A stretch of 64,000 nucleotides of DNA from a virus. Each line of letters begins with the position of its first letter. The stretch's first letter is position 1. Positions 1-64,000 of this stretch are shown here, in pieces. The stretch is from IMG/VR virus record IMGVR_UViG_3300025117_000031, positions 89,921 through 153,920 of that record; one strand, 5' to 3'. The notes under the pieces are model-generated. The model searched no databases and was not told where the DNA came from. It saw only the letters and a program-made list of their open reading frames with translations. Made by a program: the position numbers and the translations under genes.

Positions 1-1
1 G

Positions 2-814
2 GAACCAGTACCGGAATTCAATAAAACGGAATGTGAAAAGATCTTCTTCGGTGAAAACAATACATGGCTTGTTTTTGGAAGGGATCGCTACTCGGATAAA
101 CTTTCGGGCTATGGGGGTAAAGGTTTTACTAGAGCAGGAATGATTGATTTGGTTGTCGGAAGGAACAGCGCAAACCAAAAACTATATAAAGACGGCGAGA
201 GGGTTTTTGTAGACCCTAATTTTTCTTTGGACGCCTCTAGAGTTTATCTTTCTCAGCTTGCCGACATAGATGACTATTTTAATTTAGCTATAACTCCTAG
301 TGGTATTCCTCGTTCTGTTTCGCGTGCAGCAATCGGTATTAAATCTGATGCGGTTAGAATTATAGGAAGAGAAGGAGTAAAGATTGTAACGGGAGTAGAT
401 CAAAACAACTCTCTTGGATCTCCTTTATCACAGGTCAGAGGAGTGGAGTTAATAGCGGGTAACGACACCAGAGACGTTCAGCCTATGGTTAAGGGGGACA
501 ATGCGGTAGAGGCTTTAGAAAAGCTAGCTGGGCACGTTGAGAAACTGGCGGGGATTGTCGATTCTTTTATGACTATTCAATCACAATATAATGATGTTGT
601 GTCAAGTCATTTTCACATTTCTCCTTTTTTTGGAATTCCCAACGCTCCGTCTCAGACAGCCATGCAAAAAGGAATACAAACTTCTTTAGAATTATTGTCG
701 GAGGTTAAAGTTTCTTTGACAACAATTCGGACAAATCTTGTTAATTATAAGAACAACTATTTACAACCTTTTGGTAAGGGTTATGTGAATAGCCGCTGGA
801 ATAAAACGAATTAG
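2..814 (+). CDS. 5'-truncated virion protein, possibly baseplate hub/spike (gp5-like region)
   Basis: Frame is open from base 2 (EPVPEF...VFGRDRYS...GYGG...MIDLVVGR), so the gene starts before the window. It lies upstream of baseplate genes; function inferred from position. Confidence 0.4.
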   Translation, partial: EPVPEFNKTECEKIFFGENNTWLVFGRDRYSDKLSGYGGKGFTRAGMIDLVVGRNSANQKLYKDGERVFVDPNFSLDASRVYLSQLADIDDYFNLAITPSGIPRSVSRAAIGIKSDAVRIIGREGVKIVTGVDQNNSLGSPLSQVRGVELIAGNDTRDVQPMVKGDNAVEALEKLAGHVEKLAGIVDSFMTIQSQYNDVVSSHFHISPFFGIPNAPSQTAMQKGIQTSLELLSEVKVSLTTIRTNLVNYKNNYLQPFGKGYVNSRWNKTN

Positions 815-822
815 GAAAGCAA

Positions 823-1155
823 ATGTTAAGTGCATCTTGGGTTTTTAAGAAGAAGAGACTTCCCTACGAAGAGGATGGGTTTTATTTTATTCTTGTTGAA
901 ACAGCGGTTCCCAAAGACAAAAAAGATAAAACTGCTGCTTTACTGAAAGCGGTTGAAGAGGCGGGGAGCCTGACTGGTCAAACCGGGTTAAGAGTTCTTG
1001 ATTATTCTTTAGAAACCAAGCCTAAAACGAGTATGTTAGTGGCGGTTGGGAAAGAAATTGAGAAAAAAGAGGAAAAAGCTGTAGAAATTAAGTCTTCAAA
1101 GAGATATTCCCTTGAAAAATTCCTTAAATTTCAAGAAAAAATGAAGGAAAAATAA
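823..1155 (+). CDS. hypothetical protein
   Basis: 110-aa ORF, tightly packed, AGGA upstream. Confidence 0.6.
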   Translation: MLSASWVFKKKRLPYEEDGFYFILVETAVPKDKKDKTAALLKAVEEAGSLTGQTGLRVLDYSLETKPKTSMLVAVGKEIEKKEEKAVEIKSSKRYSLEKFLKFQEKMKEK

Positions 1156-4100
1156 ATGGTTTCTGTTCCTGGAAGCGAAATTCTCTTTGATTTGTTAGAT
1201 CACGATGAGAAAATTCGTAATTTTTTCTCTGTTTTGGCCAAAACACTTCGAGAAAACGATATTTTTGTTGAAAATTATTCAGGAACGGACTTAGAATTTC
1301 AATTTGACAGTAATAATCATCCTGTTGCGGTTGTTTTTCACTCTTCTGGTGGACAAGTTTCTGTAAAAAAGAATATCGCCGAGCTTTTGGGTTTTGCAAA
1401 ACAGGTGGAAGAAGCAGAAAACTTTATAAACCAGAACACCTTACTGGACGTGCCGCTTAAAAAGATGTTTGGGGTAGGAATTACTGGTGGTCTGGACTTA
1501 GAATCTGCGGTAAATATGCCAAAATTTGGTTGGGGTAAGATGTCTTTAGAAGACATTATGAATAAAACAGAGGGAAAGCCCGGAGATAACAAAGAAAAAA
1601 CATACTCTGAAATTTTGGAGGAAAATAAGGTCGTCTACTCTGAAGGATTCAAAAAAAATCTTCAAGAGAGTTTAGAAAATTCATCAATAAATGTTGGGGG
1701 AATAAATCTTTTAGAGTTTTCTAAGGTAAAAACAGCAAAAGAAGCCTATGGAGTTGTATTTGACAATACCGACGTGGGGAATCTTATAAACGAGGCAATT
1801 TATTGTTTGAATGGCGTCGCTTTTGAGTTGAGTAGGTTGCAAGTTCCTGTGTTTTTCTTTCCTGATACACTTCCTACGGTAGATTTGATGGCAAGCTTTA
1901 GCCTGTCTCTTGAATCAGCTCTTTTGGAGATGATCCAGTCGGCGATTTTGGGTCTTTTGGAATCAATATTAGAGCTTTTGTTGAAATATTGTAAAGAATT
2001 GCGAGAAGGATTGTCAAACTTTAATAATTTAAACATTGACAATGAAAAATATTTTCAAAGAATATTCGATTTATTAAAAGATGAGAATTTTCTCAACTCT
2101 CTTGGGTTGACTGGTAATTTAGAAGAGGATTTGAAGAGGTTAGTTAAGTTTATTCTTGATGTTTTGTATGTTTTGACACCTCAAGAGATTTTAGATCTTT
2201 TCTTGGGCCATCCCTCAGAGGGAACGTTGTATGATATTTTAGCAGTTGCCGGAAGTGGAGAGTATGGTTTATCTGAATCTTTTCTGAGCAGTTCCTTTAG
2301 AATGCGCGCCTTGTTCTTTGCGGTTGGCAACGTTGTGGACAAGGAAAGAATTCAAAATCTTGCTAATGCATGCCGCGCTGTAAAAACATCGACGGGACCG
2401 GATGGTGAATCTGTTTGTACACAACAAGAATCTGCTTTACGGGATACGCTAGAAAGAGAAGGAGCAGACTCTGAAGAAATTCAAAGACAAATTGCGTCCG
2501 AGAGAGACAGAAAGAAAAGATTACTTGAGGAGCTAGCTAGAAAGGCAGACAAGTTAAAAAATCTTAAAATTCCCGAAGCATGTTCGCCCTCCAAAAAAGG
2601 AAAGCTGCCTAATGGATTTGATCGCATGGCAAAAAGCACAATTGGGGCGGTTTTTGACCCTGTTTACATTGCCTTTGATAAAGACGTTTCTGATTGGTAT
2701 AAAGCCTTTGTTAAAGAGAAGACGATAGAAAGAAAAATAACAAGTACACTTAAGCCTGAAGAATTCTTTGGAAACGCCCCCTTGGGTAGAATAGATGGAA
2801 GAATTCAGTATCTTCTTACTCAAGGAGTGAAGCCTTCCGGTGATCAATATACTTTTCATGAAAAGAAGATTTTTATTGCTCATGAGATAAAAGATGCTTT
2901 GGAAAATTTAAGCTCTCGTATAAAAATAGAGCTAAACGTAAACAGGAACGTTTTGATGACGGTTGAAGTTCCCAAAGACGAAGAATATTCTAAGATGTTT
3001 GAGATGTTTTCGTCTCAAAGAACCCCTGGAATTCTTTCTCTGACGGGGCAAAATATTAGTGATGTTACATTGCAGAAACAGTATGATGGAACTCTCCCGT
3101 ATAAGCTTAATGTTTTGAAACAAACAACAACAAAGGAAAGAAAGTTTAACCTACGGGATGTTCCACGGGGAACAGAAGACAGAAGAAGTCGGGAAGACAA
3201 CAACGCTCCTTCTCGTGAGGATTTGCTAGAAGAACAATTTGAGACGATAAACAAAGTGGAAAAACAGGAGATTTCTTATGTTGAAGGACAAATTGCATTG
3301 AGAGATTCAACTAGGGAATATTTAAGTTCTTTTGAAAGTGTAATTACCTTTAGCACAAGACCTCAGATCGAAATTTTCAAGAAGATTCTTGGTTCTTTTA
3401 ATACATTTAGAACATCGCGTAGCTCGGATGCTTTGATAACAGATTATGTACAGATGTCTAACAAATTTGTTTCTGCTCTTGCTTCTAGGGTAAGTGACAC
3501 AGACAAAAACAAGCTGTTTAAAACAATTTCAGTAAGAACATCTGGGGATACTTCTTTAGAGATACCCGTTCTAAAATCAGTAAAGTTTACATTTCCCCCA
3601 GAAGGTTGTTCTGGTGAAAGAAAGCATCTTCTAGATATTGAAGAATTGAAAGCAAAAGCGTTGGAAGATTTTTCCAACAATCTGTGTTTAAAAGAGTTTT
3701 CTAATTCGTCAGGGCAAGGCAGACCGCAGAATTCTTTAGAAAAGTCCATAAGTGATTCTGTTGTACAGACAACCATAAGACTTTATGTTTTAGATTATTA
3801 TCTTAGGGGATGTTTTGTTTTAAATGAGTTTTCTTTGGATCCTCCCAACGAGATGTTACTGGACTTTTTTGCAGAGAAGATAAAAACCGAATTGTTTACA
3901 TATGGTGAAAAATATGCCAACGATCTGTTGGACAGTGCAAAAGAATTATTTTATAGGAACGGGCTTTCAACAGATTATTCTGGTGACGCAAAAGAACTTA
4001 AGAAGTTAATTGAGCAGCAAGTTGTCTCTCTTTCAAAGATATTAAGAAATGAAGTGTTTGGTAGTAAGAGATCAAAAGACATCTACGATTTTACTCTACA

Positions 4101-5364
4101 AGAGTGTATACCAGCAGTAAATGTTTTTTCTTCTTTGGAACAAAGATGGGAAGATGAAAGGACAATAACCGGACAAGTTCCAATTATTTCTTTAGAAACG
4201 GAAGTAGCTACGTCAGAAGACGCTAGAAACAATATCGTTGTATTTAATGGGTTTGTTTTCGAGAAATATATTCGTTTGGCAAAGAAATCTTTAACCGAGA
4301 GAGAAAGAAATAATCTTCCTTCTGGGGAGAATCCATCAAGTCTTCCTGCTGGAATTTTTAGTCCTCAAGAGGTAAGAGGTTTGTTTAACGGCATTTTACT
4401 TTCTAGAAAGATGAAAGATTACTATGAAAAAATCTCTTATGGACTGAGACTTTGCTATGCCGGCGAAGTTTCTGGAGAAGAGTACCAGAATCTTTATCAA
4501 ACTGCTGGAATCGTGCAAGAAAAGCTTTTTGGCCTTGGCTCAGGCGAGCCTTCTTTTTTGAATCCTTTGGCAAACACTGAAATCATTGATGAAGAGCTGT
4601 TGAGCATGGATTTTAATGTTGCGAAGACGACTGATTTTGCTTCTAGATACGGGGATAGAACACTAGAATTATATCAGAAAATAAAAGAAGTTGGTGAGTG
4701 TTCTTCTTTATTTGATTACGTTTTCCCTATGGGACGTTATCTGTCTTTGCTGGCAATTCAAAGCGTTTTCGCATCAGAGATAACAAATAATAATGCTGTA
4801 TCTTATGTGTTTTCAACGACAAAAGACAGACTTAGGTTTTTGTTTGAAACGGTTAATAACGGCGGTATGTTTGCTAATGATTCTTATGAAGAAGACCGGG
4901 CTTTGAAGGCTTTGGGTGGTAAAGAGGCACTAGGAGAAGTTTTAAGAAAGCCGCTGGAACAGATTAGTGGTGCAGACATACAAAAAATGTTTAATTCTAA
5001 GGGGTTTGATTATGGAATTGTCTTAAAATTTATGTTGGAAGCTCCTGTACAGATTTTTAGAGGGTTTGTAGAATTTGCAGATCCTAACATCAATATAGCC
5101 AGCAAGATGGCAATGTTTACAAGAATTTTTGCTGGGCAAGACATTCCAGTATCTGTTTTTTCTTTGATGCTGCAGCCGTCAACTTTGATGCCGGGAAGTT
5201 GGATGGGACCTCCTCTAACTTTTTTGGGGATCGCATATCTTTTGTTAAGTATGGGGTTTTCTATCAACATTCCAGAGTTTGAAGCTTTGGTGAAGAGAGA
5301 ATTAGGGAATTCGGCTAATACGGCAAGCGGGGTTGTTGATAATCCGCTCAAGTGCGAGGAATAA
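1156..5364 (+). CDS. large hypothetical protein, probably virion structural (tail/baseplate region)
   Basis: 1402-aa ORF among baseplate genes; hydrophobic C-terminal segment. Confidence 0.6.
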   Translation: MVSVPGSEILFDLLDHDEKIRNFFSVLAKTLRENDIFVENYSGTDLEFQFDSNNHPVAVVFHSSGGQVSVKKNIAELLGFAKQVEEAENFINQNTLLDVPLKKMFGVGITGGLDLESAVNMPKFGWGKMSLEDIMNKTEGKPGDNKEKTYSEILEENKVVYSEGFKKNLQESLENSSINVGGINLLEFSKVKTAKEAYGVVFDNTDVGNLINEAIYCLNGVAFELSRLQVPVFFFPDTLPTVDLMASFSLSLESALLEMIQSAILGLLESILELLLKYCKELREGLSNFNNLNIDNEKYFQRIFDLLKDENFLNSLGLTGNLEEDLKRLVKFILDVLYVLTPQEILDLFLGHPSEGTLYDILAVAGSGEYGLSESFLSSSFRMRALFFAVGNVVDKERIQNLANACRAVKTSTGPDGESVCTQQESALRDTLEREGADSEEIQRQIASERDRKKRLLEELARKADKLKNLKIPEACSPSKKGKLPNGFDRMAKSTIGAVFDPVYIAFDKDVSDWYKAFVKEKTIERKITSTLKPEEFFGNAPLGRIDGRIQYLLTQGVKPSGDQYTFHEKKIFIAHEIKDALENLSSRIKIELNVNRNVLMTVEVPKDEEYSKMFEMFSSQRTPGILSLTGQNISDVTLQKQYDGTLPYKLNVLKQTTTKERKFNLRDVPRGTEDRRSREDNNAPSREDLLEEQFETINKVEKQEISYVEGQIALRDSTREYLSSFESVITFSTRPQIEIFKKILGSFNTFRTSRSSDALITDYVQMSNKFVSALASRVSDTDKNKLFKTISVRTSGDTSLEIPVLKSVKFTFPPEGCSGERKHLLDIEELKAKALEDFSNNLCLKEFSNSSGQGRPQNSLEKSISDSVVQTTIRLYVLDYYLRGCFVLNEFSLDPPNEMLLDFFAEKIKTELFTYGEKYANDLLDSAKELFYRNGLSTDYSGDAKELKKLIEQQVVSLSKILRNEVFGSKRSKDIYDFTLQECIPAVNVFSSLEQRWEDERTITGQVPIISLETEVATSEDARNNIVVFNGFVFEKYIRLAKKSLTERERNNLPSGENPSSLPAGIFSPQEVRGLFNGILLSRKMKDYYEKISYGLRLCYAGEVSGEEYQNLYQTAGIVQEKLFGLGSGEPSFLNPLANTEIIDEELLSMDFNVAKTTDFASRYGDRTLELYQKIKEVGECSSLFDYVFPMGRYLSLLAIQSVFASEITNNNAVSYVFSTTKDRLRFLFETVNNGGMFANDSYEEDRALKALGGKEALGEVLRKPLEQISGADIQKMFNSKGFDYGIVLKFMLEAPVQIFRGFVEFADPNINIASKMAMFTRIFAGQDIPVSVFSLMLQPSTLMPGSWMGPPLTFLGIAYLLLSMGFSINIPEFEALVKRELGNSANTASGVVDNPLKCEE

Positions 5365-5366
5365 AA

Positions 5367-5741
5367 ATGCCACTTTCGGTAAGATTACCATTTCGCAGAG
5401 ATAGGAATTTTGGGTTTGCTATGAATGAAACTCATAGGGAGGTGGTAAAGCAGAACTTTAAGCATCTTTTGTTAACAGCGCCCGGCGAAAGAGTGATGAT
5501 ACCAGATTTTGGGGTTGGCTTGCGAAATTATTTGTTCGAAAATGCTACTTTGATTAGAGCGGAACTGGCGTCAAGAATTCAAGAACAAACAAATAAATAT
5601 ATGCCTTTTATTACTCTGCAAGACATTTCGATTAAAGAGAAAAACAATGAAATGACACTTAAAATTACGTATTTTATTGAGCCGATGGCGATAACAGACA
5701 ATTTGGAAATTAAGAAAAGAGGAGAGGATATCGTAATTTAA
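5367..5741 (+). CDS. baseplate wedge subunit, T4 gp25/GPW-like
   Basis: Motif QNFKHLLLTAPGERVMIPDFGVGLRNYLFE is typical of the gp25 family; ATG at 5367 preceded by GAGGA. Confidence 0.9.
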   Translation: MPLSVRLPFRRDRNFGFAMNETHREVVKQNFKHLLLTAPGERVMIPDFGVGLRNYLFENATLIRAELASRIQEQTNKYMPFITLQDISIKEKNNEMTLKITYFIEPMAITDNLEIKKRGEDIVI

Positions 5742-5930
5742 TCTAATTATCCCCTTCGAGACTTAAACCATGAACTCCTTAGTTAGCACAGTTGCTCGAT
5801 TCCTGCCCATGAGGAAGTTTCGTTCTGGCCGTAAGGCCAGAGCCAGAGCTTTCTTGGCAGCAGGCTATCCCCGCCAGGGCGGCGGTTCTAAGATTAATGG
5901 CTGCGTTGATGTCTCGGTCGTGGACAACCC
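5731..5930 (-). ncRNA. putative omegaRNA (reRNA) of TnpB copy 1; guide about ATAATTAGATTAAATTACGA
   Basis: TnpB omegaRNAs overlap the tnpB 3' end and right end. The two copies diverge just after GAAGGGG(ATA). The 5' boundary is a guess. Confidence 0.55.
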
Positions 5931-7035
5931 CACAAGCCTCGCAAACCCATTCTCGGACAGACAAAGGCAACGGTCCTTCTCGTCTTGTTCCGCAGTCGGA
6001 ACACAGCTTGGAAGAAGGGAACCAGCGGTCAGCAACGATGATTTCGCTGCCGGCAAGCGGAGCCTTATACGTGAGCTGACGCCTGATTTCCGACAAGGCA
6101 GCATCTGCAACCGACTTTGCAAGATGGTGATTTGCCATCATTCCTTTGACGTTCAAGTCCTCGATTCCAATCCGACGAAAGTCTCGGACCAGCCCAGCGG
6201 TAAGCTTATGTGTTACGTCTTTGCGGATGTTGGAAATCCGTTCATGCAACCGACCAAGCTTCGTTTTGGTCTTCTGCCAATTCTTCCCTCCTTTGACGCG
6301 ACGAGACATTTCCTTGTTGAGTCGTCGCAGTCTGGTTTCATGAGCACGCAGAATGCGCGGAGCCTCGACCCGCTCTCCCGTGGAGAGCACGGCAAGGTCT
6401 CGAAGTCCGAGGTCCACTCCAACCGCTTCTTGGGTTTCGCAGCGGTGAGGATAGGACCAGGAGTCGGAGACTTGAACTTGGATCGAGACGTACCAATGAC
6501 CGGCTTGTTTCGTAAAGTGAGCGGACAGGATTTTACCAGGGAATCTTATCTCTTGTCGGGTGCGGACCCAACCAAGCTTGGGGATTTTGACTCTTCGGCC
6601 GTCAAATCGGAGGGCTCGACCTTCAATAGCAAAGGTTGCTTTGTTCCATTTCTTCGACTTGAAACGGGGATAGCCGGGCTTTTGGCCAGATTTAACACGA
6701 CGAAAGAAGTTGGAGAAAGCAGAACCGAGGTTGGACAGCGCCGTATTGGCGACAGCCCACGGAAGATTTGCCATCCAAGGGAATTCCGTGGTTTTGCAGG
6801 CATTCAACTCGGTGTTAAGACTAATCCAAGACGGCTTTCCTCCGGCTTCGTATTGAGTTTTCCAACGGTCCAATCCCCAGTTGTAGACGAAACGAGAAAT
6901 TCCAGCGCAACGTTCGAAAAATGTTGCCTGGACGTTATTAAGATCCAGCCGAATGTGTTGGCCGAGGATAGTTATGGGGAGGTTATTATCAGGAGTTGTA
7001 GAGTGACGTTTCGACACATTATAAATATAGTACAA
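5779..7035 (-). CDS. tnpB: RNA-guided endonuclease TnpB (IS607-like); true start may be GTG at 7017
   Basis: N-terminal IRLDLNNVQ..F.RCAG.SRFVYNW; RuvC-I GVDLG; RuvC-II IEDL; Zn finger CSDC...CEAC; RuvC-III DRDINAA. Confidence 0.95.
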   Translation of the reverse strand: MYYIYNVSKRHSTTPDNNLPITILGQHIRLDLNNVQATFFERCAGISRFVYNWGLDRWKTQYEAGGKPSWISLNTELNACKTTEFPWMANLPWAVANTALSNLGSAFSNFFRRVKSGQKPGYPRFKSKKWNKATFAIEGRALRFDGRRVKIPKLGWVRTRQEIRFPGKILSAHFTKQAGHWYVSIQVQVSDSWSYPHRCETQEAVGVDLGLRDLAVLSTGERVEAPRILRAHETRLRRLNKEMSRRVKGGKNWQKTKTKLGRLHERISNIRKDVTHKLTAGLVRDFRRIGIEDLNVKGMMANHHLAKSVADAALSEIRRQLTYKAPLAGSEIIVADRWFPSSKLCSDCGTRREGPLPLSVREWVCEACGVVHDRDINAAINLRTAALAGIACCQESSGSGLTARTKLPHGQESSNCAN

Positions 7036-7088
7036 AAAGTGGAATGTGTTGATTTTTTTGTAAATTCATTCTTTTTAATAGGAGGAGA

Positions 7089-7129
7089 AGACTTAACCCA
7101 CGTTAACTAGAAGTTCGTGGGTTAAGTCT
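7089..7129. repeat. perfect 14-bp inverted repeat (hairpin) AGACTTAACCCACG / CGTGGGTTAAGTCT
   Basis: Arms 7089-7102 and 7116-7129 read directly; 13-nt loop can also pair (AACT/AGTT). Confidence 0.9.
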
Positions 7130-7137
7130 CAAGTTTA

Positions 7138-8925
7138 ATGACAAAGAAGGTTCCAATTAAATATACAGCAAGAGATTTTGAAAGCATTCGAGACTCTTTG
7201 TTGGACTATACCAAGAGATATTATCCAAACACTTACAAAGACTTTAGCGAGGCTTCGTTTGGTTCTTTGGTGATGGATGAGGTATCTATAATAGGCGATA
7301 GCTTATCGTGGTTTATTGACTATGCGGTAAACGAATCTTTTTTTGAAACTTCTTTAGAATATAATAACATAATTCGTCACGGCCGGTCTAGAGGTTGGAG
7401 CTTTACGGGGAATCCTTCTTCTTATGGTATTGCGACTTTTTATATTCTTGTTCCTGCAGCCTCAAATTCGCAGGGGCCAGACTCAAGATATTATCCCGTT
7501 CTTAAAGTTGGCAGTCAGTTTTCTTCTGCAGACGGTAAATCTTTTGTTCTTAGTGAAGATGTGGTGTTTTCTGCTACAGGAAACGATATCTTAGTAGCTC
7601 AAATAGGTGACAATGGTTATCCAACGTATTATGCGGTTAGAGCAAAAGGACAAGTTGTTTCCGGAGAGTTTGTTTATGAGGAAATTGTTGTAGGCGACTA
7701 TGAAAAATTCCCAAAATTAGAGCTTACAAGTGACGATATAGCGGAAGTTGTATCTGTTGTGGACTCTAGCGGCAAGGAATACTACGAAGTAGATTCTTTA
7801 TCACAAAACATAATTTATAAAGCTATTCCAAACTATACATCTTCGAGAGAGTATGCGGCTTATCTTATGAAGCCGTATGCTGTTCCTAGAAGATTTGTGG
7901 TCGAGAGAGAAAGGAGAAAAACATATCTTCAGTTTGGGCAGGGAAACGATTCTGATGACGCTACAATGGATTTAGTTGAACCTGCAAATGTTTTCTTAAA
8001 CATATATGGGAAAGACTATATTTCTACTGATTCTTTTGACCCCAGCCGATTAGTAAAGTCTGATTCTCTAGGAATTGCTCCTTCAAATACTACTTTACGC
8101 ATAAAAGTAAGGAAAAACACAACAGATAACGTCAACATTGGGGTTGGAACTTTGGTGAGAGTGGGAGAGGCGGTTTATGAGTTTGATAATGTCAACCAGT
8201 TGTCAACCTCCATTCTGTCTACAATTAAATCTTCTTTAGAAGTTACCAACGATGAGCCGATTACAGGCGACATAACTCTTCCGAGTACAGAGGAATTAAA
8301 AAAGAGGATTATGGGAGCCTTTTCTTCTCAGAAAAGAGCGGTTTCTTCAGAAGACTATAGGTTCGTTTGTTATGGAATGCCGGCTAAGTTTGGTTCAGTA
8401 AAAAGAGTTAATGTTGTAAAAGACAACAATTCTTTTAAGAGAAATCTAAATCTTTATGTGGTGTCTGAAGACCAAGATGGATATTTAACTGAGACAAATA
8501 CCACAATAAAAAACAACCTAAAAACTTGGATTACTCAGTATAAGATGATTAACGACACTGTTGACATATTGGATGCAAGAATTGTTAATTTTGGTATCAA
8601 TTTTGAGGTAATATCGTATCCAAGTAAAGAAAAATATGAAGTTTTAGAGTCTTGCATTTCTGCTTTAAAAGATGCGATGAAAATAAAGTTTGATATTGGT
8701 CAATCTTTGTCAAAATCAGAGATTTTTAAGACACTAAATGCAGTTGACGGAGTTGTGGATACTACAAAAGTAGAAATCGTAGAGAAACGAGGCGGAGTTT
8801 ATTCAGACTTTGGGTTTGATTTTGATAAATTTGCTAGTGCAGATGATCTTTTTATAGAGTGTCCTAAGAATTGTGTGTTCGAACTTAGAGACTTCGAAGC
8901 GGACGTAAAGGGAGTTGTTAGATAA
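7138..8925 (+). CDS. baseplate wedge subunit, T4 gp6 / baseplate J-like
   Basis: IKYTARDFESIRDSLLDY..YYP.TYKDFSEASFG N-terminus; YLQFG; QKRAVSSEDY. Confidence 0.9.
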   Translation: MTKKVPIKYTARDFESIRDSLLDYTKRYYPNTYKDFSEASFGSLVMDEVSIIGDSLSWFIDYAVNESFFETSLEYNNIIRHGRSRGWSFTGNPSSYGIATFYILVPAASNSQGPDSRYYPVLKVGSQFSSADGKSFVLSEDVVFSATGNDILVAQIGDNGYPTYYAVRAKGQVVSGEFVYEEIVVGDYEKFPKLELTSDDIAEVVSVVDSSGKEYYEVDSLSQNIIYKAIPNYTSSREYAAYLMKPYAVPRRFVVERERRKTYLQFGQGNDSDDATMDLVEPANVFLNIYGKDYISTDSFDPSRLVKSDSLGIAPSNTTLRIKVRKNTTDNVNIGVGTLVRVGEAVYEFDNVNQLSTSILSTIKSSLEVTNDEPITGDITLPSTEELKKRIMGAFSSQKRAVSSEDYRFVCYGMPAKFGSVKRVNVVKDNNSFKRNLNLYVVSEDQDGYLTETNTTIKNNLKTWITQYKMINDTVDILDARIVNFGINFEVISYPSKEKYEVLESCISALKDAMKIKFDIGQSLSKSEIFKTLNAVDGVVDTTKVEIVEKRGGVYSDFGFDFDKFASADDLFIECPKNCVFELRDFEADVKGVVR

Positions 8926-10340
8926 TGATTAAAAGATATGTTGCGGACAAAGACACTTCTATAACAAATGCTTATGAAGAAGACCTTTCTACTAGGGCTA
9001 CCACCTGCAATATGGGTGGTTCTGATGTTTTAGAGGTATTTAGCGCTTTTGGAAGGGTAAATACATCTTCTGTTGAGAAGATGAGAATTTTAATAAACTT
9101 CCCCATATCGACTTTATATTCTGATATCGTTGCTGGTACAGTACCAGACTCTGGAGTAAGCTATTATTTACGTCTTTTTGATGTAGCACATCAGGAAACG
9201 ACTCCAGAGACATTTACACTAGACGTGCAGCAAGTTTCTAGAAGTTGGGATGAAGGCCACGGAATGGATATGGAGGGGTTTTTATATGATGGAGATGGCG
9301 CTTCGTGGTCTTCTGCTAGTAACGCACAGACTGCATGGACAACTGCAGGAGGAGATTTTGTAGGGACCGCACTAACGGCTAGTTTTACTTCTTCTGCGGA
9401 CAATCTAGAACTGGATATTAGCTCTTTTGTTAGTAGTTGGATTACCTATGAGGCTTCCGGAACAGGACAGAGAAACTATGGTCTTGTAATAAAACTTTCT
9501 GGTAGTATGGAGGATTGTTTAGCCTCTTCTTCATACTATACAAAGAGATTTTCTGCAAGAACATCAGAATATTATTACAGCCAACCGATAATTGAAGCTA
9601 GGTTTAACGATTCCAAGACGGATGACCGTGGTAATTTTTATGCGAAGAGCAATTTAGTTTCTGACAATTCAAATAAGCTTTATTTTTACAATCGTCCTAG
9701 ATATGTTTGGTCAAATGTTCCCAATACACCAATGGTGGTTAGGTTTTTTGACTCTTCGGCAGGTACGGGCTCAATAACACCAGTTGAAGGGACTCCCATT
9801 ACTGCTACTTTAGAGAGTACCGGGAAATATTACATAACGGCTACAATTACTACGACAGAAGAGATTATTTACGACCGTTGGTATGACTCTTTAGGCAATT
9901 GTCTATGGACGGGCACAATAGACGTTCACACATTGTCGGCTTTCGATAGCTTGGAACAGACTGAATATGTTGGCAAGATAACAAATTTAAAATCTGAGTA
10001 TAAAAGAACAGAAACAAACGTAAGGTTTAACTTGTTTTTGAGGCTAAAAGACTGGACTCCAACAATCTATACGGCTGCGCAGTCTGCGGTTGAAAATACG
10101 ATTGTCGAAAAGGTCTATTACCAAGTACGCAGAACCATTGATGATTTAATTGTGCTTGATTATAACAAATCTTCTCAGAGCAGCGGCACTTTGATGTCCT
10201 ACGATAAAGAAGGTAATTATTTTTATCTAGACATGTCGATGTTTGAGAAAGATTATCAATATGAAATCGCGGTTGGGTACGAAATAGGCTCTGAATTTAG
10301 AGTTTTGCCACAAACTTTCAAATTCCGTATTGGAAAATAG
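8925..10340 (+). CDS. virion structural protein (baseplate/tail)
   Basis: 471 aa, coupled to the gp6-like gene, beta-rich, W...GGD motif. Confidence 0.6.
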   Translation: MIKRYVADKDTSITNAYEEDLSTRATTCNMGGSDVLEVFSAFGRVNTSSVEKMRILINFPISTLYSDIVAGTVPDSGVSYYLRLFDVAHQETTPETFTLDVQQVSRSWDEGHGMDMEGFLYDGDGASWSSASNAQTAWTTAGGDFVGTALTASFTSSADNLELDISSFVSSWITYEASGTGQRNYGLVIKLSGSMEDCLASSSYYTKRFSARTSEYYYSQPIIEARFNDSKTDDRGNFYAKSNLVSDNSNKLYFYNRPRYVWSNVPNTPMVVRFFDSSAGTGSITPVEGTPITATLESTGKYYITATITTTEEIIYDRWYDSLGNCLWTGTIDVHTLSAFDSLEQTEYVGKITNLKSEYKRTETNVRFNLFLRLKDWTPTIYTAAQSAVENTIVEKVYYQVRRTIDDLIVLDYNKSSQSSGTLMSYDKEGNYFYLDMSMFEKDYQYEIAVGYEIGSEFRVLPQTFKFRIGK

Positions 10341-10401
10341 AAAAAACCTGCAAGAACATATAATTACTATGGCATAATCCTTTTAAGGGAGTTTTACCTT
10401 T

Positions 10402-13400
10402 ATGGCAATTAAAGACCTTTTTTCTCGAAGTCAACTAAAAAACCTTAAGTTGACAAGTAAAAGCGAGATAGAGGATAAGCTTGAATCTACAAATTATCCT
10501 TCTGCGTACAATTATGATAAAAGTTTGTTTGTTCCACATGTCGATTTTGACGATTTGGCAAGTTGGTGTAAATATGGCAGTGCAGAGAGGTATTTTGCTG
10601 ATAGTTTTCTAAAAATTCAGGAGTTTTACCCCTTTGATGGCAGCAAAACTGAAAAACAAGAGTTTTTAAACAGTGGTTCTTTTGTAGATTCTTGGATTTT
10701 TGATAAAATCTATCCTAGAACTACAGGATATGCTAATTTTTCTTCTGATAATGTAATTACAATTACGTCTACTGGTGCTATTTCTTCGAAAACAATCAAC
10801 ATCGTTTCAAATCCTGAATATATTTATTTAAAAGGGGGTCCTAATCTTGGGGATGCAAATTCCTATCTAGGGGCGAATCTTTTTTCCGAGGATGACGAAA
10901 GAGCTTCGAATCTCAGGTTTGGTGGGAGTTCTGGGAATTATATAGAATTTTGGTTAAAAAGGGGAATTACTGGTAGCAATTCTGAAGTGGTCTTTAGTTT
11001 AAATGACTATTATTCTCAATATTTTACAATTTTATTGAACAACAGCGGCAGCAGTGCTTTTAGTATTGCTTCTGTTTGTTCTGGCTCGGCAAGTCAAAAC
11101 GTAATTGACCTGACAGGATATACGGCTGCGCAAGCATTTGATAATAACTGGCGACACTATGGGTTTAAGCTTTCTAATCATGCGACTGCAAATACATTTA
11201 CCATAGAATTTTTTGTTGGAGATGATTCTGTTTCTTCTACTACGGGATCTGGTAAGTTTATTGATTGTGTAAATTACGTACACGCTACCATTGGTGGTTT
11301 GATTGGGTCTGGTTCGTTTGCTACTGGTTCCGGAAAGCTTTCTGGTTCTTTGGATGAGTTCCGTTTTTGGAAATCTGCTAGAACAAACGAAGAAATTGGA
11401 CAGAATTGGTTTTCTACGGTAGACGGCGGGGCGAATACCGATGACGCTAGTACGGATATTGGAGTTTATTACAAATTTAACGAAGGAGTTTTTTCTTCTT
11501 CTAGTATACATGCGACAGATCGAATTGTTTTGGATTATTCTGGTCGCCTTTCTCATGGGGCTTGGTCTGGTTCCTTGTCCACGAGTAGAAGCACGGGTTC
11601 TGCTATTGACAGCTATTTCGGCAAAGAGACAGAATATAAAGAGCCTATTTTATATTCTACCAACCCTTATGTTGCTGCAAAAGCAGCGGAGATGGCGAAC
11701 TCTGGTTCTATACATGATGTTTCTAACAACTCTTGGGTTTATAACGATATTCCTGGGTGGATTTTAGAAGAAGATCAAGAACAAGAAGACTACTCTCTTA
11801 GAAATCTTACTCAGATAATAGGTAGTTATTTTGATCATCTATATCTGCAAGTTAATGCGGTTTCATCTTTGAATGATGTTCATTATTCCAACGATGATGA
11901 AAAACCATATCCATTTAATGACAAGAGACTGGAAAGTCTTGGAGTTAAGGTGCCGGATATTTTCATAGATTCTACTTTATTAGAATCTTTGATTGGTCGC
12001 AGCAACGAAGAAGATTTCGAAGAGAAGATTTATAACGTTAAGAACAGAATTTATGAAAACATCTATAACAATATTACAAATGTTCTCAAAAGTAAAGGAA
12101 CAGAGAAGTCGGTAAGAAATCTGATTAGATGTTTCGGTACAGATGAGGAAGTTGTTAAGTTAAATCTATATTCAGACAATACAGAATATTCTTTAAAAAA
12201 CAACACAACGGAAACAGCAAGAAAAGTAAATCTTCTTTCTCTTGACGATGCTGATAATTTTGGAGTATCCTTAATACAGGCAACCAGCAGCTTGACAGAC
12301 GACGATTTAGAATACATCACGGGCTCTACAGGGTTTAATTATATTCCATTTACTCTTGAAGCTGGCGTTGTGTTTCCGAAGAGAGCAGACGTAGACAGCG
12401 AGCTTTTTTATAGCGCCCCTTTTGTATCTTCTTCTTTGTTTGGTATTAAAAATTATAGTACGAACAACAGCATATTTAAAGTTTTATTTGTAAAGGAAGC
12501 AATCGACAGTAAGAACGGATATTGGCTTTTAACAAGTAGCGTCTTTTCTACACAACTTACCAGTTCTGTCTACAGTAATGTTTACGATAATGAATATTGG
12601 AGTTTTGGAGTCGGACTTTATCCAAATTCTCAAGATGCCTCGAATATAACTTCGACTACATATTGGCTAGATTTTTATGGTGTAAATTATTGCGGAGACA
12701 TAAAACAGAATAGTTTTAACGTGTCGGCAAGTATTAGTCAAGTGTTAGCAACGTCTTCTTTACAAACAAGCAGACGAATTTATGCCGGCGCAGCAAGAAC
12801 AAACTTTACTGGAAGTATAGAACAATACTCTGATGTAAAATTTGCCAACATAAGATATTTTCAAAAAAAGCTACAGACAGAAGAGATTGACGCTCACGCT
12901 AGGGATCCGTTTAATTATGGAGTTTTGAATCCTTCGAGAGAGATGGAAAAAGAAAGCAATCTCCAAGAATCCCAGGCTTTGGCATTAAATTGGGAGTTTG
13001 GAACGGGTAGTCTTTCGGCGCTTACCTATGGCGGGATTTCATACTACGGCATTAACGTAACAGATTATTCTTCTGGAAGCTATGTCTATCTTCATAATGG
13101 GAGTGTTGATAACGTTGTCGAAAGACATTATCCTGGTATTGCAATCTTTTTTACTTCTGGAACAACTCCGCAAGTTAGAGAACACATTTTAGCGGGTAGG
13201 CAACAGCTACCGGAATCTCTTTCAAGCGGGGATATGGTTAGTATTCTTTCAAATGATGATGAATATTTTACAAGAGATTCAAGACCTGTAAAGTATTTTT
13301 GGGCTTTGGAAAAGAGTATTTATCAAAACGTTTCCGAAGAGATATTAAAATTTTTTGCTGGAGTTGTAGACTTTAACAACCTCATTGGAGAGCCTGTTAA

Positions 13401-16400
13401 CAGATACAGAGAAGAATATAAGTCTTTAGCAAAGTTAAGAAAGATTTTCTTTGAGCGTATTGGGAATACTCCAAGCGTAGAAAAATATCTTAACTATTAC
13501 AAATGGATTGATTCTTCTATTGGCCAGATGGTGCAACAGTTAATCCCGGCAACTGCTGATTTTTCAGAGGAAATGAGAACGGTTGTTGAAAGCCACGTTC
13601 TGGAGAGAAACAAGTATCAAACTCCGTATCCGACAATGGAGTTTAAGACAGAAGAACCCGAAGCACACGCCTATGGTGTGAACGAACTTTTGTATAATTG
13701 GGGAGAAACCCATGCAAATCGTCCGCCGCTTTTTAATACAGTCTCAACACTTTATCCAGCTACAGAGAAAATGCCTTATGAGGCGGTTTATTTAACAAAA
13801 GGATACGTACCGGAAATTAGTGGCAGTGGAATCCACGGCTATTTATATCATAACACGACCTCAGACCTCGACAAGATAAAAAGAATTTATTTAAATGGTA
13901 ACAATTGGGTAACGGGGGCAACAGAAGAAACATTTTTAATGAGAGGATTTGTTTCACACGCAACGCAGAACATTTTTTTGGCGGTTTCTACGGCATCTTC
14001 AACGGGAGACGATATATATACGGCTGGGGCAACATATTATGTAAACTCTGGTTCTGGCTGGGTGAAAAGTCCCGAGACTTTTGGTTCTCAAAAGAAGAGC
14101 CCCCCAATTTACTTATCTACGATAGATGCGTTTGTGACAAAAACTTATAATGCAGCGACATCTTCTTTTTATACATCTTCGAATGGATATACTTGGGGAG
14201 AGGTTGTGGACTCTAGAGAATCTGGGCTTTCTCCTAACAATGCAGCTTATCTCCTTTTTCATCATGCTGGACTAAACAGACTTTATTTATTTGCAATAGC
14301 CACCGAAACTACAGTTGATGTAAGATATACTAATCCTGTTACGCTTGTCCCAGCGACGACATGCACTGGGCCAAGTAGTTTAGACCAGAATGCTGGTCTT
14401 CGTGCTGTTGATTACTTTAGTGATAATAAAATGGCTTTTGTTATGGACAAGGGCGCCCAGGATTGGGGAGCTAATTTTTATTTTTATACATCTTCACTAG
14501 ACGGCAATTCTTTCGGCTATGTTAATGAAACTGGATATATCCCGTACGGAATTGGGGTAAGGTTATTCTGGACTCTTGCGGCAAATAAAGATAGAAGTAA
14601 GATGCTTGTTTATGGGGTAAACCAGGGCACTACTTACGGATATACTAACATGGTATATTTAATGAGTAGAGAGAGTACCGATTTGACTCTTATTCGTTAT
14701 GACACATATAACTGTAGCGTAAACTCAGAATGGATTACTAATCCGTGGGCATTCGTGGATGAAAATGATATATTTTATATCTGTAATGCGTCTGGGTCTG
14801 CTGGTGCCGAAAGTGTACAGATAAGCTCTTCCGCTGATCAAGGACTGACCTGGGGTAATTCAACACATTCTGTAGTTACTGATTTAGATGGTACTGCTGA
14901 TATGTGGCGTTGGAAAAAGCAGAGAGCGGAAGGAGGCTTTTCTGAGATAGCTTCTGGGGACCCCAGCGTAAATTCGAATAAAACACAGTTGAAATATACT
15001 ATGTTTTCTAATGTTTCTGGTTCTACTTTTGCGAAGAGGCACTTTTCTGTTGTAACTGAACCGTCGAGCACCTATATTAAAACTTTAACTGGCTCTTTAA
15101 ACAGCTCTCCTTTTACCTCTATAGAAAATATAAAGGTAAGTTCCTCTACTCATCAGTTTTATACCGTCCCTTCGGGGTATAGTAGCAGCATTGCTACTGG
15201 ACATGAGCCAGATAGAAAGAATATTATTGGGAATTATTCTCACGACTATGAAATAGTTAATGTCTCTGGAAGATATAACCAAAGACCAGATATGGTAGCT
15301 TCTGGTGCACACAATGGGGGTTATTTTGTTTCTGATTTGGGAATGGTTCCGGCAGAGATATATACATCAGGGACGGTTGTTGACCATTATGACATAGTTA
15401 CAAGCAGTGTGGTTGCTGTTAGCAGCAGTGATTTTTCTTCTTGCGCATATCAAAACCTTAGTTATTATCCGGATGAATATGAAGGTCCAAACGGTGAAGT
15501 TAGTTCGAGTACGGGGTTTTCAGCGGATGGTGTAGCGCTTACAACACATGGAATGGCATATCCAGGAGATTTTTGGTTTAATAGCGGGAGTGTTTTGTGG
15601 GTAAGAATAATTGCTAGAACAGCCGACTCTTCTTCTTATCCATGGATTTATAGTTTTTATGATTATGGGGAAATTGCATGGGATATTCCTTATTGCTATT
15701 TCGATTTAACTTCTGGCTCTGGTGCGATTGGAAGTTCTTCTGTTGCTGTGGTCACAAGTTCGATTACGGAGCTTGGAAATGCTTTTTATGATTGTAGATA
15801 TGCTTTTACAGCGACGAGAAATGTTGGGTTAGCGGATTCTAATTATGTTAAAATTTATTACGCTCAAGCAAGTGAAGACTATTCTGTTACGGGCACAGCA
15901 TTAAGGCTTGACCAATTCATACTTCATAATGTTTCTGTTGATGTTTCAGGAAGTTCTTCGATACCAGTGTATTCTTCTTGGACGTCTTCTTACCTTTCTG
16001 GCGAAAGCCCTAACAACTTTGCTCCCTTTAAAGGAGTCGATAAGTATTGTTTTAGAACTCTATTTTCTTCTCCTGGGGAAAAGAAAACCTTAACCAAGAT
16101 TTGGTTAGATCCAGTTGCAGAAGAGCTTTCTACTCACAATGCGCAACCCTTTAGAAATCTTGAAGTAAGACAAGAATATGATACAAGCCTTCAGCTTCAC
16201 ATGGTTTCTGGGGGTCTTTCTACTACTGGAGTTGCGAATGTTCACAAGACGAACTGTAATCCGCTTAGAACGGTAGTTGTGAATCCGACAGAAATTCTGC
16301 AAGAGCGATACGATAACGGATTTGTTTCTCACCAAATTCCCAGAAGTATTTATGGATATTCGTGGATTTCTGGTTCGACAACGCAACCCACAACAGGTAG

Positions 16401-19400
16401 TATGGTGCTGGAGTTCCAAGAAGTTAGTGGAACGACTAATCTTGTAAATTGGGTTGGAACGGCTTCTTTAAACGTTAGGACAAAAGAAAACGAAATTAGT
16501 ACAACTACAAATACTTTAACTCATAATGCATCGTGGCAGACGGGTTCTTGGAGTCCTTATCAGTGGGCATCTTGGGAACAGATACGAGCAGGAGAGGGTC
16601 CTGTTGCAAGGGCTTTAAGAAAAGAAAACATCTATTCTGTTGAAGATCCTTCTAAAGAAAGAATTTTTGTTGACTCCCAGGGTAGAGAAAAACATTTTTT
16701 TGACAATAGGGCAGATTCTTTTACGAATTATTATGAGCCGGTTGTAACTTGGAATAAGCCAATAACTCATATTGTCGAAGATATAAATAAAAATATTGTG
16801 TCTTTTACATATCCATATAGAAACCTAAAGGAACATTTTGCGAATCAGAAACTTGCTAATAGATTGAACGTTGGGGAATGTTCTATACCAATCTATGAAA
16901 CTTGTTTGAATCTTTATAAGTTGGGTGAACATAAATTTGTTTCCATTTATTCGCCAGAGATCATTTATCCGAAGCATGAAAATGTCGGATTTGATATGAT
17001 TCATGCGAGAAACTATTACGATGACTCTACTTCTTCTGGAATTAAAGGAAGCGATAGAATTACTTTCTGGAAAGACACAGAGGACGACAGAACGCAGAGC
17101 AATTTTGTAAATTCTCTTGGGTTCAACATGGGGATTGGTTCTGTTTGGGCTCTGGAAGATGGTTCTGGAAGTTCTCCTTATGGCGAGCTTGCTTCTATGG
17201 GCGAGACAAGAACAAAAGATTTAATTGCTTATGGTAGAACGGGGATTCCGTCTCTTCAGTTCTGTTACGATGTGTATTTATCTGGTTCTACTCTAAAAGA
17301 AAGTGGAACAAACTATACTGCGAACTCAGAGTCTGGGATTAATCCGTTTTATAATTCTTATGACAAATATTCTGATGAAATTAGGCCAATGGGCGCAAGA
17401 TATACTATTTTACCAGAATTTAGAATCTCAGAGCACATGGGGTGGTATATTAATGAAGCTGGTGGGGATTTCAGAAAGAAAAACAGAGGTATTTTAACGG
17501 CAGTTGGTACTAATGTTTCTTCTAGTATGTATAATTCTTCTAGAACGACAGCAAATGAAGAGTTCTATAAGATTTATTCGCACTCAGATATGATGAAAGC
17601 ATTCAATGAGGTTTACGACGATCACAAGAAGCAAAAAGATAAAGTTCGCGAGTTCTCGATGACTTTCCGAGGGATAAAAAAACTACTTCCTTATAACGGT
17701 TTTTATCCTGTTCAGAGGTCTGTACAGCTTGGTAATTTACTTTCTCAATCGTATGCACCATATATTTCTTGGGACACAAACAAGTCAAATAAAGAGTCAG
17801 CAATTCAGAGCCTAATTCAGCCGTTTTATGCTCCCGGAATCTTCTACAATACAGTCAAATCTGGCATTGCTGTCGATTGGCCGATTATGACAGGTACGAC
17901 TGGAGATGAAGACGATTTTAGTGTGAACTACTATTCAGGAACGATTAAAAATTATTCTGGTTATCGGATGCCGTTTGAGTCGATTATTGATCCTTCTTAT
18001 GCTCTTCCTCTTTCGAGCAGCAATAACAGCAGCAGAGAAGGAAGAATGTATTTGCTGAGTCCGGATTATGAAGAAACTTTAGTTGCAAAGTTAGAGCAAG
18101 AGATTACAGGTACAGCGAGTTCTTTGTTTTCTTATGATATGAAACTAGATAGAGACAATTCGCAGTTTGTTGTTGGTACATTTAGAGATACTACAGATCC
18201 TACTGGAAGCGTACAGGTGTTCAATTACACTTCTGGTACTTGGACAAAACATTCCGATCTTATTCCTACGGGGACCATTGTGTCGGGAGATAAGTATGGT
18301 TCTGCTGTTGCAATTTACGGAGACGAGGCTTTTGTGGGTTCTTATGCTTCGGATATATCCGGGGAGACAGGGGCAGGACGTGTTTTGTATTTTAAGAAGC
18401 AGACCAACATCTGGCAGTGTGTTCAAGAAATAACAGCTTCTGATTTTACTGGTTCTGGTGTTTTTGGGAGAGCGCTAAGTTTTGATGGTACTACTTTGGC
18501 GGTAGGAGCAAACATATATGGTGGTGGGGATACTTTAGAGGGGAGGGCTTATATTTTACAAAGTGGGTCAAGTGGTTATGTAGAGGTAGCAGAGTTTTCT
18601 TCTTCTGTGGAGCCCGACGACGGGGCCTATGGCGGGAAAGTTTTAGTAAGTGGAACCTGGGCTTTTGTTTCGGAATATGGCGGTGCGGGTACACCAACAA
18701 TTGGGAAAATTTATATTTATAAAACCAACGGGGTAGACCCTTGGTCTTTGCTGCAAGCGATATCCGCCAGCGATGGGGGAGCAGATGATTATTTTGGCGT
18801 TTCTGTGGCAATTTCTGGAACAAAAACTTCGGTTGATGGGTATGGTAGCCAATTGGCGGTTGGAAGTTATTATACTTATGAAGATGGTCAGCAAGCGGGT
18901 TCTGTTTATCTTTATGAATTAGATTATTTAAGAGGGTGGATTGAAAAACAAAAAATCGTTTCTGGGGAATCTGGAACAGGTGATCTCTTCGGGGCTTCAG
19001 TAGATTTTTGTGACGGGTTAATGATTGTAGGGGCTACTGGGCTTGACGATGCGGCAAGCAATGCGGGGGGTGTTTATCTTTATGAAAAGGAAAATGGTTA
19101 TTATTATTTTCGGGAAAAAATTTCTGATGGGTTTGCTGCTAATGACGTTGTGGGCTCAAAGGTTGCTGTTTCAGGTAGCCAGCTTTTTGCTGGTGCACAT
19201 GGAGCGGACAAAATTTTTATTTATTCTGGGGAATATGTTGGTTCTGCATATCCATTTATTTCTTGGGATGGAGAAAATAAAACAGATTATAGTTTAGCTT
19301 CTAATAACTTTTTTGCTGAGTCTTCGAGGTTCTTCCTGAAAGACGAGAAATTTACATCTTTTGTTTCTAAAAAAGAGTCTGAATTTAAGACGATGCAGTC

Positions 19401-21573
19401 TGGAACTACGTATTATATGGATTTGATTCTGGCAAAAGATGGAATAGATATGGTAAGAAGCTCTGATGATAATTACCAAGGAAGATACTTTGGTCCTCCT
19501 TCACTGATTTATAATTTGACAGAAGTATCTTCTTCTGATTTTGCCAGCGCAAGTTTAACGAATGATTTGATGAAAAAAGATCCATCCTTTATTCAATTTA
19601 CTCCTCCGTATTATTACGGAGACTCTATTTGCAGAGTCTCTTTCTTGGCAGACGATACAAAGAAATATACTTTAGATGAGATTTTAGCAGGATTACAAGT
19701 CGAAAGTTACGATAGAGAAAAAGAAGAGCTTTTTAGAGGAATTCATAGAGATTTAAGAACATATAAAGATGTTATTCTTAATTTTGTTAATACAAAGCTG
19801 TTTACTAGCGGTACGGTTTTTACTAGTATAGGAGATTACACTCCGTTTATTAATGCGGATGGTTTTTTTGCCGCTTATGATGTAAGCGGGAACGAGATTG
19901 CTGTTCAAAGATTTACGGGTTCGACATCGGTAGATGGAGAAATTATTATAGATTCCGGAAGCGCTAGCAGAAGGTCGATGTCAGCACAAGCTTTCTTTAG
20001 GGCAATTAATTTATTGCCGGTAGATGTTACAACTACATATGTAAATACATCTTCTGGTGAGTTATATGTTAGAGATTATTCCAATAATCAAAAGTTTGGG
20101 TACAGGATTTCCGGAACCAACTTGGCCGGCAGTGCTGCCTATCTGGAGAACTTAAAACCAGAAATGATTATTTCTGGTAGTGATTATGACAATTTTGATG
20201 GGTTAACAGTAGAAAATCTTCTAAGAGATAATTTCTATACGTATAGCACAGCTATAGTTGATTCTCTTTGGTATCAGATTTACTCTTTGTATAAAGATTC
20301 CGCAGCATATTCTGGTTCAATGCCGTTTGTGTCTTCTGTGGACATTTTTGGGAAGACAAGAGAAAAGGTAACAACTTATTCTGTGGGACAAGAAACTGGG
20401 GCTAGGACAACAGAAGATTCTGATTCTACCTCTTTTGATAGATGGGTTATTTCTACAAGATACGAGTGTCCCGTTCTGCATGTAACGTCGTCAAACAGCA
20501 GCCAGGGTTCTTCTGTGTGGTCTAGTTATGGACAAATACCGACAGGCTCTGCTGGTCTTTACTTAAAGATAGAAGATAGTATTCGAGGGATAGGGCAGAC
20601 GACAAAGGTTGTACCAGAGTATCAAATATCTTTTGCTAACAGCACCTCTGATATTACTGTAGGTTCTTTGCTAGACGTTTGTGGTTTTACTCCGTCTAAG
20701 AAGAGGGTTGGCGAAGTTGCTTCGTTTAAGAAGTTTAAAGAAGCTGTTGTTGCAATACCGTTCCTTGACGAGCAAAGGACACAAGAGCCGGTAACGACCG
20801 AGATTGCTGGAAGGAACTTCTTTAAGATTTCTCGTCAGAAGCTTGAGGAGCAGAGGAGAAGGGTTTCTGAAGGTAGAATGGTTGTTGAAGAGTCAATGAA
20901 GCAAAGAAAGACAACTAGCATTACCAGAATGGTGGAAAAGATGAAGAACTATATTATTCCACCTGAATTTGACTTTGGTACATACTCTGATATGGAACCG
21001 TTTGCAATGTATATTTTTGAAATTGAGCATACGTTTACAAAAGATGACTTGGCTTTGATCTGGCAGGGTTTGATGCCGGAATCTTCTAGAAGAGCAGAAA
21101 AAGTAGAAACCTCTATTTCTCATCCGTTTGACGAATATGAGTTCTTTAATGAAGAGGGAATTCCTGAAAATACACGGTGGATGGTGTTTAAAGTAAAACA
21201 AAAGGCAGAGAAGAACTACTTTAAAGTAACAGAAAACAATAAAGATGACGACAGATTTATTTTTGATTTCCAAGTTGGTCGTAAGGAACCGGAATATTCT
21301 TATAACTGGCCGTATGACTTCTGTTCCTTGGTAGAGTTGGGAGAAATAGAAGCAGACTTAATTATTCGTCCTTCTATCGAGCAAATTCAGGCTGAAGGAA
21401 TAAATGTTCCTAGAGCAGATAGCATGGCTGGAGCAGAGACGGATTCTGATGGTGGGAAGAAAAAGGAAATGGACAATCCTCCGCAGAATATCGTTGTTGC
21501 CTCTTCGGAAGAACAAGAAGGTCCGCCGACGGTTGGTATGTTCGAAAACTTAGGAGATAAGAGAAGGAGATGA
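10402..21573 (+). CDS. giant virion protein with LamG-like domains, Asp-box-like motifs and FG-GAP propeller repeats
   Basis: 3723 aa; IEFW...LDEFRFW (LamG); SSNGYTW and SADQGLTW (Asp-box); repeated D.FG.SVAI.G...VGA...G.VY (FG-GAP); KSKGT..S.R.L.RCFG baseplate-type motif. Confidence 0.75.
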   Translation: MAIKDLFSRSQLKNLKLTSKSEIEDKLESTNYPSAYNYDKSLFVPHVDFDDLASWCKYGSAERYFADSFLKIQEFYPFDGSKTEKQEFLNSGSFVDSWIFDKIYPRTTGYANFSSDNVITITSTGAISSKTINIVSNPEYIYLKGGPNLGDANSYLGANLFSEDDERASNLRFGGSSGNYIEFWLKRGITGSNSEVVFSLNDYYSQYFTILLNNSGSSAFSIASVCSGSASQNVIDLTGYTAAQAFDNNWRHYGFKLSNHATANTFTIEFFVGDDSVSSTTGSGKFIDCVNYVHATIGGLIGSGSFATGSGKLSGSLDEFRFWKSARTNEEIGQNWFSTVDGGANTDDASTDIGVYYKFNEGVFSSSSIHATDRIVLDYSGRLSHGAWSGSLSTSRSTGSAIDSYFGKETEYKEPILYSTNPYVAAKAAEMANSGSIHDVSNNSWVYNDIPGWILEEDQEQEDYSLRNLTQIIGSYFDHLYLQVNAVSSLNDVHYSNDDEKPYPFNDKRLESLGVKVPDIFIDSTLLESLIGRSNEEDFEEKIYNVKNRIYENIYNNITNVLKSKGTEKSVRNLIRCFGTDEEVVKLNLYSDNTEYSLKNNTTETARKVNLLSLDDADNFGVSLIQATSSLTDDDLEYITGSTGFNYIPFTLEAGVVFPKRADVDSELFYSAPFVSSSLFGIKNYSTNNSIFKVLFVKEAIDSKNGYWLLTSSVFSTQLTSSVYSNVYDNEYWSFGVGLYPNSQDASNITSTTYWLDFYGVNYCGDIKQNSFNVSASISQVLATSSLQTSRRIYAGAARTNFTGSIEQYSDVKFANIRYFQKKLQTEEIDAHARDPFNYGVLNPSREMEKESNLQESQALALNWEFGTGSLSALTYGGISYYGINVTDYSSGSYVYLHNGSVDNVVERHYPGIAIFFTSGTTPQVREHILAGRQQLPESLSSGDMVSILSNDDEYFTRDSRPVKYFWALEKSIYQNVSEEILKFFAGVVDFNNLIGEPVNRYREEYKSLAKLRKIFFERIGNTPSVEKYLNYYKWIDSSIGQMVQQLIPATADFSEEMRTVVESHVLERNKYQTPYPTMEFKTEEPEAHAYGVNELLYNWGETHANRPPLFNTVSTLYPATEKMPYEAVYLTKGYVPEISGSGIHGYLYHNTTSDLDKIKRIYLNGNNWVTGATEETFLMRGFVSHATQNIFLAVSTASSTGDDIYTAGATYYVNSGSGWVKSPETFGSQKKSPPIYLSTIDAFVTKTYNAATSSFYTSSNGYTWGEVVDSRESGLSPNNAAYLLFHHAGLNRLYLFAIATETTVDVRYTNPVTLVPATTCTGPSSLDQNAGLRAVDYFSDNKMAFVMDKGAQDWGANFYFYTSSLDGNSFGYVNETGYIPYGIGVRLFWTLAANKDRSKMLVYGVNQGTTYGYTNMVYLMSRESTDLTLIRYDTYNCSVNSEWITNPWAFVDENDIFYICNASGSAGAESVQISSSADQGLTWGNSTHSVVTDLDGTADMWRWKKQRAEGGFSEIASGDPSVNSNKTQLKYTMFSNVSGSTFAKRHFSVVTEPSSTYIKTLTGSLNSSPFTSIENIKVSSSTHQFYTVPSGYSSSIATGHEPDRKNIIGNYSHDYEIVNVSGRYNQRPDMVASGAHNGGYFVSDLGMVPAEIYTSGTVVDHYDIVTSSVVAVSSSDFSSCAYQNLSYYPDEYEGPNGEVSSSTGFSADGVALTTHGMAYPGDFWFNSGSVLWVRIIARTADSSSYPWIYSFYDYGEIAWDIPYCYFDLTSGSGAIGSSSVAVVTSSITELGNAFYDCRYAFTATRNVGLADSNYVKIYYAQASEDYSVTGTALRLDQFILHNVSVDVSGSSSIPVYSSWTSSYLSGESPNNFAPFKGVDKYCFRTLFSSPGEKKTLTKIWLDPVAEELSTHNAQPFRNLEVRQEYDTSLQLHMVSGGLSTTGVANVHKTNCNPLRTVVVNPTEILQERYDNGFVSHQIPRSIYGYSWISGSTTQPTTGSMVLEFQEVSGTTNLVNWVGTASLNVRTKENEISTTTNTLTHNASWQTGSWSPYQWASWEQIRAGEGPVARALRKENIYSVEDPSKERIFVDSQGREKHFFDNRADSFTNYYEPVVTWNKPITHIVEDINKNIVSFTYPYRNLKEHFANQKLANRLNVGECSIPIYETCLNLYKLGEHKFVSIYSPEIIYPKHENVGFDMIHARNYYDDSTSSGIKGSDRITFWKDTEDDRTQSNFVNSLGFNMGIGSVWALEDGSGSSPYGELASMGETRTKDLIAYGRTGIPSLQFCYDVYLSGSTLKESGTNYTANSESGINPFYNSYDKYSDEIRPMGARYTILPEFRISEHMGWYINEAGGDFRKKNRGILTAVGTNVSSSMYNSSRTTANEEFYKIYSHSDMMKAFNEVYDDHKKQKDKVREFSMTFRGIKKLLPYNGFYPVQRSVQLGNLLSQSYAPYISWDTNKSNKESAIQSLIQPFYAPGIFYNTVKSGIAVDWPIMTGTTGDEDDFSVNYYSGTIKNYSGYRMPFESIIDPSYALPLSSSNNSSREGRMYLLSPDYEETLVAKLEQEITGTASSLFSYDMKLDRDNSQFVVGTFRDTTDPTGSVQVFNYTSGTWTKHSDLIPTGTIVSGDKYGSAVAIYGDEAFVGSYASDISGETGAGRVLYFKKQTNIWQCVQEITASDFTGSGVFGRALSFDGTTLAVGANIYGGGDTLEGRAYILQSGSSGYVEVAEFSSSVEPDDGAYGGKVLVSGTWAFVSEYGGAGTPTIGKIYIYKTNGVDPWSLLQAISASDGGADDYFGVSVAISGTKTSVDGYGSQLAVGSYYTYEDGQQAGSVYLYELDYLRGWIEKQKIVSGESGTGDLFGASVDFCDGLMIVGATGLDDAASNAGGVYLYEKENGYYYFREKISDGFAANDVVGSKVAVSGSQLFAGAHGADKIFIYSGEYVGSAYPFISWDGENKTDYSLASNNFFAESSRFFLKDEKFTSFVSKKESEFKTMQSGTTYYMDLILAKDGIDMVRSSDDNYQGRYFGPPSLIYNLTEVSSSDFASASLTNDLMKKDPSFIQFTPPYYYGDSICRVSFLADDTKKYTLDEILAGLQVESYDREKEELFRGIHRDLRTYKDVILNFVNTKLFTSGTVFTSIGDYTPFINADGFFAAYDVSGNEIAVQRFTGSTSVDGEIIIDSGSASRRSMSAQAFFRAINLLPVDVTTTYVNTSSGELYVRDYSNNQKFGYRISGTNLAGSAAYLENLKPEMIISGSDYDNFDGLTVENLLRDNFYTYSTAIVDSLWYQIYSLYKDSAAYSGSMPFVSSVDIFGKTREKVTTYSVGQETGARTTEDSDSTSFDRWVISTRYECPVLHVTSSNSSQGSSVWSSYGQIPTGSAGLYLKIEDSIRGIGQTTKVVPEYQISFANSTSDITVGSLLDVCGFTPSKKRVGEVASFKKFKEAVVAIPFLDEQRTQEPVTTEIAGRNFFKISRQKLEEQRRRVSEGRMVVEESMKQRKTTSITRMVEKMKNYIIPPEFDFGTYSDMEPFAMYIFEIEHTFTKDDLALIWQGLMPESSRRAEKVETSISHPFDEYEFFNEEGIPENTRWMVFKVKQKAEKNYFKVTENNKDDDRFIFDFQVGRKEPEYSYNWPYDFCSLVELGEIEADLIIRPSIEQIQAEGINVPRADSMAGAETDSDGGKKKEMDNPPQNIVVASSEEQEGPPTVGMFENLGDKRRR

Positions 21574-22547
21574 AATTCTTAGAAAAAAAAGAAAGAGTAA
21601 TTGATTTTAAACTTACTCCTTACGGTAAATCAGCTCTTGCGAGAGGTGAATTTCGTCCCATTGGATATGATTTTTATGATGACGATATCATATATGATGA
21701 AGATTACGCTTCTTCGGCAGACGAAACACAGAATGCAATACAGGACAGGATTTTAGAGGGCATCGAACGGCTAGAGGTGCAAACGATTTTTTCTGGGAGA
21801 GAGACACAAATCTCTAGAAAGGCAGAACAGATACGGTCTGAAAGCCAAGGACAGACTTTTTCTGATAGGCCGATTGTTTTGTCGGAAGACAAGAATTATT
21901 TCATGGCTCTTCCCATAGGGTCTTCAGATAGAACCAGAGAGTATTCGCCTGCGTGGAACATTGTTATGACAGGAGGGGAATTTACTGGTTCAGTATCGTA
22001 TTTTTCTTCTTCTTATTCTTCTTTGGTAAAAATACCTCAGCTTACAACTAAAGATTATAATTATGATATTGTTATCAGAAAGGGAAATCCTCCTTCAATG
22101 GAAGAGGGTGTTTCTAGACCGAGTCAAGGAGAGGTTGTATATTCTGACGATATGTCAAAAATAAAAATGTTTGACAATCAGTTTGATGATGGTTCTTTTA
22201 TAGAAATAATTGGGGATTGTTTTCTAACTGACATTATGGAAGAAAACGTAAGAGATGAAAAAGAGAATTTTGATTTGGAAGTTTATATAGTTGAGTCAGG
22301 TACTAGTGGTAAGGACGTGTTGGTTCCTCTTAGTTTCGCTAAAAAACAAGAAAGATTTGTCGATGGGATCTTGTTGGACGAGCAAGAAGTTTCATGTGAA
22401 GATATAAAAATAGACTCATCTTTTGTGGAGTATTATTTTGATGTTTTTGTGGATAAAGAGATAGAAGAAGTTAAGACAAGTCCGCAAAAAACCGAGAAGT
22501 TGCGTAATTACAAAGGAAAGATTGGGAAAATATGCCCAGAGGACTAA
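21570..22547 (+). CDS. virion structural protein (baseplate-associated)
   Basis: N-terminal ID.KLT.YGK..LA.G.F....F.DD.I.Y motif, shared with 28381-29271. Confidence 0.6.
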   Translation: MKFLEKKERVIDFKLTPYGKSALARGEFRPIGYDFYDDDIIYDEDYASSADETQNAIQDRILEGIERLEVQTIFSGRETQISRKAEQIRSESQGQTFSDRPIVLSEDKNYFMALPIGSSDRTREYSPAWNIVMTGGEFTGSVSYFSSSYSSLVKIPQLTTKDYNYDIVIRKGNPPSMEEGVSRPSQGEVVYSDDMSKIKMFDNQFDDGSFIEIIGDCFLTDIMEENVRDEKENFDLEVYIVESGTSGKDVLVPLSFAKKQERFVDGILLDEQEVSCEDIKIDSSFVEYYFDVFVDKEIEEVKTSPQKTEKLRNYKGKIGKICPED

Positions 22548-22550
22548 AGA

Positions 22551-25500
22551 ATGTCTTTTTTTGAAAGTAATGCTCTAATTAACAACCTTATTCCCAAGAT
22601 AGTAATAGAGACTATAGAACTTTCCGATAGAAGAAGTGCAAGTAATTTCATTGAAGAACCGCACATTGTAGTTGGCGGAGAAGGACTGATAAGTAATTCT
22701 GAGGGTGTTTTGAGGGTTAGGGTGGTTCTGTCTCTTACGGAAGTTCTAGACGAAGTAATGTCGCAGATTTTTGATGGGCAGGACTTTAAAAAATATCTTA
22801 GTGTTGTTGTTCAGCAAAGACTTGGGGCAAGAGATAAAAACAAAACTCTCTCTTTGGCTCAAGGCACCAAAGACTTTTCAGCCTACAGTGTAGATTCTGA
22901 TGGGAATGAAGTAATAAAGTTGATCTATGATGTAGAATTTGAGAATACCGAGAGGGATATAAAAGATCTTAGTATCTTGGTTGTTCCTATGTTTAATGAC
23001 CAGGCTTTTTCGGAAGACTTTGGGTTTAGACTAGGACTTGATCCAGAATTGAGGAAAAATTTTTTAGAAGAGAAAATAATAAAAGACTCTATTATCGTTT
23101 CTAAAAAAACGCAAGACTTTAGAATCTCCGAAAAGATATACAAATCTGAAACGGACACTTCGGATGTTACAAACATCTTGAATCAAGAGGTTCTTAAGTT
23201 TGATCGTGGGGCTTCGACCTTTAATGTATCTTCTGCATGTTCTTATGTGACATCTTTAAAGACGTCTAGAGATTATGTTGGTAACTGCAGATTTTTATTT
23301 GGAGTTGATTATAGGAACTTTGTTTCGGACAACTCTCTTTATGGCAAATTCTTTGAAAAGGAGATTTTTGACGGCCCTTCGACCTTTGGGAACTACTTTA
23401 AAATTCTTTCTTTGAAAGTCTTAAGAAGGCGAGTAGAAGCCGTTACTTCTCACAATAGAATTAATTCTCCGGAAGAAGGATTTATCGTTTTTTCAGATGA
23501 TCCGAAAGAGATAACGGTAGCTTTGTCGGGAGAACAAGAGTTCAAAAAGTTTATTGCAGTTGATGACAAAGACGGCTCTTTGAGAGAAGTAAATCTGTTT
23601 TTCCAGTCGGAAGACTTAACTGACGATGCGAGATTTTTTACAGGGACAGATAAGGTAATAAAAGACGAAACAAACGGCATTTATCAATATGGAATAGAGA
23701 TGGTAGTTGAAGATAAATCGAGAGAGATTTTTAAGGACTACTACAACAAGCTTGAGAGTGCTTATAATGCTTTAAAGAAATATCTTCTTGTTGCAGAGAT
23801 TACGGGCAAAAGCAGACTTCTTTTTGCTATTGATGAGCCACATATTGTAAGAGAAGACGAAAGAGCAGAATCATTAGAAAACATTCGTGGTAATTACGAT
23901 GTTTATTCGAATAAGTTTACAGAAGATTTTGCGGATTCTAACATACGGAGATATTCTACTCATCAAGAAACTGCCCCCTGGGTTGAGTCGATAGCACAAT
24001 ATCTTGTGGTTTTAAAGAGATTTTCTTCTATAACCGACGAGAGAGCAAAAGAACTTTCAAGAGGGTTATTTGACCTCGTTCACCCTAGAAAAGCCAACCC
24101 AGACAGCATTAGATTTGTAATGGATTTAATTTCCACTTTGGCAAGAGAAATATATTCAAAAATTGACACCATAGGGGACGTGGTTTTAGGTGATGGAACA
24201 AGAACAAACCCGCAGGGTGTTATGTTTAAGCAAATTGAACTAAAAACATGGTTCAAAGACGGAGTTTTTAACGCAGATACTGATAAAGTTTCAGGATTTG
24301 ACTACCTTTCAATCACGGGGGACTTAGAACAAGAGGCAAAAGACAGAAGTCTTGGGTTGCGAATAATAAAAAGCGGAGATTATGAAAAGAGAGCTAAGGC
24401 AGAGATTCATAAATACTTTGCCACAGAAAACGAAGATATAAACATTACTGTTGACGGGCAAGTTATATCTTCTGGGGATTCTATAGAGAGCAAAAAATAT
24501 GGGGTTTTGTCTCCTTCGGTTGTCCGGACAAATAATCCCGGAACAACTAAAATCCTAACTACTGTGAGTTTTTATCCGGGAAGCGATTTGGCACAGCAGA
24601 TTGTTGACATGGAAATAACAACGGTTCATAAAAACTCTTCCGAGACAGAAAATACGGTTGTTTCTGACGATGGAGCTGCTTCGGATTCTGAGGCTGCAGC
24701 AAACAATAATGCTCAAATGGCAGACATTTTATATGTTGCTGGAGTTACGGTGAACGATGTTTTTTCTTTTGGGAATTCTTTCCCTTCGCAGGAAGAAAGA
24801 ACAAATAAAACAACTCCAGAGAGCAAAGACAGCACGCAAACATATAGGAGCGAAGACACAGAAAGTGAGAAAATAGATCCTTCTGTTGCCGACGAAACTA
24901 AATGCGCTCTTCCCAGGGGAGTTAAAGATAGAATATTGGTATCTAATCCCAATCAGACAATGTATACGATGATTAATCAAATGGATATGACGGCCATGGC
25001 ATATGGGGCGGCGGCTCCTTCTACAATAGCTATGGATAGACCGGATCATAAAAAGATTATTTCTGGGAAAGGCAAGGCGGAAATAAAAGCGAATACTATT
25101 GAGAATTTTGATTTAACTCTACAAGATAACATTGTCAATGTGGCAAAAAGGAATCCTTATGCTGCTGCCGCATTGACCAAGAAAAGTTGGGAAGAGAGTA
25201 AGAATATTTCTACTTCTGAGATTTTAAGAACTTTGCCCAATCAGATAAAGAGCTTGTTTTTAGGCTCGACAAATCCCGAAAGAGTTAAGACGGTTTGGGC
25301 GGGAAAAAGCTCTAACATGGCAAATCCGATGAGGAATTACTCTTCTCCAGACTCGAGTCTTTTTAGAATGAACTATAATATGCTCGGCGTGATAGAGGTT
25401 TTTGAGGGCTTTGAGAAGACAGAAAATTCCAACTCTTCTATTAAACACGAGAAGTGGTCGATGTTGGCCATAGAGTCTTTTAATAATTCAGTTGGGAAAG

Positions 25501-26084
25501 AACTTCTTTGCAGAATAAAGCCATATCAGAATGAGATTCTGGGCCTTACCAGAGAACAAAGACTTGAGCTTGGCGTTTTTAACGAATATTTCTTAATAAA
25601 GCCGGAAAGAAAAACAGTTGTGCAGCCTCCGCCCTCCTTCCCTCCTACGGAAAGACCAGAATTAACTCCTGCGCTGCCTACGATTGTAGAAGAGACGACT
25701 CCGCAACAGGCGGATGCTGAAAATTATGGTCCTTCTCCTGGAGAATTCTTTGGGAATCAAAACGAAGAGGAAGAGGTTACTACTCCGTTTGAGGAAGGTC
25801 TGGAGAACGGTACAATACAATCTACCATAGGTGACGTGGAGGTTGCGGGAGAAGAAGAGGTTACTACTGCTTTCGAAGAGGGTATAGAAGAGGGTACAAT
25901 ACAATCTACTATTGGGGACGTACAGGTTCAAGAAGAAGAATTTGTTCCCCCCTATGCGCAGACTGCAGAAGATGCTGAAATAGTTTCAACGTTAGTTGGA
26001 TTAACAGTGGAAGAAGAAAGCGCTTTAGAACAAAGAGCGGCAGAGCTTGAACAGCAAATGAATTCTAGCAAGAGAAGGAAATAA
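22551..26084 (+). CDS. large hypothetical protein, probably structural
   Basis: 1177-aa ORF; acidic low-complexity C-terminus with a 28-aa duplication. Confidence 0.6.
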   Translation: MSFFESNALINNLIPKIVIETIELSDRRSASNFIEEPHIVVGGEGLISNSEGVLRVRVVLSLTEVLDEVMSQIFDGQDFKKYLSVVVQQRLGARDKNKTLSLAQGTKDFSAYSVDSDGNEVIKLIYDVEFENTERDIKDLSILVVPMFNDQAFSEDFGFRLGLDPELRKNFLEEKIIKDSIIVSKKTQDFRISEKIYKSETDTSDVTNILNQEVLKFDRGASTFNVSSACSYVTSLKTSRDYVGNCRFLFGVDYRNFVSDNSLYGKFFEKEIFDGPSTFGNYFKILSLKVLRRRVEAVTSHNRINSPEEGFIVFSDDPKEITVALSGEQEFKKFIAVDDKDGSLREVNLFFQSEDLTDDARFFTGTDKVIKDETNGIYQYGIEMVVEDKSREIFKDYYNKLESAYNALKKYLLVAEITGKSRLLFAIDEPHIVREDERAESLENIRGNYDVYSNKFTEDFADSNIRRYSTHQETAPWVESIAQYLVVLKRFSSITDERAKELSRGLFDLVHPRKANPDSIRFVMDLISTLAREIYSKIDTIGDVVLGDGTRTNPQGVMFKQIELKTWFKDGVFNADTDKVSGFDYLSITGDLEQEAKDRSLGLRIIKSGDYEKRAKAEIHKYFATENEDINITVDGQVISSGDSIESKKYGVLSPSVVRTNNPGTTKILTTVSFYPGSDLAQQIVDMEITTVHKNSSETENTVVSDDGAASDSEAAANNNAQMADILYVAGVTVNDVFSFGNSFPSQEERTNKTTPESKDSTQTYRSEDTESEKIDPSVADETKCALPRGVKDRILVSNPNQTMYTMINQMDMTAMAYGAAAPSTIAMDRPDHKKIISGKGKAEIKANTIENFDLTLQDNIVNVAKRNPYAAAALTKKSWEESKNISTSEILRTLPNQIKSLFLGSTNPERVKTVWAGKSSNMANPMRNYSSPDSSLFRMNYNMLGVIEVFEGFEKTENSNSSIKHEKWSMLAIESFNNSVGKELLCRIKPYQNEILGLTREQRLELGVFNEYFLIKPERKTVVQPPPSFPPTERPELTPALPTIVEETTPQQADAENYGPSPGEFFGNQNEEEEVTTPFEEGLENGTIQSTIGDVEVAGEEEVTTAFEEGIEEGTIQSTIGDVQVQEEEFVPPYAQTAEDAEIVSTLVGLTVEEESALEQRAAELEQQMNSSKRRK
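25770..25937 (+). repeat. intragenic tandem duplication, 84-bp period (EEVTT.FEEG.E.GTIQSTIGDV.V)
   Basis: Units start at 25770 and 25854. Confidence 0.85.
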
Positions 26085-26086
26085 AA

Positions 26087-28309
26087 ATGGATAAAAAGAA
26101 CAATCTCCAACCTGGAATTCCTTCTATCATATTAGACGAATATCGTTCTGAAGATGAACCAATTGCGTTGAACGATTCGGGGGAGCCGGTTGCTCCTTCC
26201 GGGATAGGGATTACAACAACTCCTAATATCCAAACTGTTACCATGGTAGAGCCCGGCCCGCAAACAGCTTTTGAGGTTTGTAAGTGGTATGATGTCTTAC
26301 CAAAGAGTGAATTTAGAAGTGGAGAAGACTTTTTATATGCTGATTGGGCTTCATTTTTGAATTCAATAGTTTTTAATCAAGAATACTATAATTTTGACTT
26401 TGTTTTGCCTCGACCGCAAAGGGTTACAGAGAAGGACACATCAAATGTTGTTTCTCCGTACTATTATTCTGCGAAGTCACAATATAACTTCTTTGTAGAT
26501 GGATATGAAACAGCAATAGAGTCTGTTCCGGAAAGACTGCTGCCAAATTCTTATGTGTTTGATATTCACAGCTATTCTTCCAAGGTAAATAAAAGATTTG
26601 AAGCTTTGATTACTCTTTCAAAAAATATTGAGTACAAAGTTAAGAACCCTACTGGAGAATATTTTGATTTATACAAGAAGAAGATTGCATCTTATGCTTT
26701 AACAGAAGCGGCAAACATTGTTGGCGACATGTACAAGAACACAATTTTTCCTCTTGCAGATATAGAAGGATTTATGTCTAGGGAAACAGATAAATGGTCT
26801 TTCCCTATGTTTAATTCTGTTGATTTTTCAACAGATGTGTCGACTGAAGTGGCAGAGCTATTGGCAAAAACGGGTCTTATGAACATTTTAATGTCTAATA
26901 TCTCTTCTTGTGTCGAAACTGGTAATTTTTTTACGAATCAGAGAATGAAGATTAGTGGCCAAGACGTTAATTTAAGGTCTTTTAACATAATGGTTTGGTT
27001 TGACGTTCTAAAAAGCTTATTGGATGGCGACGTGGAAGATGAGATATTTAGAACGTTTTCTGGGAAAGAAACAGACACAACGTCTTACATAAGCGAGAGA
27101 GCGTTTAGAGAGGGGATTTTTGCAGATCCTAAATATAAACTAAATTTTTCTGTGTCTTTGTTTTTGTTTGCGAAGAAAATAGAATACATTTTAAAAGACA
27201 GAGCAAGAAGCTTTTTGGACGTCTTTAATAAACAGAAAGCTCCCTCTGAGACCATCCTCTATCGTATTGAAAAAACAGATAGCGAAGGGGTAATACAGAA
27301 CTATTATTTGCCAAACAGCAACAAAATTGACATTTTAAAGTTTGTAGACACTCAAGTAAAGTATGCAAAGAGATACAAATACAAAGTATATGCTTATCAA
27401 TTCGTTTTGGGTACAAAATACAAGTTTTTTGATGCTCAAAATAACGGTACAAGTGGAAGAATTTGCGTGCAAGATGAGACTGTTGTGAGAATTTTAGAGG
27501 TTCCCTACTTTGAACAGGAACTAATGGTTTATGACGCTCCGCCCGTTTCTCCAGAGGTTGTTTTTTGGCCCTATAAGGACATAAATAACAGAGTTTCTAT
27601 TGTTATGAACGGCGGTTTGGGCACAAGAGAAGAAAAACCTGTGATTTTGGAGATTTCCGACGAAGAGCAAGAAAGAAAAATGCGAGAAGTTCAGGAAATT
27701 CCTGAGAAAGAAGAGAAAATCACGTATTCGTCGGATGATAATGTTGTGCTCTTTGACATTTATAGAATTGAAAAGCATCCAGAAAAATATGAAGACTTCA
27801 GAAACAATAGAGTTTCTAGGGTTTCTACTTCAATTTCGTCTATAACCAACGACAAAGCGACCTCTGCTACTTTCAAAGATGAAATTGAGCCAAATAAGAA
27901 ATATTATTATGTGGTTAGGACTGTGGATGTGCATAGCCATGTGTCCAATCCGAGTCCAATTTTTCAAGTTGAGATGGTAGATGATGGTGGTACTGTTTGG
28001 CTTTTAACAGAATGTGTTGAATTGAAGAAAACCGCTGAAAGACAGAAGAGTATTTCCTTCAGGAAAAAGCTTCATATGGTTCCCTCGTTGAAACAGGTGC
28101 TTGTGGATCTTGAAAAAAACGGCCTTTCTGGAGTTGAAACTGGGTTTGCAGCAAAAGATATCGTTTTGGGGGTAACAGAAGATTCTGTTTGGGGGAAAAC
28201 CTTTAAAATTCGTATTGTTAGCAAGCAATCTAATCGAAAGATAGATTTTAATGTATCTTTTGTTCCGAGATTTGATCGGAATACGACAAAAATAGAGGAG
28301 AATAAATAA
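26087..28309 (+). CDS. hypothetical structural protein with FN3-like C-terminal segments
   Basis: FVDTQVKY.KRY.YKVYA and FKDEIEPNKKYYYVVRTVD..HVSNPS resemble FN3 strands. Confidence 0.55.
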   Translation: MDKKNNLQPGIPSIILDEYRSEDEPIALNDSGEPVAPSGIGITTTPNIQTVTMVEPGPQTAFEVCKWYDVLPKSEFRSGEDFLYADWASFLNSIVFNQEYYNFDFVLPRPQRVTEKDTSNVVSPYYYSAKSQYNFFVDGYETAIESVPERLLPNSYVFDIHSYSSKVNKRFEALITLSKNIEYKVKNPTGEYFDLYKKKIASYALTEAANIVGDMYKNTIFPLADIEGFMSRETDKWSFPMFNSVDFSTDVSTEVAELLAKTGLMNILMSNISSCVETGNFFTNQRMKISGQDVNLRSFNIMVWFDVLKSLLDGDVEDEIFRTFSGKETDTTSYISERAFREGIFADPKYKLNFSVSLFLFAKKIEYILKDRARSFLDVFNKQKAPSETILYRIEKTDSEGVIQNYYLPNSNKIDILKFVDTQVKYAKRYKYKVYAYQFVLGTKYKFFDAQNNGTSGRICVQDETVVRILEVPYFEQELMVYDAPPVSPEVVFWPYKDINNRVSIVMNGGLGTREEKPVILEISDEEQERKMREVQEIPEKEEKITYSSDDNVVLFDIYRIEKHPEKYEDFRNNRVSRVSTSISSITNDKATSATFKDEIEPNKKYYYVVRTVDVHSHVSNPSPIFQVEMVDDGGTVWLLTECVELKKTAERQKSISFRKKLHMVPSLKQVLVDLEKNGLSGVETGFAAKDIVLGVTEDSVWGKTFKIRIVSKQSNRKIDFNVSFVPRFDRNTTKIEENK

Positions 28310-28380
28310 AATTCTTTGATTTCTTCACTATTTAGAGGGAGTGAGACCCTTTTTAAGAAAATCTCAAGAGGAGAGAATTA

Positions 28381-29271
28381 ATGGCGTTTTTATCTAGCAC
28401 TGGTAACATTATTCTTGACGCTGTTTTGACCGATGCTGGCCGTAAGAGGCTTGCTAGAGCGGACGGAACCTTCAAGATTGCAAAGTTTGCTGTTTTTGAT
28501 GATGAAATAGATTACAACGATTATGATAAATCGCATGCGTCTGGTTCATCTTATGTTGATGTAGAGCTTTTGACTACTCCGGTATTTGAAGCCTTTACAA
28601 ACAATACGTCGGTAGCAAAGTCTTTCTTGGTTAGCTACAACAGAACAAATCTTTTGTATCTCCCTATAGTTAAACAGAACGATCAAGATGCGGCTTCTAA
28701 AAAACACGCTTCTGGTAGTTATGTGGTCGCTGTGGACGAAGATACAGAGACGGATTTTGCTGGTGTGCAAGGATTTTTGTATGGTTATACACCGGGTTCT
28801 GGTGGTGGCATCGTAAGAGTAGATCAGGGTCTAGATACTACCGAGATACCTCCTACTTTTAGTCTTGAACCGTCTTTAGTTGAGACTCAATATATTATTG
28901 AAATAGACAATCGTCTAGGATATGTTGTAGATAAGAACGATGCTAAGCAGGCTGCTGTTTCTTATATCGACGACGACAACATCGCTTCATATCTTTTGAC
29001 TCTTGGCAACGATGTTAAGTTTGTAAGAAAGAACGAAACGACTGATAGCAAAGACTCACAAGTTATTTCAGGTCCAAGAGGAACAATTTTAGAGTTCAAG
29101 CTTCAGGCGTCAATCGAATTGAACTCCAGCACTTATCTTTTTACTACAATAGGTACAACTGGTACTGGTAGCTGGGCAGGTTATTATTACATTGACGCAA
29201 ACGTTAGAATTACTGGTGCGACCACCGGCTATAGTGTAGATATTCCAGTACGGTTTTTGAAGAAAGTATAA
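28381..29271 (+). CDS. virion structural protein (tail/baseplate)
   Basis: ILDAVLTDAGRKRLA...F.IAKFA..DDEIDY motif; strong RBS GAGGAG. Confidence 0.65.
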   Translation: MAFLSSTGNIILDAVLTDAGRKRLARADGTFKIAKFAVFDDEIDYNDYDKSHASGSSYVDVELLTTPVFEAFTNNTSVAKSFLVSYNRTNLLYLPIVKQNDQDAASKKHASGSYVVAVDEDTETDFAGVQGFLYGYTPGSGGGIVRVDQGLDTTEIPPTFSLEPSLVETQYIIEIDNRLGYVVDKNDAKQAAVSYIDDDNIASYLLTLGNDVKFVRKNETTDSKDSQVISGPRGTILEFKLQASIELNSSTYLFTTIGTTGTGSWAGYYYIDANVRITGATTGYSVDIPVRFLKKV

Positions 29272-29294
29272 GCTCTTAATACGGAGAAGAATAA

Positions 29295-30341
29295 ATGGCA
29301 CAAATTTATAAACAGCTTACAAGTAATGACATTGTGACGACACATACATTACTTCACGAATCTGTACCTATCACTGGTACGCTTGTTAGCGGCAGTTATA
29401 GCGGTACAAACATCGAAAGTCCTTCGCATGGAAGATATCAAAGAGTATGGGATTATAACTATGCTTCGGCTTCTGCTAATCATCTTTTTGATATTACTTT
29501 GTGTCTTTCTTCTGGTTCCACGTACCACAACTTAATTGGTACGGATTCTTTGGCAACAGCAAAGATGAATATGTATGATACTCTTGCTCAGGTTTTGATG
29601 GGACACGATGCAACTGGAAGTATTTTAGATTTTGATGAAGACGGAAATCTTCTGGCGGGCGGAACAAAGATTACTGGTTCTTATGCTCTTTGTTTCTCAA
29701 GACTTTTGGTCAAAGACGAAATTAAAAAAGGTTCCTTTAACATGTACCTCGCTTTGAGCGGTACATATGCAACACCGAGAGGTGGTGATTATGGAAACGT
29801 TTTGATTACAGACTCTGGCGCCGAAACAAGTTATTTCGTTAATTCTCCTGCTGGAGAATATGGTGTTCTAAACAGTGGTTCTACTGCGGTTGGTCTTTTA
29901 TTTTACCAGGCTGGTGTTGCGGTGCTTAATGCTGAAAAGATTTTTATGACTTCTTCTGTGAACGGCAGTGTTGGTGTTCAAATGGATTCTTCAACGAGAG
30001 GAGTAAATTATTATCTTTCTACAGGCACCATAGACGCTGCTGCTTCTGCGCTAAGATATAGAATTAACAACATTACTTTCAACAACACTACAGACTTAAA
30101 TTCTACTGTTGTGTTTTGTAGAATGGATCATGGTTCATTTAACTATTCTTCAAACCCAACATATCTTTCCGGGTCAAAGATTCGCACAAAGAATGTTGCG
30201 GCAGATGCTCCGGTAGCATATTACACAGGCATTGGTCTTTATTCGCCGGATAACGAACTTCTGGCTGTGAGCAAGATTTCTACGCCTTTAAAGAAAACTT
30301 CTGACACAGAACAAATAATTCGACTCCGGATCGATTTTTAA
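29295..30341 (+). CDS. virion structural protein
   Basis: C-terminal FNYSSNPTY...IGLY...ELLAVSKISTPLKK; paralogous to 31779-32867. Confidence 0.65.
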   Translation: MAQIYKQLTSNDIVTTHTLLHESVPITGTLVSGSYSGTNIESPSHGRYQRVWDYNYASASANHLFDITLCLSSGSTYHNLIGTDSLATAKMNMYDTLAQVLMGHDATGSILDFDEDGNLLAGGTKITGSYALCFSRLLVKDEIKKGSFNMYLALSGTYATPRGGDYGNVLITDSGAETSYFVNSPAGEYGVLNSGSTAVGLLFYQAGVAVLNAEKIFMTSSVNGSVGVQMDSSTRGVNYYLSTGTIDAAASALRYRINNITFNNTTDLNSTVVFCRMDHGSFNYSSNPTYLSGSKIRTKNVAADAPVAYYTGIGLYSPDNELLAVSKISTPLKKTSDTEQIIRLRIDF

Positions 30342-30373
30342 GTTTTTCTTAATGTTTTCAAGCACTTACGAAA

Positions 30374-30763
30374 GTGAAATCTCCCAAAATCCCCAAATTT
30401 AACGTTGCTCTCTTTTTTGCGGAAGGGGATAAAACCGCGACAGAAATAAACTTTAATTATCAACTTATTTTCAAGATAACGGACTATTATTGCGAAGAAG
30501 AGGAAAGAAAAAAGATCGTTCAAGTTGTCAGGATACTCTCCGCTCCCGATTACCAGAATCTTCAAGCTCTAATAACAGAGAAATCTCAAGGTCTTTACCC
30601 TTTTGTTTCCTTTGAGCTTTTGCAAGAGCTTTACAGCTTTTATAAAAAATGTCTCACAGAGTTAGTAAAAAATGATATAATAGTTTTTCACAAGAGTAAG
30701 TGGATTTTAAAAGAAAGTAATTTGTTGTCCTCTTTTCCTATCGGAAATAAAGAAATCTCATAG
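30374..30763 (+). CDS. hypothetical protein
   Basis: 129-aa ORF with GTG start, filling an intergenic gap. Confidence 0.4.
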   Translation: MKSPKIPKFNVALFFAEGDKTATEINFNYQLIFKITDYYCEEEERKKIVQVVRILSAPDYQNLQALITEKSQGLYPFVSFELLQELYSFYKKCLTELVKNDIIVFHKSKWILKESNLLSSFPIGNKEIS

Positions 30764-30806
30764 CCAAAATCACTTAATTCAGCCTAATTATTGAGAAAAG
30801 TTTTTC

Positions 30807-30835
30807 TTGACTTCTCCGGGAGAACAGGATAGGAT
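30807..30835 (+). promoter_or_regulatory. putative sigma70-type promoter TTGACT-N17-TAGGAT
   Basis: Near-consensus -35/-10 with 17-bp spacer upstream of the kinase gene. Confidence 0.45.
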
Positions 30836-31010
30836 GTCTTTAATAAGAGAGATAGTAAAACAAGAAGTTATTAACCTTTGGAAGGGTCGTTCAAAGAAGA
30901 AAAAGGGTAATCCTTTCGGGGGTATGACAAATCCTCTTGAAAAGGGTCCTTCGCTTGAAGGCGATGTTTTATCGGAAGAAGACAAAAAGAAAGAAGGCAA
31001 AGATGTCTAG
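30834..31010 (+). CDS. small hypothetical protein with IREIVKQEV leader
   Basis: ATG 30834; motif shared with neighbouring ORFs. Confidence 0.45.
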   Translation: MSLIREIVKQEVINLWKGRSKKKKGNPFGGMTNPLEKGPSLEGDVLSEEDKKKEGKDV

Positions 31011-31449
31011 GAAGATGTACGTTCTGCGTGGCGTTTCTGGTTCTGGAAAGTCCACAAAGGCTTTGGAGTTGGCTCCGAAGGAGAATATCTTTTCGACCGA
31101 TGAGTATTTCATGGTCGGAGGTAAGTATTTTTTTGACTCTGGCAAGCTTTCCAAGGCTCATGCTTGGAATCGTGAGAGAGTGTACGGTGCCCTGAAGAGC
31201 GGGGTTTCTCCTGTGGTTGTTGATAACACCAACACGCAGTCTTGGGAGGCCGAGCCTTATGTGAAGATGGCTCTTGCTCATGGCTATAAGATTGAGTTTG
31301 TTGAGCCCGATACTTCGTGGGCCAAGAATGCGGACGAGCTTGCTAAGCGCAACAAGCACGGTGTTCCAAAGGCGGCGATTGTTCGAATGTTGCAACGTTA
31401 TCAGCCGATGGATAAATTTAAGGCCGATTTGATCGGCAAGGGAGAGTAA
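31003..31449 (+). CDS. AAA_33 / N4BP2-like P-loop kinase (putative polynucleotide 5'-kinase)
   Basis: LRGVSGSGKST Walker A; FSTDEYF; VVVDNTN; RNKHGVP..I.RML, characteristic of N4BP2/CNPase-type kinase domains. Confidence 0.85.
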   Translation: MSRKMYVLRGVSGSGKSTKALELAPKENIFSTDEYFMVGGKYFFDSGKLSKAHAWNRERVYGALKSGVSPVVVDNTNTQSWEAEPYVKMALAHGYKIEFVEPDTSWAKNADELAKRNKHGVPKAAIVRMLQRYQPMDKFKADLIGKGE

Positions 31450-31454
31450 TAAAA

Positions 31455-31751
31455 ATGGCAAAGTTTTCTCCTCAAGAGATTCGAGAGGTGGTAAAAGAAG
31501 TTCTGTTAGAAAATCTGCAACAAGATCCTCAAACAGAAAAAAACATTGAGAATGCGTATAATTCCGTTCTTGCTGCAAGACGACACTTAAAGACTCTTTT
31601 GAAGTACGGCGGTCTTGAGGCAAGAGATGAAATTTCTTCTTGGGTTCAACAGATTGAACAAATTGTTAAGAATATTGAGCAAAAAGCCAAGATTGCAGAA
31701 AGCACACAGAAAAATCCTTGGTCTGTTTGCAATACGATAAAGGAAAAGTAG
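31455..31751 (+). CDS. hypothetical protein, possible internal head protein
   Basis: IREVVKEVLLE leader. Confidence 0.55.
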   Translation: MAKFSPQEIREVVKEVLLENLQQDPQTEKNIENAYNSVLAARRHLKTLLKYGGLEARDEISSWVQQIEQIVKNIEQKAKIAESTQKNPWSVCNTIKEK

Positions 31752-31778
31752 GTCTTGATAAGGGTTTTCATGAAATAA

Positions 31779-32867
31779 ATGAGAAAATTTAAAGAGAATG
31801 ACATTTTCAGAAATAGAATAAAGACTCATCCGAAATATGAATTTTTTGTTCATTCTGGAACAACGTATTTAAACAACTATCTTGCGCAAGGTTCAAATAT
31901 ACCTCAAGGCTCTATCTCTCTTTACGAAGAAAACATAGATAGAACGGCTGCGCAGAAAATATATCCATTTATCATAAAGACCGGCAATCTTACTTCTTTT
32001 TCTACAGTATCTACTTCAAAATATAATGAGTATGCTTATGGGACAACGATAACTGGGTCGTATCCTTTGACATCTTCCATAAAGATTACCAATCATGCTC
32101 CAAACAGTTCACGTCCTTATATTAATGCTCTCAAGAATACAATAAATTATTATGGCTATCTTAGTCCTCATTGTTCCTATTCTTCTACTCTTGGGGATTA
32201 TTCTACAGTACAAGTATCTGAGATCCAGCTTTCCTCTATTTTTTATGGTAGTTCCATTAAGAAAGGTACAGTTGCTTTAAAGTTTTATACTTCTGGCGCT
32301 GTTCTTAATGAGCTGTATGATAACGAAAGAGGAGAATTAGTTCAGGCGTCAGGTTCTCAATCTGGTTCTGTTGCTGGAGTAATTTTATATACGGAAGGGA
32401 TTATGTTGCTGACTGGTTCTTGGGCTTTGGCAACAAATCACAGTGAACCATATTACAATTCAACAAATTATAATCCGTCTTGGAAGTATTTTGGAGCATC
32501 TGTTCCATCTTCAAGCTATGGAGTTGAGTTTGAAGGAATTAATTACGTCGATGTGATTACGATGTATTGTCATGCTCCTCCTGGAGAATTAAATCACTCT
32601 AACAACGCTACATATATTGAGCATGGGCAAACGGAATTTTATACTTCTGGCAGTAAGACTTTTTCCGAAAACCAGAAGCTATCTATTAAGAATATTGTAA
32701 AGAGTCCTTTTGACGGAGCGGAAGCGGATTTTGAAAAGACAGTATATATTTCTAAGATTGCGGTTTTAGATCAATATGGGGAAATACTTGGTATCGCCAA
32801 GTTGGCTACTCCAATTAAGAAAGAAGAAAGTAGAGGTCTTTCTTTTAAGTTGAAGTTGGATATATAG
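31779..32867 (+). CDS. virion structural protein, paralogue of 29295-30341
   Basis: SIKKGTV.L; LNHSNN.TY; YISKIAV...EILGIAKLATPIKK...FKLKLDI. Confidence 0.65.
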   Translation: MRKFKENDIFRNRIKTHPKYEFFVHSGTTYLNNYLAQGSNIPQGSISLYEENIDRTAAQKIYPFIIKTGNLTSFSTVSTSKYNEYAYGTTITGSYPLTSSIKITNHAPNSSRPYINALKNTINYYGYLSPHCSYSSTLGDYSTVQVSEIQLSSIFYGSSIKKGTVALKFYTSGAVLNELYDNERGELVQASGSQSGSVAGVILYTEGIMLLTGSWALATNHSEPYYNSTNYNPSWKYFGASVPSSSYGVEFEGINYVDVITMYCHAPPGELNHSNNATYIEHGQTEFYTSGSKTFSENQKLSIKNIVKSPFDGAEADFEKTVYISKIAVLDQYGEILGIAKLATPIKKEESRGLSFKLKLDI

Positions 32868-32878
32868 AGGAAAATTCA

Positions 32879-34330
32879 ATGAAGATAAGAGAAATAGTTA
32901 AAGAAATATTGAACGAAATGAAAGAAAAACGTCCGGAATTAAAAAGACTTGGACAAGAGCCGATAATAACAGCTTCTCCAAAATCTTCTGTTCCTTCGAG
33001 AAAAGACAAACTTGATAGAATGAAAAACCCTTCTTTTGCAGACAAGATTAAAAAGGTTGTTGGTCTTGTGGAAGAGGAGAATATAGAAGAAGAACAACAG
33101 ATTGATGAGGGGTTTTGGGATAGTCTTGAAAACAAAGTAACTAAAGCTTTTTACGGTGATGAGTCCGTTAGGCCCAAGAAAACAAAGAAGAAAAGCTCTC
33201 CCAAACCCAAGAAACCAAAAGAAGAAAAGCCAGAGGAGCCTGTTGCGGCTGCTGCACCCGAGCCTGTCAAAGCTCCAGAAGCCCCAGAACCTGCCAAGAC
33301 AAAGAAAGAAAAAAGTCCTCCTGTTTCTGCTGCAGAATTAGAGCCCGAGAAACCGGGAGTTTTTTCTAGAGCGGTAGGTGGGATAACAAGCTTCTTTAGA
33401 GATCGACAGAAGAAATTCGAAGATGTAGAAAGAACGAAAGACAGCATTGCACGCAGGATAGAACCCAGTCGTCCGGGGTACAACGAAGAACGAGAAATGA
33501 TTTTGGAGTTTGTAAAGATACAAAAGAAATTAAACGAACTTAAGCTGCTGAGAGGGATTAAAGAAAAAGATCTTATAGACGTATTCGAGAAATACTTTAC
33601 AGCAGAAGATGCTTTATTGATAAGGGTTTTGAATTATGGAGACGTTATTTTAGAAAGAACCAGAGACCACGACTATAAATCTTTAGACCAAGAAGAGTTT
33701 TTGAGGGCAGCAAGAGAACAATTAACCCCAGAGATATTTAGGACGGTTGAGGACTTATTGGAGGCTTCAAAGAAAATAAGCAGACGAAAAGGTCAATTTA
33801 GAGGTGAGACGAATCTTACCGAAGAAGCAGAGCAATCCCCAGACCAACTTTTAAATAACGTCTTGACAAGAATGGAAAATTTTGATAAGATGTTGGCTCC
33901 TTATAAAAATAATGTTGAGGAAGCCATGAAAAATATCACCAAAGGTCCGGGAGATATTGGGATTGATAGATATGAGCAGGAACAAAATAAATATCAAAAA
34001 GAAGAGGAATACCTTGAGCGTCTGAAGAGTGATGCCTTGTTGCACGGACAGCTTTTGATGGATAATTTTTCGGACTTTCAAAAGTTTATGGACTTTGTTT
34101 GGTGGAACGACAACGTGAGCGAAAAGCTTCGTAGAATGGTCGAAATTAACTTTGACCCCGAGAATTACGACAGCAGCAAAGAACAAGAACTATATAAAGA
34201 GTTTCAAGCAAAGTTCCAAGACAAAAACTTTAAAATGTCTTCTTTGGGAGAAGTTTTGTATAAAATCTATGAGACATATGTTGAAACATATGATTGGAAC
34301 AAGCTTATTTCTTATTTAAACGATTATTGA
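32879..34330 (+). CDS. hypothetical protein, possible internal head protein
   Basis: MKIREIVKEILNE leader; internal IDEG and LTEE sites; Pro/Lys-rich linker. Confidence 0.6.
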   Translation: MKIREIVKEILNEMKEKRPELKRLGQEPIITASPKSSVPSRKDKLDRMKNPSFADKIKKVVGLVEEENIEEEQQIDEGFWDSLENKVTKAFYGDESVRPKKTKKKSSPKPKKPKEEKPEEPVAAAAPEPVKAPEAPEPAKTKKEKSPPVSAAELEPEKPGVFSRAVGGITSFFRDRQKKFEDVERTKDSIARRIEPSRPGYNEEREMILEFVKIQKKLNELKLLRGIKEKDLIDVFEKYFTAEDALLIRVLNYGDVILERTRDHDYKSLDQEEFLRAAREQLTPEIFRTVEDLLEASKKISRRKGQFRGETNLTEEAEQSPDQLLNNVLTRMENFDKMLAPYKNNVEEAMKNITKGPGDIGIDRYEQEQNKYQKEEEYLERLKSDALLHGQLLMDNFSDFQKFMDFVWWNDNVSEKLRRMVEINFDPENYDSSKEQELYKEFQAKFQDKNFKMSSLGEVLYKIYETYVETYDWNKLISYLNDY

Positions 34331-34334
34331 AATA

Positions 34335-35621
34335 ATGTTTGAGAAGTGGCAGCATTTTCTGAAAGAATCGAAGCAAATGGAAGACTTTTATAAGAAGTTT
34401 AAGGTTTTTCTTGTCGGCGGTTCTGTCCGAGATTCGTTGCTCAACAGAGCATCACACGATGCGGATTACGTTGTTGTTGGTGCTACGCCACAAGACATGT
34501 TGGATGTTGGGTTTTCGCAAGTAGGAGCAGAGTTTCCTGTTTTTATTCATCCGAAGACGGGAGACGAATACGCCCTTGCTCGTTCGGAGAGAAAATCAGG
34601 AGAGGGGCACAAGGGATTTACTACGAATACGGAAGATATCCCAATTGAAAAAGATCTCGAGAGAAGAGATTTAACAATTAATGCCCTTGCTAGAATGATG
34701 CTTTCTTCTGGGGAATATGGTGATATCGTTGATCCATATGGCGGCAAGAAAGACATAGAAAATAAACTATTGAGACACGTTTCGGAAGCTTTTGAAGAAG
34801 ATCCTCTTCGTGTCCTGCGAGTTGCGAGATTTGCAGCGCAACTTGATTTTTCCGCTGCTCCCGAGACAGAAGAATTAATGAGCAACATGGTTGGTCGGGG
34901 AATGCTGGACTCTTTAACTCCGGAGAGGATTTGGAAGGAGACGGAGAAGGCGCTATCTTCTGACAGACCAGATAAATATTTTGAGGTCTTGGCAAAGTGC
35001 GGGGCTTTGGACAGGTTTATGCCAGAGCTTTCAAAGCTCAGAGGAGTTCCGCAGCCGCAGCAATATCACGGGGAAAACGACGCTTGGATGCACACGATGG
35101 CTGCTGTAAGGGCAGCCAGAAGCATCACCAGCGATCCTGAGATTATTTGGGCTGTTGTTAACCACGATCTTGGGAAGGGAGCTACTTCCAAGGATGTTTT
35201 GCCGCATCATTATGGACATGAGATGGCGGGAATTCCTTTGGTTAAGGCGGCAAACGAAAGATTAAAGGTTCCTTCTTCTTTTTCTGATCTGGCTGAGATG
35301 TCGACAGAAAATCATATGCGGGTTCATATTGTAAAGAAGATGAGACCGGAGAAGGTTGTTGATTTGCTTTATAGAACCGACGCTTTTCGTAAGCCGGAAA
35401 GGTTTGAAAAGTTTTTGAGAGTTAGCGAGGCCGATGCACGTTCGCATAAGGGTCGGGAGTTTGAAGAGGGAGATTTTATCCGCAATGCTTTTGAAGTTTG
35501 CCGAAAGGTGAGCGCAAAAGAACTTGTTGACCAAGGATTTGTTGGGAAGCAGATTGGAGAAAAACTTCGACAAAATAGAATTGCGGCGTATAAGAATTAT
35601 CTTCGTGGAGAGAACAAATAA
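34335..35621 (+). CDS. cca: multifunctional CCA tRNA nucleotidyltransferase with HD phosphatase domain
   Basis: VGGSVRD..L....D.DYVVVG; EYALARSERK.G.G; DL.RRDLTINALA; EDPLRVLRVARF; HT...HDLGKG. Confidence 0.95.
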   Translation: MFEKWQHFLKESKQMEDFYKKFKVFLVGGSVRDSLLNRASHDADYVVVGATPQDMLDVGFSQVGAEFPVFIHPKTGDEYALARSERKSGEGHKGFTTNTEDIPIEKDLERRDLTINALARMMLSSGEYGDIVDPYGGKKDIENKLLRHVSEAFEEDPLRVLRVARFAAQLDFSAAPETEELMSNMVGRGMLDSLTPERIWKETEKALSSDRPDKYFEVLAKCGALDRFMPELSKLRGVPQPQQYHGENDAWMHTMAAVRAARSITSDPEIIWAVVNHDLGKGATSKDVLPHHYGHEMAGIPLVKAANERLKVPSSFSDLAEMSTENHMRVHIVKKMRPEKVVDLLYRTDAFRKPERFEKFLRVSEADARSHKGREFEEGDFIRNAFEVCRKVSAKELVDQGFVGKQIGEKLRQNRIAAYKNYLRGENK

Positions 35622-36956
35622 ATGAGGTCGCTTGTAGAACAAATTGTACAAGAAATTTTAGAGGGCTCCGGAACATTATTGGAAGACAAGGTTTCTTCTT
35701 TAAAGGAGAAGATTCCCGAGCAAACAGAACTGATCGACTTCTTTGCCTCGAAGGATCCAACAGGCAAACAGAAATACCTCGAATGGGCTTTGAAAAGAAC
35801 TCTTCAAGGCAATGAAAGCAAAGAGCTGGTTGTGGATGCGTTCCTCAAGTTTGATCAGATTGGTCCTCGGCTGGAAAAGAAAGACATCAACCAATACGAA
35901 TCTGCAGAAAGAGTCTTCGACGCAATCAACTATTACGAAACGGTGCAGCGGAGCGAGAGGTCAAAGGGGAAAGAGAAGAAGAAAACAGCGTATAAAGCGG
36001 CCGAGAGCGGAGAGGGGGAAAAAGTTCCCACAAAAGCTAGTCATTTGTCTTTGGAAGAAATTATTTTGCAAGAAGTATTAAAGCACAAAGTTGATGAAAT
36101 GGCTTTGTCAAACCTGGAGAGTGTTGACGATCCCTTTGCCGAAGAGCTTATTTCTGCTTTAAGAAAAGGGAAAAAGACAGCCGTTGTTTATCATGGAACT
36201 TCAACCAAACATTTTTGGAGTATTATAAAGAATGGGTTTGTTTTTAGCCCAGAGAGAAAAAACTGGGAAGGTACATCTCCGGGAACATATTTTTCTTTTA
36301 ACATAAGAAGGGCTGCTGAATATACTTTAAAGCCAGTTGAAAAGGCTGGTGGAGAAGCGATTATTTTTGTCTTGGAACTTCCTCTTAAAGAGCTTGAACG
36401 AGATTTGGACGACTCTGATGCTTGGGATAAGAACACTCATTTCCAATCTGTTGTAAGAAAAGAAATACAACCAAGGATGATAACTGGTGTTATTTATCCT
36501 GTTCGTCCATTTGAGAGCGGAGAAACTCCCGAGACGCCAATTAAAAAGTTTATTGCTCAGGTCCAAAATGGAAAGATAAAAGAGATTCCTCCCGACGAGG
36601 AAGGAACAGAGGGGCGCTTTAAAAAGGCAACTCCCGAAGAGATTGAGTGGGCAGTTGTTCAATATGTTCAAGACCTTATTCAATATACCTCTTTTGATAT
36701 GCACAATTTCGGGCAAGAGGGAGTAAAATTAAACTCTTTGGTGCTTAGGAAGGTCGTTGAGGAGGGGTGGCCGAAGATTAGTGCGTGGACTGGAGAAGAT
36801 TGGGTCAAGTATTTAGAGTCTGTTTATAAGAAAAAAAACGAAGAAGAATACTATAAAGAGCAGAGAGAGTTTACAGTTCCTCTTTGGAGAGTGATTAAAA
36901 AATATACAGCAGATATTGAAGCATTTAACAAGTTTCGTCTAGGAAAGACGAAATAA
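35622..36956 (+). CDS. protein with ADP-ribosyltransferase-fold (HGT-type; Tpt1/PARP-like clan) domain
   Basis: VVYHGTS....SIIKNGF ... GTYFS....AAEY ... IIFVLELP ... I.P..I; separate N-terminal DPTGKQKYLEW domain. Confidence 0.6.
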   Translation: MRSLVEQIVQEILEGSGTLLEDKVSSLKEKIPEQTELIDFFASKDPTGKQKYLEWALKRTLQGNESKELVVDAFLKFDQIGPRLEKKDINQYESAERVFDAINYYETVQRSERSKGKEKKKTAYKAAESGEGEKVPTKASHLSLEEIILQEVLKHKVDEMALSNLESVDDPFAEELISALRKGKKTAVVYHGTSTKHFWSIIKNGFVFSPERKNWEGTSPGTYFSFNIRRAAEYTLKPVEKAGGEAIIFVLELPLKELERDLDDSDAWDKNTHFQSVVRKEIQPRMITGVIYPVRPFESGETPETPIKKFIAQVQNGKIKEIPPDEEGTEGRFKKATPEEIEWAVVQYVQDLIQYTSFDMHNFGQEGVKLNSLVLRKVVEEGWPKISAWTGEDWVKYLESVYKKKNEEEYYKEQREFTVPLWRVIKKYTADIEAFNKFRLGKTK

Positions 36957-36964
36957 AGGAGAAA

Positions 36965-37405
36965 GTGAATAAAATGTCAGGTGATGATATCCGTGAGCAA
37001 ATTAAGGAAATGTATCGAGAGATTATTTCCGAAAACCTTGGTCTTAACAAGTTGTTGGAACAAGATGCTCCTCCGGGAAGAGAAATTGATCGGAATCAGG
37101 CGGTGATGAATGAGAAAATTCAGGAATATTACGAAGGTATTCTTGATGATCAGAATGAATTCTATGACAACGTAATGATGTATGTCTATGAAAACGGGGA
37201 ACAGATGGGTCTAGATAAATACCCAGAGTTTCCAGAAGACGGCTCTGATTTAAACAAACTAAGCACCTTTGAAAGTAGAATGCGGCAGAGTTTAAAATCA
37301 GCAGGGAAAAAGAAACTACAAGGTCTTGCTGGACAAATTCAAAATCTGACTCTTCGTGTTGCTACAGCCATGGCCAACCAAGACCTCCAAGAGGTTTTGA
37401 AATAA
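36965..37405 (+). CDS. hypothetical protein, possible internal head protein
   Basis: IKEMYREIISE...LLEQ leader; AAGGAG RBS. Confidence 0.6.
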   Translation: MNKMSGDDIREQIKEMYREIISENLGLNKLLEQDAPPGREIDRNQAVMNEKIQEYYEGILDDQNEFYDNVMMYVYENGEQMGLDKYPEFPEDGSDLNKLSTFESRMRQSLKSAGKKKLQGLAGQIQNLTLRVATAMANQDLQEVLK

Positions 37406-37417
37406 GAAAGAGAAAAA

Positions 37418-37942
37418 ATGAAAATTATAGGTCTTGATGTAAGTACATCTATTACTGGATGTGCTGTACTAGATGAGAATGGTGACGTATTAGAATCAGC
37501 GGCTTGGAGAACCGAGAAGCTAGAGGGTCTTGAAAAAAAAGCAGACTTTATTCACGACCAAATAGATAAACTTTCCGAGAAATACAAAGGCGATTGTATA
37601 GTTTATATCGAAGATTGTGCAAAGAAGTTTTCTTTTGGTAAGTCTTCTGCACAGACTCTGCGTATTTTATCTCAATTTAACGGGATGATTACTTATATTT
37701 CTCACATGTATTTTAAAAGAGTAGAAAAGCTTACTCCCTCAAGAGCAAGAAGCCTGTGCGGAGTAAAGGTTAAAAGAGGAGAAAACGGAAAAGAGAAGGT
37801 ATTTGATTTAATCAAAAAAGAATCTTGGTTTTCTTATAAAGAAACAGCGAAGGGCAATCCGGAACCAGGCACCTACGATAGGTGTGACGCTTTGATTATG
37901 GCAAGAGCGGGTTTAAAAGAATGCTCTCCTCTCAACAAATAG
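37418..37942 (+). CDS. RuvC-like Holliday junction resolvase
   Basis: IIGLDVSTSITG; VYIED; D..DAL.MA. Confidence 0.85.
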   Translation: MKIIGLDVSTSITGCAVLDENGDVLESAAWRTEKLEGLEKKADFIHDQIDKLSEKYKGDCIVYIEDCAKKFSFGKSSAQTLRILSQFNGMITYISHMYFKRVEKLTPSRARSLCGVKVKRGENGKEKVFDLIKKESWFSYKETAKGNPEPGTYDRCDALIMARAGLKECSPLNK

Positions 37943-38862
37943 AAATTCTTAAAAACGTTTTAGGCGAATACGACTTAAAAAAAAGAGGCACAGAGCTATA
38001 TTTTTATTGTCCATATTGCGAACACTATAGAAAGAAATTTGCAATCAACATTGAAAGCGGCAAGTTTCATTGTTGGAAGTGTGAAAAATCTGGGCATTCT
38101 GTAGAAAAGCTTGTTTGGAGATTTGGCGATGCAGCAAATCGACAAAAATGGGAAGGTCTATCTGGAGGGTCATTAGATTTTGATTTGTGGGAAGAGTTTT
38201 TTGGGAAAGAAGAAGAAAAAGAAAAAGAAGTGTTTCTTCCCGAAGAATATATTTCCCTTATTGGGAATTTGAATTCCCAAGAGCCAAGAAAATATTTGTC
38301 CTCTCGCGGAATAACAGAAAAAGACATCTGCTTTTATAAGATTGGGTACTGTAAAGAGGGGGAATACGCCAACAGAATCATATTTCCTTCATTTGATAAA
38401 GACGGCAAACTTAATACGTTTGTTGCCAGAGCATACAATAGGAAGCCGTGGCCTGTTTATACGATGCCAGAGATAAAGAAAAAGAAGATCATTTTTAATG
38501 AACTTTATCTTGATTATACAAAGCCAATTGTTTTAGTAGAGGGGGTATTCGATGCGATAAAAGCCGGGAACAATTCTGTTCCTCTTCTTGGCTCTTACTT
38601 GAGAGAAGATTATGCGATTTTTAAAAAGCTATTAAAAGAAAAGGTTCCGTTTGTTTATTCGGCTTTAGATCCAGATGCGGAGGAAAAAGAAAAAAACAAT
38701 AATCTTCTTTTAAAGAGGCACGGAATCGAAGTCAAAAAGATTGATATTTCGGGGTATAAAGACCCAGGAGATATGACAAAGATGTCTTTCATTGAAAAGA
38801 AAGAAAAATCTTTTATTATTGACGACGTTTATTATTTAGAAAGGGCAATAAAAGGCGTTTAA
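37921..38862 (+). CDS. DNA primase (Zn-binding plus TOPRIM)
   Basis: CPYC..H and HCWKC; YL..RG; RIIFP; LVEGVFDA; ALDPD; KDPG. Confidence 0.9.
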   Translation: MLSSQQIEILKNVLGEYDLKKRGTELYFYCPYCEHYRKKFAINIESGKFHCWKCEKSGHSVEKLVWRFGDAANRQKWEGLSGGSLDFDLWEEFFGKEEEKEKEVFLPEEYISLIGNLNSQEPRKYLSSRGITEKDICFYKIGYCKEGEYANRIIFPSFDKDGKLNTFVARAYNRKPWPVYTMPEIKKKKIIFNELYLDYTKPIVLVEGVFDAIKAGNNSVPLLGSYLREDYAIFKKLLKEKVPFVYSALDPDAEEKEKNNNLLLKRHGIEVKKIDISGYKDPGDMTKMSFIEKKEKSFIIDDVYYLERAIKGV

Positions 38863-41800
38863 ATGAAAGTAGCGACATTGGCTGATACGCACATTCATAA
38901 CTTTAAGTTTTTTGAAGAATACCAAGAAGTTTTTGAAAAAATCTATGCTTCTTTGAGAGAAGAAAAACCAGATTACATTGTTCATCTTGGGGATCTTCTT
39001 CATACAAAGAATCAAATCAGTCCTGAAGCAATTGAAATTGCAGCTAACTTTCTTTCTTCTCTGTCCGACATTGCAGAAACATTTGTGATAGTTGGCAACC
39101 ACGATTACAACATTAAGAATCCTTCTCGACAGGATTCCATTTCTCCTATTGTTAGTGCTTTGGGTAAAAAGAATCTAAGAGTTCTAAAATATTCGCAAGA
39201 GATTTTTTTGCAAAATAAGGTTGCGCTAAACGTGTTCTCTATTTGCGATCCGGAGAATTGGAGGCCGGAACCTTCAAATCCTGACTTGATTAACGTTGCT
39301 TTATTCCACGGTGTAGTAAAGGGTTCTTGTACTGAGTTGGGCCATTATTTAAAAGATGGTGACATAGAGATAGACGACCTTAAAAACTTCGATTATGGCT
39401 TCTTTGGGGACATCCACGCTTCTAATTATTGTCTTGAAGCAGATGGTAGATTTAGATACGTTGGTTCAACTGTGCAGCAGAACTTTGGAGAGCAGGACAA
39501 TAAGGGATATCTTCTTTGGGATATCGAAGACAAAAGAAAGTTTTCTGTAAAGCACATTATTGTACCTAATCCCAAGCCGTTTGTTTCTGTTATGGTAACT
39601 CGCGGCAAGATGCCGAAGCTTTCTTTGAAAGAAAACTCGAGACTTAAAGTCTCCTCTGATGAGAGAATCCCCAGCAATGAGTTTAAAGAGATTATAGACT
39701 TTATTAAACAAGAGTATAAGCCGTTTTCTATTATTACCTCCAATGGTAAATCGGAAGCGATCAAATTCTCTATTAAGAAAGGCTCCGCTTTTTCTGAAAA
39801 CATTAGGGATTTGGCGGTGCAAGAGAAGTTTATTAATCGCTTCTTGGAGAAAAAGAAAGTTCCGGAAGAGAACATAAAAAAAGTTCTAGATTTGAACAGA
39901 GGTTACAATTCGTTTAGCGACGAAGATGAAGTTGTACGAGGAATACGATGGAAACTAAGAAGACTCGAATGGGACAATTTGTTTAACTACTCTGAGGGTA
40001 ATTATATTGATTTTGACAAGTTAAAGGGGGTCGTTGGACTTATTGCAGGAAACAGATCAGGAAAGACATCTGCAACAGAGGCTTTATTATATGCTGTGTT
40101 TAACAACATATCTAAAAACAGTAGAAAGTCCTATAACATTGTCAACCAAAACAAAACAACAGGTCGTGCCTCTTGTGCCATAGATGTTGACGATAAGACC
40201 TTTTTGATTAATAGGAATATCGTTAAGAAGTCCGAAGAAGACAAAGAGGCGAAGACGACGGTTGAGTTTATTTGCGAGGCCAAGGATGAAGAGTTTAACA
40301 CTCTGATAGAAAAGTCTCGTGTTGAAACCGATAAACACATAAGAAGATATTTTGGAACACTTGAAGACTTCATGTTGACTTCTTATTCATCTCAGTTCGA
40401 ATTTCTTACCTTTATAAAAGAAGGATCAACAAAGAGAAAAGACATATTAAATAAGTTCTTGGACCTTGACTTTTTGAAGAAGAAGTATGAGGCTTGTAAG
40501 GATGATAGCCAGGAACTAAAGTCCCACATTAAAAAGAACGAAGGTCGTAATTTTGGCGAGGAGATAGAGGAGACAAAAAGAAAGTTGTCTTCTAATCTTG
40601 ACGAATCGGAAAACATTATTTCTTTGACGACAGAGCATAACAGAATGCTGGAGGTATGTTCAAGGCAGATAGCTGAAATAGATGCTTTTGTTTCTTCTGT
40701 ATCGTCAGAGGTTATAAACGGAGAGGGGTTGGAGCAGGAGGTTCTGTCTCTTGTGGAAGAAAGAACGGCGCTGGTGAAATCTAGAGAGGAAACAACAAGA
40801 CTAATAGAGAAGAAACAAAAAGAAAAGAGCGTATTGGAAGCCTTTTTGTCGATGAAAGACAAGGGGTTGTATGAGAATGAGATTGTTCTATTACGTTCAC
40901 AAAAGACCCAGCTTCAAGCCTGCGAGAAAGACAAAGAACACGTTATAAAAGACATTTCAAAATGCGAAAAAAGAGAACGGCTTTTGACAGAAGTACCTTG
41001 CGGAGAGTCTTTTAAAGAATGCAAATTTAAGACAGATGCTTATAGCGCAAGAGAAGAGCTTCTGAGACTCAAGAGTGGTCTATCTGTTTTGGATAAGCAG
41101 ATCGCAGAGCTTATGGCCCAAGGAATAGATGATAATCTTCGCAAATGCCAGGGTTTTCTGGAAGAAATTAACAAGAATACGATCAAGAAACACTCTTTGG
41201 ACAAGGATATATCGGAATTTGTGGCGAGAGTCGCCAAATATGATTTAAAAATCCACGAAATTGATTCTAAAATAGAGAAGAATGAAGCAGAATCAAAGAA
41301 ATTCCAAGAGAACAAAGAATTATTTCTGAAAATTAAAGAAAAAACGAAGAAAAAGACCGAAATCGAGCTAAAAAAGAAGAAGAATGCTGAGAAGCTGGAA
41401 GAAGAGAACAAGAAGCTTACGGCCCTATACCGAGAAAGAGGCTCAGAGGAACAAAAATTAAAGAGTTTGGAGCAAGGTTGGGTAGAATTGAGAGCGGCAA
41501 GAGATAAGTACGCGATTTGTGAGTATTATCTTGAGAGTATGCACGTTAACGGGATTAGCTATGACATCATCCGAGAAACTTTGCCAACAATAAATGAAGA
41601 AATAAACAAAATCTTGTCTAATATTGTTAAATTCAATGTTATTCTGGCGACAGAGGACGATAGGCTAGAGGTTTACATACAGTATCCGAAATATTCGGCC
41701 AGGTTGATAGAAATGGCTTCTGGAATGGAAAAGACGTTGGCAAGCTTGGCAATTAGATTGGCTTTGATAAAGTCTTCTTCTTTGCCGCAGCCAAACTTCT

Positions 41801-41988
41801 TTATTATGGATGAACCGTTGGTGTCTTTGGACTCAGAAAACTTGAATGAGTTTTCAAAGGTATTTGAGTTGTTGAAGGAACAGTTTGACATTGTTCTTTT
41901 GATTACACACATTCAAGAGCTTAAGGATGTTGTTGATCATCAAATCTCAATTGATAAAATTGATGGTTATGCTCACATAGAGGTATAA
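38863..41988 (+). CDS. fused Mre11/SbcD nuclease - Rad50/SbcC ATPase (T4 gp47+gp46-like)
   Basis: ADTH, GD, GNHD, GDIH metallophosphoesterase motifs; Walker A GNRSGKT; coiled coil with central PCG..FKEC; signature ASGMEK; Walker B IMDE; D-loop SLD; LITH. Confidence 0.92.
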   Translation: MKVATLADTHIHNFKFFEEYQEVFEKIYASLREEKPDYIVHLGDLLHTKNQISPEAIEIAANFLSSLSDIAETFVIVGNHDYNIKNPSRQDSISPIVSALGKKNLRVLKYSQEIFLQNKVALNVFSICDPENWRPEPSNPDLINVALFHGVVKGSCTELGHYLKDGDIEIDDLKNFDYGFFGDIHASNYCLEADGRFRYVGSTVQQNFGEQDNKGYLLWDIEDKRKFSVKHIIVPNPKPFVSVMVTRGKMPKLSLKENSRLKVSSDERIPSNEFKEIIDFIKQEYKPFSIITSNGKSEAIKFSIKKGSAFSENIRDLAVQEKFINRFLEKKKVPEENIKKVLDLNRGYNSFSDEDEVVRGIRWKLRRLEWDNLFNYSEGNYIDFDKLKGVVGLIAGNRSGKTSATEALLYAVFNNISKNSRKSYNIVNQNKTTGRASCAIDVDDKTFLINRNIVKKSEEDKEAKTTVEFICEAKDEEFNTLIEKSRVETDKHIRRYFGTLEDFMLTSYSSQFEFLTFIKEGSTKRKDILNKFLDLDFLKKKYEACKDDSQELKSHIKKNEGRNFGEEIEETKRKLSSNLDESENIISLTTEHNRMLEVCSRQIAEIDAFVSSVSSEVINGEGLEQEVLSLVEERTALVKSREETTRLIEKKQKEKSVLEAFLSMKDKGLYENEIVLLRSQKTQLQACEKDKEHVIKDISKCEKRERLLTEVPCGESFKECKFKTDAYSAREELLRLKSGLSVLDKQIAELMAQGIDDNLRKCQGFLEEINKNTIKKHSLDKDISEFVARVAKYDLKIHEIDSKIEKNEAESKKFQENKELFLKIKEKTKKKTEIELKKKKNAEKLEEENKKLTALYRERGSEEQKLKSLEQGWVELRAARDKYAICEYYLESMHVNGISYDIIRETLPTINEEINKILSNIVKFNVILATEDDRLEVYIQYPKYSARLIEMASGMEKTLASLAIRLALIKSSSLPQPNFFIMDEPLVSLDSENLNEFSKVFELLKEQFDIVLLITHIQELKDVVDHQISIDKIDGYAHIEV

Positions 41989-41989
41989 A

Positions 41990-42382
41990 GTGGAAGCAGT
42001 TTTACAAAAAGTTTGGGTTTTTTTGAAAAGCTATTGGTATGTTCCACTGATTGCTGTTCTTATTGTTGTTGTCGGCGTTGTTTCGAGGGAAACAGCAAAA
42101 GATTTGTGGGTTGCTGTGAAGGAAGCTCACGATTCCTACAAGAGGGAGCGAGCGCAGCTTAACGATCTTGATAAACAAAAACGAGAGAAGAAAGAAAAAG
42201 TAGAACAGCAATATTCTGCTGTTGTTAAGACGCTAGAGGAAAAGGCTAAAGTTGATGTAAAGAAGTTGGACGAAGGCAAACAAAAAGAAATTAAGGAGAT
42301 GTCTGAGAAGTCGGAAGAAGAGCTGGCAAAGTACCTTCAAAAGGAATTCGGCTTGGTTTACGTGAAAAGGGTGGACAAATGA
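41990..42382 (+). CDS. membrane-anchored coiled-coil protein (spanin-like?)
   Basis: N-terminal TM helix followed by charged coiled coil. Confidence 0.5.
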   Translation: MEAVLQKVWVFLKSYWYVPLIAVLIVVVGVVSRETAKDLWVAVKEAHDSYKRERAQLNDLDKQKREKKEKVEQQYSAVVKTLEEKAKVDVKKLDEGKQKEIKEMSEKSEEELAKYLQKEFGLVYVKRVDK

Positions 42383-42816
42383 GTAAGATTGTTTTTTTGA
42401 GCTTATTTGTTTCGTCTTTGGCTATGGGTCAGACCGACCCTGTTTTTACTATTTTGAAAAAAGGGGAAGCAGCTCCGTTTGAAGGCTATTTGATGTCTAA
42501 AGAGGCAGTAATTAAGATGTCTGTTGATAAAAACTATGAAATCTCGAAAAGGGAACTAGAAATAAAGCTTGAAATGGATAAAGAACTTAAGCAGAAGCAG
42601 TTCGAGATAGATACTTTGAAAATAGAGGTTGAATCTCTTAAAAAAGAAAGAGATCTCGTTTCGGATGTTAAAGAAAAAGAAATTGTAAAGTTAAATGATA
42701 TTATATCGAAAGCGCCAACAGATTATTCCTACGCTTGGTTTGCGGGTGGGACCATGGTCGGGGTGATCACGTCTGTGGCAATATTCTGGGCGGCTGTACA
42801 AACTGCGCAAAATTAA
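42379..42816 (+). CDS. signal peptide + coiled coil + C-terminal TM protein
   Basis: L.KGE.APFEG.L motif; C-terminal hydrophobic helix. Confidence 0.55.
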   Translation: MSKIVFLSLFVSSLAMGQTDPVFTILKKGEAAPFEGYLMSKEAVIKMSVDKNYEISKRELEIKLEMDKELKQKQFEIDTLKIEVESLKKERDLVSDVKEKEIVKLNDIISKAPTDYSYAWFAGGTMVGVITSVAIFWAAVQTAQN

Positions 42817-43190
42817 TGTCGATTATCCACGAAAAGCTTAAAAAAGACCCTCATTATCTTTTTAAACTTGAGCAGGAAATTGCCAAGAAATACGGCCAAG
42901 ATGCGATTAAAAGCCTCCGAGAGTGGGATGAGGGAAAAGACGAAGAATATCATCAACAGATTAAAGAGATGTATGACAAGTGGAAAGAAAGACAAGAAGC
43001 GGGCGAAGTGCTCGAAAATAACGGATATTTAGTCAAAGGAAAACTATTTAATAAAGAAGCGAGAACTTGTCGTTTGTGCGGCAGGCATTCGTTTTCTACC
43101 GAAGATGACCCTACGTTGTTTCGGTATAAGGTTTGTGCAGAGTGTTTTGATAAGAAGGCTTCGAAAATCTTGCGAGAGGGAAAAATCTAA
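42816..43190 (+). CDS. hypothetical protein with C-terminal Zn finger
   Basis: CRLC...CAEC; coupled TAATG start. Confidence 0.6.
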   Translation: MSIIHEKLKKDPHYLFKLEQEIAKKYGQDAIKSLREWDEGKDEEYHQQIKEMYDKWKERQEAGEVLENNGYLVKGKLFNKEARTCRLCGRHSFSTEDDPTLFRYKVCAECFDKKASKILREGKI

Positions 43191-43675
43191 TGGCTAAAGA
43201 TATTTATGAGATTGTGAAGGGACTAAATCAAGCAGCATCGCATGCTGTTCCGGGAGCCTTGAATAAAAAAGGTGAAGTGAGAGAAGACCTTCCCATCGGT
43301 GGAAAAAATGATGGGTTCCGGGTTTCTTTTTCCGGTAACAAGATGCTGGTAAAGCTTCAATCGGAAGTGACTCTTGATGAAGTTTCCGAGAGAGAGAAAT
43401 TTCTTAAAGAAGTCTCAGATAAATTTGATGACATTCTAAAATTTCTCAAAAAAGAATATAAAGACATTACAGGCAAGAGCATTGCTCTAAAGCTTGTGAC
43501 AAAAGAAAACCCCTTAGTTCAAAGTCTTTCTCGTCTACGCTCTTGGGTGCAAGCCCAGAGAGTTTATGAGATTTCTGGTACAGAGACAGAAGAAGTTCCA
43601 GAATATGGTAGAAAGATTGATGAGTCTCTTGCGAAATTTATTCACGAGAACAAAAGGAAACCCTTTTCTGATTGA
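43190..43675 (+). CDS. hypothetical protein upstream of terminase
   Basis: 161-aa ORF, translationally coupled. Confidence 0.6.
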   Translation: MAKDIYEIVKGLNQAASHAVPGALNKKGEVREDLPIGGKNDGFRVSFSGNKMLVKLQSEVTLDEVSEREKFLKEVSDKFDDILKFLKKEYKDITGKSIALKLVTKENPLVQSLSRLRSWVQAQRVYEISGTETEEVPEYGRKIDESLAKFIHENKRKPFSD

Positions 43676-45264
43676 TCCCTAAGTCTAAGCAAGAAGCAAA
43701 GCAAGAACTAGAGCATTGTAAGCAAGATCCTGCTCACTTCATTCGAAATTACGTAACAATCTCGCATCCTGGAAAGGGATATATTCCCTTTATTTTATAC
43801 GACTTCCAAGAAGAGCTATTATCAGACTTCTTAAAGTTCGATAAGAACATTATTTTAAAAGCTCGACAGTTGGGCATTTCAACATTAGTTGCGGCTTATG
43901 TTGGTTGGCTGCTTTTGTTTCACCGTGGGAAGGATGTTTTAATTCTTTGTACAGATCAAAAAAAGGCAACAACGATTTTACGTAAGATTAAGATTCTTAT
44001 GGAACGCTTGCCGAAGTGGATGCAGGCTTTGGCGGTTACAAAGGCTGACAATCAAACCTCGATTGAACTGGTAAATGGTTCTCGTGTGGTTGCCTCCACC
44101 ACGACCAAGAAGTCTGGTCGTTCTGATGCTCTTTCTTTGCTTGTAGTAGACGAAGCTGCGCACATTGAGCAAATGGAAGATGTTTGGACAGCTATTGAGC
44201 CTGCGACAACGGTTGGTGGAGGGCGTTGTATTGCTTTGAGTTCTCCTAATGGGGTTGGAAACTGGTTTTATGATGTTTATTCCAACTCACGAGTTGGGAA
44301 AAACGACTGGCATTATACCGATTTGCCGTGGCAAGTCCATCCCGATAGGGACCAGAAATGGTTCGAGAAGGAAACAAGAGAACTTTCTCCACAACAGATT
44401 GCGCAAGAGTATTCTTTGAGCTTTAATTCTTCCATCAATACGTTTATAACGCCCGAGAGAATAAAAGAAATGTTTGATGGGACCAGAGAGCCAATAGATA
44501 AGGCTGGTTTTGATAGAAATTATTACGTTTGGCAAAGACCGATGCCCAATAGAAAGTATTTTATTTCCGCAGATGTTGCAAGAGGAGACGGCTCTGATTA
44601 CTCAGTTTTCCACGTATTTGATACAGAAACGATGTATCAAGCTGCAGAATATCAGGGGAAGCTGCCGACAGAAATGTTTGCAGAGCTTTTGTTTAATGTT
44701 GGGATGGAATATGGATTTTGCATGGTTGTGGTGGAAAATAACGTTTATGGAAGCGATGTTCTGACGAGAATGATTGAGAGAGAGTACCCCAATCTTTACT
44801 TTACCAGAAAAACCACAATGGAGTATGTGGAACACTACGCTGCGATGGGGCGAGAAGACACAATACCGGGATTTGTTACTACTGTTCGTTCAAGACCCTT
44901 AATTCTTGCCAAGTTGGAGCAGTATCTTAGAAACGGATTTGCTTCAATTAACTCTAAGCGTTTTTGTGGCGAGTTGGAGACTTTTATTTGGAAAAATGGT
45001 AAGCCAGAAGCGACATCTAAAAGTAATGATGATTTAATTTTAGCAGCAGCAATTGCCTGCTATGTTCGCGATGTGGCTTTGGTAGCCGATCAGAAGGGAA
45101 TAAGTGACAAAAAGGCCCTTTTGGGAGGCATTTTGTTATCTACGGATGCGCTAGACACTAGAATTCCAGGAATGCGAGGTTACGACAGGAATAAAGACCC
45201 GTTTAAAACCTCTCAAAAAAGTGAAACAATTGGCGGTCTACCTTTGAGGATTTTTATGGGTTAG
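43672..45264 (+). CDS. terminase large subunit (T4 gp17-like)
   Basis: LYDFQ; KARQLGIST Walker A; LVVDEAAH Walker B; SSPNG; ADVARG.G.DYS; DDL.LA.AI. Confidence 0.95.
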   Translation: MIPKSKQEAKQELEHCKQDPAHFIRNYVTISHPGKGYIPFILYDFQEELLSDFLKFDKNIILKARQLGISTLVAAYVGWLLLFHRGKDVLILCTDQKKATTILRKIKILMERLPKWMQALAVTKADNQTSIELVNGSRVVASTTTKKSGRSDALSLLVVDEAAHIEQMEDVWTAIEPATTVGGGRCIALSSPNGVGNWFYDVYSNSRVGKNDWHYTDLPWQVHPDRDQKWFEKETRELSPQQIAQEYSLSFNSSINTFITPERIKEMFDGTREPIDKAGFDRNYYVWQRPMPNRKYFISADVARGDGSDYSVFHVFDTETMYQAAEYQGKLPTEMFAELLFNVGMEYGFCMVVVENNVYGSDVLTRMIEREYPNLYFTRKTTMEYVEHYAAMGREDTIPGFVTTVRSRPLILAKLEQYLRNGFASINSKRFCGELETFIWKNGKPEATSKSNDDLILAAAIACYVRDVALVADQKGISDKKALLGGILLSTDALDTRIPGMRGYDRNKDPFKTSQKSETIGGLPLRIFMG

Positions 45265-45299
45265 GTTCCATAAACTATAAAAAAAGGCAAAGTTTTCCT

Positions 45300-45307
45300 C
45301 TAATTAT
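45300..45307 (+). promoter_or_regulatory. putative late-promoter motif CTAATTAT upstream of the portal gene
   Basis: The same or related CTA(A/G/T)TTA motif recurs in intergenic gaps at 5743, 28328, 30784, 58156, 58422, 59078 and 62153. Confidence 0.55.
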
Positions 45308-45335
45308 GATAGACGCTTAAGGGCGAGGTTTTTCC

Positions 45336-47333
45336 ATGGCGAAATATAAAAAGTCTATGTCTTTTAAGGGCAATCCCAAGAATCCGGAGTCGGACCTTTT
45401 CAAAAGGCTGACAAGGTTCTTTTCCGGTCCTATAGCAGATTATCGTTCTCAAGTTCCAAGAGAACTAAAGCGAAGACAACTAAAAAAATATAAGTTTACT
45501 AATTCTGCTGGTGGTGATTTCGCAAAAAGCATGCACAATCCGTTTTCTGCTTTGCAAACGGAATATATGGTCAATCAAGACAGATTGATGCGCTATGCCG
45601 ATTATGAACAAATGGAGTACATGCCTGAAATAAGTTCTGCTTTGGACCTTACTGCAGATACCATGACTACGTTTAATCACATGGAGCCGATTCTAAGATT
45701 AGATAGTCCCAACCAAGAGATAAAGTTTATTTTAAAGGACTTGTTTTACAATATTCTTGCGGTAGAACAGAATCTTCACGGTTGGTGCAGATCACTTTTG
45801 TCCAAGGGTGATTTCTTTTTGTATCTTGATGCGGTCGAAGGGTTGGGCATTAAGAACGTCTTGGGGCTTCCTGCAAGAGAAATGGAAAGACTAGAAGGTC
45901 TAGACGAAGATAATCCGAGTTACGTTCAGTTTCAGTGGAACACTCAAGGAGCTACCTTTGAAAGCTGGCAAATGTGCCACTTTAGAATTCTTGGGAACGA
46001 TAGATATCTTCCATATGGAAGTTCTTTCCTTGACGCATCGCGTCGTATTTGGAAACAGCTTCAACTATTAGAAGACTTTGTTATTTCCTATCGCATTGTT
46101 CGAACACCAGAAAGAAGAGTATTTTATATTGATGTAGGAAACATTCATCCTGATGAAATTGAGCCTTATATGAAGAAGGTTCAAACAGAGATGAAGAGAA
46201 GATTTCTTGTGGATGAGAACACAGGAGAGGCTAACTTAAGATTTAACCCTCATAGTATAGAAGAGGATTACTTTATTGCTGTTCGAGGAGACAAATCGGG
46301 GACAAAGATTGAGTCTGTTCCTGGCGGCCAATTTACAGGTGATATTGAAGATATTGAGTATCTAAGAGATAAATTGTTTTCTGCTTTGAAGATCCCTCAA
46401 TCTTATCTCTCGAAGGGGAAAGACGGTTCGGCAGAGGATAAAACAACTCTTGCACAAAAAGATTTGCATTTCGCGAGGACTGTACAAAGATTACAAAATT
46501 CTGTAGTGTCTGAACTTCGCAAAATGGCAACTGTTCACTTGTTTCTACTAGGATTTACAGGTAGGGATTTATTGAATTTTGATATCAAGTTGAACAATCC
46601 ATCGAAGATCGCCGAAATGCAAAGCCTCGAAGAGTGGCGCACAAAGTTTGATGTTGCAAGTGCAGCCACCGAAAACTTCTTCTCTCGCAGGTGGATTGCG
46701 AAGACGGTCTTTAATCTTTCCGATGAAGAGATTGTCCGCAACAACAGAGAGAGATTTTTTGATATGAAGCTGGATGCTCTTCTTGCCGAGCACGAGCCGC
46801 AGGAAGAGGGCGGAGGCATGGGGCTTGGCGGCGGGGAAGACGCTGGCGGCATAGATGATATTTTTGACGACACGGCAGATGAAAAAGACAGCGACACTGC
46901 GGTTCCCGGCAAAGAAGAAGATATTCTTCTTGCCTCTCCGGGGAAAGATGTTGGCGGCATAGGCGATCCCGCTGCCAAGAGAACAGAAAAACTCTTACCT
47001 GGAACAAAATATACGACTCCTGGGGCGAAAGGAAAGGCTTATACAAAGAGACACGACGCGAGAGAAATGGGCGCAAGACAAAGAAATATTATGGCTCTCA
47101 CAAGTAGAGAAACGGCATCTAATACGCCAAGAAACGTATTTAAAGGACTTTCAGGACTGACTTCGTTATCAAGAGGGATTTTAGAGAACAAAGAAGAAGT
47201 GGAAGAAGAGTTTCTTCGCAATAGCGGAGAGATTCAGGATGTTCTAAGAACTCTTGAAAAAATTAAAGAAGATAAGAAATTCTTGAAAGAGGAAGTGAAC
47301 AAAAATGACAGCAATGATGACGACGAAAACTAG
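45336..47333 (+). CDS. portal protein (T4 gp20-like)
   Basis: PEISSALD; LPYG.S.L; YRIVR.PERRVFYIDVGN; EEDYF; DIEYLRDKLF.ALKIP. Confidence 0.95.
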   Translation: MAKYKKSMSFKGNPKNPESDLFKRLTRFFSGPIADYRSQVPRELKRRQLKKYKFTNSAGGDFAKSMHNPFSALQTEYMVNQDRLMRYADYEQMEYMPEISSALDLTADTMTTFNHMEPILRLDSPNQEIKFILKDLFYNILAVEQNLHGWCRSLLSKGDFFLYLDAVEGLGIKNVLGLPAREMERLEGLDEDNPSYVQFQWNTQGATFESWQMCHFRILGNDRYLPYGSSFLDASRRIWKQLQLLEDFVISYRIVRTPERRVFYIDVGNIHPDEIEPYMKKVQTEMKRRFLVDENTGEANLRFNPHSIEEDYFIAVRGDKSGTKIESVPGGQFTGDIEDIEYLRDKLFSALKIPQSYLSKGKDGSAEDKTTLAQKDLHFARTVQRLQNSVVSELRKMATVHLFLLGFTGRDLLNFDIKLNNPSKIAEMQSLEEWRTKFDVASAATENFFSRRWIAKTVFNLSDEEIVRNNRERFFDMKLDALLAEHEPQEEGGGMGLGGGEDAGGIDDIFDDTADEKDSDTAVPGKEEDILLASPGKDVGGIGDPAAKRTEKLLPGTKYTTPGAKGKAYTKRHDAREMGARQRNIMALTSRETASNTPRNVFKGLSGLTSLSRGILENKEEVEEEFLRNSGEIQDVLRTLEKIKEDKKFLKEEVNKNDSNDDDEN

Positions 47334-47334
47334 T

Positions 47335-48396
47335 ATGAAGCATAATAAAAAGAGGAATTCGGCGTTTCTATATGAAGTGCTGGTGCGTTGTCTAACTGCT
47401 GCCTCTCTCAAGGGTGACGATAGCAAGAAGAAAGTAATTGTTTCTCTTCTTCGAGAGCATTTTTCCAAAAGTACACTTCTTTGGAAAGAATTGTCTTGTT
47501 ATCGAATGGTGTTTGAAGCGAAGGTTTTAAAAGAGTCTGTCGTCTCGCGAATGTTGGAAGAGGCCAAGAGAGAATATGATAAAATTTCAACCAAAGATCT
47601 GTTTGTAGAGCAAAGTCGCTTGATTCGAGCGGTCAATACAAAGCTTGGCTCTGATGTTTTTTCTGTATATGTTCCAAAATATAAAGAACTTGCGACAGCA
47701 TATCAAATCTTCAATAGAAAAGTTCCTATTACAGAACAGATTCTTTTGGAAAATCGTTTAATTTCTGCTTTATGCGAAGACAAGAAAAAAGAAGAGGCTG
47801 GAGTTGATGTTGATGCTCTAACCTTCAAGATTCTTGTTGAAAAATTCAACAAAACTTATGATACCTCTATCTTAAAAGAACAACGTCAGGCTTTGAGTTA
47901 TTATATTTACTCTGGAATAGATGGTGGAATAGAGTTGCGGGCTTTTCTGAACGAAGAAATTTCTCGTCTTCGTGAAGTAATTTCGAGTAATAAAGAAATT
48001 AATGAAGATGCAGCGATGAAGGAATCTTCAACCAAGATATTGGAGTTTTTGGGTTCTTTCAAAACAAAGAAGGATTATTCCGAAGAAGACTTGGAGAAAC
48101 TATTTGAGGTGCAGGAGATTGTGAGAGAGGCTGAGACAAGCAATTCAGAAAAAGTAAGTCGTTCTGTTGCAAAAGATGTTGGTGAAGGTCTTGGAATGAG
48201 TTGGTCTGAATATAATTTAGACGAGTTTTATAAAGGTATGAATACCGAGCTGGAACATGGCAAAAAAGATCCTCAAACCAACATCACAAGCGACAATCTA
48301 GAAGAAACTGGGAAAATCGCTTTAGCTCATTTGAAAGAAAAACCAGATTATTATACTCTTCTTAAGAAAGTTGAAGGCAAGAAGGAACAAAATTAA
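47335..48396 (+). CDS. head-module protein with C-terminal DUF5661-like domain
   Basis: MKHNKKRN start; C-terminal GM..ELEH.....IALAHL.E.PDYY..L. Confidence 0.65.
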   Translation: MKHNKKRNSAFLYEVLVRCLTAASLKGDDSKKKVIVSLLREHFSKSTLLWKELSCYRMVFEAKVLKESVVSRMLEEAKREYDKISTKDLFVEQSRLIRAVNTKLGSDVFSVYVPKYKELATAYQIFNRKVPITEQILLENRLISALCEDKKKEEAGVDVDALTFKILVEKFNKTYDTSILKEQRQALSYYIYSGIDGGIELRAFLNEEISRLREVISSNKEINEDAAMKESSTKILEFLGSFKTKKDYSEEDLEKLFEVQEIVREAETSNSEKVSRSVAKDVGEGLGMSWSEYNLDEFYKGMNTELEHGKKDPQTNITSDNLEETGKIALAHLKEKPDYYTLLKKVEGKKEQN

Positions 48397-48983
48397 TGGC
48401 TATCAAAGTAACCGTTTCCAAGGACGGCGGAACACAGCCGGGACAACAAGAAAAACCGAAGGGTCCGCCTCCTAAGTTTCCCATTCGCCTTCGTATTCGT
48501 AAGATGTTAAATGGCGATTTGCTGATTATGGATAGTGAAGATATCGACATTATTCTGATGAGAGCAAAGAAAAAGATTCTTACTCTTCCCAAAGATCAAC
48601 TTACGGATGAGGTATATGATTGCCAAGATAGATTTTTTAAATTCCTTTCAAAAAAGGGTGTTATTGACGCTAGCACAGTACAGGCAGCAAACATCTTTGG
48701 GTCAATCGAGGGGAAAATAATGTCCTCCGATGATGATGCAGAACAAATAACTCTTTTTGCAATAAAGAAGTTTCTTATGTCAGAGGAACCGTATGAGGAG
48801 ATGAGAGAGAAGCTCCAAAGAGAAGAAGAATTAAGACTTACAGACCCGGATCCTTCAACAGAAGAGGGGGAGGTTCCCCACGATCCAAACAAGGGGAACA
48901 TGCCCAATCCTATGATGGGGATGAATGGTTCTGGAAATGGCTATTTTTGGGAGAGTTTAGATAAAACTCAGGGAGATAAATAA
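48396..48983 (+). CDS. hypothetical protein
   Basis: 195-aa coupled ORF. Confidence 0.6.
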   Translation: MAIKVTVSKDGGTQPGQQEKPKGPPPKFPIRLRIRKMLNGDLLIMDSEDIDIILMRAKKKILTLPKDQLTDEVYDCQDRFFKFLSKKGVIDASTVQAANIFGSIEGKIMSSDDDAEQITLFAIKKFLMSEEPYEEMREKLQREEELRLTDPDPSTEEGEVPHDPNKGNMPNPMMGMNGSGNGYFWESLDKTQGDK

Positions 48984-49280
48984 GTGGAAAAAGAAATTCT
49001 CAAACAGATTTACAATCTAGCAAAAGAGATTGCATCTGAGACTTCGAACGAGAGAGCTGGCAAGCATGCTATGGCAATTTTAAGTCTTACGAAAGACCTT
49101 GCAGAGAAACTAGCTGCTGGTCCGAAAGCAAGACCCAATATTGATACGCAAGATGCAGCAGATTCTTCGGTTGTTCGGGGTGCGGCACAATACAATCAGC
49201 CCTATAAGAACGAGTCTCTGAAAAAGATGATTTCTGAAGCTATTCAAAAGTGGGCGAAGAAACACGGCAAGAAGAAATAA
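48984..49280 (+). CDS. hypothetical protein
   Basis: 98 aa; ESLKKMISEAIQ motif. Confidence 0.5.
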   Translation: MEKEILKQIYNLAKEIASETSNERAGKHAMAILSLTKDLAEKLAAGPKARPNIDTQDAADSSVVRGAAQYNQPYKNESLKKMISEAIQKWAKKHGKKK

Positions 49281-49636
49281 TGCTAACGAATTTATTTATT
49301 TTTGTCTTGGCGACGTGGGGAATGACGAGCATTCTTGTGTACGGCCGCATTTTCAACGCAATAAGACCAAAAAATAAGTTCTTTCATTGCCCGCAGTGTG
49401 TTGGGTTTTATGTCGGGGTAGCTGTGTTTCTTTTCATGTGGTTTTTTGGAGCATCTTTTGTGGCGAATCTGTGGGTTGGATTGGCAACAGGCCCTTTTAT
49501 TGCGTCTGCTGTTAGTTATTTTATGACAATGGTTGTAGACGACGATGGAATTAGATCGCATAAAAAATTAACTCTTAAGGGAGAAACAAGAAATGTTAAA
49601 TTACCAAAATCCTCCAATAAAAAAGTGGATGAATAG
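49280..49636 (+). CDS. membrane protein with CPxC (DUF1360-like)
   Basis: Three hydrophobic segments; FFHCPQCVGFYVG. Confidence 0.6.
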   Translation: MLTNLFIFVLATWGMTSILVYGRIFNAIRPKNKFFHCPQCVGFYVGVAVFLFMWFFGASFVANLWVGLATGPFIASAVSYFMTMVVDDDGIRSHKKLTLKGETRNVKLPKSSNKKVDE

Positions 49637-49680
49637 AAGAGCGGTTGCGAGGTGCGCGAAAGGGTGCTGACGAGGTAAAA

Positions 49681-50304
49681 ATGATGGCTAAGATATTACT
49701 AAAAGAGTTCTTTAATTTATGTCCGGATGGTCGGTGTGGGTTGGATCTTCTCACCGAAGAAGAACGGCATGAAGTAAAAAACGGGGCGATGTATCTGCAA
49801 GGGGTTTGTCAAAAAAAGGACACACGTAATCAAAACTCTCGTCGGTATCCCTCCGATGTGTTGGAGCGCGAAGTTAACAACTATTTGAAATTAGTGAAAG
49901 AAAACAGGGCGTTAGGAGAATGTGACCATTCGGAGAACGAAGTTGTTAATTTAAAAAACGCTTCCCATCTGATAACGAATTTGTGGTGGAAGGGGAACGA
50001 TTTGTGGTGTAAGGCGAAGGTTCTGTCCACCCCTGCTGGACAAATATTGCGCTCTTTGGTTAACGATGGGGTGCAGTTGGGTATTTCTTCTCGTGCTCTT
50101 GGGTCTTTGAGCGAAGGTGGAGATGGAACAAAGATTGTGGGGGACGACCTCCAACTTATTTGTTGGGATTTTGTTTCTGAGCCTTCTACTACTGGAGCTT
50201 TTATGCATATTGCCGAAGGATTACAAAGAAAATATTATACAAACGTTGAAACAAAAGCTGATAGAATTAATAGATTGATCAATGACTTTGTAAGGGGTGC
50301 ATAA
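49681..50304 (+). CDS. prohead core protease (T4 gp21-like)
   Basis: NQNSRRYP; ALGECDH; SH.I; TPAG.I...L...GV.LGISSRALGSL; WDFVSEPST. Confidence 0.93.
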   Translation: MMAKILLKEFFNLCPDGRCGLDLLTEEERHEVKNGAMYLQGVCQKKDTRNQNSRRYPSDVLEREVNNYLKLVKENRALGECDHSENEVVNLKNASHLITNLWWKGNDLWCKAKVLSTPAGQILRSLVNDGVQLGISSRALGSLSEGGDGTKIVGDDLQLICWDFVSEPSTTGAFMHIAEGLQRKYYTNVETKADRINRLINDFVRGA

Positions 50305-50306
50305 GC

Positions 50307-50819
50307 ATGGCTGCATACAACAAAGAAGATTTAAAAAGAATTATTAAACCTTTGATTCAAGAGTGTATCAAAGAGGTTATTTTTGAAGAAGACGGCATTC
50401 TGTCCAAGATTATTGCGGAGGCAATTCGGCCAATAGTTGACGCTCAAGAGATGTTGTTAGAAACCGTCCGTTCTTCTGCAGCAAATAAAAATGTTCCTTC
50501 TCCGGTACATTTCGGCGGAGAAGAAAGAAAAAGAAAGCTGGCAGAAACAACAGAGCCTCTTGGCTATGGACAGATGGCAGATGGTTTCCTACAAGAGGCA
50601 AAGAGTGTCCGAAGACCAAAAGAACAGCCAAGACAAAAAGAAAGTATTGTCGAAAGCCTTGGACGACAGATGAGCGTTGAGATGAAGAATCCAACTCCAG
50701 AAGCTGGCGGAGGATATAATCCTTTGGCCATGGCTCAAGCAAATGGTGCAATTCAGGGAGCGGGTGTTGATGTTGAGGGTTTGTTTAGTTTTTTAAAGGC
50801 GAAAGCCGGAAAGCAATAG
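50307..50819 (+). CDS. hypothetical head-associated protein
   Basis: LKRIIKPLIQECIKEVIFEE leader. Confidence 0.6.
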   Translation: MAAYNKEDLKRIIKPLIQECIKEVIFEEDGILSKIIAEAIRPIVDAQEMLLETVRSSAANKNVPSPVHFGGEERKRKLAETTEPLGYGQMADGFLQEAKSVRRPKEQPRQKESIVESLGRQMSVEMKNPTPEAGGGYNPLAMAQANGAIQGAGVDVEGLFSFLKAKAGKQ

Positions 50820-50831
50820 ATAGGTATTAAA

Positions 50832-51071
50832 ATGGCAATTCACGTTCAGGTTGATTCGTATGCAGATGAGGGAAACGAAAGACTCGTGAAGAGGTTTTTG
50901 AAGAAATGTAAGAAAGAAAATCTTCATCAAATCTTCATGGAGAAGTGTTGTTGGTGCAAGAGATACGAAAAGAAAAGCGTTCGAGATAGAAGAGAGAAAA
51001 ACTTTCAAATATGGCGACATAAAAAGCGTATGGAAGAAGAAAAAGAAAACGATAAGAAGTGCGAGAGATAG
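50832..51071 (+). CDS. rpsU: ribosomal protein bS21 homologue (divergent)
   Basis: V.V....E..ERLVKRF.KK..K........RYEK.S...RR.K pattern; 79 aa, basic; located in head module. Confidence 0.7.
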   Translation: MAIHVQVDSYADEGNERLVKRFLKKCKKENLHQIFMEKCCWCKRYEKKSVRDRREKNFQIWRHKKRMEEEKENDKKCER

Positions 51072-51095
51072 TTATATCAAGGAGAGAGAATAAAA

Positions 51096-51521
51096 ATGAG
51101 TTCTAGATATCAACCAAAAGCAGGAATCGGGATGGCCGGTCGATGGATGGTCCCTGGAGAAGCTTATTGGCTAAGACATAAATTTGCTACTGGGGCAGGC
51201 GTGCAAGAGATAAAAATAGATTTTCCTTCTTTGACAAGAAGTATTACAATTTTTAATGAAACCTCCAATAATGCTGCCGCTATCATGAGAATTCACAGCA
51301 GCGCAAGGACCGGGGATTTGGATGTTGTTGCTGCTGATCTAACGGGACATAATTTTCAGATTAAGCCCGGAGAATCATTTTCTTTTGATCTAAAGGCAGG
51401 CTTTGTTTATGTGAGTGTTGATGATGCTTCTGCTGCAGATGCTTTTTTTGATCTATATGCAGAAGTAACTGGCGTGACCGATGTTAACTTTGTTCACAGC
51501 ACAGAGGGCGTTAGTAGCTAA
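51096..51521 (+). CDS. probable virion (capsid decoration-type) protein
   Basis: Beta-rich 141-aa ORF, strong RBS. Confidence 0.5.
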   Translation: MSSRYQPKAGIGMAGRWMVPGEAYWLRHKFATGAGVQEIKIDFPSLTRSITIFNETSNNAAAIMRIHSSARTGDLDVVAADLTGHNFQIKPGESFSFDLKAGFVYVSVDDASAADAFFDLYAEVTGVTDVNFVHSTEGVSS

Positions 51522-51546
51522 AGTTTTGTAGAGGAGAGAAAAATTA

Positions 51547-51918
51547 ATGTCTTCTAGGTTTTTTTCATATAATTCAAGCACAAGTACAGGAACGGGCACG
51601 GGGTATACAGAGGTAACGTCTTCTTGTGCTCTTGGATTAAATACAATAGAAGCGACAGATATGTCTGGTTCCTATCTGGCTTTGTATGAATATTATCTCA
51701 CCTCTGGTTCAACAGCTAGGGCTGGGCTTGTTCATGCTTTATATATGTCTAGTTCGGCCGGTGGAGCTTCTGCTTCCTATCAAGATTCTGGCCCTGCTGA
51801 TATTGGAAGTTTTCCAACAGCCTCTGTGTATGTTGAAGCATCAAGTTCATATCTTAACTTTATTGTTTCGTCTTCTGTTGCGGCAATGTCTGCAACTGTA
51901 AATAGAATAACGTTTTAG
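51547..51918 (+). CDS. hypothetical Ser/Thr-rich structural protein
   Basis: 123 aa, GAGGAG RBS. Confidence 0.55.
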   Translation: MSSRFFSYNSSTSTGTGTGYTEVTSSCALGLNTIEATDMSGSYLALYEYYLTSGSTARAGLVHALYMSSSAGGASASYQDSGPADIGSFPTASVYVEASSSYLNFIVSSSVAAMSATVNRITF

Positions 51919-51931
51919 CGAGGAATAAGTT

Positions 51932-52642
51932 GTGAAAAAAGAAGCGTTTTTTGGAATAGGGTTTATAACTTTATTTATTGGGTTTCTTGTTGCGGCAAAT
52001 ACTATCTTTCGGGATGGTATTACGTTGCCAAACAACGAATTCTTTTCTGCTTTTAATGCGGCAGGCTCTGCTACTGTTGATGTTTTAAAAGTTAATACGA
52101 GCGACAGGGGAGAGTTTGGTGTAGATACGGAAATAGGTGCAGTAACTTGTTTGGAAGATTATGGTGCCGAATGCGTTATTGGAGATTTATCTATTTCTGC
52201 AACTCCTGTCGCAGGAACAGAAGAAAGTATTGAAGTAAGAATAGACGGCACAGGACATACTAAATTTTATTGTGAGACAGATGGTTCTGGTGCTGCACAA
52301 AATTGCAAGACGGAACTAACTCACGATTTGGATTTAAATTCTGGTCTTATTGCATCTAGAATTGCGGTTGCTGCTGCAACATATTCTGCAACAGGAACAT
52401 ATGTTTTAATTGGCGTTACATATACCACAACAGCAGCAGTTACGGTGACTTTGGATACGGATGCTGTGGATGCGGGAAGAGTAATAATAATTAAAGATGA
52501 AGGTGGCGGGGCTGGAACAAGAAATATTACTGTTGATACCGAAAGCACAGAATTAATTGACGGTCAAGCAAGCATATTAATAGCGGAAAATTACGGTGTT
52601 GTTAGGTTATATTCCAACGGCACCAATTGGTTCATGTGGTAA
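51932..52642 (+). CDS. fibre-like protein with N-terminal hydrophobic segment
   Basis: C-terminal GRVIIIKDEGG.A..NITV.....IDG......NYG...LYSNGTNWF, common in phage fibre proteins. Confidence 0.6.
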   Translation: MKKEAFFGIGFITLFIGFLVAANTIFRDGITLPNNEFFSAFNAAGSATVDVLKVNTSDRGEFGVDTEIGAVTCLEDYGAECVIGDLSISATPVAGTEESIEVRIDGTGHTKFYCETDGSGAAQNCKTELTHDLDLNSGLIASRIAVAAATYSATGTYVLIGVTYTTTAAVTVTLDTDAVDAGRVIIIKDEGGGAGTRNITVDTESTELIDGQASILIAENYGVVRLYSNGTNWFMW

Positions 52643-52671
52643 TAAAGGACTCGCAAGAGGAGAAAAAATAA

Positions 52672-53226
52672 ATGGATTTGAGAGCTAAGTCTTCAAATGA
52701 TTATAGATGGGACGATTTGAGAATCGCAATGTCTTCTGTTAAAGTTGCTGGAGTTCACGATCCAAACTTCGCAAAACTAACAGGAAGCGGAGCGACAGAT
52801 GGGGTTTATACATATTTCTTCGATCCTGCGACAGAAGAAGAAGTTTATTTTGAGACTCAGATGCCTCACGATTGGTATCAGGGCTCTTCCATTTATCCTC
52901 ATATCCATTGGTGTCCTACCTCAACAGGTTCAGGAAACGTGGTTTGGGGTTTGGAATATACTTTAGCTTCCGTGAGTGGAACCTTTGGACAAACTGTTCT
53001 TATGTCTGCTTCTTTCGCAGCAACAGGAACAATAAATTATCATCAAATGGCAATTTTACCTTCGATGAGTATGTCTGGAAAAACTATTTCTTGTATTATC
53101 TTCGGAAGATTATATCGAGCTGCGGCAGATGGTGGAGATACATATGCAGAAGATGCGGCAGCTATTTCTTTCGACTTCCATTATCAAAAAGACGATAGAG
53201 GAAGCTATAATCAATATACGAAATAA
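52672..53226 (+). CDS. hypothetical structural protein
   Basis: WDDLR; QMPH.W..G..I.PHIHW; FDFHYQ.D..GS. Confidence 0.6.
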   Translation: MDLRAKSSNDYRWDDLRIAMSSVKVAGVHDPNFAKLTGSGATDGVYTYFFDPATEEEVYFETQMPHDWYQGSSIYPHIHWCPTSTGSGNVVWGLEYTLASVSGTFGQTVLMSASFAATGTINYHQMAILPSMSMSGKTISCIIFGRLYRAAADGGDTYAEDAAAISFDFHYQKDDRGSYNQYTK

Positions 53227-53252
53227 ATAAGATATTAATTAGAGGTTTTGTA

Positions 53253-53906
53253 ATGTCCACAACAGAGAAAACAAAGCAAGAAAAAGAATCTAGAGCAAAG
53301 GAACTACTAGTTGGCCTTGGACTGGCAGCCATTGTAGCTGCCGGTGGAACGACAGCATATTTAAATTTATGGGATACACATGTTGCAGTTGAAGCAACAA
53401 AAGGCCGAGACGTAAATAAAATCAAAGATAAACAAGTTGAAAAGCAATATTGCGGACATATAAAAAATCCTCTAACAGAAGAGACTTTCTATTCTTGCAC
53501 AAACGCAAAATTAGAAGAAGTAAAGACAGGTTTGTTAAATAACATGATTATATTAAAGTATTGCGGCACTGTATCTGAGAAATTAGAAAAGTGTCCGGAA
53601 TGGCCAGCAGAACAATTATCTTCATGTTGTTGTGTACCTCCTTTGGTAGTAGTTGACGATTGTTTTTGTGGAACAATAGAAACTGTCGTTGATGCTGATA
53701 CTGGCGAGACACAAGAAAAAGAAATATTCTCTTCGACAGACAGAGCTTTGCAATGCACAAATGGGTATGTGACAGGAGGACAAGAGACTTCTTGTGTTGT
53801 TAATGATCCTTCTTTAAATTGTGTTGTCTGGCCGATGAATGTGATGTCAGGGGAAAATCCTGGCAAGATAGCAAAACAAAAAACTGTTGAAAACGAAGGG
53901 GAATAG
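53253..53906 (+). CDS. membrane-anchored cysteine-rich protein
   Basis: N-terminal TM helix; 12 Cys in the soluble part. Confidence 0.6.
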   Translation: MSTTEKTKQEKESRAKELLVGLGLAAIVAAGGTTAYLNLWDTHVAVEATKGRDVNKIKDKQVEKQYCGHIKNPLTEETFYSCTNAKLEEVKTGLLNNMIILKYCGTVSEKLEKCPEWPAEQLSSCCCVPPLVVVDDCFCGTIETVVDADTGETQEKEIFSSTDRALQCTNGYVTGGQETSCVVNDPSLNCVVWPMNVMSGENPGKIAKQKTVENEGE

Positions 53907-53940
53907 CAGAGAGAAGTTTCCAATAAGAGAGAAAAAATAA

Positions 53941-56103
53941 ATGAAGATGATGAAATCTATTATAGCAGGAGTGATATTCTTTCTTTTGTCTTGTGATGAA
54001 AGCTCCTGCTCTCAGCTTGTTATAAAGTCTGGCATTTCGGGAGATTTTGTTATAAAGTCTGGTGTTTCTGGGGATTTGATGGTCCAGGCAACATGTGGTG
54101 ATGGAGTAACAAACGGTACAGAGACGTGCGATGATGGAAATTTGGTAAGTGAGGACGGATGCGATTCTAATTGTGCAGACGAAGTTATTTTTAAGTTGGG
54201 ATATGATGAGATTGGGGGGAATTTGGTTTCTGGCCTTTCCCAGCTTTCCAAAAACCTCACCATAAACGGCATTGAAGTTGCGCCTAGCGTGTGGTGTGAG
54301 GGGCAGGACGCAGGCGCGTCGACGTGGGCTTGCGACTATGGCGGGACGCTGGCCGTTGTCAACGGTGGGGCGGACGTTACACCCGGTGTAGCGGCTCCAT
54401 TCACAGACGGCACAACTGCGCTTAGTGGTGGTGCCGATTATTTTCAGGCAAGCGCAAACACGGTTGGGGATATAGGTACAGAGGACTTTGCCCTAGAATT
54501 TATGACGAAAGCGCCAGCAGCAACTAGCTTTTTAGCACAAAAAGGTGGCACGGCTTTCTGGTCAATAACAAGCTATACCACTTCTAACCGGCTTTCAATT
54601 GATGATGGTCCAGACAATAAATATGCGGACTCTGTTGCCAGTGCTTTGTCGTGGACGCATACGATCTGCTTTGTGAATAGAGACGAGGCTAGCACAAATG
54701 GGATGGTTTGTTACGGTAATGCAACAGCAGGGACCGGTGTAGACGCTAGTTCTGTCGGCAACATGTCAGAAGCGACAACCCTAAAAGTTTTGGCGTCTGC
54801 AACGGGTGCGTTGCCCTTTGGTAGTAACCTAGTTCACGTCGCCATGTGGAAATACCCCTCCTGGCACAAAGCCGGCGCCGACGGTCCCGCAGAATGGGCC
54901 GTGATCGCGAAGCAGCGCTTTTACCAATTGGCCGGCATATACCCGCAAACCGCACCAACAAAACTTGCAACATATACAAGAGCGACCACAGCAACGCTTG
55001 AAATTCAGGACACACACACAAACAACGCAACCAACTTTTTTAATGTTGGCTCCGGTTGGCCTAGAGTTGTTCGAGACTGCGACAGCGACGAATGTTTAAA
55101 TGGTGTCTTGGCAGAACCTGCAATAACAAATAAAATACTTCAAAGCTCAGCATTTGGCACAACATGGACAAATATTGATGCCCTTGACGACATAGCGGAC
55201 GGCACAACCGACATATTTGGAACGGCTTTGGCAGATGGGTTTACAGCCGGAACAGGAACCTCTGTGCATGGCGTTACCCAAGCTGTGACATTAACTGCTG
55301 CAACACATACTTTTTCCGTATATGCCAAACCAGGAAACAGAGACTGGCTATATTTGTCAGATGACACAGTAGCCAACGCATATAGCTATTTTAATATTTC
55401 GTCTTGTGCTCTTGGCACAAAAGGGGCAGGAGCAAGCGAGGCTCTTGTGCAAGATGTTGGTGACTATTGCAGAGTTTCTATTGCGTATCTTGGAACAGCA
55501 GCATCACACACACATAAAATTGCATTTGCGGAAGCTGACACCGACAACGAATTTGCAGGGGATGATGCAACGGTATCAGGTTATTTACTTGGTGCTCAGG
55601 TAGAAGCATATGGCGCAGCAACATCTTTTATTGCAACGACAACGGCGCAAGTGACAAGAAATACAGACTCTTTAGAATATACTTTTACGGGACCAAACAC
55701 AGGGACAATGGAATTTAGTTTTATGTGCAAGAGTATTGACGCGCCGCATACGATCCAGGCTTTATTTTCTTTGTCAGATGGAACAAATGAAAATAGGGTT
55801 GGCTGGTTTATAAATACAAATACCAGCGTTGGAAGACAGCAAATATTAGTTGGGAATTCTAGTGTTTCCAATTTAATAGGAACTACAGATATTATGGACA
55901 ATTCTGTTCATTCGCTCACGGGGTTGTGGGGAACGTCAAATAATGCGGTTTATATTGATGATGTCTTAGAAGCATCTTCGGGAACGTCAATTTCTATTCC
56001 AAGCACGACAAAACTAGGTATTTCTTTAGGAGCCATGCAATATCAGCCCGCCTTTTGCATCCAAAACGGAGTTAGGATCTGGAACCGCCAGATCGCCCCA
56101 TAG
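53941..56103 (+). CDS. putative lipoprotein with myxobacterial-type Cys-rich repeat (DUF4215-like) and LamG-like domains
   Basis: MKSIIAGVIFFLLSC lipobox-like; CGDG....ETCDDGN....DGC...C; LLGAQVEA...ATSFIATT.AQVTR..D phage fibre motif. Confidence 0.65.
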   Translation: MKMMKSIIAGVIFFLLSCDESSCSQLVIKSGISGDFVIKSGVSGDLMVQATCGDGVTNGTETCDDGNLVSEDGCDSNCADEVIFKLGYDEIGGNLVSGLSQLSKNLTINGIEVAPSVWCEGQDAGASTWACDYGGTLAVVNGGADVTPGVAAPFTDGTTALSGGADYFQASANTVGDIGTEDFALEFMTKAPAATSFLAQKGGTAFWSITSYTTSNRLSIDDGPDNKYADSVASALSWTHTICFVNRDEASTNGMVCYGNATAGTGVDASSVGNMSEATTLKVLASATGALPFGSNLVHVAMWKYPSWHKAGADGPAEWAVIAKQRFYQLAGIYPQTAPTKLATYTRATTATLEIQDTHTNNATNFFNVGSGWPRVVRDCDSDECLNGVLAEPAITNKILQSSAFGTTWTNIDALDDIADGTTDIFGTALADGFTAGTGTSVHGVTQAVTLTAATHTFSVYAKPGNRDWLYLSDDTVANAYSYFNISSCALGTKGAGASEALVQDVGDYCRVSIAYLGTAASHTHKIAFAEADTDNEFAGDDATVSGYLLGAQVEAYGAATSFIATTTAQVTRNTDSLEYTFTGPNTGTMEFSFMCKSIDAPHTIQALFSLSDGTNENRVGWFINTNTSVGRQQILVGNSSVSNLIGTTDIMDNSVHSLTGLWGTSNNAVYIDDVLEASSGTSISIPSTTKLGISLGAMQYQPAFCIQNGVRIWNRQIAP
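54017..54076 (+). repeat. 30-bp tandem duplication (VIKSG.SGD x2)
   Basis: TTGTTATAAAGTCTGG at 54017 and 54047. Confidence 0.85.
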
Positions 56104-56197
56104 AACGGCAATAATGGACATAACAGCATATTCGCGAGACAAACAAATATAATTTACTCTTGGAAAAGAAAGTTTCCAACAAGACAACAAAAAATAA

Positions 56198-56341
56198 ATG
56201 ACAAATACACAAGATCACAACAATAGAGCAATGGAAATAGTTTCAAAATTAAAGGTTCCTGCACTTGTTGTAACAGCCGTTGCAACAGCGATGGTGGGGC
56301 TATTTGAAACATATAGGGAAGAAAAGAAAAAAGATGTTTGA
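56198..56341 (+). CDS. 47-aa single-TM peptide (not in ORF track)
   Basis: MTNTQDHNNRAMEIVSKLKVPALVVTAVATAMVGLFETYREEKKKDV; stop overlaps the cytochrome start. Confidence 0.5.
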   Translation: MTNTQDHNNRAMEIVSKLKVPALVVTAVATAMVGLFETYREEKKKDV

Positions 56342-56711
56342 ATTGGGGGAAAGAGAGATAAAGAATTTCTTTCTATTCTTATTAACTATTATAATCATTG
56401 TTTTTATTGTATTTCTTTCAAAAGTTTCCTATTCACAAGGATTAAACAAAGATACTTTGGATTGTTTATCTTGTCATGATGGAGTGATTGCCAAGGACAT
56501 AGCTTTAGAAAATTCGCATCCGGTAGGAATGACGTACCCTCCTCTGAGAAAAACAAACGAATATAATGTCTTTATAAGACTTCCTTTATACGAAAATAAT
56601 ACAATTCAATGTAAAACTTGCCACGGTGTAGGGTTGGAATCGCAACATTGGACAGAAATGCGAATAGCTTTATATAGAAGCGAACTTTGCCTAGAATGTC
56701 ATTCCATTTAA
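56334..56711 (+). CDS. tri-heme c-type cytochrome (doubled-CXXCH / cytochrome c3-like family)
   Basis: Signal/TM segment, then CLSCH, SHPVG..YP, CKTCH, LCLECH. Confidence 0.85.
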   Translation: MFELGEREIKNFFLFLLTIIIIVFIVFLSKVSYSQGLNKDTLDCLSCHDGVIAKDIALENSHPVGMTYPPLRKTNEYNVFIRLPLYENNTIQCKTCHGVGLESQHWTEMRIALYRSELCLECHSI

Positions 56712-58077
56712 GACTTAAACCACGAACTCCTTAGTTAACACGACTGCTGATAGACGAAACAACGAATTTACAAAAAAATCAACATATTTCACTTCGTGTG
56801 CTATATTTATAGTGTGCCGAAACGTCATTCTACAGCTTCCGACAAAAGCCTCATAACTATCCTCGGCCAACGCATTCGGCTGGATCTTAATAACGTCCAG
56901 ACAACCTTTTTCGAACGTTGCGCTGGAACTTCTCGTTTCGTTTATAATTGGGGATTGGACCGCTGGAAAGCTCAGTACGAGGCTGGTGGAAAACCGTCGT
57001 GGGTTAGTCTTAGCTCTGAACTGAATGCCTGTAAAACTACCGAATTTCCCTGGATGATCAAGCTGCCGTGGGCTGTTGCCGCAACGGCGTTGTCCAACCT
57101 CGGCAATGCTTTTTCCAACTTCTTTCGCCGTGTTAAATCTGGCCAAAAGCCCGGCTATCCCCGTTTCAAGTCGAAGAAACGGAACAAAATGTCCTTTGCT
57201 ATTGAAGGTCGAGCCCTTCGATTTGACGGCCGAAGAGTTAAGATTCCCAAGCTTGGTTGGGTCCGCACCCGACAAGAGATAAGATTCCCCGGCAAAATCT
57301 TGTCTGCTCACTTTATGAAACATGCCGGTCATTGGTACGTCTCGATCCAAGTTCAAGTCTCCGACTCCTGGTCCTATCCCAATCGCTGCGAAACCCAAGA
57401 AGCGGTTGGAGTGGACCTCGGGCTCCGAGACCTTGCCGTGCTTTCCACGGGAGAACGGGTCGAGGCTCCGCGCATTCTGCGTGCTCACGAAACTAGACTG
57501 CGACGATTCAACAAGGAAATGTCTCGTCGCGTCATAGGAGGAAGAAATTGGCAGAAGACTAAAATGAAGCTTGGTCGGCTGCATGAACGGATTTCCAACA
57601 TCCGCAAAGACGTAACACATAAGCTTACCACTCGGCTGGTCCAAGACTTTCGTCGGATTGGAATCGAGGACTTGAACGTCAAAGGAATGATGGCAAATCA
57701 CCATCTTGCAAAGTCGGTTGCAGATGCTGCCTTGTCGGAAATTAAGCGTCAGCTTACGTATAAAGCTCCGCTTGCCGGCAGTGAAATCATTGTTGCCGAC
57801 CGTTGGTTCCCTTCTTCCAAGTTGTGTTCCGACTGCGGAACGAGACGAGAAGGGCCGTTGCCTTTGTCCGTCCGAAAATGGGTTTGCGAGGCTTGCGGGG
57901 TTGTCCACGACCGAGACCTCAACGCAGCCATTAACCTTAGAACCGTCGCCCTGGCGGGGATAGCCTGCTGTCAAGAAAGCTCTGGCTCTGGCCTTACGGC
58001 CAGAACGAAACTTTCTCTTGGGCAGGAATCGAGCATTCATGTTAACTAAGGAGTTCATGGTTTAAGTCTCGAAGGGG
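56711..58077 (+). mobile_element. transposase-less IS607-like TnpB cassette, copy 2
   Basis: 30-bp inverted repeats at 56711-56740 and 58040-58069 (29/30 match); right end GAAGGGG shared with copy 1. Confidence 0.88.
56796..58049 (+). CDS. tnpB: RNA-guided endonuclease TnpB (IS607-like); true start may be GTG at 56814
   Basis: Intact GVDLG / IEDL / CSDC..CEAC / DRDLNAA; about 40 aa differences from copy 1 by hand alignment. Confidence 0.95.
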   Translation: MCYIYSVPKRHSTASDKSLITILGQRIRLDLNNVQTTFFERCAGTSRFVYNWGLDRWKAQYEAGGKPSWVSLSSELNACKTTEFPWMIKLPWAVAATALSNLGNAFSNFFRRVKSGQKPGYPRFKSKKRNKMSFAIEGRALRFDGRRVKIPKLGWVRTRQEIRFPGKILSAHFMKHAGHWYVSIQVQVSDSWSYPNRCETQEAVGVDLGLRDLAVLSTGERVEAPRILRAHETRLRRFNKEMSRRVIGGRNWQKTKMKLGRLHERISNIRKDVTHKLTTRLVQDFRRIGIEDLNVKGMMANHHLAKSVADAALSEIKRQLTYKAPLAGSEIIVADRWFPSSKLCSDCGTRREGPLPLSVRKWVCEACGVVHDRDLNAAINLRTVALAGIACCQESSGSGLTARTKLSLGQESSIHVN

Positions 58078-58097
58078 ATATGAAGTAGCAGATTGTA
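57900..58097 (+). ncRNA. putative omegaRNA of TnpB copy 2; guide about ATATGAAGTAGCAGATTGTA
   Basis: Position at tnpB 3' end/right end; 5' boundary uncertain. Confidence 0.55.
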
Positions 58098-58179
58098 GGT
58101 TTCTGTAGACAAACATCTTCCCAAATCTATAATAAAAACAAGAGCTTCTGCCTTCCTAGTTATAAAGAGGGCAAGAAAG

Positions 58180-58401
58180 ATGAAGAAGTTATTATTTGTT
58201 ATCTTGGCAACAATGCTGTTCGAGGGATGTCTGCCTGTCTGTTTCTTATATTGTCCTGCAGCCCCTGGACGTTGGACATACGTCGGCTGTCTTCCTCCCG
58301 GAGGTAGTTTAACGTTGCCTGCAACAGAGCAAACAGAAGAGCAGACAAAAGAAACGCAGAGACAAGAAAAACAAAAACAAGTCGTTCCTTCTGCTTTCTA
58401 A
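58180..58401 (+). CDS. small Cys-rich putative lipoprotein
   Basis: MKKLLFVILATMLFEGC signal with lipobox-like Cys. Confidence 0.55.
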   Translation: MKKLLFVILATMLFEGCLPVCFLYCPAAPGRWTYVGCLPPGGSLTLPATEQTEEQTKETQRQEKQKQVVPSAF

Positions 58402-58449
58402 GAAAAACCGATATTATTAGCCTAATTATGAGAGAGAACATCCTCTTTT

Positions 58450-59040
58450 ATGGAGATTTATAAAAACATGATTAGAACATTGAAAGAACAAACAAAGAAG
58501 TTATTCTGGGTTATAACAACTTTCTTAATTGCTTCTCCCGCATTAGCTTCCGAGAGCTTATGGGGAAACGAGAAATTAAGAGAAAGTTTAATGAATTTTG
58601 CTGCAGACAGCATTGTTGTAGCATCTCCGTTAATCTTGGGTATTTTGACAGTTCTTTTAACTCGTCTTATGCAGTATCTTTCGACTAAGACGAAAAATGA
58701 AAAAGTCAAAGGAGCCTTTGAGAAAGTAGATGATCTTTTAATGAATGCTGTTTCATATACTTCTGCGACCTACACACAAAAATTAATTGATGCAAGACAG
58801 CCCGACTCTCCTGGAGGCGTGAATTTAACAAAAGAAGAGCAAGAAGAGGCAATGAGAATAACTCTAGAAGCCTTCAAGACACATGCTGGTACGAAGGGGC
58901 TAAAAGATATTTATTCTGTCTTGGGATTAACCCCTGAGCAAGCAGACGACGCCCTTAAAATCAGGGCAGAGGCCATTCTTAACGAGCAAAATATTCAGAA
59001 AAAAGCTCTTTTCGCAAGACATAATGCAGAAAATGATTAG
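58450..59040 (+). CDS. holin-like membrane protein
   Basis: Hydrophobic helices followed by helical tail (AV.Y...TY...L...LT.EE..EA), resembling LL-H-type holins. Confidence 0.45.
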   Translation: MEIYKNMIRTLKEQTKKLFWVITTFLIASPALASESLWGNEKLRESLMNFAADSIVVASPLILGILTVLLTRLMQYLSTKTKNEKVKGAFEKVDDLLMNAVSYTSATYTQKLIDARQPDSPGGVNLTKEEQEEAMRITLEAFKTHAGTKGLKDIYSVLGLTPEQADDALKIRAEAILNEQNIQKKALFARHNAEND

Positions 59041-59124
59041 TTCAAGTGTTTTTTCTAATAAATCATAATAATTAATACTAGTTATTGTGGTTATTCCTCT
59101 TTAAGGATACTGAGGAGATAAAGT

Positions 59125-60288
59125 ATGAGCAAACTTCTAAAAGAAGCCCTAATAGATGCGAAAGCGATTAAAGATGCGGCTTTGAAATCTGCTGAAAACA
59201 TGATTCTGGAGAGATTTTCTCCAGACGTGAAACGAGAAGTAGAAAAACTTCTAAACGAAGAGATAAAGGCAACAGAAGAGACTCCGAGTCCTGTTTCTTT
59301 TAATTCTTTGGATGACGGCCCGACTTCCGAGAAGGATACCTTTTCTGATGTTCCTTCGGCCGTTGCTGATGGCGAACGCCTCTGCCGTTGCCCAGACGAG
59401 GAAGAAGAAATCGAAATTAATCTTCCCGAATTAGCAAAACAGGTGGGAGGTGATCTACAAGAAATGGAATCCGACTTGGGCTTAGATATGCCCATGGGCG
59501 GTGACGAGGCTTCGCCTTTAGATAATGAGCTTCCTCCTCCGGAAGATGGTGAGGAAGAAGAACTAATAAAAGAACTGCTTCAAAACGAAGATATCGTTGG
59601 AATGATTGAAACGGAATTAGATTCCGAAGTTGAAGAAAACGAAGAGACAAGAGACGAGCTGTCAAAAGAAAAGAAATTGGAAGTTGATGTTGAAAAAACT
59701 TATCAACCTCTTGGTCATATGGGCGGCGCAAACGTGTCTGATAAAAAAGGCGAACTTGCTCGTCATGCGGCAGGAAAGTCGGACGATACACAACAGGATA
59801 AAGAAGAGGAAGAAGAAATTAAAGAAAACAAACAGTTAAAAGAGTCTCTAAGCAAGAACTCTGTTCTGACCGAAAAACTGGCCAAGACAGAAAAAGAAAA
59901 TAAGAAGCTTAAAGATAAATTCCTTGCCCTTGAGTCTTTAACAAAGAAGATTGCGGACAAGGCAGAAGAAATTAATTTGAGAAACGCAAAGTTAACATAT
60001 GAGAATAAGGTTCTAACAGACAAATCTCTAAATGAGAAGCAAAGAGTGCAAATTGCTGAAAGTCTGCAAAGAACAAAGTCTGTGCAAGAAGTAAAGACTG
60101 TGTTTGAGACGCTTACAAGTGCAGTGAATTCTATGTCCGAGAAGACAAAAGAAATTAAATCACTGAACGAAGCAGTAAATTCAAATACAGCTCGTGTAAT
60201 TCAAGCTAGACAAGAGTCTGATGTCATTTCTGAAACAGTAAAGAGAAGAATGCAACGTCTTGCTGGCATATCTTCCAAGGATGAATAA
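59125..60288 (+). CDS. prohead core/scaffolding protein (gp22-like position)
   Basis: MSKLLKEALIDAK; acidic, coiled coil; RMQRLAGI C-terminus; directly upstream of the capsid gene. Confidence 0.8.
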   Translation: MSKLLKEALIDAKAIKDAALKSAENMILERFSPDVKREVEKLLNEEIKATEETPSPVSFNSLDDGPTSEKDTFSDVPSAVADGERLCRCPDEEEEIEINLPELAKQVGGDLQEMESDLGLDMPMGGDEASPLDNELPPPEDGEEEELIKELLQNEDIVGMIETELDSEVEENEETRDELSKEKKLEVDVEKTYQPLGHMGGANVSDKKGELARHAAGKSDDTQQDKEEEEEIKENKQLKESLSKNSVLTEKLAKTEKENKKLKDKFLALESLTKKIADKAEEINLRNAKLTYENKVLTDKSLNEKQRVQIAESLQRTKSVQEVKTVFETLTSAVNSMSEKTKEIKSLNEAVNSNTARVIQARQESDVISETVKRRMQRLAGISSKDE

Positions 60289-60332
60289 AAAGGGCAAGAG
60301 AAGATAAATAAAAAAGGAGATTTTAAATAATC

Positions 60333-62033
60333 ATGGGTATTCTACAAAAACTAACTGAAGGTATTGTGAAAAGAGATTTTCGCAAAGAAACCTCAGCTCT
60401 AGTTCAAAAATGGGAAAAGATCGGTCTTCTGGAAGGTCTCTCTGGTATTAAAAGAGATAACCTAGTTGTTCTGTTAGAGAACGAAGCAAAAGAACTTCTG
60501 CGCGAAGCAACCACAATGGAAGCCGGTGCAGTTGAAGGTTTTGCCGCTGTTGCGTTCCCCCTGGTCCGCAGAGTGTTTGGTGAGCTGATTGCCCAAGACC
60601 TGGTGTCTGTGCAACCGATGTCGCTGCCTGCTGGTCTGATCTTCTTCATGGATTTCGTTCGTAATGCAGCTCGTGGTCCTTTCGCTGCTAGCGAGTCAAT
60701 CTATGGTGGTGGTGTGACTGGTTCTGGTATCGCGTCTGGTATTTCTCTTACTAGCTCTTCGGCTGAAACTGGTTATTTCAATCTGTCTCAAGGTTATTCA
60801 AAGGCCACTGGTAGCACAATCGTTGCGTCGTCTTCGTTTACCTATAGCGCTCCGATTACTCTGTCCACCGGCTCTACGAATATGACCGATGCAAACAAAT
60901 TAATCTTCCGTTTTGACGCTGACCTACTGTCTGAAGGCGACGATGCAAATACTGCTGGTACAAATCTTTATCTGCACAAAATCACTGTTAATCCTTCAAG
61001 TTCTTGGGACACTCAATTTGACGTGAACAGTCTTATGGCCGTCAATGCGACTGGTTTCACTAGCTCTTGGAACAACAGACTGATCCGCAGACTAACTGAT
61101 TATACAAGCGGTGTTCTTTCTTTATTTGTTGTGTCTGATAACGGAACTGGTGTTGTGGGTGCAAGTGCCAATATTACTATTACCTTCCCTGTGACCGATA
61201 CACTGGCTGCTGGTACAAGCCTGGGCTCTATCGTTGGTAGCAACTACTGGCCTCTAGAGAACGAGACTGATATTCCTGAGCTGAATATCAAAGTAAATTC
61301 TCTGCCCATCGTTGCCGGCTCTCGTAAGCTGAAAGCAAAGTGGACCCCCGAGCTAGAGCAGGATCTAGGCGCGTTCCACAATGTTGATCCCGAAGTTGAG
61401 CTGACTGGCATTATGTCCGAAACCGTTGCTCTAGACATCGACCAGGAAATCCTGGGCGAGCTGATCAAAGGTGGAACCGCTGGCAAACTTTACTGGAGTC
61501 GTAGACCTGGTAAGTTCGTAAACCGTCTGACTGGTGCTGATATTACTTCCAATGGTGCGAATCTGCCCGACTTCACTGGCAACGTAAGCCAATGGTATGA
61601 GACTCTTGTCGAGACCATGAACGACCTGAGCGCTGATATCCATCGCAAGACGCTGCGAGGCGGTGCGACCTTCGTTGTGACTTCACCTGAAATCGCCAAC
61701 ATCCTTGAGTTCACTGCTGGCTTCCGTGCAGACGTGACTGGTGATGCTGAGAAGGGTTCCGTGGGGACTTATAAGAACGGCTCAATCAACAAAAAGTGGG
61801 ACATCTATGTTGATCCGTACTTCCCCCGCAATGTGATTCTGATGGGTCGTAAGGGTAAAGGCTTCTTGGAGTCGGGGTTTTGTTACGCGCCGTACGTCCC
61901 CCTTGAGATGACCCCTGTGATCCTCGACCCGGATGACTTCACTCCTCGTCGCGGCTGTCTGACCCGATACGCTAAGAAGATGGTAAGGTCAGATATGTAT
62001 GGTCTTGTAATTGTTACGGATTTGGAAGGCTAG
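60333..62033 (+). CDS. major capsid protein (T4 gp23-like)
   Basis: KW...GLLEG; AFPLVRRVF..LIA.DLVSVQPM..P.GLIF; RKLKA.WT.E..QDL; YAPYVPL; F.PR.G..TRY. Confidence 0.96.
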   Translation: MGILQKLTEGIVKRDFRKETSALVQKWEKIGLLEGLSGIKRDNLVVLLENEAKELLREATTMEAGAVEGFAAVAFPLVRRVFGELIAQDLVSVQPMSLPAGLIFFMDFVRNAARGPFAASESIYGGGVTGSGIASGISLTSSSAETGYFNLSQGYSKATGSTIVASSSFTYSAPITLSTGSTNMTDANKLIFRFDADLLSEGDDANTAGTNLYLHKITVNPSSSWDTQFDVNSLMAVNATGFTSSWNNRLIRRLTDYTSGVLSLFVVSDNGTGVVGASANITITFPVTDTLAAGTSLGSIVGSNYWPLENETDIPELNIKVNSLPIVAGSRKLKAKWTPELEQDLGAFHNVDPEVELTGIMSETVALDIDQEILGELIKGGTAGKLYWSRRPGKFVNRLTGADITSNGANLPDFTGNVSQWYETLVETMNDLSADIHRKTLRGGATFVVTSPEIANILEFTAGFRADVTGDAEKGSVGTYKNGSINKKWDIYVDPYFPRNVILMGRKGKGFLESGFCYAPYVPLEMTPVILDPDDFTPRRGCLTRYAKKMVRSDMYGLVIVTDLEG

Positions 62034-62065
62034 TCCTTCGGCCTTATCTAAAACTTTAAGTTTTG

Positions 62066-62090
62066 GCCCCGGTGAAAACCGGGGCTTTTT
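62066..62090 (+). terminator. rho-independent terminator
   Basis: GCCCCGGT-GAAA-ACCGGGGC followed by TTTTT, just after the capsid gene. Confidence 0.9.
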
Positions 62091-62187
62091 ATTTCATAAA
62101 TCCTCTTTTTCTTGTCCTCGTCGATTTCTTGCACAAATATTTCCCATATATGCTATTTAGAGAAAGGCTTTGCGCCGAGGAGAAAAC

Positions 62188-63030
62188 ATGGAAACAAAAA
62201 AATGCCCCAGATGTCTACAAGACAAACCAATCACAGAGTTTCACAAATGCAAGACTAAAGCGAGAGGACTTTATACGATTTGTAAAGACTGCAGCTCTAT
62301 AGAAAGCGCCAAACAACACCAAGCGTACAAAGAAAAGAATCAAAATAGAGAAATAGATTTAACAGCAATAAAAAAATGTTCTTCTTGTGGAGAAGAGAAG
62401 ACTTTAGAGAATTTTTACAAGGAATCTTCTACGAGAGACGGAGTTAGTTCTTTGTGTAAGGTTTGTAAGGAAGAACAAAGAAGAAAAAGAGCACTTTTAA
62501 AGCTTTCTTCCCCAACTATAAAAAATCCCGAAGAATTAAAAAGATGTTCAAAATGTGGTACGCTAAAATCACAAACAGAATATACAATTTGTAACTCTAC
62601 AGGAGATGGGTTAAATTATAGGTGTAAAGAGTGCCAAAACAACTATGCAAAAAAGAACAGAGAAAGAATTAATAAAAGAATAATGGAAAGATATCGCACA
62701 GAACCAGCATTTAAAATTACTCATTTAATTAGAGGTCGGTTTAGGAAAATCATTGCTCGTTACAAATGTGGGTCAAAAATCAAAACAGAGAATACGAAAT
62801 ATTATTTTGGCTGCTCGGTTGAAGAGCTTATTTTATGGATTGAGTCTCAGTTCAAGCCAGGGATGACGTGGGATAATCATGGGCTATGGCATGTGGACCA
62901 TATAATGCCGTTGTCTTCTTTTGATTTTACGAAGCCAGGACAATTAGAAAAAGCTTGGAATTGGAAGAACTTGCAACCGTTATGGGCAGAGGAAAATCTT
63001 AAAAAGGGAGATAGAGTATTTTCCTCTTGA
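62188..63030 (+). CDS. HNH homing-type endonuclease with three N-terminal Zn-finger repeats
   Basis: K.C..C...K....F/Y.........CK.C x3; WHVDHIMPL...NLQPLWAEENLKK. Confidence 0.88.
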   Translation: METKKCPRCLQDKPITEFHKCKTKARGLYTICKDCSSIESAKQHQAYKEKNQNREIDLTAIKKCSSCGEEKTLENFYKESSTRDGVSSLCKVCKEEQRRKRALLKLSSPTIKNPEELKRCSKCGTLKSQTEYTICNSTGDGLNYRCKECQNNYAKKNRERINKRIMERYRTEPAFKITHLIRGRFRKIIARYKCGSKIKTENTKYYFGCSVEELILWIESQFKPGMTWDNHGLWHVDHIMPLSSFDFTKPGQLEKAWNWKNLQPLWAEENLKKGDRVFSS

Positions 63031-63054
63031 CTTCTTTGTTTTTTATGATATTGT
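63027..63054 (+). promoter_or_regulatory. putative sigma70 promoter TTGACT-N16-TATTGT with extended -10 TG
   Basis: Ends 6 nt before ATG 63061. Confidence 0.45.
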
Positions 63055-63060
63055 GCCCTT

Positions 63061-63582
63061 ATGACATATTTAACAGAATCTACTTTGGGAAATATTCTTG
63101 AGAATATATTCGGACAGCCCTTCATTCACAACAAAGCTTTTTCTAAAGAACATAAATTCAGACCAGACTATAGAAATGACGATTTAAAGCTTATTGTTGA
63201 ATTTGATGGGTTTCGTCATTACAACGACGTTTCTGTGATTATAAAAGATGAAAAGAAAGATGAGGTTTATAAAGAACATGGATATAAAGTCGTAAGAATT
63301 CCGTATTTCGTTCAGCTTGAGACAAGAACAATTAATTTTTTCTTCTCTCGGCAACATGTTCTTGAGCAGAAGTTTCCTCATGGATTTATTTCCAAGGAAG
63401 CTCTTTTGCCTGCCAATTTTTGTCAAATGGGGACGGAAAGGTTTATAGAAGAAATAACTTCATACCCTTCTTGGCTTATCTATGAGATTTGCACGTCTTT
63501 GGAAAAAAAGATAGAAGAATTAGGGGACGAAAGATATGTTCTTTCTTCTGCCGTTGACCTTGAATATTCTCTCTTAATCTAG
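63061..63582 (+). CDS. PD-(D/E)XK endonuclease (DUF559/Vsr-like)
   Basis: RPDY...LIVEFDG..HY......D..KD......GYKVVRIPY. Confidence 0.8.
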   Translation: MTYLTESTLGNILENIFGQPFIHNKAFSKEHKFRPDYRNDDLKLIVEFDGFRHYNDVSVIIKDEKKDEVYKEHGYKVVRIPYFVQLETRTINFFFSRQHVLEQKFPHGFISKEALLPANFCQMGTERFIEEITSYPSWLIYEICTSLEKKIEELGDERYVLSSAVDLEYSLLI

Positions 63583-63591
63583 GAGCACAAA

Positions 63592-63879
63592 ATGACGCAG
63601 AAATATAAAGAAAAGATTGTGGTGAAAGAAGTTAAAAAAGTTATTGAACATTCTTTTGTTTGCAACAAGTGCGGATATGAAGCTTCTTTGCTTCAAGGAG
63701 AAAAAGAGACAATTAGACAAAACATATCTAAGAGAGCAAAGATTAAGGAAAGCTTCTTTTATTTTTTTGTGTCTGGCGGATATTATTCAACATTTCCGCA
63801 AGACGGACAGGAAATAGAATTTCATCTTTGTTCCGACTGTTTAAAGCAGCTTATTGATTCTTTTGAAGTTCCCGCTTGA
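63592..63879 (+). CDS. small Zn-ribbon protein
   Basis: CNKC ... LCSDC; AGGAG RBS. Confidence 0.7.
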   Translation: MTQKYKEKIVVKEVKKVIEHSFVCNKCGYEASLLQGEKETIRQNISKRAKIKESFFYFFVSGGYYSTFPQDGQEIEFHLCSDCLKQLIDSFEVPA

Positions 63880-63904
63880 CATCTTCTTTTATTTTTGTTA
63901 TCCT
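63876..63904 (+). promoter_or_regulatory. sigma70 promoter TTGACA-N17-TATCCT with extended -10 TG
   Basis: Perfect -35, 17-bp spacer; ATG at 63913. Confidence 0.65.
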
Positions 63905-63912
63905 CGGCCGAA

Positions 63913-64000
63913 ATGGAAAGAGAACAAAACAGAGGAGAGCGGCTTTTTTGGGAGCTTTGCAATAAAGGCAAAGACAAGGAAGCGGCTTTAATTCTGTCGA
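63913..64000 (+). CDS. 3'-truncated hypothetical protein
   Basis: MEREQNRGERLFWELCNKG... open to the window end. Confidence 0.45.
   Translation, partial: MEREQNRGERLFWELCNKGKDKEAALILS

Follow-up and report, generated by a model that had tools for sequence, protein, structure and literature searches.

TnpB nucleases and their guide RNAs (omegaRNAs) have been described in several kinds of mobile element. IS607 elements (IS607, IS1535, ISXfa1 and the IStron of C. botulinum) carry a TnpB of the clade associated with MerR-HTH serine recombinases, together with an omegaRNA which shares sequence with the 3' end of tnpB and whose scaffold reaches the right terminus. Their TnpA is encoded directly upstream of tnpB, short subterminal motifs recur as TnpA sites, and termini and target have a core GG dinucleotide in common. 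The elements have imperfect inverted repeats near their ends and make no target duplication (PMC6188088), and the IS607 TnpB cuts the donor joint and thereby promotes retention of the element (bioRxiv 10.1101/2023.11.20.567912). Solo TnpBs (IS1341-type) and PATEs, the miniatures of IS200/IS605, are moved in trans by a Y1 TnpA acting on one-strand subterminal hairpins, the miniatures keeping the ends and the guide RNA; solo TnpBs may lie within transposon ends and be mobilized in trans (PMC10691335). Symmetric ends with the right terminal inverted repeat (TIR) inside the guide scaffold occur with Fanzor1 and Fanzor2* in eukaryotic TIR transposons and with IS630-associated TnpBs, all of which use a DDE transposase and make a target-site duplication. 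Finally, Cas12f loci combine a TnpB-like nuclease gene with two complementary RNA segments, the tracrRNA and the crRNA anti-repeat.

The element analyzed here was noticed in a window of 64,000 nucleotides from the phage record IMGVR_UViG_3300025117_000031. An earlier note on this window described two copies of a TnpB cassette; both are present, and a total of eight copies, four full and four miniature, were found in the whole 153.9-kb record. Each cassette begins on the left with the terminal repeat and a spacer, followed by a sigma-70-like promoter and tnpB, and closes at the right terminus with an omegaRNA scaffold which shares sequence with the 3' end of tnpB. The miniature copies retain the left end and the whole scaffold, and are promoter-plus-guide derivatives. 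The two 720-codon ORFs adjoining copies F2 and F4 are unrelated. The features of the two full copies in the window are as follows.

56702..56748, plus strand: copy 2 left terminal inverted repeat of 47 nt, an inverted copy of the right-end terminus (outer 9 nt, 56702-56710; conserved 11-mer AGACTTAAACC, 56711-56721; inner part to 56748)
56779..56807, plus strand: promoter-like sequence downstream of the left repeat, TCAACA-17-TATATT with a TG ahead of the -10
56796..58049, plus strand: copy 2 tnpB ORF, with HTH_OrfB_IS605, OrfB_IS605 and Cas12f1-like_TNB domains; translation probably starts from the GTG at 56813
57939..58078, plus strand: copy 2 omegaRNA scaffold, ending ...CTCGAAGGGGA, kept in all miniature copies
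58032..58078, plus strand: copy 2 right terminal inverted repeat, comprising the omegaRNA end, the last tnpB codons and the stop
58079..58098, plus strand: predicted guide of copy 2, the flank directly after the scaffold
5730-5749, minus strand: predicted guide of copy 1
5750..5889, minus strand: copy 1 omegaRNA scaffold, whose last 47 nt (5750-5796) are the right terminal repeat
5779..7035, minus strand: copy 1 tnpB ORF, encoding a protein 91% identical to that of copy 2
7102..7138, minus strand: copy 1 left terminal repeat, diverged
7089..7129, minus strand: extra inverted 14-nt arm of copy 1 (7089-7102) which pairs with 7116-7129 (-16.6 kcal/mol as DNA, z -8.8)

The inverted repeats at the ends of the cassette, which had been put at about 30 bp, are real but longer, as they measure about 47 nt and extend to both termini. 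The arms first reported in copy 2 (AGACTTAAACC... at 56711-56740, with the reverse complement at 58040-58069) are present, and ungapped extension gives arms of 48 nt (56701-56748 and 58032-58079) that are 85% complementary. The same layout claimed for copy 1 was also found, with a right arm at 5758-5779 and a left arm at 7109-7130 that are 86% complementary, and the left terminus of this copy adjoins the start codon (ATG, 7138) of the following baseplate gene. When up to three mismatches are allowed, the window contains four occurrences of a 17-mer taken from the repeat, compared to 0.15 expected, a count that no shuffle attained. The right repeat is formed by the end of the guide RNA, with its last hairpin (helix 6), a linker, the 3' strand of the closing stem (helix 5) and the GGGGA tail, and the left repeat duplicates these final ~47 nt in inverted orientation. 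As the earlier note stated, the right arm spans the end of tnpB (the last three codons and the stop) and the 3' end of the guide RNA.

The mirror symmetry reaches the outermost nucleotides to a differing extent. The nine nucleotides to the left of AGACTT mirror the right-end tail at 9/9 positions in the M2 miniature, 8/9 in F1 and in the M3 miniature, and 6/9 in copy 2. It had been claimed that the GG of the right end has no counterpart at the mirror position on the left; this does not hold, since CC lies at 56704-56705 in copy 2 and in five of the eight left ends altogether. The flanks on the left end in CA in six of eight copies. As noted earlier, the left ends of the two copies in the window differ in the spacer (20-31 nt by our count) that precedes the shared AT-rich promoter region. 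The first 66 nt of the left end contain three ACGAA motifs, and the right end contains one. Copy 1 (F3) has a perfect 14-bp hairpin in its left end (7089-7102 with 7116-7129), and a hairpin conserved among left ends was rejected as it is significant in F3 only. A palindromic target, with the element sitting in TCCCCTTCGAAGGGGA, was also rejected because unoccupied sites of this kind are not enriched and the right half accompanies the element into unrelated genomes.

The RuvC catalytic residues of the nuclease are in place, as had been reported: the D/E/D motifs (GVDLG, IGIEDL and HDRDLNAA) and the zinc finger with its two CxxC align with ISDra2 TnpB. The scaffold folds into six helices with 38 pairs, of which seventeen have compensatory (double) changes; 96.6% of the scaffold cells are paired, none of 500 shuffles was as good and slid controls gave 1-6. 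This covariation-supported structure extends to relatives at 55% protein identity. Rfam gave no family at gathering score. Homology among the copies stops right after GGGA. Each predicted guide matches its own flank only, with no second target in the genome.

No tnpA was found in the window, in agreement with the earlier note, nor in the whole 153.9-kb record, where Y1 (PF01797), serine/resolvase (PF00239) and DDE transposases gave no match. Since there is no PF00239 gene in the record and only ~85 nt separate the left repeat from tnpB, the element can be at most a non-autonomous derivative of IS607. Direct repeats, including a TA duplication, are absent from the boundaries of all eight copies as judged from their flanks. 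A search for empty sites gave no phage record with a match to the element or to its flanks, and self-comparison of the flanks gave no paralogous empty site.

We examined 45 TnpB loci of at least 41% identity for which the upstream sequence was long enough. TnpBs at 60-75% identity also occur in the protein database. A Resolvase ORF lies within 1.3 kb upstream in 22 of them, seventeen with MerR, whereas Y1_Tnp was found in one. Among ten ORFs tested just upstream of tnpB in the relatives, eight are Resolvase and six of these have a MerR HTH. On these associations the TnpB clade is a serine-TnpA (IS607) lineage. The right-end architecture, GCAGGAA.TCAGC-hairpin-AAGTCTGAYGGAACGG, is likewise common to the element and its autonomous relatives, and in two relatives the motif at the position of the 11-mer is found again inverted in the left end (L058, P <0.005; L014, P 0.075). 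The tnpA-bearing relatives, for which the earlier note had proposed a search, have homologous right ends. Only weak or partial repeats were observed upstream of tnpA in the autonomous relatives, and no repeat resembling that of the phage copies was observed in the TnpB-proximal windows of relatives that were examined.

Two scans of viral contigs, with right-end and repeat motifs, returned a second phage (G001) with a related miniature, an identical miniature in one more contig, three high-GC loci on other viral contigs (L261, L262 and L264) and three unrelated matches. G001 was the only related phage contig found in the search for empty sites, and it has the element in common with our phage but not the flanks. 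There is no significant left-right repeat in the G001 miniature or in L262 and L264, which are 64-66% relatives, so the long repeat is not required by the lineage.

The element is an unusual variant within the known IS607 family and not a new kind of system. It differs from the described members in having no tnpA, in a repeat of ~47 nt that lies at both termini and is nearly perfect in some copies, in a right end that closes with GGGGA followed by A or T instead of GG (autonomous relatives have ...GGAACGG), and in its copies in a phage with promoter-plus-guide miniatures. The earlier note had held that IS607 does not normally have long TIRs; imperfect inverted repeats were already described at IS607 ends (PMC6188088). 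Of the two explanations put forward at the time, the first, a distinct TIR-bounded TnpB element moved in trans, fits as regards the bounded element and its movement but not as regards a distinct family, because the clade, the right ends and the inverted repeats are of the IS607 type. Compared to IS1341-type elements and PATEs, which are also TnpB-only or miniature, the phage element has inverted-repeat ends, with a hairpin in one copy.

We consider it probable (about 0.6) that this is a non-autonomous IS607-type TnpB/omegaRNA element which is moved in trans and whose TnpB acts as a homing nuclease. The two arms, chiefly the 11-mer AGACTTAAACC / GGTTTAAGTCT, would be putative sites at which a serine TnpA pairs and recombines the ends, the enzyme being supplied in trans by an autonomous IS607 of the host or one co-resident with the element. 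Such recombination could have produced the four full copies and four miniatures without target duplication. After insertion, TnpB and the omegaRNA, with the flank past ...GGGGA as guide, would cut element-free alleles in co-infecting phage genomes, and recombination would copy the element back. Homing of this kind would subject the right end of each copy to selection and leave the left arm to drift. Since no TnpA with matching ends was found among the relatives examined, mobilization in trans is something we infer rather than observe. The ends themselves also provide points against it, as the right end has GGGGA plus A or T rather than the canonical GG, the left flanks mostly end in CA and no shared core dinucleotide could be placed. 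A further point is that at two identical inverted ends a core that is not palindromic lies in opposing orientations, and a serine recombinase would then be expected to invert the element instead of excising it.

The conservation of the ends bears on what the left repeat is for. Identity among copies is 0.88-0.93 in the right end and its arm, compared to 0.84 at fourfold sites, and the promoter-like site (0.875-0.90) is the best conserved part of the left end. The left arm has an identity of only 0.46-0.77 among the full copies and, as it diverges more among copies than synonymous sites do, comparison of the copies indicates that it is not being preserved where it stands. Most of its changes are from C to T or A, under the AT pressure of the phage. 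The left repeat could accordingly be a functionless by-product of one inverted duplication, or template switch, of the right end in an ancestor, which is now decaying; the lack of the repeat in the G001 miniature, L262 and L264 and the four different left-end versions that the family holds are consistent with this. On the other hand, the repeat is kept in all seven untruncated left ends, the truncated M2 still has a perfect terminal 9-mer, and the 11-mer core (0.77-0.79) is markedly better kept than the rest of the left arm (0.46-0.63). The repeat-bearing version is furthermore the only one to have multiplied to eight copies, and we regard the by-product explanation as unlikely. Capture of the cassette by a DDE-type TIR transposon, with the repeats serving as transposase binding sites, has precedents in the symmetric-ended DDE-associated TnpBs (PMC10691335) and in Fanzors with TIRs within the guide scaffold (PMC10711439), and the symmetric 47-bp termini do resemble classical TIRs. 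However, not one copy has a target-site duplication, even of TA, no DDE_3, rve or DDE_Tnp_1 gene was found in the record and the TnpB clade is associated with serine TnpA, which makes such a capture very improbable.

A role of the left repeat as RNA was the second explanation of the earlier note, in which the repeat is an anti-repeat to the 3' end of the omegaRNA, or a second partial scaffold with the left flank as guide, resembling an early step towards Cas12. [quoted passage not shown] Nevertheless, the only good promoter-like site is downstream of the left arm, which is poorly conserved and resembles its own right arm no more than the right arms of other copies, so that there is no covariation and pairing between the two arms of one element was rejected. 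The left arm is also absent from the G001 miniature and the 64-66% relatives. In copy 2 the left-arm version of the helix-5 strand reads CTTAA instead of CTCGA and has lost the match, and the flanks on the opposite side have no shared motif comparable to the CA of the left flanks. The phage does carry a Cas12f-like gene of its own, but this is just 24% identical to the element TnpB, at which level a recent origin from it was rejected, and the element lacks the repeat-spacer array of Cas12f loci. We therefore found this explanation unsupported and hold it to be extremely unlikely.

One further property of the cassettes is compatible with the IS607-type reading. The strand opposite tnpB is free of stops between the repeats.

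56715..58058, minus strand: copy 2 opposite-strand frame of 447 codons, in register with the tnpB codons, with its ATG in the right repeat and its TAA in the left repeat
5770..7110, plus strand: copy 1 opposite-strand frame of 446 codons, co-oriented with the baseplate operon

All eight copies, full and miniature, have this in-register frame open from the ATG in the right repeat to or beyond the left repeat, and in most of them it ends at a stop within the left repeat. Both repeats contain stops in all three frames whether they are read inwards or outwards, and in the inward direction the right repeat also offers an ATG restart. There are no TTA, CTA or TCA codons in tnpB compared to sixteen predicted from the codon usage of the phage, and none of 139 distinct synonymous changes creates an opposite-strand stop whereas 5.9 were expected (P 0.002). 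An open opposite frame was found in none of 35 homologues of matching GC content. In two full copies (F1 and F3), and likewise in the relatives L262 and L264, the element is reversed with respect to the genes on either side, which are co-oriented. Copy 1, for example, is reversed between two baseplate wedge genes, its opposite frame starting 28 nt past the stop of the upstream gene and ending 27 nt ahead of the next start codon.

These observations raise the tentative possibility, on the unlikely side in our judgment, that the terminal repeats also bound an opposite frame which selection keeps free of stops, so that ribosomes cross the element in either orientation. That this is what the repeats mainly do, with an entry restart and an exit stop carrying ribosomes across a backwards element, is doubtful. 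Base composition alone often opens this frame in high-GC relatives (23 of 39 at a GC content of at least 0.64), so that part of the signal may be inherited. The 55% relative L175 has eighteen stops in this frame and no clear ribosome-binding site precedes the ATG. A folded protein as the product was rejected, as Pfam found nothing and the model has a pLDDT of 25.5; a product with no predicted fold would fit a relay of ribosomes and not a protein. If the relay is true, insertion would avoid the polarity caused by untranslated RNA, and the element would be a transposon with a built-in translation relay.

Under the IS607-type reading, one sequence does two jobs in this phage, as the guide RNA's final hairpin and its tail double as a transposon end. 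A single inverted duplication may suffice to give a TnpB cassette without transposase two usable ends. If so, this would be a simple route by which guide-RNA cassettes and their promoter-plus-guide miniatures spread among phage genomes, and it would parallel the incorporation of TIRs into the guide scaffolds of eukaryotic Fanzors. The eight guides with one TnpB form a natural compact set from which the TAM and the limits of the scaffold could be worked out. If selection does act on the stop-free opposite strand, this bears on how mobile elements spare the operons that they enter.

A total of eight copies of the cassette, four full and four miniature, were found in the 153,920-bp viral record (completeness rating 85%), of which the window forms bases 89921-153920. 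The earlier note had counted the cassette as present twice.

Copies of the element in the record, and features of the two window copies
Genome 783-2172: F1, full copy
Genome 74650-76044: F2, full copy
Window copy 1 (tnpB on the minus strand): F3, full copy
Window copy 2 (tnpB on the plus strand): F4, full copy
Genome positions 22.5 to 37.6 kb: M1-M4, miniature copies of ~220-290 bp
Window 5758-5779: right arm (terminal repeat downstream of tnpB) of copy 1, tnpB on the minus strand
Window 7109-7130: left arm (terminal repeat upstream of tnpB) of copy 1, tnpB on the minus strand
Window 5770-7110 (+): open frame opposite tnpB, copy 1
Window 56715-58058 (-): open frame opposite tnpB, copy 2

Each miniature joins the left end (repeat, promoter and first codons), in frame, to the final ~140 nt. 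G001, a second phage contig that is unrelated in other respects, has one full copy at 93% identity and one miniature. The genes flanking the copies are phage structural genes, with copy 1 lying between two baseplate wedge genes and oriented opposite to both, and no direct repeats flank any of the eight copies. The left terminus of copy 1 directly adjoins the start codon (7138) of a baseplate gene, hence any ribosome-binding site of this gene would lie inside the element. The left repeat of copy 2 supplies the final three codons and stop (TCC ATT TAA) of the gene at 56280-56711. Elsewhere in the window, 63877-64000 (genome 153797-153920) is a repeated segment that is 97% identical to two places in G001 and includes a 30-nt block (~90% identical) common to genome positions 28241, 31986 and 44324 and the M3 flank. 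Two GC-rich patches (54001-55000, inside a 720-codon tail-protein gene, and 61001-62000; 0.50-0.51 in a 0.38 genome) are not TnpB elements.

Both window ORFs contain HTH_OrfB_IS605, OrfB_IS605 and Cas12f1-like_TNB domains and align with ISDra2 TnpB over the full length (E 2e-72). The RuvC residues are intact as previously described (GVDLG, IGIEDL and HDRDLNAA), both CxxC pairs were found, and the catalytic and zinc residues are unchanged across 23 relatives. Variable tnpB sites among the copies are concentrated at third codon positions (126; first and second positions have 52 and 37), and tnpB in these copies is therefore under purifying selection. A TnpB-like stretch outside the window (genome 10584-11153; 24% identity over 197 residues, E 3e-8) is probably a Cas12f-like gene of the phage; at this identity, a recent origin from the present TnpB was ruled out.

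Homologues of TnpB number in the thousands, the nearest beyond these two phages being at 60-75% identity. Of ten ORFs tested directly upstream of tnpB in relatives, eight have a resolvase domain, with a MerR-type HTH in six of those. Among the 45 loci where TnpB has at least 41% identity and enough upstream sequence could be inspected, a resolvase-domain ORF lies within 1.3 kb upstream in 22 and a Y1 transposase in one. The right ends of the relatives have the same layout as those of the phage copies, namely GCAGGAA.TCAGC, a variable hairpin and then AAGTCTGAYGGAACGG, the phage version being GCAGGAATCGAGC, hairpin and AAGTCTCGAAKGGGA. Three high-GC relatives (L174, L262 and L264; 61-66% identity) have a short ORF upstream of tnpB where tnpA would be. 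That of L264 (3003-3242, +) has a CopG-type ribbon-helix-helix match (RHH_1, 26.4 bits), and the phage copies seem to keep merely the first codons (VPKR...) of such an ORF, fused to TnpB. The lack of tnpA reported for the window extends to the whole record, where a profile search returned neither a Y1 transposase nor a resolvase protein and no recombinase for the element was found.

An alignment of the terminal 145 nt from all eight copies, both G001 copies and four relatives (55-66% identity) folds into six helices and 38 pairs, 17 of which show compensatory double changes. In this alignment 96.6% of cells are paired; none of 500 shuffles reached these values, and 1-6 double changes were seen in slid controls. 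Both strands of helix 5 (TCGAG with CTCGA) are altered in F1, the G001 miniature and the relative L175. The 47-nt right repeat spans all of helix 6 and, after a linker, the 3' strand of helix 5 together with the GGGGA tail. The right arm had been taken as the expected 3' scaffold of the omegaRNA, the guide RNA of TnpB, and the covariation-backed fold, which ends in the right repeat, agrees with this. Homology of all copies and relatives ends directly after GGGA, hence the predicted guide begins there, and each predicted guide matches its own flank only. Within tnpB, an 18-nt inverted repeat (57351-57368 and 57660-57677, 83% complementary) may be due to chance; its arms resemble right-end motifs, with GTTCAAGTCTC also seen in the right ends of relatives and GGAATCGAG in helix 5, and the second arm (57660-57677) encodes the catalytic IGIEDL motif.

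The inverted repeats of the window cassettes were borne out and extended. In copy 2, AGACTTAAACCACGAACTCCTTAGTTAACA occurs at 56711-56740 and its reverse complement, with one mismatch, at 58040-58069. Allowing up to 3 mismatches, the window contains a 17-mer from this repeat four times, compared to 0.15 expected and to fewer than four in every shuffle, and ungapped extension gives arms of 48 nt each (56701-56748 and 58032-58079) that are 85% complementary. Copies 1 and 2 are 91% identical from the left repeat through ...CGAAGGGGATA, beyond which the sequence is unrelated. An extra inverted 14-mer is present at the left end of copy 1, where 7089-7102 pairs with 7116-7129 as a perfect hairpin; among the copies, a significant left-end hairpin was found in F3 only. 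The left limit of copy 2, placed at 56711 in the earlier note, moves to ~56702 because the outer 9 nt mirror the right-end tail, and the GG mirror said to be missing on the left is present as CC at 56704-56705.

As judged from sequence, the left repeat duplicates the right end, termini included, in inverted orientation. The left end of M3 matches the reverse complement of the F4 right end at 44 of 48 positions, and the next 9 nt outwards from AGACTT agree with the mirrored right-end tail TCCCCTTCG at 9/9 positions in M2, 8/9 in F1 and M3 and 6/9 in F4 and M4. The remainder of the M2 left end is missing, apparently through a deletion between two CTTCG repeats. At least four left-end versions exist (type A, type B, truncated M2 and the G001 miniature). 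The last is similar to the L262 and L264 left ends and shows no significant repeat between its left and right ends, hence the long repeat arose, or was kept, in the lineage of this phage only.

Mean pairwise identity by region
Right end, last 20 nt: 0.93 (all copies)
Right arm, 48 nt: 0.88 (all copies)
Promoter region, 50 nt: 0.875 (all copies), 0.90 (four full copies)
Left 11-mer AGACTTAAACC: 0.79 (all copies), 0.77 (four full copies)
Rest of left arm: 0.52-0.63 (all copies), 0.46-0.60 (four full copies)
Fourfold-degenerate tnpB sites: 0.84 (four full copies)

Since its identity falls below that of fourfold sites, the left arm is not maintained in place. Most of its changes are C-to-T/A, as predicted where a 51% GC element is exposed to the AT pressure of a phage with 38% GC, and each left arm is no more similar to its own right arm than to those of other copies. 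The best-kept 11-mer lies at the position of the motif (C/T)GAGCAAGT, which two relatives (L058 and L014) repeat inverted in their left ends. ACGAA occurs three times within 66 nt of the left end, and the sole good promoter-like site, which reads TCAACA-17-TATATT and has TG ahead of the -10, is downstream of the left arm.

All eight copies (F1-F4 and M1-M4) have an open frame on the strand opposite tnpB, in register with its codons, that begins at an ATG within the right repeat and extends to the left repeat or beyond; in most copies it stops inside the left repeat. TTA, CTA and TCA codons are absent from tnpB, where the 3.9% usage of phage genes predicts 16 in 417 codons. Third-position A occurs in 0/44 CTN or TCN codon columns compared to 31/125 in other fourfold families (P 5e-5), and none of 139 distinct synonymous changes makes an opposite-strand stop (5.9 expected, P 0.002). 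The frame is open in 0/35 homologues of GC 0.50-0.55 and, frequently, in high-GC homologues (23/39), hence the ancestor may have had it through base composition alone. Its product is 77-79% identical among copies compared to ~90% for TnpB; it matched no Pfam domain, and no fold is predicted for it (pLDDT 25.5). F1, F3, L262 and L264 are each inserted in reverse between genes that share one orientation, and the open frame nearly fills the intergenic gap. The frame may reasonably be read as a translation relay that would avoid polarity.

The copies are most simply read as a non-autonomous IS607-type TnpB/omegaRNA element whose left end, an inverted duplicate of the right end, is predicted to supply the second end recognised by a recombinase. 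The earlier suggestion of a distinct TIR-bounded TnpB element moved in trans survives in part: a non-autonomous element with terminal repeats is retained, whereas the upstream ORFs of the relatives (22/45 against 1/45) point to the IS607 type and not to a distinct family. Solo TnpBs within transposon ends are thought to be mobilised in trans (PMC10691335). The other suggestion, in which the left repeat acts as an anti-repeat or second guide scaffold, is unsupported, as the left arm lies upstream of the promoter-like site, is poorly conserved and is no closer to its own right arm than to those of other copies, and the Cas12f-like gene and this TnpB share only 24% identity. Capture of the cassette by a DDE transposon is unlikely because there is no target duplication and no DDE gene in the record, which encodes no DDE_3, rve or DDE_Tnp_1 protein.

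At the right end of the element, GGGGA is followed by A or T; on the left, most flanks finish with CA. With ends that are truly inverted and a core that is not palindromic, inversion would be favoured rather than excision; a palindromic-target model was tried and rejected. IS607 TnpB cleaves the rejoined donor site, so that the element is retained (bioRxiv 10.1101/2023.11.20.567912). On the comparisons made here, the element is best described as an IS607-type variant residing in a phage, with terminal repeats derived from its guide RNA and with guide-only miniatures.
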